Part shown: positions 1-64,000 of the stretch, piece by piece
How the letters are laid out: each line of letters opens with the position of its first letter
Numbering within the stretch: the stretch's first letter is position 1
NCBI GenBank assembly: GCA_964016885.1
Contig: OZ024740.1
Location: 216,628,001 to 216,692,000, forward strand
Length of the DNA stretch: 64,000 nucleotides
Reading direction: 5' to 3'
Origin: Eledone cirrhosa
Taxonomy: Eukaryota
Program-made: the position numbers and the translations under genes
The notes under the pieces: model-generated
Databases searched by the model: none
What the model was told of the DNA's origin: nothing
What the model saw: only the letters and a program-made list of their open reading frames with translations

Positions 1-54
1 ACCATAAGAAATGAAATGAAGAAAGAAAGAAGCAGTGATACTTTCTTCCATTAA

Positions 55-262
55 CCCTTTAGTATTTACATTATTCTATATTTACAATTGCATTTTTACA
101 GTAAAGGCTTTATCTTACATAATTAGCTCATATAATATTGAATCTACAAGATTTTGTTGTTATTTATCTTGAGAACAATACTTTAATGTAGGTATGAGTG
201 ACTGGTTACAGCCGGTTTGAACAGAAAGAGTTGAGAGAGTTTGGGCTGGAAATGCTAAAGGG
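55..262. mobile_element. piggyBac-type MITE
   Basis: TTAA at 51-54 and 263-266 flanks inverted termini CCCTTTAGTATTT / AAATGCTAAAGGG; no ORF. TTAA TSD plus CCC...GGG ends is the piggyBac signature. Confidence 0.75.
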
Positions 263-660
263 TTAAACAATAATGATGTTACTCTATTTGTAGGAAGTTG
301 GTAGGTGGTGGGGTGGGGATATGACATGTGAATGATACACAACATATGATATAAGAAAATATTACACCTCATTCTGAACCAGGAATTTAAAGTTCAAATA
401 TGTTTGTCTCCATTTCTGACCCAAACCAGCCTTTGATTGCTGGTCAAAGATAGCGTTTGGCTATAAAGTAGACTAATCCTGTTGCACAACAGATATCGGT
501 TCCAATCTTACCAAAACATCACCAGTTACAATGAACTTCAATGAAAAATATTTTAATCTTTCTACCAGGAGTAAAATGGATGTTAAATCATGATATTGTG
601 ATAGTTGTGTGTGTGTGTATATACATATATATAGAGAGAGAGAAATTTACAAAATCATTA

Positions 661-848
661 TGGTGGATTGGCAGTATCGGTAGAGGGTTGGACGCCATGC
701 TTTCTAGCATAGTTACGTCCCTTTACAGTCTCAGTTCAAATCCCGCTGAGGTTAACTTTGCCTTTCATCCTTACGGGGTCGATAAAATAAAGTACCAGTA
801 ATGTACTGAGTAATTGATGGCCTTGTGCCAAAAGTGGAAACAATTATT
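661..848 (+). mobile_element. tRNA-derived SINE with Nin/Deu-like core
   Basis: A-box-like TGGCAGTATCGG, B-box GTTCAAATCC, core GCCTTTCATCCTTACGGGGTCGATAAAATAAAGTACCAG, tail GGCCTTGTGCCAAAAGTGGAAACAATTATT. More than 10 related copies in this window. Confidence 0.8.
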
Positions 849-911
849 TAAAACACCACATTCCAGAAGAGTGAGAACATCATTTATTGCATAACACACA
901 GACACAGACAG

Positions 912-971
<60 letters not shown>

Positions 972-1659
972 TGAATAATAAAAACAAAAAGTGAAGTTTA
1001 GTGCTTAATCAGTTCATTGTTTTGCAATCGTTTCAGAAGGTTGATTGATCATGATAAATCAATATAGTGACTAATTGATAGTAGTTATGTAGCTCTATAT
1101 TATTAGTTTCAATACTCCAGATCCATCTCACCATCTTTGTCACTATCTATGACTCTACCACAGTTAAATACCAGTAGCTATGTTTTATTTAAACATCTAT
1201 TTTTACACATGTCCTCAAGGGGACATTTAGCCAGTGTAGTACTTTTACATGAAGTCATAATATTCTCTCAAATATCATTGATATAATTAAACAGTAGCTA
1301 TAGTTTGAAAAGTATGAACCTACTTCACTATAGATTCTAATATTGGATTGTTATGTTTTCAACATATAACATATACAGCAAATAGACTTTCAAGATAGAT
1401 GTTTGTGTATGTGTGTATGTGTGTGTATGTATATGTGTGTATATATATATATATATGTGTGTGTATGTATGTCTGTATATGTGTGTGTATGTATGTTCAT
1501 GTCTATGTTTGTGTTGGCAATTTACTTGTAGGCTAATTAGCAAAAAGATATTTCAATTATTTGTGCTGACAGACAATATCTTACATTAATGCCATTGCAA
1601 ACATATTTATTGATTTCTATAGATAAATACAATACATGGTTTGATTTTTATAAGTATTG

Positions 1660-1915
1660 ATTATGGTAGAGTCTTAGGTGATGTCATGAGGCAGCTTCAA
1701 ATGAGAATTGAAACATTAAAAAAAACTTCCTTATATAGGTAAGAGGTAGGGGTAGATTGAGGAAGACAGAGCTGTGCAGAAGTAGTGAAAGCAGGTATCA
1801 GGATGTTGAATTTCTCAAAGATGGCAAAATAAAGAGACAAGAGTAGGAATGCTATACTAAAGAGGATTCGTCCAGTCCATACAAACATGAAAGAACTGAT
1901 ATAAAAATGATGATT
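1660..1915 (+). mobile_element. highly decayed RTE LINE 3' end
   Basis: Recognisable similarity to the RGRPRKTW.EVV.AD region and the ATGATGA tail of the better preserved RTE copies in this window; no open frame. Confidence 0.4.
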
Positions 1916-3500
1916 CTATGAAACCTACTCCAACTTAATAATTATGAGATTGATGACATAAGTCTGCAGTAATAGACATTATATTTCATTTCTTTTTTGT
2001 ATCTTTAATAATAATTTTACAATTGCAAATATTTTTTACACTTTGTTGAGTAACTAACTTGGACTGTGTAAGTGGTTGAGTATGTGTGTAAATGTGTGAT
2101 GTCCAGATGAGTATCTTCTAACTCCATCTAACTTACTCTCTACCTGTTGGTCATGGCTAATAGGATGGAGAATACATTATCAGAATTACTAAATTCTGTA
2201 TAATATATTGTCTTTGTGGTGGTGTTAATGGAGGAAAGGGTTGGTAGAAAGAGGCCCACGATAGGACCTGCTCTTTTCTTGACCCCATAAATATAACAAT
2301 TCAATCTGACTTGTGCTGTATAAAACATTAGAAATACATTCTTAAAAAGAACAAAACAGCACCATGACATTATCACATTAAACATTGAAATATTTACTTT
2401 ATTTAATACTACAAATTTTCATAATGATCAGGCCAGTAATAATAATACTATAAATAGTAAAATTAAATTTATTTTAAAATATCTTTTACTAACTCATTAC
2501 AGGATGTTAAGAGTTAATAAATAAAAGTTAAATCTGTCAACAAAACTGTTACTGAACTGATCTACATTATGTGTTCTGTTTTTTATAATCCCAAGTCGAG
2601 GAGTAGAAAACAGAATCCTTGATTTGTGTTAGTGTGGGTCGACAAGACTGGTGGGAGGAAACGGGAGGTATTCTTAAATTAGTGACCTATCTCGTATGCT
2701 TTCAACAACAGAGTAGACTCTGCTAAAAACACCCAAGAGCTATTTTGGTGGTCTTAAACTGGGCAACTATTGTTAAGTTGACCATAGCAGGATTGAAACT
2801 TAGAAAGCACAAGGCTGAAACAAATACCAATAGGTATTTGGGGGGATTTTTTAACAATTCAACCATCCCATCATCCTAGATTGGTACTTTATTTATCAAC
2901 CAGTCCATCAACTTAGAATGGTACTATCCTAGAAGTATGGTAGTTAAGTTGATCTTTGGAGAACTTGACTAAAGAAGTTAGAATATATACTTCATGGTAT
3001 TTAGTCTGACACTCTACCACTTATGCCAATTTACCAACTTACTGTGTGTGTGTGTGTACACACAATTTGTCTTTGGGTTTGTTTATTCATATTTATAAAG
3101 ATTGTTTATAAGATTAAAAGATGGTCAGAAACAGCAGTCTATAAGAAATGCTATAATCCCCCTCCCTACTTCACCCCCAACCACCCCACCCCATCCTATC
3201 CCTGCCCACCAAAAATATAATGAGGCAAAGCAAAAAAAGAAAAGGCAAAGGCCAAAAAGAATATTGTAACAAGTTAGTTTTTATAAGAAAGATTTTTAAA
3301 AGAAATTCTGTTCATTTCAGAGAGTTTAAATGTTTCATGTAAACAATGTAAAATCAAATAATCAAGTAATAAACATTATGGGAGTGTTTGAAATTTGAAA
3401 ACGTGAGAGTCCCGAAGCCGGGAAATAACTGTAACAACAGTCAATCACTATAAATAACAGTTGAGAAAATTGGGTAAATTACACTTTATTTCCATCTCAA

Positions 3501-3692
3501 CCCTTTAGCAGCCAAAATTCTCTCACCTCTTTCTGTTCAAACTAGTCATAACTGGCCATTGATACCAACTTTAAGGTATTGTTCTCAAAATAAATATCAA
3601 AATCTTATAGATTCAATATTATGTGAGATAATTATGTGAGGTAAAGCCTTTACCATGAAAATACAATAATAAATATAAAGTAATGTAAAGGA
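3501..3692. mobile_element. decayed piggyBac-type MITE, same family as 55-262, opposite orientation
   Basis: Starts (TCAA)CCCTTTAGCAGCCAAAATTCTCTCACCTCTTTCTGTTCAAAC, the reverse complement of the right end of 55-262; ends AAAGGA-TTAA. Confidence 0.6.
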
Positions 3693-4544
3693 TTAAGATA
3701 TTTTACCCAGTTTGTTCAACTATTATCTGTAATGACCCGCTGTTATTTCAGTTATACCCCCTACCCCCATGACACCTCAAAAAGCTTCATGTCTCCCCCA
3801 ATATTGAAAACATGTTTAGCATTAAAAAGATATAATGTAAAATTTAGGAAATAATTTGAATTTCCTCCCTTTGAGGCATGCTCTCCATGTTTAAGATCAT
3901 AGGATTAGATTGTGGGATGCTTGCGAGATGATAGTCTGGAGGATGTTTGTGAGATGATGTTACTGATGATGCTAGTAAGGTGACTGTATATGGTGACTAG
4001 ATCGTCATCAACTTCATCATCATTGTTTCATGTCTGTTTTTCTACACTAACATGGGTTAGACAAATTGTTTCATTGTGAGATCAGGTGACCATATCTTGT
4101 TCATACAGAACTGTTTTGGGCTTGGTTTCAAAGCTGGACACCCTCCCTAACACCAATCACATATAAAGTGTGGACTAGGGGTTGGAGAAGGTGCATGGGG
4201 ATTGGAGAGTTAGATCTAGTGGAGTGTTAGGACCTGGTTGGGGTGTTAGGCCGTGGGAGGTGTATGGAAGAAGGAGGGAGGTAAGGGATAGAATACAGTC
4301 TTCCTAGATTTACACTTTATATTTTGCTTTTTGCTTAACTTCAGCATTAATTTAAGTTTGCTAAACCAAACACCAGTTATATTATGTGTCTATTTGACTA
4401 CATTTCACAGTTGGAAGTGTTTTGTACTTAAGAAGGAAATCAATCCACTCTTATTAGCAATAAAATATATTGATCAGTCATAGAAAATTATTCCACTTCA
4501 ATTCTGATGCAAAGTCTGTACGAAAATACAAGATTACTAATACT

Positions 4545-4782
4545 ATATCATCATCCCCACCACCACCACCATCATCACAACCACCACCACCTCCATCATC
4601 ACAACCACCACCACCTCCATCATCATCCTCATCACCTCAACCACCACATCCATCATCATCATCACCATCATCACCACCATCACATCACAACCACCACCTT
4701 CACCACTATGATCATCAACCATCATTATCCCCACCGCCATCATCACCACCACCACCACAACAACAACCATCATCACCATCAT
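4545..4782. repeat. (CAC/CAT)n trinucleotide low-complexity tract
   Basis: Seen directly; explains the poly-His/Pro/Val ORFs. Confidence 0.95.
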
Positions 4783-4809
4783 TGTTGTGGCTGTTGTTAT
4801 TATTTTATT

Positions 4810-4998
4810 AATAATTGTTTCTACTTTTGGCACAAGGCCAGCAAATTACCCAGTGCATTACTGGTACTTTATTTTATCGACCCCGTAAGGATGAAAGGCA
4901 AAGTCAACCTCAGCGGGATTTGAACTCAGACCGTAAAGGGACGTAACTATGCTAGAAAGTTTGGCGTCCAACCCTCTACCGATACTGCCAATCCACCG
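4810..4998 (-). mobile_element. Nin-core tRNA SINE, full length
   Basis: Near-exact reverse complement of 661-848. Confidence 0.85.
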
Positions 4999-5176
4999 TT
5001 ATTTTATTAATATTAAAATATATTGTTATTTGACAGAATCATCAATAAACACAATATATTACAGTATTTTAAGTTCCTCTATACTCTGGTTTCAAATCTT
5101 GCTGAGGTCAACTTGCCCTTTCATCCTTCCAGGTTTGATAAAATAAAGGACCTGTCAAAAACTGGAGTCAATGTTG

Positions 5177-5612
5177 TCTTCTTATAAAGCAATTTGAGGC
5201 GTTACGTCAGACCAATTTCCTTGAAATTATAACTATGTATTAGGCACTCTCTTCTTCATACCGTGAGCAAAGAAAATCCAACTTTTTTACGGCCTAGGGC
5301 CCGCATTAGGTGAAAAACTTCATTTTTTCAGCTTTTTAGGACTTTTTGGAGGCGTTAAGTCTAGCCGCTTTTCCCGAAATTTCAAGGCATATTATGCACA
5401 TAAAAAAAAATTATTTTCTTGATCCCCTAGGGCCCGCATTAGGTGAAAACCTGCATTTTTCCTGCTTTGTCGAGGAAAATCTTAAAGATTATCTAGCCAT
5501 CAGAGTATTTGGTTTATTTTCTTTACATATTGTCCAGGCATGCAGTTTTTCCACGATTAGGTCTGTTGTTCCAAAATACCTTATTCCGTGCAACGCCGGG
5601 TACCACTGCTAG
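5177..5612 (+). mobile_element. non-autonomous Helitron-like element
   Basis: 3' end CCGTGCAACGCCGGG (GC hairpin) followed by TACCACTG-CTAG|T; 5' end TCTTCTTATAAAG; internal duplicate CTAGGGCCCGCATTAGGTGAAAA. The 5' boundary is uncertain because it is preceded by G, not A. Confidence 0.6.
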
Positions 5613-6201
5613 TTATTAATAATAATGATAATAATTGTTTCTACTTTTTGCACAAGGCCAGCAATTACCCAGTGCATTACTGGTACTTTATTTCATTGCT
5701 GCAGGGGGCCTTGGGCAATGCCTCCTTTGTCCCCCATTAAATCTAGCTCTGTGTATATGATGCAGGCATATTTTGACATCAAATTTTGGAGTAAAAACAT
5801 GTTATATACAAAATATTAATGGCATTTAATTTGAAATGAAGCAATGGTTAATTTCAGGATAAAACTGTTGTGGAAAAGGGGGAATATTTGAAGTAGTCTG
5901 ATGTAATGAGATAGATGGTTTTCATGTTGGTGTAAGTTTACTTAATATACACAGCAAATCATTCTAAGAACGATTGGAACAAGAGTTTTGACAATTCTAA
6001 GACAGAAAAGCAATGCTTGTAATACAAGAACACATAGTAGTTAGATAGTTAGTCTACAAGCTGAAAGTCCTTTGATAAAATTTTGCCAGTCAAAGTGAAT
6101 GGTACTTTTCATATTGAGACATATTAAACAATACCTACTTTATATAATTGGTCAGATTTTAGATTTTAAGGTTATTTAGTACTAAAGTTCAGTGGTCTTC
6201 T

Positions 6202-6252
<51 letters not shown>

Positions 6253-6663
6253 ATCAGTAAGGCATGGTTATATTTAGAAAACACTTTCTCAGATATATTG
6301 TGGATATAATGTGTATTAAGATGTGATGTGTATTAAGATGTGAGATCTTTCTGAATATTTTTCATGCTATGAGAGTCAGGATATTGAGGGCTTTTATACA
6401 CTTTCAAGTATTGGCTGAGAGTAAATTGGAGAATAATGAGCTGATATGTTGTTAAGTAGTTTGCTCTGCAACCACAAGGTTCTGGGTTCAATTCTGCTGT
6501 ACAACACCATGGGGCAAATATTTTCTAATCTAGACTTGGCTTCACTGGAATTTTCAAGACTGAAGCTGCAGAAGCATTTTGTGTATATGGCACTGTTGGT
6601 GCTGAATGTTTCCTAACATTTACTCTTTTAATATAGCTTCTCTTTTATGTTGTATATTGATTT

Positions 6664-7088
6664 AGTTCTATATTGTCAGGGCTACAGTCTATATAGAGGT
6701 CCAGTTCTATATTGTCAGAGCTACAGTCTATATAGAGGTCCAGTTCTATATTGTCAGGGCTACAGTCAATATAGAGGTCCAGTTCTATATTGTCAGGGCT
6801 ACAGTCTATATAGAGGTCCAGTTCTATATTGTCAGGGCTACAGTCTATATAGAGGTACAGTTCTATATTGTCAGGGCTACAGTCAATATAGAGGTCCAGT
6901 TCTATATTGTCAGGGCTACAGTCTATATAGAGGTCCAGTTCTATATTGTCAGGGCTACAGTCTATATAGAGGTCCAGTTCTATATTGTCATGGCTACAGT
7001 CTATGTAGAGGTCCAGTTCTATATTGTCAAGGCTAATAGTCTATATAGAGGTACAGTTCTATATTGTCAGGGCTACAATCTATATAGA
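6664..7088. repeat. 39-bp minisatellite, about 11 copies
   Basis: Unit TTCTATATTGTCAGGGCTACAGTCTATATAGAGGTCCAG repeated head to tail with few substitutions. Confidence 0.97.
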
Positions 7089-7249
7089 ATTAACCTTCAA
7101 CGAACCATAATACATGGAGTACTTACATTGAAGACACCTCCACTAATATCATATAGGACATTTGTATGGTAATGGTATGGTATCATGTAGGACATGTCTG
7201 TAGATAGATATCTCTTTCTTTCTCTCTTTCTCTCTCTGTATGTATGTAT

Positions 7250-7398
7250 TATCATCATCATCATTTTACGTCCACTTTTCCCTGCTTGCAAGGGTGGGAT
7301 GGATCCTATTCAGCACTGCATCTCTCCACTTGTTACGGTCCTTCGTCATCTCCTCGGTGAGTTTCAGCGATCTGAGGTCTGTTCTCACCATTTCCACC
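7250..7398 (-). mobile_element. RTE LINE 3' end fragment
   Basis: Reverse complement of 25030-25160 (GCAGACCTCAGATCGCTGAA...GGAAAAGYGGACGTAA) with (GAT)n tail. Confidence 0.8.
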
Positions 7399-7513
7399 TA
7401 TGTTTTATATATAGTAATAATAATAAATGTGAAGACTAAAATCCAAAGAGGGCTCGATAAGGATAATATATATATATATATATAATATATATAAAATCCA
7501 TAGAGCAAATATT

Positions 7514-7640
7514 TATTAGAATAACAGATTAAAGTTTAAGCAAAGAATCATTGCTATCACCCTTAACGGGATCCCTTGAAGATCCCGTTTTGGGTGAAAG
7601 CAGCGATTCTTTGCTTAATCTTTAATCTGTTATTTTAATA
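7514..7640. repeat. fold-back palindrome (about 60-bp arms) with degenerate hammerhead-like core
   Basis: TATTAGAATAACAGATTAAAG...CGGGATC / GATCCCG...CTTTAATCTGTTATTTTAATA; TTGAAGA 7576-7582, CCC/GGG stem, GAAA 7596-7599. Confidence 0.8.
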
Positions 7641-7904
7641 TATATATTTGTATATATCATCATCATCACTGTTTAATGTCCATTTTTCCATGGTTAGATA
7701 AGTGGTCCTGTTGTGAGCAATGCACATACAGAACTGTTTCTATATCTGTATCTATCTATCTATATATCTATATATCTATATATATTCAATTGAAGAAAGT
7801 TGGTTGATTGAAAATCTGCCAACTTTTTCTTACGTCCTTGAAATATGTATAACAAAATAAATAGGGATGTATGAACGAATTATATATGTGTGTGTACATG
7901 TATA

Positions 7905-9037
7905 ATCTGGAGAAAAATGAAGCAACCATACTTCTTTGAATGTGCAATGTGTGAAAGAAAAGCAGAGGTTGGATGAACTGAGTGAGAAACTGGGTTTAAG
8001 AGGAATCCTAAGCCGTGTGTAGCGAATATTCCGGTTGTAACGGATAAGTGGATAGATGGAATTGTTGGTATGATGGTTTCAATGCAAAGAATAATACCGG
8101 GATTGTGTTGTTACAATGTTTATTTTATTATAACAATATTCAATTTGAATATTGAATGATAAGATCTATAACATGAAATATTCGTACAATAAGTAGGTGG
8201 CTCTTTGTGCCACGTAAATACAAGTATCATAGAATACGATTATAATATAATTTGTATTGTATCTGAAAGATACAATATGACAAACAGAAATGGTGCATGT
8301 GAAATGAAAACAGTGTGAACTTACTATGTGTGTGTGTTTGCGTATTAGTATATTTTCTTGTTTTAGCAGTAGTAGTAATCACTCAGTCAAGCTTTTGAGA
8401 AAATAGTGGACAGACGTTTTTCGAGATGGAAGATTTGATAGACGAGGTGAAATGTACGTTCTTGTCTGTGGTAACACTTTTTCTGCCGGGGCGTAAACAA
8501 CCCCTGTATTTATAACGGTTGAAGTTAGAAGGATAGCTATATCCTCTGACCTTTGGTTAGAATCTCCCAAGGGGTTGGTCTGCCGGGCGTAAACAAATTA
8601 GAAGGATGGATTATATCTGACTTCTTTTTTTTTGCCAGGCGTAAACAACATCTGACCTGTGTTTAGCATCTCCCAAGGGGTTGGTCTTGCCAAGCGTAAA
8701 CAACTAACCACAGCTTGTCCCAGAGGCGGGAAAGCTTAGGTTCGGTTTTGAATCTTCGCCGCCGTTATACGTGTGTAAGAGAAAACTGCTTGGGTACGGA
8801 CATGTGATGTGCATGGATGTCAGTCGGTTGGTGTAGAAGTAACATGAAATCCCATTAAAAGGAAGCTGCAGTAGAGGTAGACCAAGGAAGACCTGGGTGG
8901 AGGTGGTAAAAGCTGAACTCAAATTGTTTAGACTCACAAAGGAGATGATAAAGGAACACAAGTGGTGAGATGATGTGCTGAAAAGGATCTGTCCAACAAA
9001 TGTGAGTGTGGAAAAACAGACATAAAAACAATGATGA
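7905..9037 (+). mobile_element. decayed RTE LINE 3' end, interrupted by an insertion at 8018-8769
   Basis: Removing the insert rejoins ...AAGAGGAATCCTAAGCCGTG|TGTAAGAGAAAACTGCTTGGGTACGGACATGTGATG..., which matches the RGI..V.E..L.WYGHVM region of the other RTEs; the RGRPRKTW motif follows. Confidence 0.75.
8018..8769. mobile_element. probable solo LTR (Gypsy-like, 4-bp TSD)
   Basis: CGTG at 8014-8017 and 8770-8773; termini TGTAGCG ... CGTTATA (two mismatches from a perfect TG..CA inverted terminus); internal repeats GCCGGGCGTAAACAA and TCTCCCAAGGGGTTGGTC. Confidence 0.65.
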
Positions 9038-9039
9038 TA

Positions 9040-9331
9040 TATGGTGGCCAATGGCAACTTCTTTTCTTGTCTTTCAGGGTCTTCACCCTATTATATAAGC
9101 TATCTTATAACATGTCTGCGCATGAGCACACCATTCCATAACAAAGAGGGTGGGGTAAGATACCAGGTGGCCATAACGCACCAGAGTACTCGATATTTGG
9201 TGTGGTAGAGTGGGTAATATGAAAAGATTCAGGACCCCGACGGCTAACCCTGGCCGTTTCGACAGCTAGATGCGGATCTATCTGTCGAAACGGCTGGAGC
9301 TCAGCCGTCGGGCTCCTGAATCTTTTCATAT
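9040..9331 (-). mobile_element. Penelope-like remnant with fold-back palindrome (9217-9331)
   Basis: About 55-bp arms around GCGG (9272-9275), each containing GTCGAAACGGC; one arm extends to 9040, the other ends in (TA)n. Confidence 0.55.
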
Positions 9332-9340
9332 ATATATATA

Positions 9341-10389
9341 TCTAACTAAGAATATAGATTTTATATGTGGCCGATGCTCAGGTGCAATAAGTAGCAGCAA
9401 GTGCCCACAGAATACTAGCTCATTCCAGTGCACAGATGGTTCTATAGAAATAGTGGACAGCTTCCGTTACCTGGGTGACAAAATCAGCAGTGGGGGAGGG
9501 TGCTCTGAAAGTACAGTAGCTAGAGTCAGAACGGGATGGAAAAAGTTCAGAGAACTTATACCACTATTGGCCGCTAAAGGGTTCTCTCTAAAAATGAAAG
9601 GCAGACTGTGTGGTGCCTGCATACGAACAGCAATGTTACATGACAGTGAGACCTGGGCATTGTGTGCAGAGGATCTGCGCAGACTGGAGAGAAACGAAGC
9701 TTGCATGCTCCGCTGGATGTGTAACAGTAATATACGTGAACGTGAATGGCAAAGCATAAATGAACTAAGGGAGAAATTAGGAATAAGAGGGATCAGATGT
9801 TGTTTACTCGAGAGAAGACTACGTTGGTATGGTCACGTGATGCGCATGAAAGACGACAGCTGTATAAAAAAGAGCAGGGCGATAAAAATAGACGGTAGCC
9901 ACGGAGTAGGCAGACCCATAAAAACCTGGGACGACTTGATAAATTCCGACCTCACACACTTACACCTCTCCAAGACAATGTCACCGGACCGAGATCTTTG
10001 GCGCTACGCAGTAATACAGAAGACCTGCCTTGCCTAAGTACAAAGCGAAACCTACAGTCAGTAGACACCTCTAACAAAAATAACCCCGTCCCACCACCCC
10101 CACCCCATCCACACCACCCCTTTCGATGTAAAGTATGTTGGTACCACAACATCCAGTCCGAAATAAATGAGGTCGTGTAGGTGTCACGAAAAAAAAAAAC
10201 ACACAGTCCACGCTGTAATGTGGGCGTGTAGGTAACACGGTAAACATGGTTGGTGTTAGGAAGGGCATCCAGCCGTAGAAAACCTGCCGACAGTCCTACA
10301 CGAGCAAGACAACCAATCTTGCCTCAAGTGGGAAAACTCCCGTCCAAACCCATGCTAGCATGGAAGATGGACGTTAAACGATGATGATG
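9341..10389 (+). mobile_element. 5'-truncated RTE LINE (ORF C-terminus plus 3' UTR)
   Basis: ORF 9270-10037 has VDSFRYLGD...ARVRTGWKKFREL...SETWAL...RRLRWYGHVMR...GRPIKTW; 3' UTR GTTAGGAAGGGCATCCAG...GGACGTTAAAC(GAT)n. Confidence 0.92.
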
Positions 10390-10590
10390 ATATATATACA
10401 AAACACACACACACATGCACGCACATTTATATTTATGATCAGGGGTGTGTATATTTATTTCTAAGTAATATAAAGGGTCCCTGTATGACATATAATACAG
10501 GCTCATACATAAATGTGAATTTACTATAAATATATACTAGTTTCCCCTCGTTTAGTCAATAATTTTACACATACACACCTACACAGTACA

Positions 10591-10660
<70 letters not shown>

Positions 10661-10728
10661 ATACACTTGTATATTGGTACCAGTGTGTTATATATTTTCC
10701 TAATTGGCCAATGTGTAATGACTGTGAA

Positions 10729-10781
<53 letters not shown>

Positions 10782-12244
10782 ACACACACACACAAGTGTC
10801 AAAATCTTTCCTTGAAATAACATATACATATGTTTGTGTATGTGTGTGTATTATAAATTGTTTTCATTGGACAATTTATATTTGTGTGTGTCTATGTATG
10901 TATGTATGTTTGTGTATGTACTTATATCCTTGTTAATGTCTCTATTCATGTGTATTTGTGTCTCTATATCTGCTTATTAATGTCTGTATGTAGTGTGTTT
11001 GTGTATGTATGTGTCTTTATTAGTGTCTGTGTGTAGATGTGTGTTTGTGTATGTATGTATGTCTGTGTGTGTATTTCTGAGAGCAGTCAAACCATTACAT
11101 GTTAGAACTTGCATACATATACACACACACACATAATCTCTCTTCTCACACACACTTATACAAACACACACACACACACACACATACAAACACATACACT
11201 TTTAAAAACACACGCATACATACACACACACACACACACGTATACACTCACACATACACACATTTATCCAAACACACACACAAGCACATATACTTATACA
11301 CAAGCACATACAAGCATGTACACACATACATTCATATACACATAATCTCTCTCTTCTCACACACACAATCATATACACACACTTATACAAACACACACAC
11401 ACATATGGCTAGTACTGCTGAAACTTTTCATTTGTTCAAGACAATGTCACATAGTATAGAGGAGGAAGTTGTGTTTGTGTTGTTTATGGGGAGGCTAGCT
11501 AAGGAAGGGTTTGTGTTGGGTGAAAAAACAACACACCCCTCTCTTCCTCCTCACTTATATATATTTAAAAAGCAAGAAAGAGAGGAATGAAAGCTATATG
11601 GTATAAAGAAAGAGAGAGAAAGAGTGTGTGTTTTTCTGCCCCTGATAAAACTCCATTCTGTAAAGTTTTTGTGGCTGGCAGAAGTCTAAATATTGCCTTT
11701 ATTTTAGCAGTGGCAGTAGTAACCATGGGAGCACACAGCATTTATTAATGTCTGTTGTTTATAAAGCTGGCTGGTCTATGGCAGTTGACAACAGTTCATT
11801 AACTGGCCTGTATTGTTGTTCAGCTTCTTCCTCTTCTTCGTCTCCTCTTTCTGGCAAAGAGTTTTTCTTCTCTCTCCTCCCCCTCCTCCTCTCTCTCTCA
11901 CACCCCTCATCTTCCTCCCATCACAGAAAAGTAAACAACTCCAGAAGAAAGAGAGAAGAAAGAAAAACAACACAAAAGCAGACATAAAACAGAAAAAAAA
12001 AGAACACAAAAAACAATAATAGAAACAACAAAATGTTTAGGCAGGGTTTTAGGATTGGAAACATAATGCTTCAAACATCCTTTGCTCTCTAGTGTGTCAG
12101 GAGGTGGTGAGGATATTTATGTTACACATACATATATATATATGTATATACACACACATTATATTTATATAATATATATATATATATGTGTGTGGGTGTA
12201 TATATATATGTGTGTGTGTGTGTATATATATGTGTGTGTGTGTG

Positions 12245-12293
<49 letters not shown>

Positions 12294-13642
12294 ATGTATT
12301 GTGTGTTTGTGTATATATATATGTTTGTGTGTTAGTGTGTGTGTATTATAATTTTGGTTGTATACAAAACTTCTACACAGCTCCATCCATTACCAAGGCA
12401 ACCAGAGTTGGCTAAATAAATAAAAAGCTGTATGTGGTGTAAGGAAGGTGGGGTAAGAAGGGCAGTTATGTACAGAAAGTTTGGGGGGAGTGTGTGTATG
12501 AGAGGAGAACATACATGTATGTGTATGTGGCAGAGGAGTACATATGTGTATGTGTATGGGAGAGAACACATATGTATGTATGTGTATGTGTGTGTATGTG
12601 GGAGAGAATGTATATGTATGTATATGTGGGAGAGAATAAATATGTATATGTGTGTATGTGTGTTGGAGATAACATATATGTGTATGTGTATATGTGTGTA
12701 TGGAGGGGGGGGTAGGAGAACATATATGTATGTAAGTTGTTTGTTTGTGTGAGAACATGGTGTGGGAGAGAGAGAGAGAAAACATTTTGTGTTGGTGATG
12801 GAGGGGAGGATTGTGGGGGAAGGGATTTAGATGGTTGCAAGAGAAAATGGCAAAAACACACAAAAAAAAAATATGAAAAGGGTTTTTTGTTATGTTATTG
12901 CTATGTTTTTTTTCTTTGGTTTTATTTAATTTTTGGTCAAGTTCTCAGGTTGTATTTTGTTGGGTAGGTCAGTTGAGCTGAAAGGTTTAAAGGAGTGCTA
13001 ACCACACATCAGCTGGCTCTGTGTTATAGTTAGGTATGTATGTTTAAGTGATTTTGTAAGCAGTGTATACCCCCTCACCACACTCTCACTCACTTTTTCT
13101 CTCCATGTCTCATATATATGTAATGCATGTATGCTCTCTCTCTATCATTGTCTTTTTCTCCATGTCTATGTGTATATATATATATATATATGCATTCATT
13201 TTATTAAGGCTGAATGGTGAGTCTTGTTACTCTACTTCAGTATTGAGTACTCATTTCTCTTAGCTGTCAACCACATATGGATATATATATGTAATGTGTG
13301 TGTGTGTATATATATACATATATATGTATATAAGTAATGTATATATATATATATATATATATACATAATGCATGTGTGCATGTATATATGTAATGTCTTT
13401 ATATATATATATACACATATATATATATAATTGTTTCTACTTTAGGCACAAGGCCAGCAATTATTTCAGGGTATAACGGGTACTTTATTTTATCGACCCC
13501 ATAAGGATGAAAGGCAAACTTAACCTCGGAGGGATGTGTGTGTGTATATATATATATATGTATATAAGTAATGTATATATATAATGTGGTATATATGTAA
13601 TATGAATATATATATATATATATATATATAAATATATAAGTA

Positions 13643-13685
<43 letters not shown>

Positions 13686-14046
13686 GTGTGTGTTGTTTAC
13701 TGTTCTATATTTTATGCATATGTGTGAGTTCAGAGGTGAATTAAGTTCCTATACTCCAGACAACCTCTGCCACATACTTCTTGTTTATTCATTATCCCCT
13801 GGAAAGATCAAATTTCCTTTGCCATTTTTTTCATCTGAGTACTTATAAGTAATATATACATACATTCATGCATTTATATATATGTTTGTGTGTGTGTTTC
13901 TACACACACTTACTTTATCTGTATAGTTATATATAAGCCTGTTGATTTATGTATGTAGGCTTATGGCTATTTTGTAAATATGTTAATGTAGATATGTATT
14001 TGGAGTCACACACAATTTATATATGTTTGGAGTCATATATATATAT

Positions 14047-14081
<35 letters not shown>

Positions 14082-15009
14082 ATACATATAAACATGTATT
14101 TGTGTCTTAGTGTCCCCCCCCCCCCCTCTCTGTATGATTACATGTGGATATATCTTGTTATGAATGTTTTGTATTGTATTTCCATTTCCATCTAGGAAAC
14201 ATTGTAGGAGTATTTATTGATTTCAGTACTTCACTGGTGTTTTTATTACTTTTATCATAGCTGTCAGTGACTAGGGCATCACTGTTTCATAACTGGATGA
14301 GGTGAAGCAGTGTGTAATGAAGGGGACACTTTCAGGTAGGTTAGATAGAACAGTTTTTGATGTATATGGCCCATCCCAGGGTAGGTGGCTCTGTGTGGGA
14401 TTTTTGAGAGTATTCATGGTGTAGCAATATATGAGGGTGACAGACTGGGGAAATTCAGTGATTGTATTTGTTAACATTTACACTGAAATATGGATATGTT
14501 TATGTTCTTTATAACAATGATCATATTATATACTTATAGAAACTAGTTAATCTTCCTGGCGGTTGAAGTAGTTTATTTGTCTAAATTTTAGGCATGATTT
14601 CTATGACTGGATTCTCTTCCTAACATCAGCAACTTTACAGTTTATATTGGGTGTATTTTATTGTGGCACCAACACTAGAGAAGTAAAGTCCTCATCAAGG
14701 CTAAAATGTCCTTTCTATCCTATATTATCTATGTTGATTTGTTAACCAATTTATATAATGACATTTGTATAAAAATAAAAAAAAAAGAATCTCAGTGAAT
14801 TGACATTTCTCTCTTAGAGAAAGAAACTATAAAAACTAGCAGTAATTCTTAGAAACTCTTCAGAAAAAAAGGGAAGATAATGTCAAGAAATACTTAATTT
14901 TACAGAATTACTTTATAGATTTAGCAAAACTATGGAGAAATTTTAGTGTTATTGGACTTTATTAGCATTGTATACTCGACTGAAGTCTGTATTTATCAAT
15001 CTACAATAG

Positions 15010-15260
15010 TTATCATCATCATCATCATCACTGTTTTTACATCAGCTTTTCCATGCTTTCATGGGTCCTTTTCAGCAGAGCATCACTCCACTTGTCACAT
15101 TCCTTTGTCATCTCCTCTGCCAGTCTTAGCGATTTGTGGTCTGCTTTCACAATCTCAGCCCATGTCTTTCTTGGTCATCCTATACAGTGGCTTCCTTCCA
15201 CTGGGATTTCTTGGCATTTCTTCACCCATCGTTCATTGTCCGTGTGCATCACATGTCAAT
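15010..15260 (-). mobile_element. decayed RTE 3' end
   Basis: Reverse strand gives ACATGTGATG...CCAAGAAAGACATGGG...GCAGACC...(GAT)n. Confidence 0.65.
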
Positions 15261-15535
15261 ACAATATGACTTTGATGCCTTTGAAATGTACATAATAGGT
15301 GTGATATAATAAACTGAAGTTGAGAATGTGATATCATCTCTCTTTCTTTTCTTAATATTGATACTCCATCTGATACCATATGCATAATACCTTTATGGTA
15401 CCCACAGTGTGGAGTACTTATGTCTGATTACTCTCTAGGTGGTCATTTGCTTGGGTCAACCAACACAGCTTCTCAAAATATATATATATGTATATAAACT
15501 ATTGTAGGTTGAGAGAAGCAGACTTTATATATATA

Positions 15536-15941
15536 TTACCCAATTACACCTCTCAAAGGCGATGACACACGACCGTGACCACTGGCGTCACGCAGTAATA
15601 CAGAGTACCCGACCTCCCATGGGTACAAGCTGAAGCATATAGACAATATGCCCCCACACCCTCCTACTGCAAAGTGGTCGTGGGGGTGCCACGGCAAAAA
15701 AGCACCCAGCCCACACTGTAAAGTGGACGTGTAGGCGCGACGGAAAAAAGCATCCAGCACTCACTGTAAATGAGGTTGGTGTTAGGAAGGGCATCCAGCT
15801 GTAGAAACCAAGCCAGATTCAGTTCCCGTATGAGCAAGACAAGGTCAGCTGACCGGACACTGCCCACAACAGGACAACCCGTCTAACCCATGCTAGCGTG
15901 GAAGAACGGACGTAAAATGGTGATGATGATGATGATGATGA
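15536..15941 (+). mobile_element. RTE LINE 3' end (same subfamily as 21695-24203)
   Basis: Near-identical to 23804-24203; starts directly after (TA)n and ends in (GAT)n. Confidence 0.92.
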
Positions 15942-16006
15942 TATATATATATGGTCACAGTTCAAAGACTGGAGTACTTGAGGCATATTAAGTTGTATAG
16001 TAGATA

Positions 16007-16190
16007 TGCGGAAGGGTCGGCTGAAAAAAATCATAGGCTTACTATAAAGAATTGATGCTAGAGCTGTGAAATCTTGCATGCATTAATTTCAACTCTTCTT
16101 ATTAATAACGGCATTTTTGAAAGGTAAACCTCATTTGGTCATTTCATGAGAGTATCTTGGTCAGCATATGAACTTTTCAGCTGACCCTCA
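16007..16190. mobile_element. Tc1/mariner-type MITE
   Basis: TA on both sides; imperfect TIRs AGGGTCGGCTGAAAAAAATCATAGGCT / AGCATATGAACTTTTCAGCTGACCCT. Confidence 0.7.
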
Positions 16191-18913
16191 TATAGATATA
16201 ACGTATAGTGCCAATGGAGGGCCCTATACCATATACATATATATATATTGCTTCTAGATTACTTCCTCATCCTACTGAGAAATATTAGTTAATTAACAAA
16301 GTTTTGTATACATCACCACCTTAACTTATTTCCTATAATTATTTATAGTTCACCTTTCTTGTAAAGAAGTTGTTATCATCAGCTTGTTCTTGTGTTGTTT
16401 CTCTTCATTACTTTTATAATTACTTCCTGGGGGCATATGCTTTACTTCTAAACAAAACTTAGCTGATTTTTGGTTTTCTTTTACCATGTACTTGGAAAAG
16501 AACATTTGTTAAATGTTGTTGGATTGCACCTCCATTTTACATACAACTTTTACAATAAAACAAACATTTTAAGGCCATTTTCCCCTGCTACAACAGGCCC
16601 CATGGTGAGCTTAATACTCATTGTGGGGGTCATTTTATGACCAGATGTCCTTCCTAGTACCTATTTCAAACTAGATACACACAGAACATACAACATTACA
16701 GCATATATGGCATGGTATTGTCCCGTAACTCCTGAGGGAGTCGTTGGGACACCATATTGACATACGGTACTTCTTGGGTATTTCTAAACCTGGCAGAGCC
16801 CATCCCTCTCCAGGTTTGAATACAGCAGATTTCTTGCAGATAAGGATAGAGAGAGTGAGAGAAAGGAAGTGAAAAAAAAATATAGAAGAATTGACTCCAG
16901 TATTAGACTGGTACTTTTTTATAAACCTCGAAAGGATGAAAAGCAAAATTGACCTCGGTGGGATTTGAACTAGAGAACAGAGAATCGAAATGCCAGCTAC
17001 AGCATATATAATGTACCATATATTTTGAAAATTGGTTTTGTAGGTACAGCAGATATGTATTGGTTTTTCATGTCATATTTTCATAGGAAAAGGTGTAATT
17101 TATACATAAGTATATATATGGTAACTTGCAGAACATTGTACTCAGCACTTTTCAAGTTTGTTTGTAAAGTGCATTGAGCTTGAAACTCTTGTCTGTCTCC
17201 TCCCCCTCCCCCCAGTTTCTTCTGTTTGCACACCTAAACCTATATGTAATGGGCTTCCTTAAAGTTTTCATCTACCAAATTCACTTACTAGGCACTGCTA
17301 CCAAAAACAGATCTTTTGTTGAGTAAGGCATATAAAATTGTTGCTCTTGAGTATTGCTTATGAATTGAACAGGTGTATTTGTTAAGCAGTATATAGATTC
17401 ACTTTAATGTCTGTTTGGTTTGAATGCAGCTGTTTTTGGTGTTTTAAGAGATGTTGTGGCTGTTATAAAATGCTATGCATCATATATTTATGTTGAATGC
17501 TTGGAAATATTATGTTTAAATAGAAGATTCCTCACAAAGAGAATTTTGGAGAAATTGTGGATTTGACTATACATAATCAGCAGCAGCAGTATAGTGATTT
17601 AATGACGCATGTGTGTATATATTAGACTTTGTCACAAGTAGTTAACTAACTATTAATTGTTAACATCCTGTACCACATGGAATCACATTAACAACACTTC
17701 CTTGATAAAGAAAAAAAACAACATTAAGACTACATTGCATTAAAATGTAAAGTCTTTACTCTAATACTGAACATTTTCAGAAAGATATGTCAACTAGTAA
17801 ATTTAGTGTAATCAACTGAGTTAACCTGTTTTTAACTATTTTATGTTAAGTTATTACACTATGTTAAGAATTAATTTCATTTGTTTTTGTGAATTGTTTT
17901 GAAGATTCTAGGAATAGAATCACAATCTTTAATGAAGACAACCCTAGGTTAACATTAACTTCAACTTAACCAGTTTAGGATAAGACGGTATCAGAGGTCA
18001 GGTACCGTTTTAGTTATAGGGAGCAAATTACAAGTGTATAAGGATTTGTGGGTTGCATTATTGTTGAGGAAATATAGTTTTATTTTATAAATTCATAGCT
18101 GTAAAATGGCAGTGTTGGTGTCACAACAAAACATGCCCATTCAACACTGTAAAGTGGTTGGTTTGAGGCCACAATAAAAAGCACCCAGTCCACACAGTAA
18201 ATGTGGTTGGCATTAGAAATGGCAACCAAGCCAGAAACAGTTCTGTATAAGCAAGACACAGTCACCTTATCTGACTTGTCTCAGGATGTCAGGACTATAT
18301 ATATATATATGTCAAACTATATATATATATAGTTTATTGGTGTGTAACATTTAGTTAGTATTGGTTTACCAGTTTAAGCACTCAATGCCAATGTGGTATT
18401 GTCCAATGTATGAATACAACAAGGGCTACCAGCTATTGAATTCTAATTCAAAAATTCTCACTCAACTCTTGCCAGTATAGAAAGACAGGCATGAAAATGA
18501 TTATGGTGGTGGTGGTGGTGGTTATTATCATCATCATCATCATCATTTAATGTCTAATTTCCATGCTAGACAAGTCAGATAAAGTGACTGAGTCTTGCTT
18601 ATACATATCACCATTGACTTTCCATGGTGTATGGGTTGAATGGGATGTCAAGAGCTGAGTGGACATAGGGAGTTACTGCCCTTCTTGACAGGTTGGAGCA
18701 CTGAAGTTCTCTCCTACATTCCAGTGTGTGAAGACTCACATATATGATATATGTGTATAATATGAATTTTCATATATTTATGTATATAATTTTATACAAG
18801 TTAGGTTTCAGTTTTTAAGCTGTGACCATACTGTGGCACACATAATATTCATATACACATATGCATATATATATATAAATATAAACATAAATACAAATAC
18901 ACACCCATTTGTG

Positions 18914-18954
<41 letters not shown>

Positions 18955-19304
18955 TCAAACATACATACTCTCATATTTGAGAAATAAGTGTACTTAACAC
19001 AATATCTATTGCATGCCTTTTCCTAATTAGCAAGGACTATCTTCATATGCCTTTACAAAAATATTTACATAAGCCAGCACACATAAACACTCACACACTC
19101 ACTCTTATATAAATATCTTGTATGTGTGTGTGTGAGTGTGTATATATATATATATATTACATATATATATATATGTGTGTGTGTATGTGTATGTTTGTGT
19201 ATATATATATATAGATATATATATATGTGTGTGTGTATGTGTATATATATATAGATATATATATATCTGTGTGTATGTATGTTTATATATATATGTGTGT
19301 GTGT

Positions 19305-19366
<62 letters not shown>

Positions 19367-21657
19367 AATTAATGACTTTATAGAATGTTAGATAAAGCAG
19401 ACAGGGTCTTTTCTTTACTTGTATCAACATAATTGTTTTAATGTACTCAGAAGTTGTTTGGTAAATTTGCATGTAGGTATGTGGTATTTCAGTATATTTT
19501 ATACACCTTTATGTATAGATACTCCTATCTCAATGTATTTTACACACACCCACAAGTCCCATGGATATTGTATATTTGTTTTATATCATTTCTTTTTTTC
19601 AAATCATTCATAAGTATATATACAGCCATAAGGTTCACAGCCATAAGGTTCAGGGTTCGATTCCACCCAGCTCATTATGTGTGTTAGTATGTGTGTAATA
19701 TGTATATACATAAATATAACATAATCACCATAGTAGTACTCTATGCACAGGAAGAAGCAGAGTTGATAGTAGATATATAGGAAGGTAAAAATCTGACCAT
19801 GATGCTTAGTAGTTTTGGTTTTTTTACCTTCTTTTATAAGGAAAAGAATAAGTGGGCGAAGAAGGAAAAGAAAGTATCGTTGGAGATAGAGTTTCTTGCT
19901 ACCCTTCACTGAATATTCCAGACAATAATTCAGAGTTGTGAGAATGGCCTATGTAAATGGGGCTCCTCTTAACCAGGAAACAAGTACTCTTCCCTTGGTA
20001 GATAAGGTAATCCTGGATTTGTGGTGCTCTTTGTTTGGCTAGTCAAAGATAACTGTCTCCTCCTATTGGACCATCTTATTTCACTTGTCATATATATACT
20101 TCTGATTTCCTTAACTGGTTTATCACTTCAGCATAAATCCATGTCATTTGTAATGTCCCTTTTACCTGTTCCCGGCAAATGAGATTGTTATTATTATTAT
20201 TATTATTAACTTTATTCTTTAATTGGTTTTAGTCATTACACTGCAGCCATGCTGGCGCATTGCATTGAAGAAATTTAGCTGATCAGATCAACCCTAGTAT
20301 TTATTTTTTCAAGTCTGTTACTCATTTTATTGATCTTGTTTTGTCAAACTACTAAATTTAAAGGTCATTAACAAACAGTAAATACAAACACACACACAAT
20401 TGCATACAAACATATGACAGGCTTCTGCATAGTTTCTGTTTACAAGATTTGACTCACAGGGTATTGTTATGTCTATAGTAGAAGAAACTTGCTGAAACTG
20501 CTTTGCAGTAGTAGTGAACCCCGAGACCACATGGTTGTGAAACAAGCTCCTTACACATACAACCATATTTGTGCTTGTGTTTATTTCATTTCCAAAGACT
20601 AGCAATGCCAATCCTGCTGTTCATGTTTTTTTATGATCTAATATATAATTTTGTTCATGGACTTTGGCCAAAAGAAGTCATTTCTTAGCACACACTTGTT
20701 TAACTTTTAATGACATGTATTTCATGAAACCACTTTAGCAAGACATTTTCAAGAAGTGCAAAATGGTACTATGACTGCAACAAGAACTAAAATGTTTTGT
20801 TTGCTGCAAATGTTCACAATGATCTGACCACTTGTAAAAATACAATATTTGAATTAACAATTCTGTGTTTAGATATTTTCTTCTAAATCATTACAAAATG
20901 TTAAGAGTTAAAAAAACCCTTTATTACCATATTACTAATAAAAGACACTAGCTATGATGTTCAAATGATTTTGAAAATAACCAAGAATTTATAGGTATTT
21001 AGTAATATATCTAATTTTCTCATTATTAAGCTGCTGTCTGGAACATAGCTTAACAAAGGTTATTACATGAAATTATATTGTAAGGTATCATAGAACCAGG
21101 TCAATTTCAGACTTTTTCGTATCAAAAGGGTTAATTTGATGAGTTTAAACACTGAGTTTTGCCTGACACAAACCACAAGTTTTCTTAATTGTTAGAATTT
21201 TCTGTTGACTAAATCAAATACCAGTAATACCCTCCAGTTATAATTCAATGTACCTAATCCTTCTGTGAAAAGGAGACATTTTTATTTTCAAAAATCATTG
21301 TTTTTATAAGCAGTAGTAGAACTGGACATTTGTTAACTGATACAATTTTGTAGCTAAGCTACTCTAGTCTCAGAATTGTTCACAACTATTCTTCTCTCAT
21401 GTGTGTGACTGTAGTAAACACACACACATGCACACATTCTAGTCAGTACATATAGGCACACTTATACACCATAAGTACACTTACACAAGTAAACACACAC
21501 ACTTAGACAATAAGTACACACACACATACGCATGCCATAACATATATAGCATATATATATATATATATGCTAGCGTGGAAGATAGACGTTAAATGATGAT
21601 GATATATTCATATATATATATATACACACACACACACCCTAACAGACATAGCATCTA

Positions 21658-21693
<36 letters not shown>

Positions 21694-21694
21694 C

Positions 21695-24203
21695 AACAGA
21701 TTTAAAGATATTTTACTCAACGCCTACGACAGTAAAGAAGAACAGATAGAGATATTCAATGTAGAAGAGCACTGGCAGTTCCTAAAAAATAACTTATTAG
21801 AGGTGACGGATGAGATCTGTGGCTGGAGTAAGACCACAAGCAGGAGGAGAGTGACTTGGTGGTGGAACAATAAGGTAGATGAGGCAGTTAAAGCCAAGAG
21901 ACAAGCATGGAAAGAATGGAAGAATGGGGGAAGCAGGGTACATTACATCGAGACCAAGAGGGAAGCTAGGCAACAAGTATACTTAGCTAGGAGGGAAGCA
22001 GAGGATAGAAAATTCAAGCAGGTTTTGCAACATGAGGACCAGAAACAGGAGGTGTTCAAGATTGTGAGGCAGTGTGTCAGAGAGAATTGTGATGTCATTG
22101 GAGAGAAGTGTATCCGGAATGATAAAGGTGAGCTTGCCCTCACAATTGCTAAGAAGAAAGAAGCATGGAAGAGCTATTATGATAGATTACTAAATGAGGA
22201 GAATGCATGGGAAGAAGAGACCCTACCCCAAGTAGACCCTATAGAGGGGCCAGCAGTAGAAGTCAGCAGCAGCGTAGTAAGTAAGGCAATCAAAGATATG
22301 CACATGGGGAAGGCAACAGGTCCATCGGGTATAGCTGCCGAGATGCTGAAGGCATCTGGGTCTGTAGGTCACACTATAACCACATGTATTGTTAACCAGG
22401 TAATACTAGAAGGTGTCATACCAAAAGATTGGTGCAGTAGCATCATTGTCAACTGCTACAAAGGTAAAGGTGATGCACTAGATAGAGGAAACTATAGAGG
22501 TATAAAGCTGATGGACCAGGTCATGAAAGTAACAGAAAGAGTTATAGCACAGTTGATTAGGGACCGGGTGAAACTAGATGAGATGCAATTTGGGTTTGTA
22601 CCAGGAAGAAGCACCAATGATGCCCTCTTCCTTGTGAGGCAGTTACAGGAAAAGTACCTAGCTAAAAGTAAGCCACTCTACCTGCCATTCGTCAATCTCG
22701 AGAAAGCCTTTGACAGAGTTCCACGTGCTATAATCTGGTGGGCTCTTAGAAAACTAGGAGTAGATGAATGGCTTGTGAAAGCTGTACAAGCCATGTCTAG
22801 GGGAGCAGTCAGCAAAGTTAGGATTAGCAATGAGTATAGCGAGGAATTTAGTGTACACGTTGGTGTCCAGCAGGGCTCTGTTCATCATAGCCCTGCAGGC
22901 AATAATGGATGAGTTTAAGACCGGATGCCCATGGGAACTCCTGTATGCAGATGACCTCGCATTTATAGCTGAATCTATGGTAGAACTAGAGAAGAAATTC
23001 CAAACTTGGAAGCAGTGACTAGAAAGAAAGGGTCTCAAAGTTAACATGACAAAGACTAAGGTCCTTGTAAGTAGACGAGAAAACAGAACCCAGATCCCCT
23101 CAGGGAAATGGCCTTGCTCAGTATGTAGGAAAGGTGTAGGTAGGAACTCCATTCTCTGCCCCAAATGCAAACAATGGGTACACAAGAGATGTAGCAGGAT
23201 CTTAGGAAGCTTAATTAAGAATGTAGGCTTCACATGTAGCAGCTGGGCTGGGACAGCAAACAGCCACAGGAAACAAGTACCACCAATCTCTGCGAGGGCT
23301 CTGTAGAAACAGTAGACAGCTTCTGCTACCTAGGTGACCGAATTAGCAGCGGAGGTGGGTGTTCAGAAAGTACAATAACTAGGGTAAGAAAAGGATGGAA
23401 GAAGTTTAGGGAACTACTGCCACTGCTAGCTGCAAAAGGCTTTTCCCTCAAAATGAAAGGCAGACTGTATGATGCGTGTATACGAACAGCAATGTTACAT
23501 GGTAGTGAGACCTGGGCGTTGAAGGTGGAAGACTTACGTAGATTAAAAAGAACGAAGCCTGCATGCTCCGATGGATGTGTAATAGTAATATACGCGAACG
23601 GCAAAGCATAAATGAATTGAGAGAGAGACTGAGCATAAGAGGAATCAAATGCTATGTGCAGGAGAGGCGGTTGCATTGGTATGGACATGTGATGCGTATG
23701 AAGGATGACAGCTGCATAAAAAGGTGCAGAGCACTAGAAGTCATTTGAAACCGCAGAGTGGGGAGACCCAAGAAGACCTGGGATGAGGTGATAAAAGCCG
23801 ACCTTACCCAATTACACCTCTCAAAGGCGATGACACACGACCATGACCTCTGGTGTCACACAGTAATACAGAAGACCCGACCCCCCATGGGTACAAACTG
23901 AAGCATATAGACAATATGCCCCCACACCCTCCCACTGCAAAGTGGTTGTGGATGTATCACGTCAAAAAAGCACCCAGCCTACACTGTAAGGTGGACGTGT
24001 AGGCGCGACGGAAAAAAGCACCCAGCACTCACTGTAAATGAGGTTGGTGTTAGGAAGGGCATCCAGCTGTAGAAATCAAGCCAAAATCAGTTCCTGTATG
24101 AGCAAGGCATGATCAGCCGATCAGATACTGCCCACAACAGGACAACCCGTCTAACCCATGCTAGCATGGAAGAACAGACATAAAACGGTGATGATGATGA
24201 TGA
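21695..24203 (+). mobile_element. 5'-truncated RTE-clade LINE: reverse transcriptase pseudogene with Cys/His (PHD-like) finger and 3' UTR
   Basis: ORF motifs TWWWN, KATGPSGI, YKGKGD..DRGNYRGIKL, QFGFVPGRST, LEKAFDRVP, GVQQGS, LLYADDL, C..C...C..C..WVHKRC, WYGHVMR; frameshift near 22880 and stop near 23016; (GAT)n tail; no endonuclease domain. Confidence 0.95.
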
Positions 24204-24386
24204 CATATGTGTCATCAGATGAGATTTTGGTTTTGCTTGATTAACAGGTCTGGTGAGCAGATTGAACTGGAGTCAGTTCTATAACATTAATATAGATCCT
24301 GAGCCACCCATCTATGAAACGGTCGTAATTGTGCATAATCAATAATGACCTTAATGTGAAACCTCATTCTATTCTTAATATCTCTC

Positions 24387-24431
<45 letters not shown>

Positions 24432-24457
24432 AGAGAGAGAGAGAGAGAGAGGGGGGT

Positions 24458-25178
24458 ATGGAAAAATGTGTATGCAGTAGATGTACAGGGAAATTTGACA
24501 GTAGAATTCGCATTGATAGACACATTTTTCAAATGCAGGTAGGCTCTATAGAAGTGGTTGATAGCTTCCGGTACCTAGGTGATCAGATTAGCATGGGAGG
24601 GGGGTGTTCTGAGGCCATAGTATCTAGAATAAGGATGGGTTGGAAGAAGTTTAGGGAGCTGCTTCCTCTGCTGACGAAGAAGGGTTTCTCCTTGTGTATG
24701 AAAGGCCAGTTATATGATGCCTGTGTGAGGTGCGCAATGCTGCATGGTAGTGAGACATGGGCGCGATGCTGCAGAGGATATGTGGCGGCTGGAGAGAAAT
24801 GAAGCAAGCATGCTCCGTTTGATGTGCAGTGTCGATGTACGTGAACGACCCAGCATGGATGTGTTGAGAGAGAAACTGTGTATAAGAGGGATAAGTTGTA
24901 GTGTGCAGGAGAGAAGACTGCGATGGTATGGACATGTGATGTGCATGGAGGATGACCGCTGAGTAAAGAAGTGTCAATTAATGCCTGTTGAAGGAAGACG
25001 CAGTAGAAGAAGACCACGAAACACGTGGGCGGAGGTGCTGAGAGCAGACCTCAGATCGCTGAAGCTCACAGTGGAGATGACGAAGGACTGTGACAAGTGG
25101 AGAGATGCTGTGCTGAATAGGACCTTCCCCACCCTCGCAAGCTGGGAAAAGCGGACGTAAGAAGAAGAAGAAGAAGAT
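24458..25178 (+). mobile_element. RTE LINE 3' portion, second subfamily
   Basis: VVDSFRYLGDQ...GWKKFRELLPLL...HGSETWA, then a frameshift to RLERNEASMLR...RRLRWYGHVM; (AAG)n tail. Confidence 0.9.
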
Positions 25179-25225
25179 GATGGTGGTGGTGGTGGTGGTG
25201 GTGGCGGCGGCGGCGGCGGCGGTGG

Positions 25226-25621
<396 letters not shown>

Positions 25622-26045
25622 TTTTGTTAAAGGTATGATGACCTCCCTCATACTGGTGCCAAGATAAAATTCCCCGTAGAGTGCTATGTAAGAGACATGC
25701 TGCCCAACTTCACTCATCTGAGAGATGAGTGGCTTTCATTAAGTACTGACTTGTTCTGGTTGGACCTTTCCAAACTTTGCTAGCAAGGAAAACAGTTTCT
25801 AAATGATGATGATGAAGATGGTGATATTCATCCATCATTTTTTAATGTTGAGTCAGTGTCATGCTACTCTGGAGTTTCACCTATGTCTCTACAAGAACAG
25901 CAGATCAGCTATGCCTGAATGACTCTGTGAACACACCGGGTATATTCCAGAGTAGCAGGACACTGGCTCAGCTGTAATAGTATGATTTGTCTTTATTATG
26001 GTATTGGCTACTTCTTCCCATGACCATCAATATATATATATATAT

Positions 26046-26389
26046 CATCATCATCATCATCATTTCATTTTACGTCTGCTTTTTCCCTGCTTGGAAGGGT
26101 GGGACGGAAACTGATGTTTGCTTGATTTCTACAGCTGGATGCCCTTCCTAACACCAACCTCATTTACAGTGAGTGCTGGGTGCTTTTTTTCCGTGGCACC
26201 TCCATGACCACTTTGCAGTGGAATGATATGGACCCCAGTCCCTATCATCTCATTTCTACAGCTGAGTAAACTGGAGCAATGTGAAATAAAGTGTCTTGCT
26301 CAAGGAAACAATACATCACCTGGTCTGAGAATTGAACTCACAACCTTTCGATTGCAAGGCCAATGTTCTAACCACTAAGCCATGTGCCT
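26046..26389 (-). mobile_element. tRNA-derived SINE with RTE-derived tail, full length
   Basis: Reverse complement of 34441-34761. Confidence 0.9.
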
Positions 26390-26404
26390 CCATATATATA
26401 TATT

Positions 26405-26632
26405 TTTATTTCACATTGCTCCAGTTTACTCAGCTGTAGAAATGAGATGATAGGGACTGGGGTCCATATCATTCCACTGCAAAGTGGTCGTGGAGGTGCC
26501 ACATCAAAAAAGCACCCAGCACTCACTGTAAATGAGGTTGGTGTTAGGAAGGGCATCCAGCTGTAGAAATCAAGCCAGAATCAGTTCCCGTCCCACCCTT
26601 GCAAGCAGGGAAAAAGCGGATGTAAAATGATT
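26405..26632 (+). mobile_element. headless copy of the same SINE, inverted relative to 26046-26389
   Basis: TTTATTTCACATTGCTCCAG...GTTAGGAAGGGCATCCAG...GCGGATGTAAAATGA. Confidence 0.88.
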
Positions 26633-26754
26633 GAATATATATATATATATAAACCTCCATTGAGTCAACCACAACTGGACACTGAAACACTCCTCACTAT
26701 AGGATACTCTAACCCTGAATGAGGGAAACTCGTATACCTTTATATACATATATA

Positions 26755-27052
26755 TACAGTTATTTGTTAGGGTTACGTTCCATAAGCACCCACGAAGAGT
26801 GAAAACCCGCAAATATCAGACGTGCTCCATAAAAATGCCTATAAACATCAAAACAACGTAAAATATAGGCCGGTAAATATGATATATTGTTGTTCATAAT
26901 TTAGCGTTAAAAAGCGTGAAAACATATTGCTATGAAAAAACCTATTAAAAAATTGCGGAAGATCTTTACGATTCCATGAATATGCGATGATTTCCCCGAA
27001 CAATTATTAGTTAGGTTCTAAGGAAAATTCCATGAATAACCAAGACTGTGAA
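26755..27052. mobile_element. possible pogo/Tigger-like DNA transposon remnant
   Basis: TA-CAGT start and GGGTTACGTTCC...CCCGCAAAT motif reminiscent of Tigger ends; no clear matching TIR. Confidence 0.3.
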
Positions 27053-27057
27053 TGATA

Positions 27058-27200
27058 ATAATTTTCTACTTTTGGCACAAGGCCAGCAAATATCACAGTG
27101 CATTACTGGTACTTTATTTTATCGACCCTGTAATGATGAAAGGTAAAGCTAACCTTGGCGGGATTTGAACTCAGAATGTAAAGGGCCATAACTATATACT
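27058..27200 (-). mobile_element. Nin-core SINE, partial
   Basis: Reverse complement of about 705-848. Confidence 0.8.
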
Positions 27201-27377
27201 GGAACGAAGCTGTTGGTCAATTTCTCACTCACTCAATAATTTAATTAAGTAGATATCATTAAGTCAGCAACCTAAGGAAATTAGAGTAGACAGTTATATG
27301 TATATATACACATACACAGACAAACCTCTCTCATAATAGCCTATATATACATGTGTATATATATATATATATATATA

Positions 27378-27768
27378 TCATCATCATCATCACCGTTTTA
27401 CGTCCGATCTTCCACTCTAGCATGGGTTAGATGGGTTGTCCTGCTGTGGGCAATGTTAGGTCGGCTGACCTTGTCTTGCTCATATGGGAACTGATCTGGC
27501 TTGATTTCTACAGCTGGATGCCCTTCCTAACACCAACCTCATTTACAGTGAGTGCTGGGTGCTTTTTTTCCATGGCGCCTACACGTCCACTTTGCAGTGG
27601 AATGATAGGGACCCCAGTCCTATCATCTCATTTCTACAGCTGAGTAAACTGGAGCAATGTGAAATAAAGTGTCTTGCTCAAGGAAACAACACATCACCCT
27701 GTCCGAGAATTGAACTCACCACCTTTCGATTGCGAAGCCCAATGCTCTAACCACTAAGCCATGCGCCT
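27378..27768 (-). mobile_element. tRNA-derived SINE with long RTE tail
   Basis: Head GGCGCATGGCTTAGTGGTTAGAGC, core as in 34441-34761, tail matching 23990-24203. Confidence 0.9.
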
Positions 27769-27816
27769 ATATATATATACAAGACCCCTTATAATGGTAA
27801 TGATACCATTATAAGG

Positions 27817-27901
27817 GGTCTGACGAGCCGTGGATTACAGAGTCGGGCTAGATCGATACAGATCGAACCTTGAGCTGATCAGTGGTGAAATGCGCATCAC
27901 C
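27817..27901 (+). ncRNA. type I hammerhead ribozyme candidate with extended stem II (Penelope-like)
   Basis: GGT-CTGACGA(27820-27826)-[60-nt stem II]-GAAA(27887-27890)-TGCGCA-TC-ACC; stem I GGT/ACC; palindromic stem III; predicted cleavage after C27898; AATAAA at 27906. Confidence 0.7.
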
Positions 27902-28097
27902 AACCAATAAACATAATGGAGTAACCACTCGTCCTTCCTTTATTTTACTATATATATATATATATATATCATCATCACCGTTTTAGGTCTGTTCTTCCAC
28001 GCTACCATGGGTTAGATGGGCAGTGTCCGGTCGGCTGACCTTGTCTTTCTCATACGGGAACTGATTCTGGCTTATATATATATATAACTGATTCTGG

Positions 28098-28186
<89 letters not shown>

Positions 28187-28492
28187 GAGGTGATTCAGTG
28201 AATTACTGGTGGTAGTACCAAAACAAGTACTCTATGCACAGGGTGTATATATTAAAAAAAAAACGTTTGAAGTTTCGTTTACATGTATCTGGATTTGTAT
28301 TGTTTATTGACCTGTTATGTGAGTTTCACAGACTATTGGTTCAGGGTCAAATAGATATATAGGGTCTGCAGTACTGAGACCAAGGAGACCAATAATCATG
28401 GGAGATGTAGAATAGGTATAGTGAGAGGTATAATCCCAACCATGATACCAAGCAGTTTCCACTGGTGTCATGGTTGGGATGATTATACCTCA

Positions 28493-28533
28493 GTCTCTCT
28501 CTCTCTCCCTCTCTCTCTCTCTCTCTCCCTCTC

Positions 28534-28567
<34 letters not shown>

Positions 28568-28615
28568 CCTCTCTCTCTCCCCCTCCCTCTCTCTCTCTCT
28601 CCCCCTCCCTCTCTC

Positions 28616-28702
<87 letters not shown>
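28493..28702. repeat. (CT)n microsatellite
   Basis: Seen directly. Confidence 0.97.
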
Positions 28703-28706
<4 letters not shown>

Positions 28707-28833
28707 GTGGGGTGTGTGGGAGCATATTGTATATAATATGCTTAAGCTTGTACCCATGGGAGGTCGGGTACTCTATATTACTGCGTGACGCCAGAGGTCA
28801 CGGTCATGTGTCATTACCTTTGAGAGGTGTAAT
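28703..28833 (-). mobile_element. inverted RTE 3' fragment
   Basis: Reverse complement of 29320-29447. Confidence 0.85.
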
Positions 28834-28837
28834 ATAT

Positions 28838-29106
28838 ATATCTATCTATCTATCTAAGGCGGGTAAAATTCCCGAGATCCATGGACGAGTTCTCTCCAGC
28901 GGTCTCTGTCCCTCATTATCGCTGCCATATCCTGCATCTCCAACAGACCAGTGTCTGTCCTTAGGGCATCAACATATGTTAACCTTGGTCTTCCTCTTCT
29001 AGTGTGTCCATGTAGGGGCTCCCAAAGGAGCACTGAGTGCAATGTCAACTCTGGATGTCGGTGAGCATGTCCAGCCAACCTCAGTCTCCTCTGTGTCACT
29101 TTTGAG

Positions 29107-29108
<2 letters not shown>
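28838..29108 (-). mobile_element. 3' end of a third RTE-like LINE family
   Basis: Open frame [15 protein letters not shown]...[23 protein letters not shown]...MRDRDRWR, stop, (TAGA)n tail. Confidence 0.85.
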
Positions 29109-29179
<71 letters not shown>

Positions 29180-29193
29180 TATATATATATATA

Positions 29194-29252
<59 letters not shown>

Positions 29253-29319
29253 TATATATATATATATATATATATGTATATTATATATATATATATGATA
29301 TATATATATATATATATAT

Positions 29320-29873
<554 letters not shown>

Positions 29874-29878
29874 GTATA

Positions 29879-29909
<31 letters not shown>

Positions 29910-29990
29910 TATACATATATATACATATATATATATATATGTATATATATATATGTGTATATATATATATATATATATACATATATATAC

Positions 29991-30078
<88 letters not shown>

Positions 30079-30095
30079 TATATACATATATATAC

Positions 30096-30177
<82 letters not shown>

Positions 30178-30178
30178 C

Positions 30179-30256
<78 letters not shown>

Positions 30257-30257
30257 G

Positions 30258-30322
<65 letters not shown>

Positions 30323-30992
30323 GTATATACATATATATATATGTATATATATATATACATATATATATATGTATATATATATATACATATATATATATGT
30401 ATATATATATATACATATATATATATGTATATATATATACATATATATATATGTATATATATATATACATATATATATATGTATATATATATATACATAT
30501 ATATATATGTATATATATATACATATATATACATATATATATATATATACACATTATATATATAATATAATATAACTTAGAGTTTACACTCAATGGGGTC
30601 ATTTACAATTATTTTAGCTCTAAGAATCACTTCTGAGCAGTATAAATTAATATATGATAAACATTTACATGTTTTTGTTGTAATTGACAATAAAATAGCT
30701 AGAATGAAATATCTTAATTCAAATACATATAGTCTGCCTGTGTCGATCTAAAAAATAATAAATCACAAACACATATGGGCAAAAGGCCTTGGTACCTAGA
30801 CACGTTTAAATTTCAAAATACAAACTTTTACCCGCAGATCAGTCCGAACTTCAAAATTTAAACATATTTCACAAAGGATGGTATAATAGTGAAATAATTA
30901 ATTAATTAGTAGTGAGTTAATTAATTTTCTAAAACATGTAAATGTTTATCATATATTAATATATATATATATATACATATATATACATATAC

Positions 30993-31150
<158 letters not shown>

Positions 31151-31257
31151 GTATGTATATATATATGTATGTATATATATATGTATGTATATATATATAT
31201 ATGTATGTATATATATATATGTATGTATATATGTATGTATATATATATGTATACATA

Positions 31258-31292
<35 letters not shown>

Positions 31293-31303
31293 GTATATAT
31301 ATG

Positions 31304-31337
<34 letters not shown>

Positions 31338-31729
31338 CGTATATGTATATATATGTATATATATATATATATAAAAGTAGCGAAACAAACGGTTATTAAA
31401 CAATTGTATTATAAACAACTTGAATATTTCTACAAGTACATTGTACCTGTTGAGGTATCCATCCACTTCTATATATATATATATGTATATATATATACGT
31501 ATATGTATATATATGTATATATATGTATATATATGTATGTATATATATATGTATATATATGTATATATATGTATATATATGTATATATATGTATGTATAT
31601 ATATATGTATATATATGTATATATATGTATGTATATATATATATGTATATATATGTATATATATGTATGTATATATATGTATATATATATGTATATATAT
31701 GTATGTATATATATATATGTATATATATG

Positions 31730-31767
<38 letters not shown>

Positions 31768-31775
31768 TGTATATA

Positions 31776-31851
<76 letters not shown>

Positions 31852-31907
31852 CATATATATACATATATATATATATATACATATATATACGTATATATAT
31901 ATACACA

Positions 31908-31980
<73 letters not shown>

Positions 31981-32049
31981 GTATATATATATATGTATAT
32001 ATATATATGTATATATATGTATATATATGTATGTATATATATATGTATG

Positions 32050-32120
<71 letters not shown>

Positions 32121-32367
32121 CATCATCATCATCATCATCAACGTTTAACGTCCGTGTTCCACGCTTGCATGGGTTTGGACGGGGGTAGTCCCACTTGAGG
32201 CAAGAGTGATTGTCTTGCTCGCATAGGACTGTCTGGCAGGTTTTCTACAGTTGGATGCCCTTCCTAACACCAACCACATTTACAGTGTGGGTCTGGGAGG
32301 TTTTTACCGTGTTGCCTACACGGCCACATTACAGCGTGGACTGTGTGTTTTTTTGTCGTGACCCCTA
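32121..32367 (-). mobile_element. RTE 3' UTR fragment
   Basis: Matches 10175-10389; near-identical inverted copy of 34141-34388. Confidence 0.9.
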
Positions 32368-32370
32368 ATA

Positions 32371-32406
<36 letters not shown>

Positions 32407-32503
32407 CATATATACATATACATATATACATATATATATATATACATATATATACATATATACATATACATATATACATATATATATATATACATATATA
32501 TAC

Positions 32504-32637
<134 letters not shown>

Positions 32638-32639
32638 GT

Positions 32640-33169
32640 AGATAAATCTACCAAAAGTTTACGGTAGTGTCCAATCCGTATGAAGAACTCAATGTAATCC
32701 GGATATCATGAAAAGAGAAGATGCATTCAAAAACTACTTTCGGTGAAAAATAAACGGAAAACAGAGTCAAGATAAATTATTAAAAAAATAATGAATAAAC
32801 AAAGAAACAGTTCCTTATATAAAAAAAAATTCATTATTTTACGATCGTTTCTCGGATATATATGTGTTAGAATTGGTATGCATATTCTATAGATCTATGT
32901 ACAATATTTATACAAACTATCAGAGGGAATATACATACCTTCACATATATATGCTGTCTTCAGAAATAATGATTATTTCTGAAGCCAGCATATATATGTG
33001 AAGGTATGTATATTCCCTCTGATAGTTTGTATAAATATTGTACATAGATCTATAGAATATGCATACCAATTCTAACACATATATATCCGAGAAACGATCG
33101 TAAAATAATGAATTTTTTTTTATATAAGGAACTGTTTCTTTGTTTATTCATTATTTTTTAATAATTTAT
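32640..33169. mobile_element. Penelope-like element remnant forming a 398-bp near-perfect palindrome (32772-33169)
   Basis: Arms of about 199 bp around the single base G32971, differing by very few positions; the left arm continues to 32640; both ends abut (TA)n. Confidence 0.8.
32833..32970 (-). ncRNA. type I hammerhead ribozyme candidate with about 105-nt stem II
   Basis: Minus strand ATTATTT-CTGAAGA-[long hairpin]-GAAA-CGATCG-TA-AAATAAT; 7-bp stem I, palindromic stem III, GUA triplet. The base of stem II is mismatched. The mirror copy at 32972-33109 has CTGAAGC. Confidence 0.6.
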
Positions 33170-33170
33170 A

Positions 33171-33310
<140 letters not shown>

Positions 33311-33311
33311 C

Positions 33312-33396
<85 letters not shown>

Positions 33397-33509
33397 CACA
33401 TATATATATATATATACATATATATACATATATATATATATATATATGACCCTCCCAAAGTATAACAATATATATATATATATATACATATACACATATA
33501 TATATATAT

Positions 33510-33548
<39 letters not shown>

Positions 33549-33587
33549 TATATATATATACACATATATATATATATATATATACAC

Positions 33588-33618
<31 letters not shown>

Positions 33619-33683
33619 TATATATATATATATACACATATATATATATATATATACACATATATATATATATATATATACAC

Positions 33684-33714
<31 letters not shown>

Positions 33715-33723
33715 TATATATAT

Positions 33724-33764
<41 letters not shown>

Positions 33765-33797
33765 TATATATATATACACATATATATATATATATAT

Positions 33798-33849
<52 letters not shown>

Positions 33850-33956
33850 GTATATATATGTATATATATATGTATATATATGTATATATATGTATATATA
33901 TATATGTACATATATATGTATATATATATATGTATATATATATGTATATATATATG

Positions 33957-34008
<52 letters not shown>

Positions 34009-34037
34009 TACATATATATATACATATATATATATAC

Positions 34038-34127
<90 letters not shown>

Positions 34128-34131
<4 letters not shown>

Positions 34132-34387
34132 GAGATCGTGTAGGTGTCACGACAAAAAAACACACAGTCCACGCTGTAATGTGGTCGTGTAGGCAACACA
34201 GTAAAAACCTCCCAGACCCACACTGTAAATGTGGTTGGTGTTAGGAAGGGCATCCAACTGTAGAAAACCTGCCAGACAGTCCTATGCGAGCAAGACAATC
34301 ACTCTTGCCTCAAGTGGGACTACCCCCGTCCAAACCCATGCAAGCGTGGAACACGGACGTTAAACGTTGATGATGATGATGATGATG

Positions 34388-34389
<2 letters not shown>
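34128..34389 (+). mobile_element. RTE 3' UTR fragment
   Basis: Matches 10165-10389; (GAT)n tail. Confidence 0.9.
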
Positions 34390-34440
<51 letters not shown>

Positions 34441-34761
34441 CATGGCTTAGTGGTTAGAGCATTGGTCTTGCAATCGAAAGGTTGTGAGTTCAATTCTCAG
34501 ACCGGGTGATGTGTTGTTTCCTTGAGCAAGACACTTTATTTCACATTGCTCCAGTTTACTCAGCTGTAGGAATGAGATGATAGGGACTGGGGTCCATATC
34601 ATTCCACTGCAAAGTGGTTGTGGAGGTGCCACGCAAAAAAGCACCCAGCACTCACTGTAAATGAGGTTGGTGTTAGGAAGGGCATCCGGCTGTAGAAATC
34701 AAGCCAGAATCAGTTCCAGTCCCACCCTTGCAAGCGGAGGTAAAATGAAATGATGATGATA
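34441..34761 (+). mobile_element. tRNA-derived SINE with RTE-derived tail, full length
   Basis: A box TGGCTTAGTGG, B box GTTCAATTC, core CCTTGAGCAAGACACTTTATTTCACATTGCTCCAG, tail CCACTGCAAAGTGG...GTTAGGAAGGGCATCC shared with the RTE LINE 3' UTR. Confidence 0.9.
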
Positions 34762-34937
34762 GATATATATGTGTGTATGTGTGTATGTGTATGTACATAC
34801 ACATACACCCTACCCTAATTTTATCACTGTAGATAAATAACATCACTTTTCTTCTCAGTGATGATAGCAACTACTTGGGACTTTATGTAGATGTAACACT
34901 TCACTGCTGTTGGTCTACCACTTCTCTCTCTCTCTCA

Positions 34938-35006
<69 letters not shown>

Positions 35007-35490
35007 TCTCTCTCTCTCCCTCTCTCTCTTAGTCTCTCCCTCTCATCTCTCTCCCTTACTCTCTCTCTCTCTCCTCTCTCCCTTAGTCTCTCTCTCTCAT
35101 CTCTCTCCCTTACTCTTTCTCTCTCATCTCTCTCCCTTACTCTCTTATCTATCTCTCAACTACCTCTCTTAGTCTCTCTCTCTCTCTTATCTCTTTCTCT
35201 CATCTATCTATTTTAGTCACCTTTTCTAGTCTTTCTCTCTTCATCTTTCTTATAACCTCTCTCTTTTGTGTATCTCCACCTCATCTACCTTTTCTCTCTC
35301 ACTACAATAGTAACTGACCTCCCCCTCCTCCTTCTCACCCCATCATTCTTCCACTTGATTGGTTGGTTTTAGTTCCAGACCAACTTACCTATTGCCATCT
35401 TCTCTAGTAGACATTATATACATTAGCACTTAACTCTCAACTGACCTATATCTTTACACTGAAGGCATGTTACCCCCCTCTCCCTCTCTT

Positions 35491-35524
<34 letters not shown>

Positions 35525-35615
35525 TTTAGGCATGTTACCACCTCTCTCTCTCTCTCTTTATATATATGTATATACATATATTTAGGCATGTTACCACCCC
35601 CTCTCTCTCTCTCTC

Positions 35616-35664
<49 letters not shown>

Positions 35665-36199
35665 ACACATACCTCTGCACCACCTTTGCCTTAACCCCCT
35701 CCTACTCCCTCTATCTCTACCTCCATATACCACTACCACCACCATCCTTCTCCTACATCACCACACCTACTGTACTTTCTCCTCTCATGTCATCCTATCC
35801 CTCTTCCCTCCCACCATCGCTCAACTCTCACATTCAATTTTCATTCAATCTCTCTTCAGTTCTCCCTCCAACCATCATCCAATATACCAAACTTTTTTCA
35901 TGTAAAAAAATATAGTTTTCATTCACTCCTCTCCCCCATTTTACTCTCTTTCTCTCACACCCTCCACCCACTACTCATCACCCTTTTTATCATCCATTAC
36001 CACCCTCCACCACTTCTGCACCCCCTCACACCATTACTCCACTTATTGCCCTTTTCTCTGATCTTCTTATTTCTTTTCTTTACATTTTTCTTTTATATTT
36101 ATTTCTTTAGCTTTATTCTCTTTTCTCCTATTTTTTTTACTGTTTTTCTCTCATAAAACTCCCCCATTCAGTCCTGTTTTGTCCCTCTATCACTTCCCC

Positions 36200-36845
36200 C
36201 AAGATATAATACATAATGCACCCATTATCATGCCACTAGAGAACAGGTCAGCTCCCCAGACATCCACTCTCAACCACATAATGAGAACCAGCTTCCTGTC
36301 AGAACTGGGACCACTAGGCCTTGATCATGTTGACAGTGAGTGCCACCATGGAATTACCCTCTTCCCTTTCAAAGAAGGTAAATCCCTCATCTGGGACAGA
36401 CATGCTGTGACATGTTCTCCGCCTCCAATTTAATCATCTCCACCAGGAAACCCAGTGACTGTGGCCATGCAATTCAGAGGACAGGAAGACAAGCAAATAC
36501 CGGAGCTCGTCTGACTGCTTCTTCTTTGCACCGGTCACTGTCCAGACCCCAGGTGTCCTCATACCTTGGATAGCTGATCTCCGTAAAATCGGATTGATAG
36601 CAGCCTCTCTGGGGAAGGAGCCCTGGGAGGTGGGGTGGCTGTTGTAGCATGTGTCACTGGTCATTGTCCGCAGAAATACCTTTGCCATTTTGTCCAAAAG
36701 GTGCAGCCGAAACACCGCTCTGACCTAGGTATAGAGTATGCCATACTCTCCTCTTCCCCTCATTTTCCTCTCGTTTATGGCATTTATAGTCCTTTCCAAT
36801 GCTTACTCTCTTTTTCTGTATGTTTAACCAAATAAAATTGACATT
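36200..36845 (+). pseudogene. decayed C-terminus of a restriction-like-endonuclease non-LTR retrotransposon (CRE/NeSL-type)
   Basis: Across frameshifts: LNHI...GPLGL.....CHHGITLFPFKEGKSLIWD, then RK..KYRS...FFFAPV.VQT.GV, then WLL.HVSLVIVR.N.FAIL, resembling the PDG.T..P...GK.L.WD / FxPxAxET.G / SxAIxRGN blocks of RLE domains; AATAAA near 36831. Confidence 0.65.
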
Positions 36846-37487
36846 ATACATATTTCTGGGTTTATTCTCAGTGTGCTGCACCTTAGGCAAGTTTCTTCTA
36901 TGATAGCCACAGATTAACTAATGCTCTGTGAGTGAAATTTGGTAAACAGAAATTGCAAAAGTCCATCATGTGTGTGTGTGTGTGTACATGTATGTGTCCA
37001 TATCCCACCCACAACTTTGCAGTTCAACAACAAAACCAATAAAGTAATTTGAAATAAAATATTACTGGTGTTGCCTCTGATCAACTAAAGGATTTGCTAC
37101 AGCATGACCACAGTCTAATGTCTGCAACTGGTGTAAGAATGTGTGTATGTGTGGTGGGTAGTTGACAAGATGGATCATCACCATCATAATGTAATGTTCA
37201 TTTTCCCTGCTCACAAGGTTTTAATGGTCCACCACAGACAGGAGTAGTACTCAAGAGGGGCTACTGACCTCCCAAACAGGACGTTTGGGAGGTTAGTGCA
37301 TTTTATTGTGGGCCATGATAAAATGCAATCATCCAACGCTTGCTAGCAGGAAAAATGGATGTTAAATGATGATGAGGATACCTCTAAAGTGGTTGGCATT
37401 AGGAAGGACAGCTATGGAAAGCCTGTCTAAATATAGAATGTATGAACAACATATGGTCTCTTGGATATATCTAGTCTCTGAATGTAA

Positions 37488-40400
37488 ACATCTAATGTAA
37501 TACACACATATCTAATGTAATACACACACACATCTAATGTAATAAACACATATCTAATGTAATACACACACACATCTAATGTAATAAACACATATCTAAT
37601 GTAATACACACACACATCTAATGTAATAAACACATATCTAATGTAATACACACACACATCTAATGTAATAAACACATATCTAATGTAATACACACATCTA
37701 ATGTAATAAACACATATCTAATGTAATACACACACACATCTAATGTAATACACACACATCTAATGTAATACACACACACATCTAATGTAATAAACACATA
37801 TCTAATGTAATACACACACACATCTAATGTAATAAACACATATCTAATGTAATACACACACACATCTAATGTAATAAACACATATCTAATGTAATACACA
37901 CACACATCTAATGTAATACACACACATCTAATGTAATACACACACACATCTAATGTAATAAACACATATCTAATGTAATACACACACACATCTAATGTAA
38001 TAAACACATATCTAATGTAATACACACACACATCTAATGTAATAAACACATATCTAATGTAATACACACACACATCTAATGTAATACACACACATCTAAT
38101 GTAATAAACACATATCTAATGTAATACACACACATCTAATGTAATACACACACATCTAATGTAATACACACACATCTAATGTAATACACACACATCTAAT
38201 GTAATACACACACACACATATCTAATGTAATACACACACACATCTAATGTAATAAACACATATCTAATGTAATACACACACATCTAATGAAATACACACA
38301 CACACACATATCTAATGTAATACACACACACATCTAATGTAATATACACATATCTAATGTAATACACACACACATCTAATGTAATAAACACACATCTAAT
38401 GTAATACACACACATCTAATGTAATATACACACACACATCTAATGTAATACACACACACATATCTAATGTAATACATACACACATCTAATGTAATACACA
38501 CACATCTAATGTAATACACACACATCTAATGTAATACACATATATCTAATGTAATACACACACATCTCATGTAATATACACACATCTAATGTAATACACA
38601 CACATCTAATGTAATACATACATATGTAATGTAATAAACACAGATATCTAATGTAATACACACATCTAATGTAATATACACACACATCTAATGTAATACA
38701 CACATATCTAATGTAATACACACATCTAATGTAATACACACATATCTAATGTAATACACACATATCTAATGTAATACACACACATCTAATGTAATACACA
38801 CACATCTAATGTAATACACACACATCTAATGTAATACACACATATCTAATGTAATACACACATATCTAATGTAATACACATATATCTAATGTAATACACA
38901 CACATCTAATGTAATTACACATATCTAATGTAATACACACACCTAATGTAATACACACACATCTAATGTAATACACACAGATCTAATGTAATACACACAT
39001 ATCTAATGTAATACATACACATCTAATGTAATACACACATATCTAATGTAATATACACATATCTAATGTAATACACACACATCTAATATAATATACACAC
39101 ATCTAATGTAATACACACACATATCTAATGTAATACACACACATCTAATATAATATACACATATCTAATGTAATACACACACATCTAATGTAATACACAC
39201 ATATCTAATGTAATACACACTCATCTAATGTAATATACACACACACATCTAATGTAATACACACACACCTAATGTAATATACACACACCTAATGTAATAT
39301 ACACACATCTAATGTAATATACACATATCTAATGTAATACACACACATCTAATGTAATACACACATATCTAATGTAATACACACATATCTAATGTAATAC
39401 ACACATATCTAATGTAATATACACATATGTAATGTAATACACACACATCTAATGTAATACACACATATCTAATGTAATATACACACATATCTAATGTAAT
39501 ATACACACATCTAATGTAATATACACATATCTAATGTAATACACACAAATCTAATGTAATACACACATATCTAATGTAATACACACACATCTAATATAAT
39601 ACACACACATCTAATGTAATACACACACATATCTAATGTAATACACACACATCTAATGTAATACACACACATCTAATGTAATACACACACATCTAATGTA
39701 ATACACACACACACATCTAATGTAATACACACACACCTAATGTAATACACACACATCTAATGTAATACACACACACATCTAATGTAATACACACACACCT
39801 AATGTAATATACACACATCTAATGTAATACACATACATCTAATGTAATACACACATATCTAATGTAATTCACACACATCTAATGTAATACACACATATCT
39901 AATGTAATATACACATCTAATGTAATACACACACATCTAATGTAATACACACACACCTAATGTAATACACACACATCTAATGTAATACACACACATCTAA
40001 TGTAATACACACACACATCTAATGTAATACACACACACCTAATGTAATACACACACATCTAATGTAATACACACACACATCTAATGTAATACACACACAC
40101 CTAATGTAATACACACACACCTAATGTAATACACACACATCTAATGTAATACACATACATCTAATGTAATACACACATATCTAATGTAATTCACACACAT
40201 CTAATGTAATACACACATATCTAATGTAATATACACATATGTAATGTAATACACACACATCTAATGTAATACACACACATCTAATGTAATACACACACAC
40301 CTAATGTAATACACACATATCTAATGTAATACATACACATCTAATGTAATACACATATCTAATGTAATACACACACACATCTAATGTAATACACACACAT

Positions 40401-40714
40401 CTAATGTAATACACACACACATCTACTGTAATACACACACACATCTAATGTAATACACACACATCTAATGTAATACACACATATCTAATGTAATACACAC
40501 ACATCCAATGTAATACACACACACATCTACTGTAATACACACACACATCTAATGTAATACACACACACACCTAATGTAATACACACACATCTAATGTAAT
40601 ACACACACATCTAATGTAATACACACACACACACATATCTAATGTAATACACACACACACCTAATGTAATACACACACATCTAATGTAATACACACACAT
40701 ATCTAATGTAATAC
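37488..40714. repeat. 3.2-kb satellite of about 18-26-bp units: ATCTAATGTAAT + (AC)n
   Basis: Roughly 155 units; constant 12-bp core with a variable dinucleotide spacer; 42-bp dimer periodicity at the left end. Confidence 0.97.
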
Positions 40715-40808
40715 CTCTCCCTTCCTCCCCACCACCATTATCATTATCATGATGGTGTGGACTGACATGGTGGATACTGCCATCACCACCATTATCACAC
40801 TAAATGGT

Positions 40809-40995
40809 CGGTGAATTGACAGTATCGGTAGAGGGTTGGACGCCATGCTTTCTGGCATAGTTACGTCCCTTTACAGTCTGAGTTCAAATCCCGCCGAGGT
40901 TAACTTTGCCTTTCATCCTTACGGGGTCGATAAAATAAAGTACCAGTAATGCACTGGGTAATTGCCTGCCTTGTGCCTAAAGTAGAAACAATTAT
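40809..40995 (+). mobile_element. Nin-core tRNA SINE, full length
   Basis: Near-identical to 661-848. Confidence 0.88.
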
Positions 40996-41009
40996 CACAT
41001 GCCTCTCTA

Positions 41010-42062
41010 ACCCCACATCTACCACTGCCACCACCTCTATCTCCATCACCACAACCACCTCCACTGCCACATCCACCTCCACCACACCACATCCAACCTC
41101 CTCCACCACCACCACATCCAGCACCACCACTACTACCACACCACCCATTACCACCACATCCGTCACTGCTGCAGCTACCACCGCCACTACTACCACCACT
41201 ACCACCACTACTACCACCACTACCACCACCACTACCACCACTACTACCACCAATAATACTACCCACCACTACTACCATACTACCATCGCCACTGCTACCA
41301 CCACCACCACCACTACCACCACTACTATCACCACTACTACTGCTACCACCACTACTACCACTACTACCACCGCTACCACCTCCACTACCACCACTTACTT
41401 CCACCACCACCATTGATTAACTCTATCACCACCACTTCCACTACTACCACACCACCCATTACCACCACATCCATCACTGCTGCAGCTACCACCGCCACTA
41501 CTACTACCACCACCACTACTACTACCACCACCACCACTACCAATACTACCACCACTACTACCATACTACCACCGCCACTACTACCACCACTATCACCACT
41601 ACCACCACCACCAATACTACCACCACTACAACCACCACCACCAACACTACCACCACTACCACCACCAACACTACTACCACCACTACCACTACCTCCACTA
41701 CCACCACCTCTACTACCGCCACCACCACTACTACCACCACCACCACTACTACTACCACCACCACCACCGCTACTACCACCTCCACCACTACCACCACTAC
41801 CACCACCACTACTACCACCTCTACCACCACCACCACCACTACTACCACCACTATTACCACTACTACTACCACCACCACCACCACCACTACTACCACCTCC
41901 ACTACTACCACCACTACCACCACCTCTACTACCGCCGCTACCACCACCACTACTACCACCACTACCACCTCCACTACCACCACCACTACCACTACCACCT
42001 CCACTACCACCACCACCACTGCCACAACCACCACTATTACCACCTCCACTACCACCATCACC
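41010..42062. repeat. (ACC/ACT)n trinucleotide tract
   Basis: Seen directly; contains an internal duplicate of ACCACACCACCCATTACCACCACATCCRTCACTGCTGCAGCTACCACCGCC. Confidence 0.95.
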
Positions 42063-42367
42063 TCAGTTATCTACAATATGTTGTCATTACTATGTCAAAG
42101 GTCACCTGACACCTAATCAACATCTAACTTTTACAACTTCTCAACTATTCTAACTTTCACCCCCCCCCCTATACGCCACTAATTCTTACTGCTTTCTTTT
42201 CTCTCTTTCTATTTCTCTCTCTTCGCCCACTCTCTCCTTGGCCTTTTATCTCTCTTTATCTCTATCTCGTCTCTCTATGTTTGACTGTTTGTCTCACTTG
42301 ATCTCTCTCTATTTGTTTACCTCTCTCCCTGTTTCTGCCTCTCTGCCTATCTAACTATCTATCTCTC

Positions 42368-44040
42368 GGGATTGCGGAAAGCGGTGTCGGCCTACGCCGA
42401 TGACGTGACAGTAATGGTGTCGACGGCCTCTGAAATCGAGGCGGTCGGCACCTTACTGGAGGAGTACGAAAGGTTCACAGGGGCTAAGCTGAACCGGGAC
42501 AAGTCGATCGGTTTGCAACTCGGCACGTGGAGGGGCAGACCGATGCCCTCCGATGGCGTCGTCGGACGCTGGACGGAGGGCCCGGTGAAGTTGCTCGGGG
42601 TCTGGTTCGGACCGGACCTCCAGGTGGAGAAAAACTGGGCGGAGGTTACGAACAGGGTGTTTGCACTGACCCAAAAGTGGGCCAGTTGCAAACTATCCCT
42701 GAAAGGTTGGGCGGAGGTGGCGAACACCTACATAGCGTCCGTCATCTACTACCGCCTGACCGTAGTGCCCTGCCCAAGGGAAACCCTCACCAAGATGGAG
42801 CGCGCACTCTTCCAATTCCTTTGGAAGAGGCGGGCTCCTATGGTGAGGAGATCCATCTGCTGTCAACACACTTCGAAAGGAGGGCTGGGGATGCCGTGGC
42901 TAATGATGCGTAAACACGCATTAAGGCTACGGAACCTCTACGTATTCCTCACCGGTCAACCGGTGTGGGCCTCGTTTGTGAGACGAACCTTTCCCAGACT
43001 CGTCTCACTCACCGAGCTGCAATCCTGGGTCAAGCAAAGACCGAGAAAACTGGGCGCCTGGCACACTAAGTGTGCCCAGGCGCTCACCGCCCTCTGGCAG
43101 GCGGATCCGGTTATCAGTGGAGACTCCACCGCAACATTCTATAGAGGGCTGGTACGCAGCAGGTGCGACGACGCCCTTGGAGAAGCCCTAGACATGGAGG
43201 AGGACGAACTGGCCAGCCTGTTCGGTAGGACATTCAGCCCGGGACCTATGGACAACTTCCAGAAGTCCCTGGCTTGGCAGTGCTACCGAGGGGCTTTACC
43301 CGTTCGAGAAAGGCTCTACAGACACGGGTGCCCGGGTAGGGACCCCACCAAAAAGATCTGTCCCAGATGCGTGTGCGACGAGGAAACCGTTGCACACGCA
43401 TTGGTACACTGCTCGGGCGTAGCCGATCTGTGGGGCTATGTCGAACAACTGCTGTCAAGGGTGGGACCGATCCGGTTGACCACCGAGTCTATTGTAATGA
43501 TCAAGCCGCCTCCCCCCTTCAAAGATGAAGCAGAGGCGGTGTTTCTGTGCGTAATAGCCATGGCGAAAGAGGTTGTATGGTGGACGCGTCTGAAAGGACT
43601 GAGGTCAGGCACCTTTCTCTCTGGCCAACAACTGGTCCGTTTCTTCCGATATCATTTCGGAAGAAGGATCAGGATGGAGAGAGAGGTGCTCCACCCCAGT
43701 CGTTTTTATGAAAGGTGGGTGAAAGTGGCGAGAATGGCCCGTGTGAATGGGCCTTCTCTTTACATAAGCCTGTAGGTGGAAAAGAGGAAGGAACGAGGGA
43801 GCACCCCCTCTCTGTGCTCCTGAGGAAAAGGGTTGCACACTTTTTTCGGGGGTGTGTGCGACCCCCCAAGGCGCCTCCTCTCTATTGAGGATTTTGTTAT
43901 AAATTTTATTTTTTGTTATATTTTATTTTATTTTTATATTTTGTTATTGCCTCCTCCTTATTGAGGACGCCTTTTTGTGTAAACTCCCCCCCTTTGTACT
44001 TGTCCCACTTTTGATGCCCTGGTGGCAAATAAAAGAAACA
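42368..44040 (+). mobile_element. young 5'-truncated Tx1/L1-clade LINE
   Basis: TSD TATCTATCTCTC at 42356-42367 and 44041-44052; GC/CpG-rich body; 3' UTR ending AATAAAAGAAACA. Confidence 0.93.
42372..43775 (+). CDS. Tx1/L1 ORF2 C-terminal half (RT YADD, thumb, CCHC zf-RVT), truncated but uninterrupted
   Basis: SAYADDVTV, GAKLNRDKS, KLLGVWF, LSLKG, LFQFLW, KGGLGMP, CPRC...ETVAHALVHC; no real start codon. Confidence 0.88.
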   Translation: MRKAVSAYADDVTVMVSTASEIEAVGTLLEEYERFTGAKLNRDKSIGLQLGTWRGRPMPSDGVVGRWTEGPVKLLGVWFGPDLQVEKNWAEVTNRVFALTQKWASCKLSLKGWAEVANTYIASVIYYRLTVVPCPRETLTKMERALFQFLWKRRAPMVRRSICCQHTSKGGLGMPWLMMRKHALRLRNLYVFLTGQPVWASFVRRTFPRLVSLTELQSWVKQRPRKLGAWHTKCAQALTALWQADPVISGDSTATFYRGLVRSRCDDALGEALDMEEDELASLFGRTFSPGPMDNFQKSLAWQCYRGALPVRERLYRHGCPGRDPTKKICPRCVCDEETVAHALVHCSGVADLWGYVEQLLSRVGPIRLTTESIVMIKPPPPFKDEAEAVFLCVIAMAKEVVWWTRLKGLRSGTFLSGQQLVRFFRYHFGRRIRMEREVLHPSRFYERWVKVARMARVNGPSLYISL

Positions 44041-44052
44041 TATCTATCTCTC

Positions 44053-44385
44053 TAGGTTGAGGAAAAAGAGGAAGAGAGGAAAGGGGTACAAACTCTTCGT
44101 ACTAGGTTGAGGAAGAGGAAGAAGAGAGGAAAGGGGTACAAACACTTCGTACTAGGTTGAGGAAGAAGAGAAGACAGGAGTACAAACTCTTTGTACTCCT
44201 GGAGATGAGGGTTGCACATTTTTTCTGGGGGTATGTGTTACCCATATGAAATGTCTCCCTCTATTGGGGAAAATCGATTAATTTTTAAATTGCATTTGTG
44301 ATATTTTACACGTTTTTATTGTATGTAAACTTCCCCCTTTGTATTTGTCCCCTTCTGTTGTGCCTCTCTGGCTAATAAAGAAACA
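44053..44385 (+). mobile_element. older Tx1-related 3' UTR fragment at the same target
   Basis: Similar to 43773-44040 (TAGGT..., AGGGTTGCACA.TTTTT, TGTAAACT.CCCC.TTTGTA.TTGTCCC, AATAAAGAAACA); bounded by TATCTATCTCTC at 44041-44052 and 44386-44397. Confidence 0.85.
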
Positions 44386-45051
44386 TATCTATCTCTCAAG
44401 ATATCTCTCACCTCTGCCTACCTCTCTATCTCTGTCAGTCTGTCTATATCTCTCTCAGACTGTCTCTATCCCTGTCTACGTCTCTGCTGTCTGCCGCTCT
44501 CTCTCGCTCTCTGTCTCTCTCTCTCTTTCTCACCTCTGTCTATCTATCACTGTTTCTCCCTATCTGCCTCTCTCTTTCTCTGCCTACCTCTCACTTTATT
44601 TGCCTGTTCTTCCATCTCTCTATCTGTCTATCTTCCTTTCTCCCTCTGCCATTGCTTTCTTTTCCACACATACAACAACCCTTCCTTGTGTCTATGAAAA
44701 CCACATGTAATACTTGGGCCAACATAAAACTGTGATAGGATTGCCCAAGGTTTATCATACAGTGGGATTATTGAACATGAAACTTAATAGAACACTCCAC
44801 AGAGAGAGAGAGAGAGAGAGAGGGTGGAGAAAGGTAGAGGGGCAGAGGAGGTAATTTATTAATATAGTTGGATAAAGTAGTCAAAGAATAATTTATATTG
44901 TAGATTTGTTTATCTTCTTGGACAAGTAAAAACACTTTATTCTATTATTATTATCTAAACTACTCTGAAATTTTCTATAAAAGGGTCCTCAAAATGAGAC
45001 TATGTGGTCTTTAACTTGCTAGAAATAGCAACCTATTCTCCATCAACCTGT

Positions 45052-45754
45052 GGCAGATAGATAGATGGAAGAACATGCATAGAAAGTGAGAGGTAGGCAG
45101 AGAAAGAGAGAGGTAGATAGAGAGAAACAGTGATAGATAGACAGAGGTGAGAGAGAGAGACAGAGAGATAGATAGACAGACAGAGAGCGACAGAGAACGG
45201 CAGACAGCAAGATAGAGAGGTAGACAGAGAACGGCAGACAGCAAGATAGAGAGGTAGACAGCAAGATAGAGACAGGTTGACAGAGAGAGAGAGAGAGGGA
45301 GAGAGATAGACAGACTGAGAGAGATAGAGAGGTGAGAGATATCTTGAGAGATAGATATGTTTCTTTATTAGCCAGGCACAAAAGAAGGGGACAAATACAA
45401 AGGGGGAAGTTTACATACAATAAAAACGTGTAAAATATCACAAATGCAATTTAAAAATTAATCGATTTTCCCCAATAGGGGGAGACATTTCATATGGGTA
45501 ACACATACCCCCAGAAAAAATGTGCAACCCTCATCTCCAGGAGTACGAAGAGTTTGTACCCCTTTCCTCTCTCCTTCCTCTTCCTTAACCTAGTACGAAG
45601 AGTTTGTACCCCTTTCCTCTCTTCCTCTTTTTCCTCAACCTAGAGAGATAGATAGTTAGATAGGCAGAGAGGCAGAAACAATCAGAGAGGTAAACAAATA
45701 GAGAGAGATCAAGTGAGACAAACAGTCAAACATAGAGAGAGGAGATAGAGATAA
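45052..45754 (-). repeat. inverted duplicate of 42256-42367 joined to 44053-44627 (lacks the young LINE)
   Basis: Reverse complement reads ...CTCTGCCTATCTAACTATCTATCTCTC-TAGGTTGAGG..., i.e. the pre-insertion junction. Confidence 0.92.
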
Positions 45755-47099
45755 TTAATAATTGTTTATACTTTTAGGCACAAGGCCAGCAATTATCCAG
45801 TGCATTAGTGGTACTTTATTAATAATGGTGTCATTTGATAGTGTCATTAGAATAGAGTGTAGCAAAAAAACACAATAACAATGAGAAGATACTTGGAACA
45901 CCTTTCATAATAGTTTTTCTCCAATGATGTGATGACTGACCTGTGGTTAAACAACAATTCATGAATGTCAACTATGGATAATGTTGCTCTTCCAACGTGA
46001 CTCCTTCACCATCCTCTGGGGAAACACCTCTATTCTCTCTGCTAGGGCCATGGGGTGGCCAGTACGTGGGTCCCCATTTGCTTATAATAGTGAGAGATGG
46101 GGAGAGTGAGAGAGACAGAGGCAGTGACTATACCAGCATTGCTGAAGTATTTTGTAGATTTAAAGGTTAAGTAATTTTATTAAATACCTTCTTCAACTGT
46201 TAGTCTTATGGTATCTTACTCAGTATAAATGAAATCTCTATATGAACTTGATACTGTCTTGATATTTGAACAAAATACACCAGAGTTTTTTTATTCAATG
46301 CTCTACTGATTGTACAATACTGTACATACTATTGTACATACTGTATATACTTAAATAGAAGCTGAGGAATATGTAACCAAAATATCAATAGTAGAGGGGG
46401 TGGTCAGCAAAAAATATATATTATAGAAACACAGTGATAATCACTAAAGATGTCAAAGGAAAATGTGTGACAAAGGAACTTTCAGAAATTATATTTATAT
46501 TTTTAACTGTTGGTCAATCAATGATAAACATTGATTGCCAGCTAAATTATTTATGGAAATATAAAAAATATATACTGAAACTGAAGTGAAATCTAAACCA
46601 AACAGTGAGTGTGTTTTACTATTTTTGGCAATACTAGGACAACATGACCCTCCCCAAATATAACAATATCTAAAATTTGGAGAGATTTTGTAATATAACT
46701 TTCTCATTAAGATGATATTTGGAACATAACTTAATAAATGTTCTTACATAAAATTATGGATATTTTTTATTAGATAAATATAACCACTTTATATTAAAAC
46801 AACCTAGTATTGCAAAAATAGGGAGCGTTTCAAGTGGTTTGATATCAGAAAGTGTAAATAAATCTTAACTATAATAAAGAAAGGAGTGTGGGACTGCGTC
46901 CAGAATATATATTTTTTTATCCCGTTTATAAAATAAGTTGGATTACTTTGAATAAATAATGAATGAATATTACATAATTTATGTACTAAATTTCATAACT
47001 CATGATTAAATATGAATAATTTTATTGCTTATTTAAAGATTCACTTCTTTAAAATTTTCAAATCTCAACACTTCCAGTCAGCGTCAATTATATTACTAG

Positions 47100-47223
47100 A
47101 CCTTTACAGTTCAAATCCCGTCGAGGTTAACTTTGCCTTTCATCCTTACGTGGTCGATAAAATAAAAGTACCAGTAATGTACTGGGTAATTGCTGGCCTT
47201 GTGCCAAAAAGTAGAAACAATTA
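47100..47223 (+). mobile_element. Nin-core SINE, 5'-truncated
   Basis: GTTCAAATCCCG...GCCTTTCATCCTTACG.GGTCGATAAAATAAA...GGCCTTGTGCC. Confidence 0.85.
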
Positions 47224-47227
47224 TATT

Positions 47228-47674
47228 ACTAGACCAGAAAAAATGTGCAAGCTCAAAAGAGCCACAGAATGTTATAATAAACCTTCAAAAGTGTGGGACT
47301 AGAGTTGTTACTCAAAAATATTGTAATCATTATCTATTGTACACTCTGTGGCATCCTTTTATAAAAAAGAGACTCATAACGAACTCAAGACGACATGATA
47401 ATTATTTAAGCTAATGTTCAATATCTCATATTAGATGCTTAGTAATGATTAATACGAAATGCACTTAAACCAAATTCTATATTATAAATTCACTTAAATA
47501 ATTATTGTGTCATCTTGAGTTCGTTATGAGTCTCTTTTTTATAAAAGGATGCCACAGAGTGTAAGATAGATAATGATTACAATATTTTTGAGCAACAACT
47601 CTAGTCCCACACTTTTGAAGGTTCATTATAACATTCTGTGGTTCTTTTGAGCTTGTGCATTTTTCAGGTCTAGT
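47228..47674. mobile_element. fold-back/MITE-like element with about 183-bp inverted arms
   Basis: Arms 47228-47410 and 47493-47674, 82-bp spacer; termini ACTAGACC / GGTCTAGT. Confidence 0.8.
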
Positions 47675-48829
47675 TTAATATTTTTTTAAGGTAATGCTTG
47701 TAATAACTCTAGTTAAACATGATATATATTAATAATAAATTATCGTTGTAATGTAATTAGATTATATAATTGTTATTTTATAAATGATCTTATAAATATT
47801 ATTGTAAAATGTATAAAAATATTTTCAGACTTTTAATATAAACAACTACAAAAAACAATCAATATTAAATAAATATAATTTACATAATAATTGTTATAGT
47901 TGAATTAATAAAAATTAAATATTACATACAAATAGTCTAACATAATAATAAAAAAAAATCTAATATAATAATAATAAAATAATCTAACATAAAACGAACA
48001 ATAAAATGGACAAGTAAATATGATACAACCAATATTATAAGCATGTTATAACGAACTGGAAAAAAAGTAGTTAATATAAATTTAAAAAATCATATATAAA
48101 TTAACAATATAACTTAACAAAACGAGTAAAATATTTTGATGATAAACGACGAAATACAGGAGGAAGATTCGAAAGAGAAACGATAAATAAACGTGCAAAC
48201 AAAGTGGCAGATGCTTTTGAGCCATAATTACTCTCATTGGTTGATTAGCCACTAAGACGATGAAATTAGCCAATAAGATGATACATTACAAAAGATGTTT
48301 GGCAGGGATCACCACGGCCAGCGAAACCCCTTGAATTTTTTATTCACAAGCTACACATATATGTCAGACATGCAGACTTAAAACATTCTGTTATTAGTCA
48401 CTGTGTGTCTAACAGATAACACTTATAAAAACATTGCATGTATTTCTGTCACTAATTTTCTCCTAATGCAGTTTATATATAATATCGTCTTTTTTTTAAT
48501 GTATCATGGATTGCTTTTCTGTGGATATTGTCAATTATAATTTTAATTTCACATATCATATCTACATGCATATATATGTGCATATAATATCAATATGCAC
48601 ACTACACATGCTAGCAGAAAACCATCTGAAGGGTTGTTTTTCTGCTATTAATTATAAGTCTTGATTCCAATGTTTATTTCAAGAAAACAAATGTAAAATT
48701 TCTCAGAAGTATTTTAACTTTATTACTGTTGATAGTTTTTAGTCATTAGTTTATAACAACTTTGACACCATTGTTTGGTTTGTTTTTATGTGTTGTTTTT
48801 TAAAATAAATAATTTAATATTTAGTGAAA

Positions 48830-49060
48830 TCATAGAAAAAGAAAGTAACATTGTAAAAGTCTATAAATGAAAGGGCAAGGAAAGTAAGAAAGGGGGGAAG
48901 GGGAGAGGGTGAAAGACTTTACACATAAGTCAGAGCAGTGTTTTGGCTGTGTCCTGTGGACAAAATGGCAAAAGGATTTCCCCAGACAATGGCCAGTGAC
49001 ACCCACTGCAACAGTCACTTCACCTCACAGAGCTCCTTCCTCAGATGGGCTGCTGTCATT
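48830..49060 (-). mobile_element. second RLE-LINE 3' fragment
   Basis: Reverse complement aligns to 36600-36820 (GTGTCACTGG.CATTGTC...TTTGCCATTTTGTCCA...AAACAC.GCTCTGAC). Confidence 0.7.
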
Positions 49061-49639
49061 TTGATGTTAATGGTTCTATTGGGGTTGCTCTTCAATATTG
49101 TAAATAGTAATTGTAATTATATTTTATTTTAAATTATTAGTTTATAAAAATATTAAGTTATCTTCATTCTATTTGAATATTTTCGCAAATGGATATTATT
49201 TTTACATTTTGGATAGTCAAGAAGAAATATATACATCCGTCTCCTTTGTCCTCCCAGAATGTCATTTTGATCACTTCCCTTTCACCAGCCCCACTTCTTA
49301 CTTCTGGTCAACTGTTCTGCAGTGAGCATCTACTGTATTTCATTCCTCATTCTATTCTTATTGTCTGGTCCTAACAGGCCTAAATATTCTTTAGAATTTT
49401 TCTCTCAGCACAAATGTAGCAGTTTTATTTACATTTGAAAGAATCCAGTAGTTTTTCCAGTAATCTTCTATTTGTTATAATTTCACTTGGTACCTCCTTT
49501 TTCTTGATACTGTGTCATTTTGTTGAAAGATGCTCATCTTTTGTATATCTGAGGAGGTGAACAATTTTGTGATGTCTCTGTGTGTCTGTGTTTTATGTGC
49601 TTCTGTCTACATCATGCTAACGTTGAAGAGAACAGCTTT

Positions 49640-50290
49640 TTTTTTCCAAATAGCAGAGAAGAAGGACTTTGTATGCAGCAATTGTGCAGGAGTAGTTAGC
49701 AGTATAACTACCAAAGTTAATACTTTTTTTTTTTCAAATGCTTAGAGGGTTTCCTAGAATTAGCTGATAGCTACTTTTACCCAGGTGACCTAATTTGCAG
49801 TGGAGGAGGATGTTCTGAAAGCATAAATAATCAGAGTTAGAAGAGGGTAGAAAAAAGTTTAGAGAATTATTAACTCCATTGTCAACAAAGGATTTATTTC
49901 TTAGAGTGAAGACAGCTTGTTTTATGCTCATGTACGAAATGCAGTATTGCATGGTAGGATGTGTGAAGGTGAGAAAGAAATGAGGCAAGTATGCTCTGCT
50001 GGATATGGAATATTAGAGGGAAATGGACAACATTTGAAATGAGAGAAAAACTATATATAAGAAGAAATGATATAATTTACAGGAGAGGGGATGCTCAAGT
50101 ATATAGATAGGTGATATATATGAAGTTCTATAGAAGAGGCAAGAGATCCAAGTAGAAGATACTTTCAGAAAGAAAGACCAAGGAAGACATGGGAAGAAGT
50201 GATGAAGGCTGTTCCTCATGATACTAAACCTCACAAAAGAGATGGGCAGAAGACTGCAACAAATGGTTAGACACTGAGCTGTATTGAAAA
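49640..50290 (+). mobile_element. old decayed RTE 3' portion
   Basis: CCAGGTGACC...GGAGGAGGATGTTCTGAAAG, AAAAAGTTTAGAGAATTATTA, AGACCAAGGAAGACATGGG align with 23330-23800; many disablements. Confidence 0.75.
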
Positions 50291-50304
50291 ATGGCTGTTA
50301 ATTA

Positions 50305-50402
50305 ATAATTGTTTCTACTTTTGGCACAAGGCCAGCAATTACCCAGTGTATTACTGGTACTTTATTTTATCGACCCCGTAAGGATGAAAGGCAAAGTCAA
50401 CC
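50305..50402 (-). mobile_element. Nin-core SINE 3' half
   Basis: Matches 4810-4910; flanked by a direct repeat ATGGCTGTTAATTAATAAT (about 50291 and 50404), a probable TSD. Confidence 0.85.
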
Positions 50403-50723
50403 TATGGCTGTTAATTAATAATGATAATTTCAATGTCGTATTAGTATAAATGAGAGGAGGAGATGGAGAAAAGAAGGAAGATAGTTTCATTATTAATTCA
50501 GTATGATGTTTGTTTATTTAATGGAAAGGTAGAAGCAAAGATTTCATCAATTTGAATAATCAAAGTGAAATAGGTGGTCATATACACCTGTCCAACAAAT
50601 TCTTGTATGGGAAATGGATGTAATGACCAAACGTGATACAATATGATAGTGAATTATGTCTATAAAGTATAGAATAATGACACTGCCTGACCATAGATTT
50701 AAAACCTGCTGTAGACATGACAT

Positions 50724-50785
<62 letters not shown>

Positions 50786-51364
50786 CCTCTCCCTCTCTCC
50801 CTCTCGCTATCTCTCTCTGTCTCTCTTCCTCTCGCTATCTCTCTCTGTCTATCGACCCTCTATCTAGCCCCCTCTCTCTATCTGTCTACATCCCCTGTAT
50901 CTACCCGCCACCCACCCACCCCTCCTCCTCTCTCACACACGCACACAGTTTCTCTCTCTGTCTACCTCACCTCCTCCCTCTCTTTCACTAACATCTAGAT
51001 ATTTCACATTCTCAACTGCGTGGTTGGTCTCACGATTAGGTATCCATTTCTTAAACACCTGCTCCTGCAATTCATACAAATGTTCACATTTGTAAAAAAT
51101 TGTCTAACACACAATGCACACACACACACACACAATGCACACACACACAATGCACACATACAACACACGCACTACACACATATACCTTACCACACACACA
51201 CCTTACCACACACACACACACACACCTTACCACACTGCCCACACACACACAAATTACTACACTGCACATTCATACCTCACAAGCATATACACACCAAAAT
51301 ATACCATCTCATACCACAGCACAACCCACCACACATGGACACACACACACACACATACACACAC

Positions 51365-51401
<37 letters not shown>

Positions 51402-51744
51402 TTTACCACACAGAACACACACACATACACACATAATTACTCTCACACACACACTTGTATGATCATGTGTGATCATAACACACTCTGCCAATGTTATAGT
51501 GAACCAGGAGATTGCTATCATGTTGTCCTCTACTGGCAGGTAAGAGAAACTTTAATAAGAAGGGACATAACTAGATAACAATGGTTCAGACAACCTTTTT
51601 TTATAATCTTTTTTAATTAAATACTCTATCAATGTCTTTTAATTTATTTTGAAAATAAAAAATTGGGAGAAATTTACTAAAATCATTTTTTTCATTATTA
51701 TCTGAAGAAATTTACTAAAATAATGTTTTCATTATTATCTAAAC

Positions 51745-51960
51745 AGATTGACAGTAACCAGTAGAGCTTCCGAAATATGCTACAGGGAATATAATTACGT
51801 CCTTTTATGTTCTGAGTTCAAATCCCACTGAAGTTTACTTTGCCTTCATCCTTACAGGGTCGATAAAATAAAGTACTAGTAACATACTGGGGGTCAATTT
51901 AATCAACTTTCTCTTTCTCTTCAAATTGTTGGCCTTGTGCCTGAATCAGAAACCATTATT
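51745..51960 (+). mobile_element. Nin-core SINE, diverged
   Basis: CTGAGTTCAAATCCC...GCCTTCATCCTTACAGGGTCGATAAAATAAAGTAC...GGCCTTGTGCC...GAAACCATTATT. Confidence 0.8.
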
Positions 51961-53126
51961 TTCTAAACACCTGGTAGATTGGTGGAATTGTTAGGGTGTC
52001 AGACAAAACCATTATTTTCTAAACACCTGGTAGATTGGTGGAATTGTTGGGGTGTCAGACAAAACCATTATTTTTTAAACACCTGGTAGATTGGTGGAAT
52101 TGTTAAGGTGTCAGACAAAACCATTATTTTCTAAACACCTGGTAGATTGGTGGAATTGTTGGGGTGTCAGACAAAACCATTATTTTCTAAACACCTGGTA
52201 GATTGGTGGAATTGTTAGGGTGTCAGACAAAACCATTATTTTCTAAACACCTGGTAGATTGGTGGAATTGTTGGGGTGTCAGACAAAACCATTATTTTTT
52301 AAACACCTGGTAGATTGGTGGAATTGTTAAGGTGTCAGACAAAACCATTATTTTCTAAACACCTGGTAGATTGGTGGAATTGTTAGGGTGTCAGACAAAA
52401 CCATTATTTTCTAAACACCTGGTAGATTGGTGGAATTGTTGGGGTGTCAGACAAAACCATTATTTTTTAAACACCTGGTAGATTGGTGGAATTGTTAAGG
52501 TGTCAGACAAAACCATTATTTTCTAAACACCTGGTAGATTGGTGGAATTGTTGGGGTGTCAGACAAAACCATTATTTTCTAAACACCTGGTAGATTGGTG
52601 GAATTGTTAGGGTGTCAGACAAAACCATTATTTTCTAAACACCTGGTAGATTGGTGGAATTGTTGGGGTGTCAGACAAAACCATTATTTTCTAAACACCT
52701 AGTAGATTGGTGGAATTGTTAAGGTGTCAGACAAAACCATTATTTTCTAAACACCTGGTAGATTGGTGGAATTGTTGGGGTGTCAGACAAAACCATTATT
52801 TTCTAAACACCTGGTAGATTGGTGGAATTGTTGGGGTGTCAGACAAAACCATTATTTTCTAAACACCTGGTAGATTGGTGGAATTGTTAGGGTGTCAGAC
52901 AAAACCATTATTTTCTAAACACCTGGTAGATTGGTGGAATTGTTGGGGTGTCAGACAAAACCATTATTTTTTAAACACCTGGTAGATTGGTGGAATTGTT
53001 AGGGTGTCGACAAAACCATTATTTTCTAAACACCTGGTAGATTGGTGGAATTGTTAGGGTGTCAGACAAAACCATTATTTTCTAAACACTTGGTAGATTG
53101 GTGGAATTGTTAGGGTGTCAGACAAA
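51950..53126. repeat. 56-bp tandem array, about 21 copies, derived from a SINE tail-head junction
   Basis: Unit AAACCATTATTTTCTAAACACCTGGTAGATTGGTGGAATTGTTAGGGTGTCAGACA; period 56 (CC at 51953, 52009, 52065). Confidence 0.97.
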
Positions 53127-53225
53127 TGCTTTTAGTAATATTATTTGGCTCTTTATGTTCTGAGTTCAAATCTTGCCAAATTCAACTTTCCGTTTCTTCC
53201 TTTCAGGGTCAATAAAATAAAAGAG
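53092..53225 (+). mobile_element. Nin-core SINE continuing from the last array unit
   Basis: ...GTCAGACAAATGCTTT...CTGAGTTCAAATC...CCTTTCAGGGTCAATAAAATAAA. Confidence 0.7.
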
Positions 53226-53269
53226 CATTCAAATATTCAGAATAGTTTAATCTATTTTCTGCATCCGGT

Positions 53270-53377
53270 GCAGCCAGTTATTTGGGATGCCACTATTGCA
53301 GCCAGTTATTTGGGATGCCACTATTGCAGCCAGTTATTGGGGTGCCACTATTGCAGCCAGTTATTGGGGTGCCACAC
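53270..53377. repeat. 27-28-bp tandem repeat, 4 copies
   Basis: GCAGCCAGTTATTTGGGATGCCACTATT. Confidence 0.9.
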
Positions 53378-53404
53378 TAGATGTGCCACTGGTGCAGACA
53401 GTTG

Positions 53405-53600
53405 TTAGGGTGCCATTGGTTCAGCCAGTCGTTTGAGTGCCACTTGTCTTTATTCTCTGTCATATGTAGAAGGATCTCAGTGTTGTGACCAGTCCAGTCT
53501 TTAATGTTACCAGACCAAGATTTCCTTTGTCTGCCTCTTGTCCCCCCTCCCTCCACAGTGCCCTGAAGGATGGTTTTAGACAAGGAGTTATAACTTGTAA
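53405..53600 (-). mobile_element. RTE/BovB-like LINE 3' end
   Basis: SKTILQGTVEGGGTRGRQRKSWSGNIKDWTG...ENKDKW. Confidence 0.8.
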
Positions 53601-54161
53601 GAATTACTCCATGTAAGAATCTATGTTTTCCTGAAACTGTTTCACAGTCATGGATTTTATTTTAATACAAGATTACAGATTTAAGAATTGTAAAATACAA
53701 AAACAAAATCAGAACACTTTAGAGGCACTCAAGATGAAAATGGCTCTGGCACCATAGGTCCCTGGCCCCTAGCTAGGAGGGTGAACATTTTCTAAAGCAT
53801 GCAATACATTAAGAAAGAAACATTTGAATTGTGTCAAAATAAAAGAGAATTTAAAATAGTAGATAGGAATATTTTATGAAGCAGTTTCATTGCTCAATCT
53901 AATAACAGAATTTCATTTCAGAATCTGTCTATGATTCATTAGGTTTAGTTTCTCAGAGAAACTCCCACCTTCCTCCAATCAATCTGTAATATTACCCTTG
54001 TCATGTTTTCATATAATACTTGCAAATCTTTTGATGGTCTTTAAAGACAGGATTGTGAATATATAAACCAAACTTGTAGAAAATGGTCATGCCTGGGCAT
54101 GATTAGACATCAGTCATTTCTTAGTATGGTTGTAGGAATACACACATATACAAATACATAG

Positions 54162-54269
54162 GTACTACTACTACTACTGCTGCTGCTCCTGCTACTACTA
54201 CTACTACATCTGCTGCTGCTGCTACTACTACTACTACTATTACTACTACTACTACTACTACTACTGCAG

Positions 54270-54345
<76 letters not shown>

Positions 54346-54347
54346 CA
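54162..54347. repeat. (ACT)n tract
   Basis: Seen directly. Confidence 0.95.
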
Positions 54348-55057
54348 CATACTCATGTTTGTGTCATCATCATCATCATTATTTATATTTCCAGTTTTCT
54401 TTGCTGGTATGGGTTGGACTGGACCTTTTGAGGCAGTGTTTTATCATGCCAACCCATTTAGTCATATATTGTAATGCACTGAAATATTGTGTACCTACTC
54501 TAAAATCTGGGATACACTGGGAAAATATGTGTGTGTGGTATGTGTGTATACACAGTTGTGAGTATAAACCAGTGAAAAGATCAATTAAAACATGGTGTGG
54601 AAGTTAAGAAAATTTGTATGCAACTGGTTTCATAAACCTATTGACAATGCATCTGGTGAGTTAGCTATATTCATATCTATAAAACCACTGGTAATGCATG
54701 AATAAGTCAAACTGCTAACACAAATATATGCACACTAGCTCACACATGCATGCACACACTCATATATCCACACACACACATATTATTCAGTACTTCATAA
54801 ATTTTGTTTTGGGCAAAGTATTAGAACATTGGATTAAATGATTTTGTATATTTTCTGTCTCTCTGCATTCTTGAGTTCAAATCCTACCAGGGTTGACTTT
54901 GCCTTTTATCCTTTCAAGTTTGATAAATAATACCAGTCTAGTAATTCTTCATCTATCTCCCTTTATCACTTTCTCTTACTCATACATTCCATTTTTTGGC
55001 TTAGTTTCTACAGCTGGGTAACCTTCCTAATGCTAACAGCTTGACAGAGTGTGTATT

Positions 55058-55437
55058 CATCATCATCATCATCACCATTTTACATCCATTCGTCCACGCT
55101 AGCATGGGTTAGACGTGTTGTCCTGTTGTGGGCAATGCCAGGTCAGGTGACCATGTCTTGCTCTGGCTTGATTTCTACAGCTGGATGCCCTTCCTAACCA
55201 ACATCATTTACAGTGATTGCTGGGTGCTTTTTTGCCATGGCACCTCCACGACCACTTTGCAATGGAATGATAGGGACCCCAGTCCCTATCATCTCATTTC
55301 TACAGCTGAGTAAACTGGAGCAATGTGAAATAAAGTGTCTTGCTCAAGGAAACAACACATCACCCGGTCTGAGAATTGAACTCACAACCTTTCGATTGCA
55401 AGGCCAATGCTCTAACCACTAAGCCATGTGCCTTCAC
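55058..55437 (-). mobile_element. tRNA-derived SINE with RTE tail, full length
   Basis: Matches 27378-27768. Confidence 0.9.
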
Positions 55438-57432
55438 ATTTATTGAGTGATTTTATTGTGACACCAGCACTATCACTTTACAGAGTGACAGCAGCACAAC
55501 TATTTCAAACAGCATGCTTATTTTAAGGTGGTACCAACACTGCTGATTTTGTCTTGGACCTTGAGAAGCTGAGGGGCTATAACGCCATTCACTGTTGCTT
55601 CTACTTATTTATGTTGTGCAGCTAGAAGGGTGAATAGAAGAGAGAGCAAGGCAGAAGAAGAGAGGGAGTTGGTAAAGGGGTGTGAGAGTATATTGGAGGA
55701 GAGAGATGATGGTAGAAGGATTATTAGTGGAAAGAGAGTAAAAATCTGATGAAAGAGGTAGTAATGGTAGCAACATGTTTTCTGGTGAGAGAGTGAGTAG
55801 TGGGTGATAGGAGAATGAGAAGTACTCTTGGGGAGAAAAGGTGATGATAGAGGGGTTAGTACATCCCTCATGGAATAACTATAATAGTCAGAGGAAGTGG
55901 ACTGATAAGGTTAGTGTCAGGGTGTTTAGCACAGTCTGTCCTGTGGGTAGCATGGTGCAGTGAAAATGAAAGTAAGTGGGTTAGCATCAGGAGAAGGAGA
56001 ATATTAGAGACATCCATAGCACTGTAGCCAGGGTGGGTGGGGGGGTGGGGGGGCAGTATGGTATAGTAAATAGGATGGGAGGAGAGGTGCAGAAAATGAA
56101 GGGATCAGTATTGAGTAGGATCTCTCAAACTTGTCATTTTAATGTTCCTTTCCCAAGCATAAACCAATTAACTCCATTGGGAGACTTAGCCTTTAGAAAC
56201 AGAGACAGATGCTTGGGTGATGGTATTTTATGTGGAGTATTTAGTTGTTGGGGAGGAACAATTCTATACATACACACATACAGGTTATTTTCATAGATTC
56301 ACAGTTGTATAAATGTAACTATACTATAGTTGTAGAAATGATGAGTATCCTCTGCCACCAACTAACTTATTCTCTACCTCTTGGTCTTGGCTGACAGGAT
56401 GGAGAATACATTGCCCCAGAGTATGGTGAGAGAGACTTGCTGAAACAGCCGCTCCACCTATTGGGGCCTGCACCTGCAGGTGGCCAACTCAACCCCGATA
56501 GTCAGGTTTATCTGTTGATATAGAATACTTATATTTGAAGCTCAGTTAACCCTCTATTATTGTATATGATAGCGTTAAGCTATATTTCAGTTCTGTTACT
56601 TTCTCTGTGTAGAACTAGTTAAAAAGAAAATGTATTTTATTTTTATAATTACTTTCTATTGAACATAAGCCTCATTAAATTGAATTGTTTATATTTATAA
56701 TAGAACTAATGTTATAGCTGCCATTTATGGCTTCTCTCACTATAATAGATTTTAATTGGATGTAGGTGTAAGTTATTCATTCAGCTACATACTATTCAAC
56801 AATAACATTAACAGTTTTTTTAAATGTTGTTGTTTTTTTTTCATATATTTCTATTATTGTTAACTGAAATTGGTGATAGTTTAATCATAAATTACATTTA
56901 TAGCAATAAAATATGTAGACATAGCTAAATATAGCTACAAATGAAAGAATTAAATAAATGAAATGTTTACAATTATATGTTTATTCATTTGTTAAAAATT
57001 TATTTAAGCAGTCGAATTCTAATAATAGTATCAAACTGTTTCATAAAATTTCCATATGACCTTAATTCTATCCTTAAGGCTACCATTAATGTTGTAGAGA
57101 CTAGATGGTTTAAAACTGTTCCCGGTTCTATGATACAAAACTTTGTTTTAAAATATTTATATTTATCTTAAAAAAAAACTTTTGAGAGCCTTTTTGTTTT
57201 GTTCCAAACAAAAGTTTAATAACAAGAAATTTAATTATATTATTAAATCCTTCCAAATTCTTAATTATTTCCGAAATTATTTAGAAATCTTAGGCAATGT
57301 CTTCTGCTACTGATCTACCTGAAACCACCCCTGGTTCTAAAATACAAACTTTATTTTTGTAGAGTTAACATCTATCTTGAAAAATCTTGCCTCATAATTT
57401 CTTACAAGAACCTTCCTTATGTTCCAATATAT

Positions 57433-57479
<47 letters not shown>

Positions 57480-57493
<14 letters not shown>

Positions 57494-57722
57494 TATGTTA
57501 TATGTTATGGAATATATATATATACATATATATGTTATATGTTATGGAATATATATATATACATATATATGTTATATGTTATGGAATATATATATATACA
57601 TATATATGTTATATGTTATGGAATATATATATTTACATATATATGTTATATGTTATGGAATATATATATTTACATATATATGTTATATGTTATATATATA
57701 TATACATTTATATGTTATGGAA
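57480..57722. repeat. about 34-36-bp minisatellite grown inside (TA)n
   Basis: Unit ACATATATATGTTATATGTTATGGAATATATATAT, about 6 copies. Confidence 0.9.
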
Positions 57723-57780
57723 TACTGTTAGCTTCTCGCTACAACAATTTCTATACTTTTCATTTATATATATATACATT

Positions 57781-57840
<60 letters not shown>

Positions 57841-57865
57841 CATATTTATATATATATATATATAG

Positions 57866-57944
<79 letters not shown>

Positions 57945-58012
57945 TACATATGCATATATATATATATTAGCTCTCTTGCAAGCAGGGAAAAGCGGACGTA
58001 AAATGATGATGA

Positions 58013-58065
<53 letters not shown>

Positions 58066-58527
58066 TATATATAAATACACATATATATATACATACACAC
58101 ATATATATATAAATACACATATATATATACACACACACATATATATACAAATACACACATATATACACAAATACACACATATATACACACACAGACATAT
58201 GTATTACATGTTCATTATTTAAGCCATCCACTAATTTCCATATTTTATTTTTTCCTATCTTCAGTTTAATATTTCCATCTCTTACCTTTAAATGTTGAAA
58301 AAACATCCAAGACAATTATACTTTCATATAATTTATTCTAATCTAATGAGGTTTATTGTTTAATCTCGTTAACTCTATTATTTCTTTAATAGCAACATCA
58401 AAACAAACTAAATAAAATGGAAAAATACAAGTTTAAGTAAATAAAAAGATATATAAAATGAATTGAAACAAGAAAAATGAACTTCCAAATTGCCATGTAG
58501 GTGTGGATGTTTCTCTAGCATATATTA

Positions 58528-58892
58528 TCTACTGCTAGTACTACTGCTACTACTACTACTACTGCTGTTGTTGCTAGTATTACTGATACAACTACTACTA
58601 CTGCTACTACTACTACTACTACTACTGTTGTTGCTAGTACTACTGCTACTACTACTGCTGCTGCTGTTGTTGCTAGTATTACTGATACTACTACTACTGC
58701 TGCTGCTGTTGCTGCTACTGCTGCTACTGCTACTACTAATACTACTACCACCATTACTACTACTACTATTGCTAATACTACTACTACTACTATTACTACA
58801 ACTACTACCCCTCCACCACTACTACTACTACTACTATTACTACTACTACTACTACCCCTCCACCACTACTACTACTACTACTACCGCTACTC
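58528..58892. repeat. (CTA/CTG)n tract
   Basis: Seen directly; explains the poly-Leu ORF. Confidence 0.95.
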
Positions 58893-59825
58893 CATTGTAT
58901 ATATGGGTGGCCCTCATACACAAACAATTAGAATACAGCAGCCCTCAATTTTACATATCAAAGTCAGCTTGGCGCAAGTAATTGGAATTGAAAAGTTATT
59001 CATACAGGTGTTAAATTAAAAAAAATTAACTATCCTAAAACTAAAAAGCCCAGTAAAGGGCACAAATAAATTGCTCCGGCCAACGCTGGTGATCCCCCCA
59101 CATACTCCAGGGGGCCTGGAGAAATCCCCCCCCCCCCCGCAACTCCCAGTTAGATCCGGCTCTAGTGCCAACTTATTGTCAATTTAACAGTTAACCCCCC
59201 GTTAAGTCACTGGTGCTCACAATGCCAAGATCATCTGATTAAACTGATGATCATCGCATGAACTACTACTTACTATGAGACAAGCAGGATTTTCATCAAG
59301 GCTTACTCCTATATCAAACCTGTTCTGCTAGACTAATCCTATGATAGCCATATCAGAGGTACTTCATGTAGGATGTAGCTTTTCACCACACAGATTGGTC
59401 TTTGAACTGAGAAAGGGTAGGTGCTCAGCTTGAATGAGCATATATCACATGTCATCAGTTCATTGAGTGGCATGTTGAACAGGCACTGGGACACAAGGGG
59501 ACATTTTACACCTCAGAAACAGCAGCATCAGTATAAGAGATCATATAATATTCTCTCTTCAACACAGGTTAAGCTTCTTGTACTGATGTTGTAGAATGAA
59601 GTCTTTTGCTTCTTAATCTCATTAATGTCACTTGGTGTTTTCCCTCTCTTTCATATTGTATTGGACATTTTGAAGTTATTGGTCTGGTTGAAAGATAGGG
59701 CCACGGATATATACATATATATATATATCAGTTTGGAAGTGGTAAAAACCAGTTAGACCATCATTCACCAGAGTAGTTGAAGTTAGACCATTACTCACCA
59801 TATATATAAATATATATATATATAT

Positions 59826-60250
59826 CATCATCATCTTCGTTTAACGTCCATCTTCCACGCTAGCATGGGTTAGACGGGAGTTGTCCCACTTGAGGCAAGG
59901 TTGGTCGGGTGACCATGTCTCGCTCATATAGGACTATCTGGCAGGTTTTCTATGGCTGGATGCCCTTCCTAATACCAATATATAAATATATATATGTTTA
60001 TATCATCATCATCAACACCGTTTTACATCCATTCTTCCGCGCTAGCATGGGATAAATGAGTTGTTCTGTGGCAAGCACTGCTATGTCAGGTGACCATGTC
60101 TTGCTCATATAAAACTGATTTTGGCTTGGTTTCTACAGTTGGATGCCCTTCCTAATGCCAACCACATTTACAGTGTGTATTGGGTGCGTTTTGTCAAGAC
60201 ACCTACACAACCACTGTACTGTGAGTTTTGGGTCCTTTTTGTCGTTACCG
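59826..60250 (-). mobile_element. two adjacent RTE 3' UTR fragments
   Basis: (CAT)n followed by ...CACGCTAGCATGGG...GGATGCCCTTCCTAA twice (59826-59978 and 60003-60250). Confidence 0.85.
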
Positions 60251-60266
60251 ACCACTTATATATATT

Positions 60267-60463
60267 TCTTTATTTTATTATAGAAATGACTTCTACAGGA
60301 GTAGAACCGTTTCATTCATGAGAAATCACCAGGAATGTCCTCATGGAAGAAACAGTTCTAGTCCTGTAGAAGTCATTTCTATAATAAAATAAAGATGCTT
60401 ATACTCTATCAAGGTATTTTTTAACTGTGGTCACTGCCCGATATACATCAGGAATCCACCTAT
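60267..60463. mobile_element. Penelope-like remnant with fold-back palindrome (60267-60395)
   Basis: TCTTTATTTTATTATAGAAATGACTTCTACAGGA / TCCTGTAGAAGTCATTTCTATAATAAAATAAAGA; both arms carry GAAAC(A/G)GTTC; flanked by (TA)n. Confidence 0.6.
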
Positions 60464-60577
60464 TATATATATATATATATATATATGTATGTAAAAGGTA
60501 AACAGAAATAACAACACAATCGGTACAGTATGTGGACGGTATATATTAGGTTAACGCTTGATATAGCAGGAAGAGGG

Positions 60578-60614
60578 TCTTAACGTTTCGGACGCTAGTC
60601 CTTCATCAGAAGAA
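60578..60614 (-). ncRNA. minimal type I hammerhead ribozyme (Penelope-like)
   Basis: Minus strand TTCTT-CTGATGA-A-GGAC-TAGC-GTCC-GAAA-CG-TT-AAGA: intact core, 4-bp stem II, palindromic AACGTT stem III, stem I TCTT/AAGA. Confidence 0.8.
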
Positions 60615-61163
60615 AGAATGAGAAATAGGCATATTGAAGGTACTAGGGTGGGAGTGAAAAATAGACGGTTGAAAAGAATGTAGTAGAGGAAAAGTGGTAG
60701 AGAGTCGTGTAATATTTAAATGCAAGAAGCAAAGAAAATTTCAAAGATACGAAAGATTTCATATATATATATACACACACACACAGATGTATAGATAGTC
60801 AGGTAAATAAAGAAGAATCTCTTTTACTATATATAATATAGAGAGAAAGAAAGAGGGGTGATCTATAGGGAGAGAGTGAGTGAGAGAATGATTTATAAAG
60901 AGAGAGAGTGAGTGAGAGAGAATGATTTATAAAGAGAGAGGGAGAGAGTGAATGATAGAGAGAAATATTTTTTAGATCATACAAGAGGAAAGAGAAAATG
61001 AAAGCAGAATAGCAAAAGAAAAATACAAATAAAATGGAAACCAAAAAGTAAATAAAATCTTTAGCTGAGTTAGAAGAAAAAGGATGTAAAGAAAGAATAC
61101 TGTAGGTTAACATTGTCGCCATTGGGGTATATAAGCTGGGAGGAAGCCACAAGAAATGATATA

Positions 61164-61195
<32 letters not shown>

Positions 61196-61296
61196 CATGC
61201 ATGTACATATCACACAGAAATACACACACACACACATATATATATATATTTCTTTCTTTTTTCACATGTACACATTTGTATGTACAAAATCAAATA

Positions 61297-61338
<42 letters not shown>

Positions 61339-61418
61339 CATCATCACCATTTAATGGCTATTTTTCCGCACTTTCATGACACGTGTGTGTATGTGTGTGT
61401 GTGTGTGTATACACACAC

Positions 61419-61457
<39 letters not shown>

Positions 61458-62297
61458 TATATATATACATATATATATATATAATAACCATTTTTAGATC
61501 ACTTGGAATAAAAAAGAATGAAGGAATAGAAGGATAAAAGAGAAGATAAAGAATAAAAAAACTGGTGTGGATGATTTGAAAGTGATGATAAGGGAGAGTA
61601 ATATTTAAGTGAACTGTGATTAAAGACTATTGTTTGCTGACACATTGCCTGTGAAAACCACTCTTTCAATTAAATCATCTTGAAATCATCCTTGCTGAAA
61701 TCATCAGCTCTAGTTATTACAACTATTGTCCTCATTACATCCCCCTCCTTCTTATCTCTCACTCTCTCATCTCCTTCTATCTTTCTCTCTCCCTCTTTCT
61801 GTCTCTGTCGCCTCTCTTCCTCTATCTCTCTGTTTCTCTGTCCCTCATCTCCTATCTTTCTCTCTCTCTGTCTACCCATCTCTCTCTCTATCTTTCTAAC
61901 TCTGTTGCCTCTCTTCCTCTATCTCTCTGTTTGTCTGTCCCCCTCCCTCTCAATCTGTATCTCTCTCTCTCTGTCTGTCTATCCCTCTCTCTCCTTCTGT
62001 GTATTCTGTTTCTCTCCTTCATGTCTCCTGTCCTCTCTCTCCCTCCCTCAAGTCTCCTCTCCCTCCCTCTCACTTTATCTCTATCACTCATCATTTCTTT
62101 ACCATTTTCTTTTTTCATTTTTCTCCTGTTTTTATTTGGTCTTTATTTTTTTTTTTCTTGGGGGGAAACTTCTTTTTTATTTTTATGTTTTTAGTTATTT
62201 AGTTATTTTTCTCCCATGCTCTAGTAGCCAGTAACATCACTGATTCACTGATTCACACACAATTACACAAGCTTCTTTCACAGATAAGTGCATGTAG

Positions 62298-62350
<53 letters not shown>

Positions 62351-62414
62351 CATATATATAGGTGTGTGTGTGTGTGTGCATATATATAGGTGTGTGTATA
62401 TATGAATGTGTGTG

Positions 62415-62458
<44 letters not shown>

Positions 62459-62837
62459 GCCAGACAGACACATTTTTACACATGACATCATTCCAATTTA
62501 AAACTGCTTTGCTGCTATTACACCTTCATCTTAACTCAATTAGTTTTTTTTTTATTTCCCCATATTTATTCAGGAAATTATTTAAAGGAATTGGCTGATA
62601 ACTTTGCTGAAGAATATGCCTTTAATGGAGAAAAATAGGTCTTTTAAATGATGTAGGCTAATTCAACTGAACTCACTAATAAATTTTGGTTTCAGGAATA
62701 TTGGTTTATCTTTGTGATGTGTGGACATTTCCAGCAATGTAACCGAGTGTGTATCACTCTATTGCATTTCTGCAATGGTCTTATCTTGTTATATGTTTAT
62801 GTATAACAACAGTAATTTCATATATATGCACATAAAT

Positions 62838-63075
62838 CATCATCATCAACATCATCGCCGTTTATTGTCTGTTTTTCCAAACTAGCATGGGTTAGACGAG
62901 TTGTCCTGTTGTGAGCAATGTCAGGTCAGGTGACCATGTCTTGCTCATACAGAACTTTTTTTGGCTTGGATTCTACAGCTGGATGCCCTTCCTAATGCCA
63001 ACCACTTTACAGTATAGACTGGGTGTTTTTGTTGTGACACCTACATGACTGCTTTACAGTGTGGGCTGGAGGACT
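62838..63075 (-). mobile_element. RTE 3' UTR fragment
   Basis: (CAT)n...CTAGCATGGGTTAGACG...CAGCTGGATGCCCTTCCTAA. Confidence 0.85.
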
Positions 63076-63484
63076 TTCGTGGGAGAGGTGGGTATTTGGG
63101 TGTGTGTGAGGGGCAAAGTGTTAGGACATGGGAGGTGAATGGAAGGGGGAGGGGAGTTGTGCACACTAGATGTGTACTTCAGCCTGTGATCATGGGAAGT
63201 GTGGGGTGGACATGGCGGTGGTGCATACTATATGCATGCTTTAGCCTGTGCTCATATATATATAACTGTAGGCACACACACATTGTTTGTGTGTGAATTC
63301 TCTCTCTTTTTTCCTCTCTCATAATTTTATGTCTGCTTCCCATGTTGCCAAGAGTTGTTATGGTCTGAGAATAGACTGGTTTCTAGATTGGTAATGAAAC
63401 CATGTCATGTTCATATGCACCAAATTGTGGCATGGTTTCTATAACTTGATGCCCTTCCTACCACCAACAACTTTACAGAGTATA

Positions 63485-63565
<81 letters not shown>

Positions 63566-63935
63566 TATATATATATATATCATCATCATCGTTTAACGTC
63601 TATCTTATATATAAGCTGATCATGTTGGTGACATGATGCAAAATACCCTCTGCAGTCTGTCGGTTGGTCGGTTTTATGCCATAATAAAAGGCACCCAGTC
63701 CATGCTGTAAATGGGATTGAAATTATGAAGGGCATCCAGTTGTAGATACCATTCCTAATGTAGAACATATGATAAATATGTGGTCTGTGATCTCTCTAGT
63801 CTCAGGCTATAACAACTCTTGCCAGTTTTGATACCAACCTTCCTGAAACCACATTTGGTTCCGTGTTGCAAATTTTAAAGTGTTCATATTTCAATTAAAA
63901 TTTCCCATCATAATCTTTATACAGAACACCAACTG

Positions 63936-64000
63936 AATAATGGTTTCTGATTTAGGCACAAGGCCAGCAATTTTGGGGGAAGGGGAAAGTTGATTAAATG
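63936..64000 (-). mobile_element. Nin-core SINE tail, cut by the window edge
   Basis: AATAATGGTTTC...TTAGGCACAAGGCCAGCAATT. Confidence 0.6.

What the first reader, a model, noticed from the sequence alone, without database searches (positions are those of the whole stretch)
27781..27950. 170-bp mini-element: terminal hairpin + complete long-stem-II hammerhead + poly(A) signal
Between (TA)n tracts lies a perfect 18-bp hairpin (AGACCCCTTATAATGGTA / TACCATTATAAGGGGTCT) that overlaps stem I and the first core bases. Then come CTGACGA, a 60-nt stem II with apical TCGAT-ACAG-ATCGA, GAAA, palindromic TGCGCA, an AUC site and AATAAA. All catalytic core nucleotides are present. The hairpin competes with stem I, so it could act as an off-switch (inference).
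Basis: partly seen in the sequence, partly recalled or inferred. Interest (0 to 1): 0.75.

Follow-up and report, generated by a model that had tools for sequence, protein, structure and literature searches.

The report
Decaying hammerhead at Penelope retrotransposon ends
This 170-base piece is a broken-off end of a common animal jumping gene rather than an element of its own, and its hairpin is likely an insertion scar; the more interesting point is that the family kept spreading after its predicted self-cutting RNA picked up two mutations that likely cripple it.

Summary
All described motifs are present, but this is not a mini-element with a switch. It is a 5'-truncated copy of the terminal repeat (pLTR) of a 4.8-kb Hydra-clade Penelope-like retrotransposon; 1,650 exact motif matches occur in this genome. 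The pLTR carries a type I hammerhead with a palindromic (dimer-type) helix III and a long 60-nt stem II. The hairpin is the junction of the inverted 5' arm typical of these insertions; this junction is unique and would block folding permanently. The copy itself has CpG decay that disfavours the active fold.

Two family-level results go beyond the finding. (1) Copies end at two internal TA-like sites 100 nt apart, and head-to-head insertions pair one short with one long end (55 of 58 classifiable). (2) Younger subfamilies changed the catalytic core stepwise (U4C, then A6U) yet kept transposing; mutant-core exact matches outnumber canonical ones, 823 to 371. That bears on the open question whether these ribozymes need to cut. 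No cleavage or RNA data were obtained. This scan had noted long-armed Hydra hammerheads and two-armed insertions on other DNA; the core decay was not among the notes returned.

The parts
27768..27779 (.). (TA)n target microsatellite, left flank
   Evidence: family-wide (TA)n insertion
27782..27803 (-). Inverted 5' arm: 22-nt antisense copy of the element's own stem I 5' strand plus the first core bases; left arm and loop of the hairpin
   Evidence: 22 of 22 identical to the reverse complement of the subfamily majority; junction unique in genome
27804..27949 (+). 5'-truncated forward arm of the pLTR of a Hydra-clade Penelope-like element, subfamily A, ending at the 'short' start site
27804..27819 (+). 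Remnant of stem I 5' strand (proximal GGU 27817-27819); right arm of the hairpin
27820..27826 (+). Hammerhead core CUGACGA (C3-A9), canonical in this copy; CCGACGA and CCGUCGA in younger subfamilies
27827..27886 (+). Long stem II, 60 nt, predicted imperfect hairpin; closing pair G.U after CpG decay at 27886
   Evidence: no covariation above shuffles
27887..27898 (+). GAAA, 8-nt palindromic helix III (27890-27897) and predicted cleavage site after C27898
   Evidence: self-duplex -10.5 kcal/mol versus -13.3 for the family form
27899..27925 (+). Stem I 3' strand, with a G>A change at 27913 and a 3-bp deletion
27906..27911 (+). AATAAA, likely poly(A) signal of the parent element (inferred)
   Evidence: AATAAA/ATTAAA lies within 20 nt of the cut in 5 of 8 recurrent hammerhead families in the fetched loci; no RNA evidence
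27949..27970 (.). 'Short' 3' end and (TA)n right flank; in longer copies the element continues here through a TA-like motif into the 100-nt tail

Best explanation
The 170 bases are a truncated copy of the terminal repeat of a Hydra-clade Penelope-like retrotransposon inserted in a TA microsatellite, and the hairpin is likely a scar of the two-armed way these elements insert, not an evolved switch. Shown: the parent element (4.8 kb, RT plus GIY-YIG frame between two direct pLTRs), two fixed 3' ends about 100 nt apart, and head-to-head copies that pair one short with one long end. Inferred mechanism: the element's protein nicks both strands of (TA)n. Each nick primes reverse transcription inside the RNA at a TA-like motif, one at the short site and one at the long site. 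Most cDNAs run to near the RNA 5' end, and the two are joined head to head. Here the left arm survives as only 22 nt, through deletion or a very short second priming. The hammerhead is predicted to cut only as a dimer through its palindrome. This copy is likely dead or very slow: CpG decay weakens it, and the hairpin would trap stem I in any read-through RNA. At family level, cutting is likely dispensable: most cDNAs run through the cut site, and the younger lineage kept transposing with U4C plus A6U in the core.
For: Upstream extension into the coding region. Of 40 loci fetched around endonuclease-region matches, several show direct pLTRs on both sides of the frame (L107, L115, L116, L123) or the frame starting just after the tail (L102, L108, L138); unit length 4,791 and 4,856 bp. 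Hydra motifs DKT, RWR, CxCX5C, CxxC and CxH are in natural frame pieces, as defined in PMC8557442. Ends: 55 long+short, 3 short+short, 0 long+long, 10 unclassified among 68 distinct head-to-head pairs (p 2e-13 for 55 of 58); arms overlap in 51 of 55. (TA)n follows 45 of 49 long and 49 of 55 short ends (sample S2). 5' ends: 52 of 113 arms at profile positions 61-100, only 3 of 113 within 8 nt of the cut. Junction unique; only 3 loci have (TA)n abutting this arm. Core decay: 0 of 32 and 1 of 41 copies canonical in two clusters; 823 versus 371 exact matches; ladder-shaped tree of the endonuclease region with tip copies at 0.008-0.012. Literature: inverted 5' copies and tails in PLEs (PMC8557442); two internal RT starts and cleavage not needed in vitro (PMC11167929).
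Against: No RNA, cleavage or expression data. The long stem II rests on energy prediction alone: no covariation above shuffles (85-138 of 500 reach it), and RNAalifold does not return the hammerhead fold. The free minimum-energy fold differs from the hammerhead even for the family majority (by about 7.6 kcal/mol). One age test pointed the other way (mutant-core cluster more diverged, 0.054 versus 0.035, p 0.02); that cluster lumped two subfamilies, and after splitting only the last one is clearly younger at non-CpG sites (0.023 versus 0.038-0.047). The tree root was chosen, not tested with an outgroup, and 18 of 43 rows had no core label. A6U itself has no measured effect in the passages I read; A6C and U4C lower activity but can stay functional (PMC3088659, PMC7151607). 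Pfam did not recognise the frame pieces.
Confidence: 0.88

Rival explanations
1. The 170-bp unit is a non-autonomous mobile mini-element (retrozyme- or SINE-like) whose terminal hairpin is a regulated off-switch for the ribozyme.
For: The hairpin is perfect and adds about 7 kcal/mol against the hammerhead fold. A second (TA)n-hairpin-hammerhead-short-end copy exists (L202). Most family copies are short pLTR-only pieces.
Against: L202's hairpin is built from another subfamily's sequence with another junction, so it arose independently. The window's junction is unique. No trigger could open a -28 kcal/mol hairpin that forms first in transcription. Perfect arms are unsurprising at about 4-5% copy divergence (my estimate: about 1.6 mismatches expected over 36 nt). 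No tandem monomers as in retrozymes were seen in the fetched loci.
Confidence: 0.04
2. The C4/U6 core of the young subfamilies is still a working ribozyme (slow, protein-assisted or with altered metal preference), so cutting remains required in the family.
For: GAAA, helix III and the cut site are unchanged in all six subfamily majorities (0 of 12 columns vary), and stem I is remodelled at similar stability. U4C viroid variants stay infectious (PMC3088659); A6C cuts well in Mn2+ (PMC7151607); the anole PLE hammerhead cuts only with protein (PMC11167929).
Against: Two core changes accumulate in sequence with no known compensation. No substitute CUGAnGA lies within -600..+420 nt in three young loci; only isolated U3-A8-like heptamers. 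cDNA 5' ends do not pile up at the cut. 0 of 12 is not significant alone at the roughly 10-35% variation seen in neighbouring regions.
Confidence: 0.3
3. The short hairpin is the remnant of a once full-length inverted arm that was deleted after insertion (palindrome instability) rather than made short during insertion.
For: Internal deletions in inverted arms of L007, L020 and L024; the two bases CA left of the arm resemble the start of a long-end arm.
Against: Very short inverted arms also occur directly at start sites in other copies, so insertion alone can make them. The two routes cannot be separated for one copy.
Confidence: 0.45

Closest known systems
Hydra-clade C-terminal EN+ Penelope-like elements, e.g. 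Hydra-1_Obim (Craig et al. 2021, PMC8557442; passages and supplement parts read)
   Same: Single RT + GIY-YIG frame, DKT, CxCX5C linker, CxxC and CxH around the conserved E/N, (TA)n targeting, hammerhead in the pLTR, inverted 5' copies, tail at one end.
   Different: Not one of the listed families (four motifs absent from the supplement text). Unit 4.8 kb versus generally under 3 kb; RWR for RWK. Stem II spans 60 nt versus 3-7 bp with 3-10-nt loops in the Hydra rows of File S2; similarly long stem II appears there only in the spike-moss PLE-X families. Tail about 100 nt versus 30-40. Young subfamilies lack a canonical core, whereas the paper calls canonical hammerheads universal in Hydra.
PLE hammerheads with palindromic helix III (Cervera and de la Pena 2014, PMC4209133; parts 1-2 of 4 read)
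   Same: Type I, short palindromic helix III, predicted dimer, G10.1-C11.1, mostly single truncated motifs, some in opposite-strand pairs 100-700 bp apart.
   Different: Much longer stem II; 8-nt palindrome; no extra base between A9 and 10.1; lineage-wide U4C and A6U.
PAc, Poseidon element of the green anole (Frangieh et al. 2024, PMC11167929; parts 1-2 of 4 read)
   Same: Two internal RT start sites define the tail; both DNA strands cut and extended; uncleaved RNA is the template.
   Different: Here the sites are about 100 nt apart and lie in the pLTR/5' UTR before the start codon. Both carry a TA-like motif matching the target, whereas PAc starts at a site not homologous to the cut DNA. The genomic copies show strict short+long pairing.
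Animal retrozymes (PMC7229834; search listing and abstract start only)
   Same: Short non-coding pieces with a type I hammerhead.
   Different: This piece belongs to a protein-coding element and is not a tandem monomer.

Membership tests
Penelope-like element (EN+) | Single frame with RT followed by GIY-YIG endonuclease | tested here: met
   Natural frame pieces with YRDD and YIGAT motifs in linked copies; homologues of about 700 aa. Pfam gave no hit on the pieces and a sub-threshold RVT_1 hit on 1 of 10 homologues.
Penelope-like element (EN+) | Direct pLTRs, inverted 5'-truncated copy, tail at one end | tested here: met
Hydra clade | DKT motif and CxCX5C linker; CxxC and CxH beside conserved E and N | tested here: met
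   Read in L108, L138, L118, L123, L125 translations against the definition
Hydra clade | N-terminal RWK motif | tested here: inconclusive
   RWR in L108 and L138: a conservative change
Hydra clade | (TA)n insertion preference | tested here: met
   94 of 104 short or long ends followed by (TA)n in sample S2
Hydra clade | Phylogenetic placement with published Hydra proteins | not tested
   Only a by-eye match to the supplement alignment; two homologues come from Apostichopus japonicus, a listed Hydra host
Hydra clade | Generally under 3 kb | tested here: not met
   4,791 and 4,856 bp between direct pLTRs; a typical rather than defining trait
Neptune clade | CX2-5CxxC linker, DKG motif, CCHH in the endonuclease | tested here: not met
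   Linker is CxCX5C and motif is DKT
Type I hammerhead ribozyme | Core CUGAnGA / GAAA / NUH | tested here: met
   Window copy; not met in young subfamilies
Type I hammerhead ribozyme | Helices I-III around the core with covariation | tested here: inconclusive
   96% of cells paired but no excess over shuffles; RNAalifold prefers another fold; no Rfam match
Type I hammerhead ribozyme | Self-cleavage after C17 | not testable with these tools
   No RNA run listed
Retrozyme / independent mini-element | Unit replicated with the same ends, no coding parent | tested here: not met
   Left junction unique; coding parent found

The most novel reading that the evidence does not exclude
In this lineage the hammerhead has turned from a cutter into a non-catalytic RNA-pairing device. 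The invariant palindromic helix III joins two element RNAs so that one protein dimer can prime both target strands, one at the short and one at the long TA-like site. This would explain the strict short+long pairing, the overlap of the two arms, and why U4 and A6 could be lost while the palindrome and stems were kept.
Probability: 0.2. Interest if true: 0.8.

Novelty: new variant of a known kind. Interest (0 to 1): 0.42.

Why it matters
The locus itself is an ordinary dead retroelement fragment. The family matters more. Why Penelope-like elements carry hammerheads is stated as unresolved (PMC8557442: function unclear, possibly parasitic). Here one lineage provides a natural series, canonical to U4C to U4C+A6U, with continued amplification, so the need for cutting can be tested directly with natural sequences. 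The strict pairing of the two start sites also gives genomic constraints on the poorly known insertion mechanism.

Tried and rejected
Rfam: no hammerhead match at gathering or E up to 10. The loose GAAA pattern in the window was uninformative. PDB sequence search gave nothing. No RNA holder listed, so expression was not examined; run X1 (contigs of unrecorded kind) only showed that the window's T27886, T27891 and A27896 are minority states. Neptune clade was my first reading and was rejected on the linker and DKT motifs. A pile-up of cDNA 5' ends at the cut was sought and not found: 3 of 113 arms; 9 loci with (TA)n within 8 nt of the cut, 3 exactly at it. The TGCGCA 'double change' from CGCGCG was rejected as covariation because both changes are CpG-type transitions. 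A hot spot for short arms ending at AGACCCC cannot be claimed, because the pattern forced that end. The age comparison was confounded by lumped subfamilies and repeated. A replacement core near the young pLTR was not found. An intron in stem II or the tail was considered and not tested. Lunse et al. on small PLE hammerhead variants could not be read and may already describe core variants or long stems; Repbase families were not available. Literature searches that returned no description of core loss in an active PLE lineage; of short+long pairing. Only the supplement of PMC8557442 was opened, in part; unseen supplements of PMC4209133 and PMC11167929 may bear on novelty.

Full report
OBSERVATION. 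Every motif is at the stated place: an 18-bp hairpin (27782-27821), CTGACGA (27820-27826), a 60-nt stem II region, GAAA, the palindrome ATGCGCAT, C27898 and AATAAA (27906-27911), between (TA)n tracts. The hairpin is strong (-28.4 kcal/mol; z -6.05). The hammerhead region alone folds no better than shuffles and has no Rfam match.

IT IS A REPEAT END. The 170 bases found 2,897 first-look candidates in the 3.0-Gb own genome, of which 40 were scored. Exact patterns give 791 and 1,650 matches with 0 for reversed controls. Two of the first 30 loci extend upstream; one leads through a long 3' UTR into an endonuclease-like frame. Among 40 loci fetched around that region, several have direct repeats on both sides of the frame, or the frame starting just after a 100-nt 'tail' that follows the repeat. 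Two young full-length units measure 4,791 and 4,856 bp. The frame pieces show DKT, RWR, YRDD, a CxCX5C linker, YIGAT, CxxC and CxH, which match the Hydra clade of Penelope-like elements as defined in PMC8557442 (passages; by-eye match to its supplement alignment). I first read the element as Neptune; earlier scan notes pointed to Hydra and the motifs confirmed it. The host is probably a cephalopod (recalled resemblance of flanking repeats; not tested).

THE HAIRPIN IS AN INVERSION JUNCTION. The left arm with its loop (27782-27803) is 22 of 22 identical to the reverse complement of the element's own stem I strand. Inverted 5' copies are a known PLE trait. In other copies the inverted arm spans about 20 nt to the full repeat, with a different junction each time. 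The window's junction occurs once. A looser pattern finds 3 loci; one, L202, has a similar hairpin made from another subfamily's sequence. The hairpin raises the cost of the hammerhead fold from 13.7 to 20.8 kcal/mol; the subfamily majority pays 7.6. It is therefore a permanent block on an already damaged copy (four CpG-type transitions, a 3-bp deletion and a two-base change), not a switch.

HOW THE COPIES ARE MADE. Copies end at a short site or at a long site about 100 nt further on. In sample S1 (87 of 90 loci from the core pattern; 3 overlapping dropped) 31 of 36 head-to-head pairs are long+short; in S2 (68 of 70 loci from the downstream pattern; 2 dropped) 29 of 37. The samples overlap; the union has 68 pairs: 55 long+short, 3 short+short, 0 long+long, 10 unclassified, and the arms cover the same element positions in 51 of 55. 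Where the element reads through these sites it carries a TA-like motif. Overlapping arms need two passes over template, from two RNAs or one RNA used twice. This fits PMC11167929 (parts 1-2 of 4: both strands extended, two internal starts), except that pairing with the target looks possible here. 5' ends cluster just upstream of and within stem I (52 of 113 arms), which suggests the RNA starts there (inference; a TA-like microhomology there could also contribute). Only 3 of 113 lie near the cut, so templates were mostly uncleaved. The 170-bp size is thus the distance from the short site to near the RNA start.

THE RIBOZYME. It is type I with an 8-nt palindromic helix III, the dimer type of PMC4209133 (parts 1-2 of 4). 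A scan that did not require a palindrome found 8 recurrent hammerhead-like families in the fetched loci, with stem II of 13-60 nt; the commonest helix III is a perfect palindrome in 6 of 8, and AATAAA/ATTAAA follows the cut in 5 of 8. Published Hydra hammerheads have short stems II, so 60 nt is a variant. Against it: no covariation above shuffles in 28 distinct copies and a different RNAalifold consensus.

CORE DECAY IN THE YOUNGER LINEAGE. In 200 aligned copies the core splits into CTGACGA (80), CCGTCGA (37), CCGACGA (15) and CpG derivatives. Four clusters (191 of 200 copies) keep a full canonical core in 46 of 63, 40 of 55, 1 of 41 and 0 of 32. A tree of the endonuclease region, independent of the repeat, is a ladder: canonical, then U4C, then U4C+A6U. 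Median terminal branches are 0.045 (n=9), 0.042 (n=5) and 0.027 (n=10; p 0.03 against canonical), with the tip clade at 0.008-0.012; 18 of 43 rows were unlabelled and the root was chosen on an old-looking copy. By my sum of the printed branches the lineage evolved about 0.2 substitutions per site after the double change. Mutant-core exact matches number 823 against 371 canonical (young copies are favoured by exact matching). These copies have normal ends and flanks. A first divergence test pointed the other way because it lumped two subfamilies; after splitting, only the last is clearly younger at non-CpG sites. GAAA, the palindrome and the cut site are unchanged in all six subfamily majorities, and stem I is remodelled at similar predicted stability. 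U4C and A6C lower activity in other hammerheads (PMC3088659 and PMC7151607, passages); A6U did not occur in either text. The window copy belongs to the canonical, older subfamily A.

VERDICT. The locus is a dead, inverted-junction pLTR fragment of a Hydra-clade Penelope-like element: a new variant of a known kind. Interest comes from the family: a natural series of core loss during continued transposition, and strict pairing of the two start sites. Searches that did not return either were made; one key paper on PLE hammerhead variants could not be read. Also seen as passages only: PMC6765202, PMC2377424.

Noticed in passing
window 60560-60670, minus strand (C3 at 60609): A second, unrelated minimal hammerhead (13-nt stem II, CG loop III) from another repeat family; 7 distinct copies in the fetched sequence.
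   Followed up: partly
window 837, 4821, 5641, 13437, 40985, 47214, 50315: Seven copies of a SINE-like repeat ending in GAAACAATTAT just before AT-rich tracts; possibly the family that earlier scan notes describe as a rewired hammerhead; not checked.
   Followed up: no
L090, L118 (stem II 97 nt); L067 (50 nt); L002, L105 (36 nt); L012, L015 (26-27 nt): Other hammerhead families in this genome form a length series of stem II from 13 to 97 nt with different palindromes in helix III.
   Followed up: partly
L341-L369, youngest subfamily: The short start site has drifted towards a longer pure TA run in younger subfamilies, as expected if it pairs with the (TA)n target.
   Followed up: partly
window 28723-28833 and 29320-29427: An inverted pair of about 110 bp flanks a 270-bp repeat and a long (TA)n tract: another two-armed insertion of a different family.
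   Followed up: no
window 27703-27761 (-) and 34443-34500 (+): tRNA-like heads of SINEs; the hairpin copy sits in the (TA)n next to the first.
   Followed up: no
L330: A two-armed copy whose arms are separated by a nested insertion of another inverted-repeat element in (TA)n.
   Followed up: no
run X1, loose ends: Contigs of related families share the GAAACGCGCGTCAC block but differ around it, one with a U4C-type core, hinting that the palindrome block is conserved more widely.
   Followed up: no

What the first reader, a model, noticed from the sequence alone, without database searches (positions are those of the whole stretch)
42356..44397. Tx1-clade LINE inserting repeatedly at the same TATCTATCTCTC target
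Three copies of TATCTATCTCTC (42356, 44041, 44386) bound two tandem related elements, both ending AATAAA(A)GAAACA without poly(A). An older 3' UTR was followed by a young 1.67-kb copy inserted into its TSD, with the same 12-bp duplication. Established: many Tx1 families are sequence-specific, some for microsatellites. Inference: a family targeting the (TATC)n/(TC)n junction, recently active given the uninterrupted CpG-rich ORF.
Basis: partly seen in the sequence, partly recalled or inferred. Interest (0 to 1): 0.7.

Follow-up and report, generated by a model that had tools for sequence, protein, structure and literature searches.

The report
Jumping gene re-using one GATA target
Two related, recently spread jumping genes (LINE retrotransposons) in what is likely an octopus-like genome sit one behind the other at the same short TATC (GATA) site, and a neighbouring mirror-image copy of the region lacks the longer one, likely because their cutting enzyme seeks this repeat; repeat-seeking relatives are known, and I found no paper on this target.

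Summary
Observation confirmed, interpretation corrected. Three TATCTATCTCTC copies bound two related L1/Tx1-group LINE fragments: A (42368-44040, open ORF2 end) and B (44053-44385, 3' UTR only). New here: an inverted duplicate at 45054-45754 holds the same flank and B but lacks A and has one target copy. It is an empty site in the assembly, so the 12-mer is a target-site duplication and A inserted after B. The target is not the TATC/TC junction: 79 of 94 other copies are followed by TATCT, only 2 by the full 12-mer, none by poly(A). The likely nick is C^TATCT. Both families are young; B is earlier in order only. Full-length copies (about 5.8 kb, APE-RT) carry an inherited TATC-TCT(C/T)T leader at their 5' end. 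Tx1 membership is likely but was not tested against named references. The scan found this TATC-targeting family before on other DNA. It extends a known strategy (Kibi, Koshi, crocodilian Tx1) to a target that seven literature searches did not show.

The parts
42356..42367 (+). TATCTATCTCTC, 5' target-site duplication of element A (last C also fits the element, so 11-12 bp)
   Evidence: single copy at the empty paralog
42368..44040 (+). Element A: 5'-truncated young LINE copy, the last 1673 bp of a ~5.8-kb family
   Evidence: 98.7% to the nearest full-length copy
42369..43775 (+). Open C-terminal part of ORF2: RT from just before YADD, thumb, CCHC zinc finger; stop TAG 43773-43775
   Evidence: (zf-RVT E 9e-6 and RVT_1 E 0.003, both under the curated cut-off)
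43776..44040 (+). 3' UTR of A, ending AATAAAAGAAACA (44028-44040) without poly(A)
44041..44052 (+). TATCTATCTCTC, 3' duplication of A and 5' duplication of B
44053..44385 (+). Element B: sister-family LINE truncated at its own ORF2 stop codon, so 3' UTR only; ends AATAAAGAAACA
   Evidence: 1747 first-look candidates, 94-96% for the best 40
44052..44179 (+). 50-bp tandem repeat of B's first bases (2.6 copies here, 2.0 in the inverted twin, one in other family copies)
44386..44397 (+). TATCTATCTCTC, 3' duplication of B
42256..42355 (+). TC/TATC-rich left flank, shared with the inverted duplicate (96 of 100 identical)
   Evidence: its last bases plus the target occur only twice in G000
44398..44626 (+). 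TC/TATC-rich right flank, shared with the inverted duplicate
45054..45754 (-). Inverted duplicate of the locus without A: the empty site. 603 of 628 aligned bases match; 427-bp spacer at 44627-45053
45643..45654 (-). Single TATCTATCTCTC where the plus arm has duplication-A-duplication
45358..45642 (-). Twin of element B in the inverted duplicate; its 3' duplication is at 45346-45357

Best explanation
A and B are separate insertions of two sister LINE families whose copies end at TATCT, likely because the element's own endonuclease nicks TATC/GATA repeats. Shown: B sits between two copies of a 12-mer; the region is duplicated in inverted form; A lies in B's 5' duplication in one arm only and duplicates the same 12 bp. 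Inferred mechanism: the APE endonuclease nicks the GATA strand at 5'-AGATA^G-3' (top strand C^TATCT). Reverse transcription starts there on the RNA's ...AAAGAAACW end, with no poly(A) carried into DNA. The second nick falls about 9-24 nt downstream. Each insertion leaves two intact targets, so later copies stack head to tail. Full-length copies also carry an inherited target-like 5' leader, TATC-TCT(C/T)T, which would help prime the second strand.
For: Empty site: the inverted arm reads flank-TATCTATCTCTC-B where the plus arm reads flank-TATCTATCTCTC-A-TATCTATCTCTC-B; the flank pattern occurs at these two places only. 3' flanks of 94 other copies: T at +1 in 94, TATC 80, TATCT 79, GATA 0, AAAAA 0, against 0.19% of window positions for TATCT. 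The 35 copies picked by their 5' end give 33 TATCT; 12 of 13 in a further older set. Duplications that include non-TATC bases: 10 of 50 truncated copies, against a mean of 1.6 and a maximum of 5 in 500 re-pairings. 17 of 75 copies show such duplications, median 15 nt, with C before them in 14 of 17. An intact ORF2 has APE, RT and zf-RVT, and ORF1 a zinc knuckle; catalytic motifs align with human L1 ORF2p (NARG, CEA, GDWN, LDR, SDH, YADD). 12 of 91 copies have another family 3' end within 70 nt upstream. Leader: TCTCT(C/T)T precedes 35 of 69 full-length and 0 of 26 truncated junctions. The variant ending TTT is found in 0 of 25 copies of the youngest clade and 10 of 14 outside it, and in 7 of 38 versus 20 of 29 loci found with two queries that lacked the leader.
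Against: No biochemistry: sequence cannot separate endonuclease recognition from annealing of a read-through TATC tail on the RNA. 15 of 94 copies do not start with TATCT (TATAT, TACCT, TCTCT and others), so this is a preference. 40 of 50 truncated copies gave no informative duplication, and a few copies lie in unrelated sequence with none (for example L122, L025). Public contigs did not confirm the empty junction: two runs of one sample hold A's 5' junction, but with the three-base variant of the other arm, and no listed record (24 of about 340 shown) bridges the empty junction. Divergence does not order A against the inversion (B twins differ at 3 of 202 sites; A is 1.1% from its nearest copy). 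Samples are the best-scoring 30-40 matches of 1,260-1,750 candidates per search, so they lean to young copies.
Confidence: 0.8

Rival explanations
1. RNA-guided landing: the RNA ends in read-through TATC, and a loosely specific endonuclease nicks widely; only nicks where the RNA tail can pair with GATA are extended.
For: No poly(A) in 94 copies; most source copies are followed by TATC; the 5' leader suggests that target-like sequence travels with the RNA.
Against: Flanks that deviate at +3 or +4 (TACCT, TATAT, TATGT) are kept as they are; T at +1 is invariant; C at -1 in 14 of 17 lies outside what a 3' tail would pair with. At the window site no extra TATC was added. The two mechanisms may act together.
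Confidence: 0.12
2. One reading: the family targets the (TATC)n/(TC)n junction 12-mer.
For: All junctions in the window carry the 12-mer; many full-length 5' junctions read TATCTCTCT.
Against: 2 of 94 3' flanks carry the 12-mer and 0 of 13 more. The TC run at full-length 5' junctions follows element lineage and is absent from 26 truncated junctions.
Confidence: 0.03
3. TATC is only an element-made tail, and copies survive in simple-repeat regions because these are neutral; or the empty arm lost A by exact recombination between the duplications, or is an assembly artefact.
For: TC-rich surroundings; the empty junction is not seen among listed public contigs.
Against: Non-repeat duplications such as TATCTGTAACACTAACT on both sides of L186; fixed strand and phase (GATA 0 of 94); the arms differ by 4% plus indels, unlike a fold-back read; a contig of X1 runs from the spacer into the inverted arm without differences (record 8).
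Confidence: 0.05

Closest known systems
Kibi (TC)n and Koshi (TTC)n of teleosts; crocodilian Tx1 families in (TTCC)n/(TTTC)n (PMC4494074, passages and section 15; PMC3812793, passages; Kojima and Fujiwara 2004 seen only as cited)
   Same: APE-type LINEs that insert into one strand of a pyrimidine-rich microsatellite; endonuclease thought to set the target.
   Different: Target TATC/GATA, with tolerance for TATA, TACC and TCTC variants; host likely an octopod mollusc. Kinship with Kibi/Koshi was not tested.
Waldo (ACAY) and Mino (AC) of insects (PMC3812793, passage)
   Same: APE-type elements that target a short tandem repeat, one of them a tetranucleotide.
   Different: R1 clade by the cited title; different motif and hosts.
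R1A of the Drosophila melanogaster group (PMC2718515, section 18)
   Same: Full-length transcripts carry 6-27 nt of upstream target sequence proposed to anneal and prime the second strand; fixed first nick, flexible second nick; tandem arrays.
   Different: R1 targets 28S rDNA. Here the leader comes on top of a duplication, and the target is a dispersed microsatellite.
Human L1 ORF2p (PDB 8sxt)
   Same: Best solved match (E 3e-47 over residues 8-857), same APE-RT layout and catalytic motifs.
   Different: L1 has a poly(A) tail, a weak TTAAAA preference (PMC3812793) and a Transposase_22 ORF1 (PMC5203782); here no poly(A) and a CCHC ORF1.
L1-Tx1 families of Octopus vulgaris (PMC13282606, passages and Table 1)
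   Same: 13 recently active L1-Tx1 families, 421 insertions, in an octopus.
   Different: The word 'target' does not occur in its main text; its supplement and library were not read, so identity with A or B is untested.

Membership tests
L1/Tx1 group of non-LTR retrotransposons | ORF2 with N-terminal APE endonuclease, RT and C-terminal CCHC finger | tested here: met
   Exo_endo_phos 23-227, RVT_1 512-755, zf-RVT 976-1032 (the last under its cut-off) in the intact ORF2 of L036
L1/Tx1 group of non-LTR retrotransposons | RT closer to L1 than to other solved non-LTR RTs | tested here: met
   L1 ORF2p E 3e-47 against R2 E 4e-18; only L1 and R2 are in that list, so CR1, RTE and Jockey were not compared
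L1/Tx1 group of non-LTR retrotransposons | Marks of target-primed insertion: 5' truncation, fixed 3' end, variable duplications, no LTRs | tested here: met
   empty site
Tx1 clade | RT groups with named Tx1 elements (Tx1L, Keno, Kibi, Koshi) in a tree | tested here: inconclusive
   No named Tx1 or L1 reference was returned. The 28-row tree groups it with an Argonauta protein and unnamed relatives; turtle and teleost proteins are 36-42% identical in RT
Tx1 clade | ORF1 of RRM/zf-CCHC type, not Transposase_22 (PMC5203782, passage) | tested here: met
   zf-CCHC E 0.003 (under cut-off), no Transposase_22 at E 0.1, no RRM detected
Microsatellite-specific Tx1 (Kibi/Koshi type) | More than 20% of flanks in one sequence type (criterion given in PMC4494074 for multicopy targets) | tested here: met
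   TATCT 79 of 94, TATCTATC 58 of 94
Microsatellite-specific Tx1 (Kibi/Koshi type) | Same target, (TC)n or (TTC)n | tested here: not met
   1 of 94 flanks is pure (TC)n (L064)
Microsatellite-specific Tx1 (Kibi/Koshi type) | Endonuclease cuts the target in vitro | not testable with these tools
   needs a nicking assay

The most novel reading that the evidence does not exclude
The element uses the GATA microsatellite three times over: as cut site, as the place where its transcript starts, and as a 5' leader that pairs with the target to finish full-length insertions. Each full-length copy then plants fresh TATC units even at non-repeat sites (L037, L186, L187), so the LINE builds its own future targets and part of the genome's GATA tracts.
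Probability: 0.3. Interest if true: 0.6.

Novelty: new variant of a known kind. Interest (0 to 1): 0.4.

Why it matters
An active, high-copy APE-type LINE with a short, readable target and intact copies makes the poorly understood basis of microsatellite targeting (called not well understood in PMC3812793) directly testable by nicking assays and endonuclease swaps between sister families. It also bears on GATA microsatellite markers in octopods, which may be split by insertions. This window adds a filled and an empty site side by side, which fixes the duplication and the order of insertion. The strategy itself is known, and this scan has met the family many times.

Tried and rejected
Junction-specific target: rejected. 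'B is an old relic': rejected by divergence. Clade placement by named homologues: two protein searches and the atlas gave no Tx1- or L1-named reference; the tree therefore cannot place the clade. Presence/absence polymorphism: contigs and RAD reads of X1-X5, X21, X22 were swamped by other family copies and did not settle it. Expression: no RNA holder listed. An extra G before the 5' leader, as a copied cap would leave: GCTATC in 5 of 69 full-length 5' flanks and 0 of 93 other flanks (p 0.013, pattern chosen after looking), kept as a hint only. The inverted arm as a retrotransposed read-through copy: by eye I saw no duplication around it, origin left open. The Tx1L endonuclease paper PMC85248 is not held. 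Literature searches listed no paper on a TATC/GATA-targeting LINE; Repbase, Dfam and most subscription journals could not be searched, and the supplements of PMC4494074 and PMC13282606 were not read and may bear on novelty.

Full report
Observation. They bound element A (42368-44040) and element B (44053-44385), which end AATAAAAGAAACA and AATAAAGAAACA with no poly(A). A holds an open frame to 43775 that is the last 469 residues of ORF2 (97% to an intact copy), CpG obs/exp 0.82. B starts at its own family's ORF2 stop codon and is 3' UTR only; its first 50 bp are repeated 2.6 times.

The empty site. It carries the same left flank, B at the same place with the same truncation, and the same right flank (603 of 628 aligned bases), but has one TATCTATCTCTC where the plus arm has 12-mer, A, 12-mer. 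The 27-base flank pattern occurs only at these two places in G000. The simplest order is: B inserts and duplicates the 12-mer, the region is duplicated in inverted form, A inserts into B's upstream duplication in one arm and duplicates the same 12 bp (11-12, one base is shared with the element). No extra TATC was added at A's 3' end. Divergence does not fix this order by itself: the B twins differ at 3 of 202 sites and A is 1.1% from its nearest full-length copy. Public contigs gave partial support only. X1 has a contig from the spacer into the inverted arm without differences; X1 and X2 (one sample, possibly the source of the assembly) hold A's 5' junction but with the other arm's three-base variant; none of the 24 listed records of about 340 bridges the empty junction. 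Such contigs show presence, not absence.

The families. G000 has 3.0 Gb. First-look candidates were 1404 for A's 3' end, 1747 for B's and 1263 for the 5' end of full-length A; 40 were scored each time, and these are not copy numbers. Full-length A is about 5.8 kb with two ORFs. ORF2 (1145 aa) has APE, RT and zf-RVT; ORF1 has one CCHC knuckle. 6 of 35 full-length copies keep both frames open, and the closest pair differs by under 0.1%. B is a sister family, 80-85% in ORF2 DNA, and is young too (median 2.5% between copies over 204 bp). The nearest named protein is from Argonauta hians (62% over 59% of ORF2; 66% in RT), so the host is likely an octopod; I did not determine it.

The target. I counted 3' flanks of 94 copies: 31 A copies found by the 3' UTR (33 of the best 40 fetched; the window's own and one duplicate dropped), 35 full-length copies found by the 5' end (38 of 40 fetched; three without a 3' end at 5.3-5.95 kb dropped) and 28 B copies (30 fetched; the window's two dropped). 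No query held flank. T follows in 94, TATC in 80, TATCT in 79, TATCTATC in 58, (TATC)3 in 36, the 12-mer in 2, a TATC-to-TC junction in 3, GATA in 0, AAAAA in 0; TATCT makes up 0.19% of window positions. The 15 misses are mostly TATAT, TACCT, TCTCT, TGTCT. In an older subfamily 12 of 13 give TATCT and none the 12-mer (5 of 20 loci were not parsed there, and by eye 3 of them also give TATCT). The junction reading therefore fails and a TATC preference holds, on one strand and in one phase.

Target or tail. Among 50 truncated copies (the window's A included; seven dropped as duplicate, yardstick or unresolved), 10 have a duplication of 7 nt or more that includes non-TATC bases, against 1.6 on average and 5 at most in 500 re-pairings. 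L186 has TATCTGTAACACTAACT on both sides in unique sequence. So the repeat is target DNA, and the inferred nick is C^TATCT, 5'-AGATA^G-3' on the other strand. Each insertion leaves two targets, which fits stacking: 12 of 91 copies have another family end within 70 nt upstream. That the endonuclease reads the site is inferred from its intact motifs and from the view stated in PMC4494074 and PMC3812793; pairing of a read-through RNA end cannot be excluded by sequence.

A 5' leader. Full-length copies have extra bases between the duplication and ACGATGG. TCTCT(C/T)T precedes 35 of 69 full-length junctions and 0 of 26 truncated ones. The variant follows lineage: TTT ends it in 0 of 25 copies of the youngest clade and 10 of 14 others, and in 7 of 38 versus 20 of 29 loci from two queries that began after it (kin are not independent, which is the point). 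At non-repeat targets (L037, L186, L187) 14-17 TATC-like bases lie beyond the duplication. This explains why TATC/TC junctions are seen at full-length 5' ends. It resembles R1A of the melanogaster group, whose transcripts carry 6-27 nt of upstream target proposed to prime the second strand (PMC2718515, section 18). Transcription from the upstream repeat and annealing are inferred, not shown.

Comparison and novelty. It works like Kibi, Koshi and the crocodilian (TTCC)n/(TTTC)n Tx1 families (PMC4494074, passages and section 15; PMC3812793, passages). Membership of the L1/Tx1 group is met on layout; the CCHC ORF1 fits Tx1 as described in PMC5203782 (passages); a tree with named Tx1 elements could not be built. 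PMC13282606 (passages) lists 13 recently active L1-Tx1 families in Octopus vulgaris without discussing targets; PMC5753468 (passages) adds nothing on this target. Searches showed no TATC/GATA-targeting LINE, but Repbase, Dfam, closed journals and the supplements were not seen. Earlier notes of this scan describe the same TATC-targeting family in this and other genomes; they are unchecked and not independent support.

Verdict. A real, young, TATC-preferring LINE pair; a new target within a known strategy. This window adds a filled and an empty site and the order of insertion. Confidence 0.8, interest 0.4.

Noticed in passing
window 45054-45754 against 42256-44626: Local inverted duplication of about 700 bp with a 427-bp spacer, made of TC-rich DNA plus element B. 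Its mechanism is unexplained. The plus arm has more private changes in B than the minus arm.
   Followed up: partly
window 44052-44179; L055: Short tandem repeats of the first bases of truncated B copies (50 bp here, several 45-bp units in L055), which may come from repeated template jumps at the 5' junction.
   Followed up: no
window 40934-40995, 45758-45820, 47165-47224: Three copies of the 3' end of a short interspersed repeat ending in ATTAT; one abuts the outer end of the inverted arm.
   Followed up: no
window 37488-40714, 51950-53126, 6664-7088, 29702-34128: Long tandem arrays: 20-bp unit x157, 56-bp x21, 39-bp x11 and a 4.4-kb AT-type tract.
   Followed up: no
window 47239-47664: Near-perfect inverted repeat, 186-bp arms at 92% with a 54-bp spacer, possibly a miniature inverted-repeat element.
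   Followed up: no
L194-L198: A further subfamily, 83-87% to A overall but 92-94% in the 3' UTR, with its own 5' end (TCTGGGATGGAC) and also TATC flanks; suggests recombination or 5' turnover.
   Followed up: partly
P0004-P0076: A large group of unnamed relatives at 44-54% in RT from ENA and JGI assemblies forms a sister clade to the octopod-like proteins; hosts and targets unknown.
   Followed up: no
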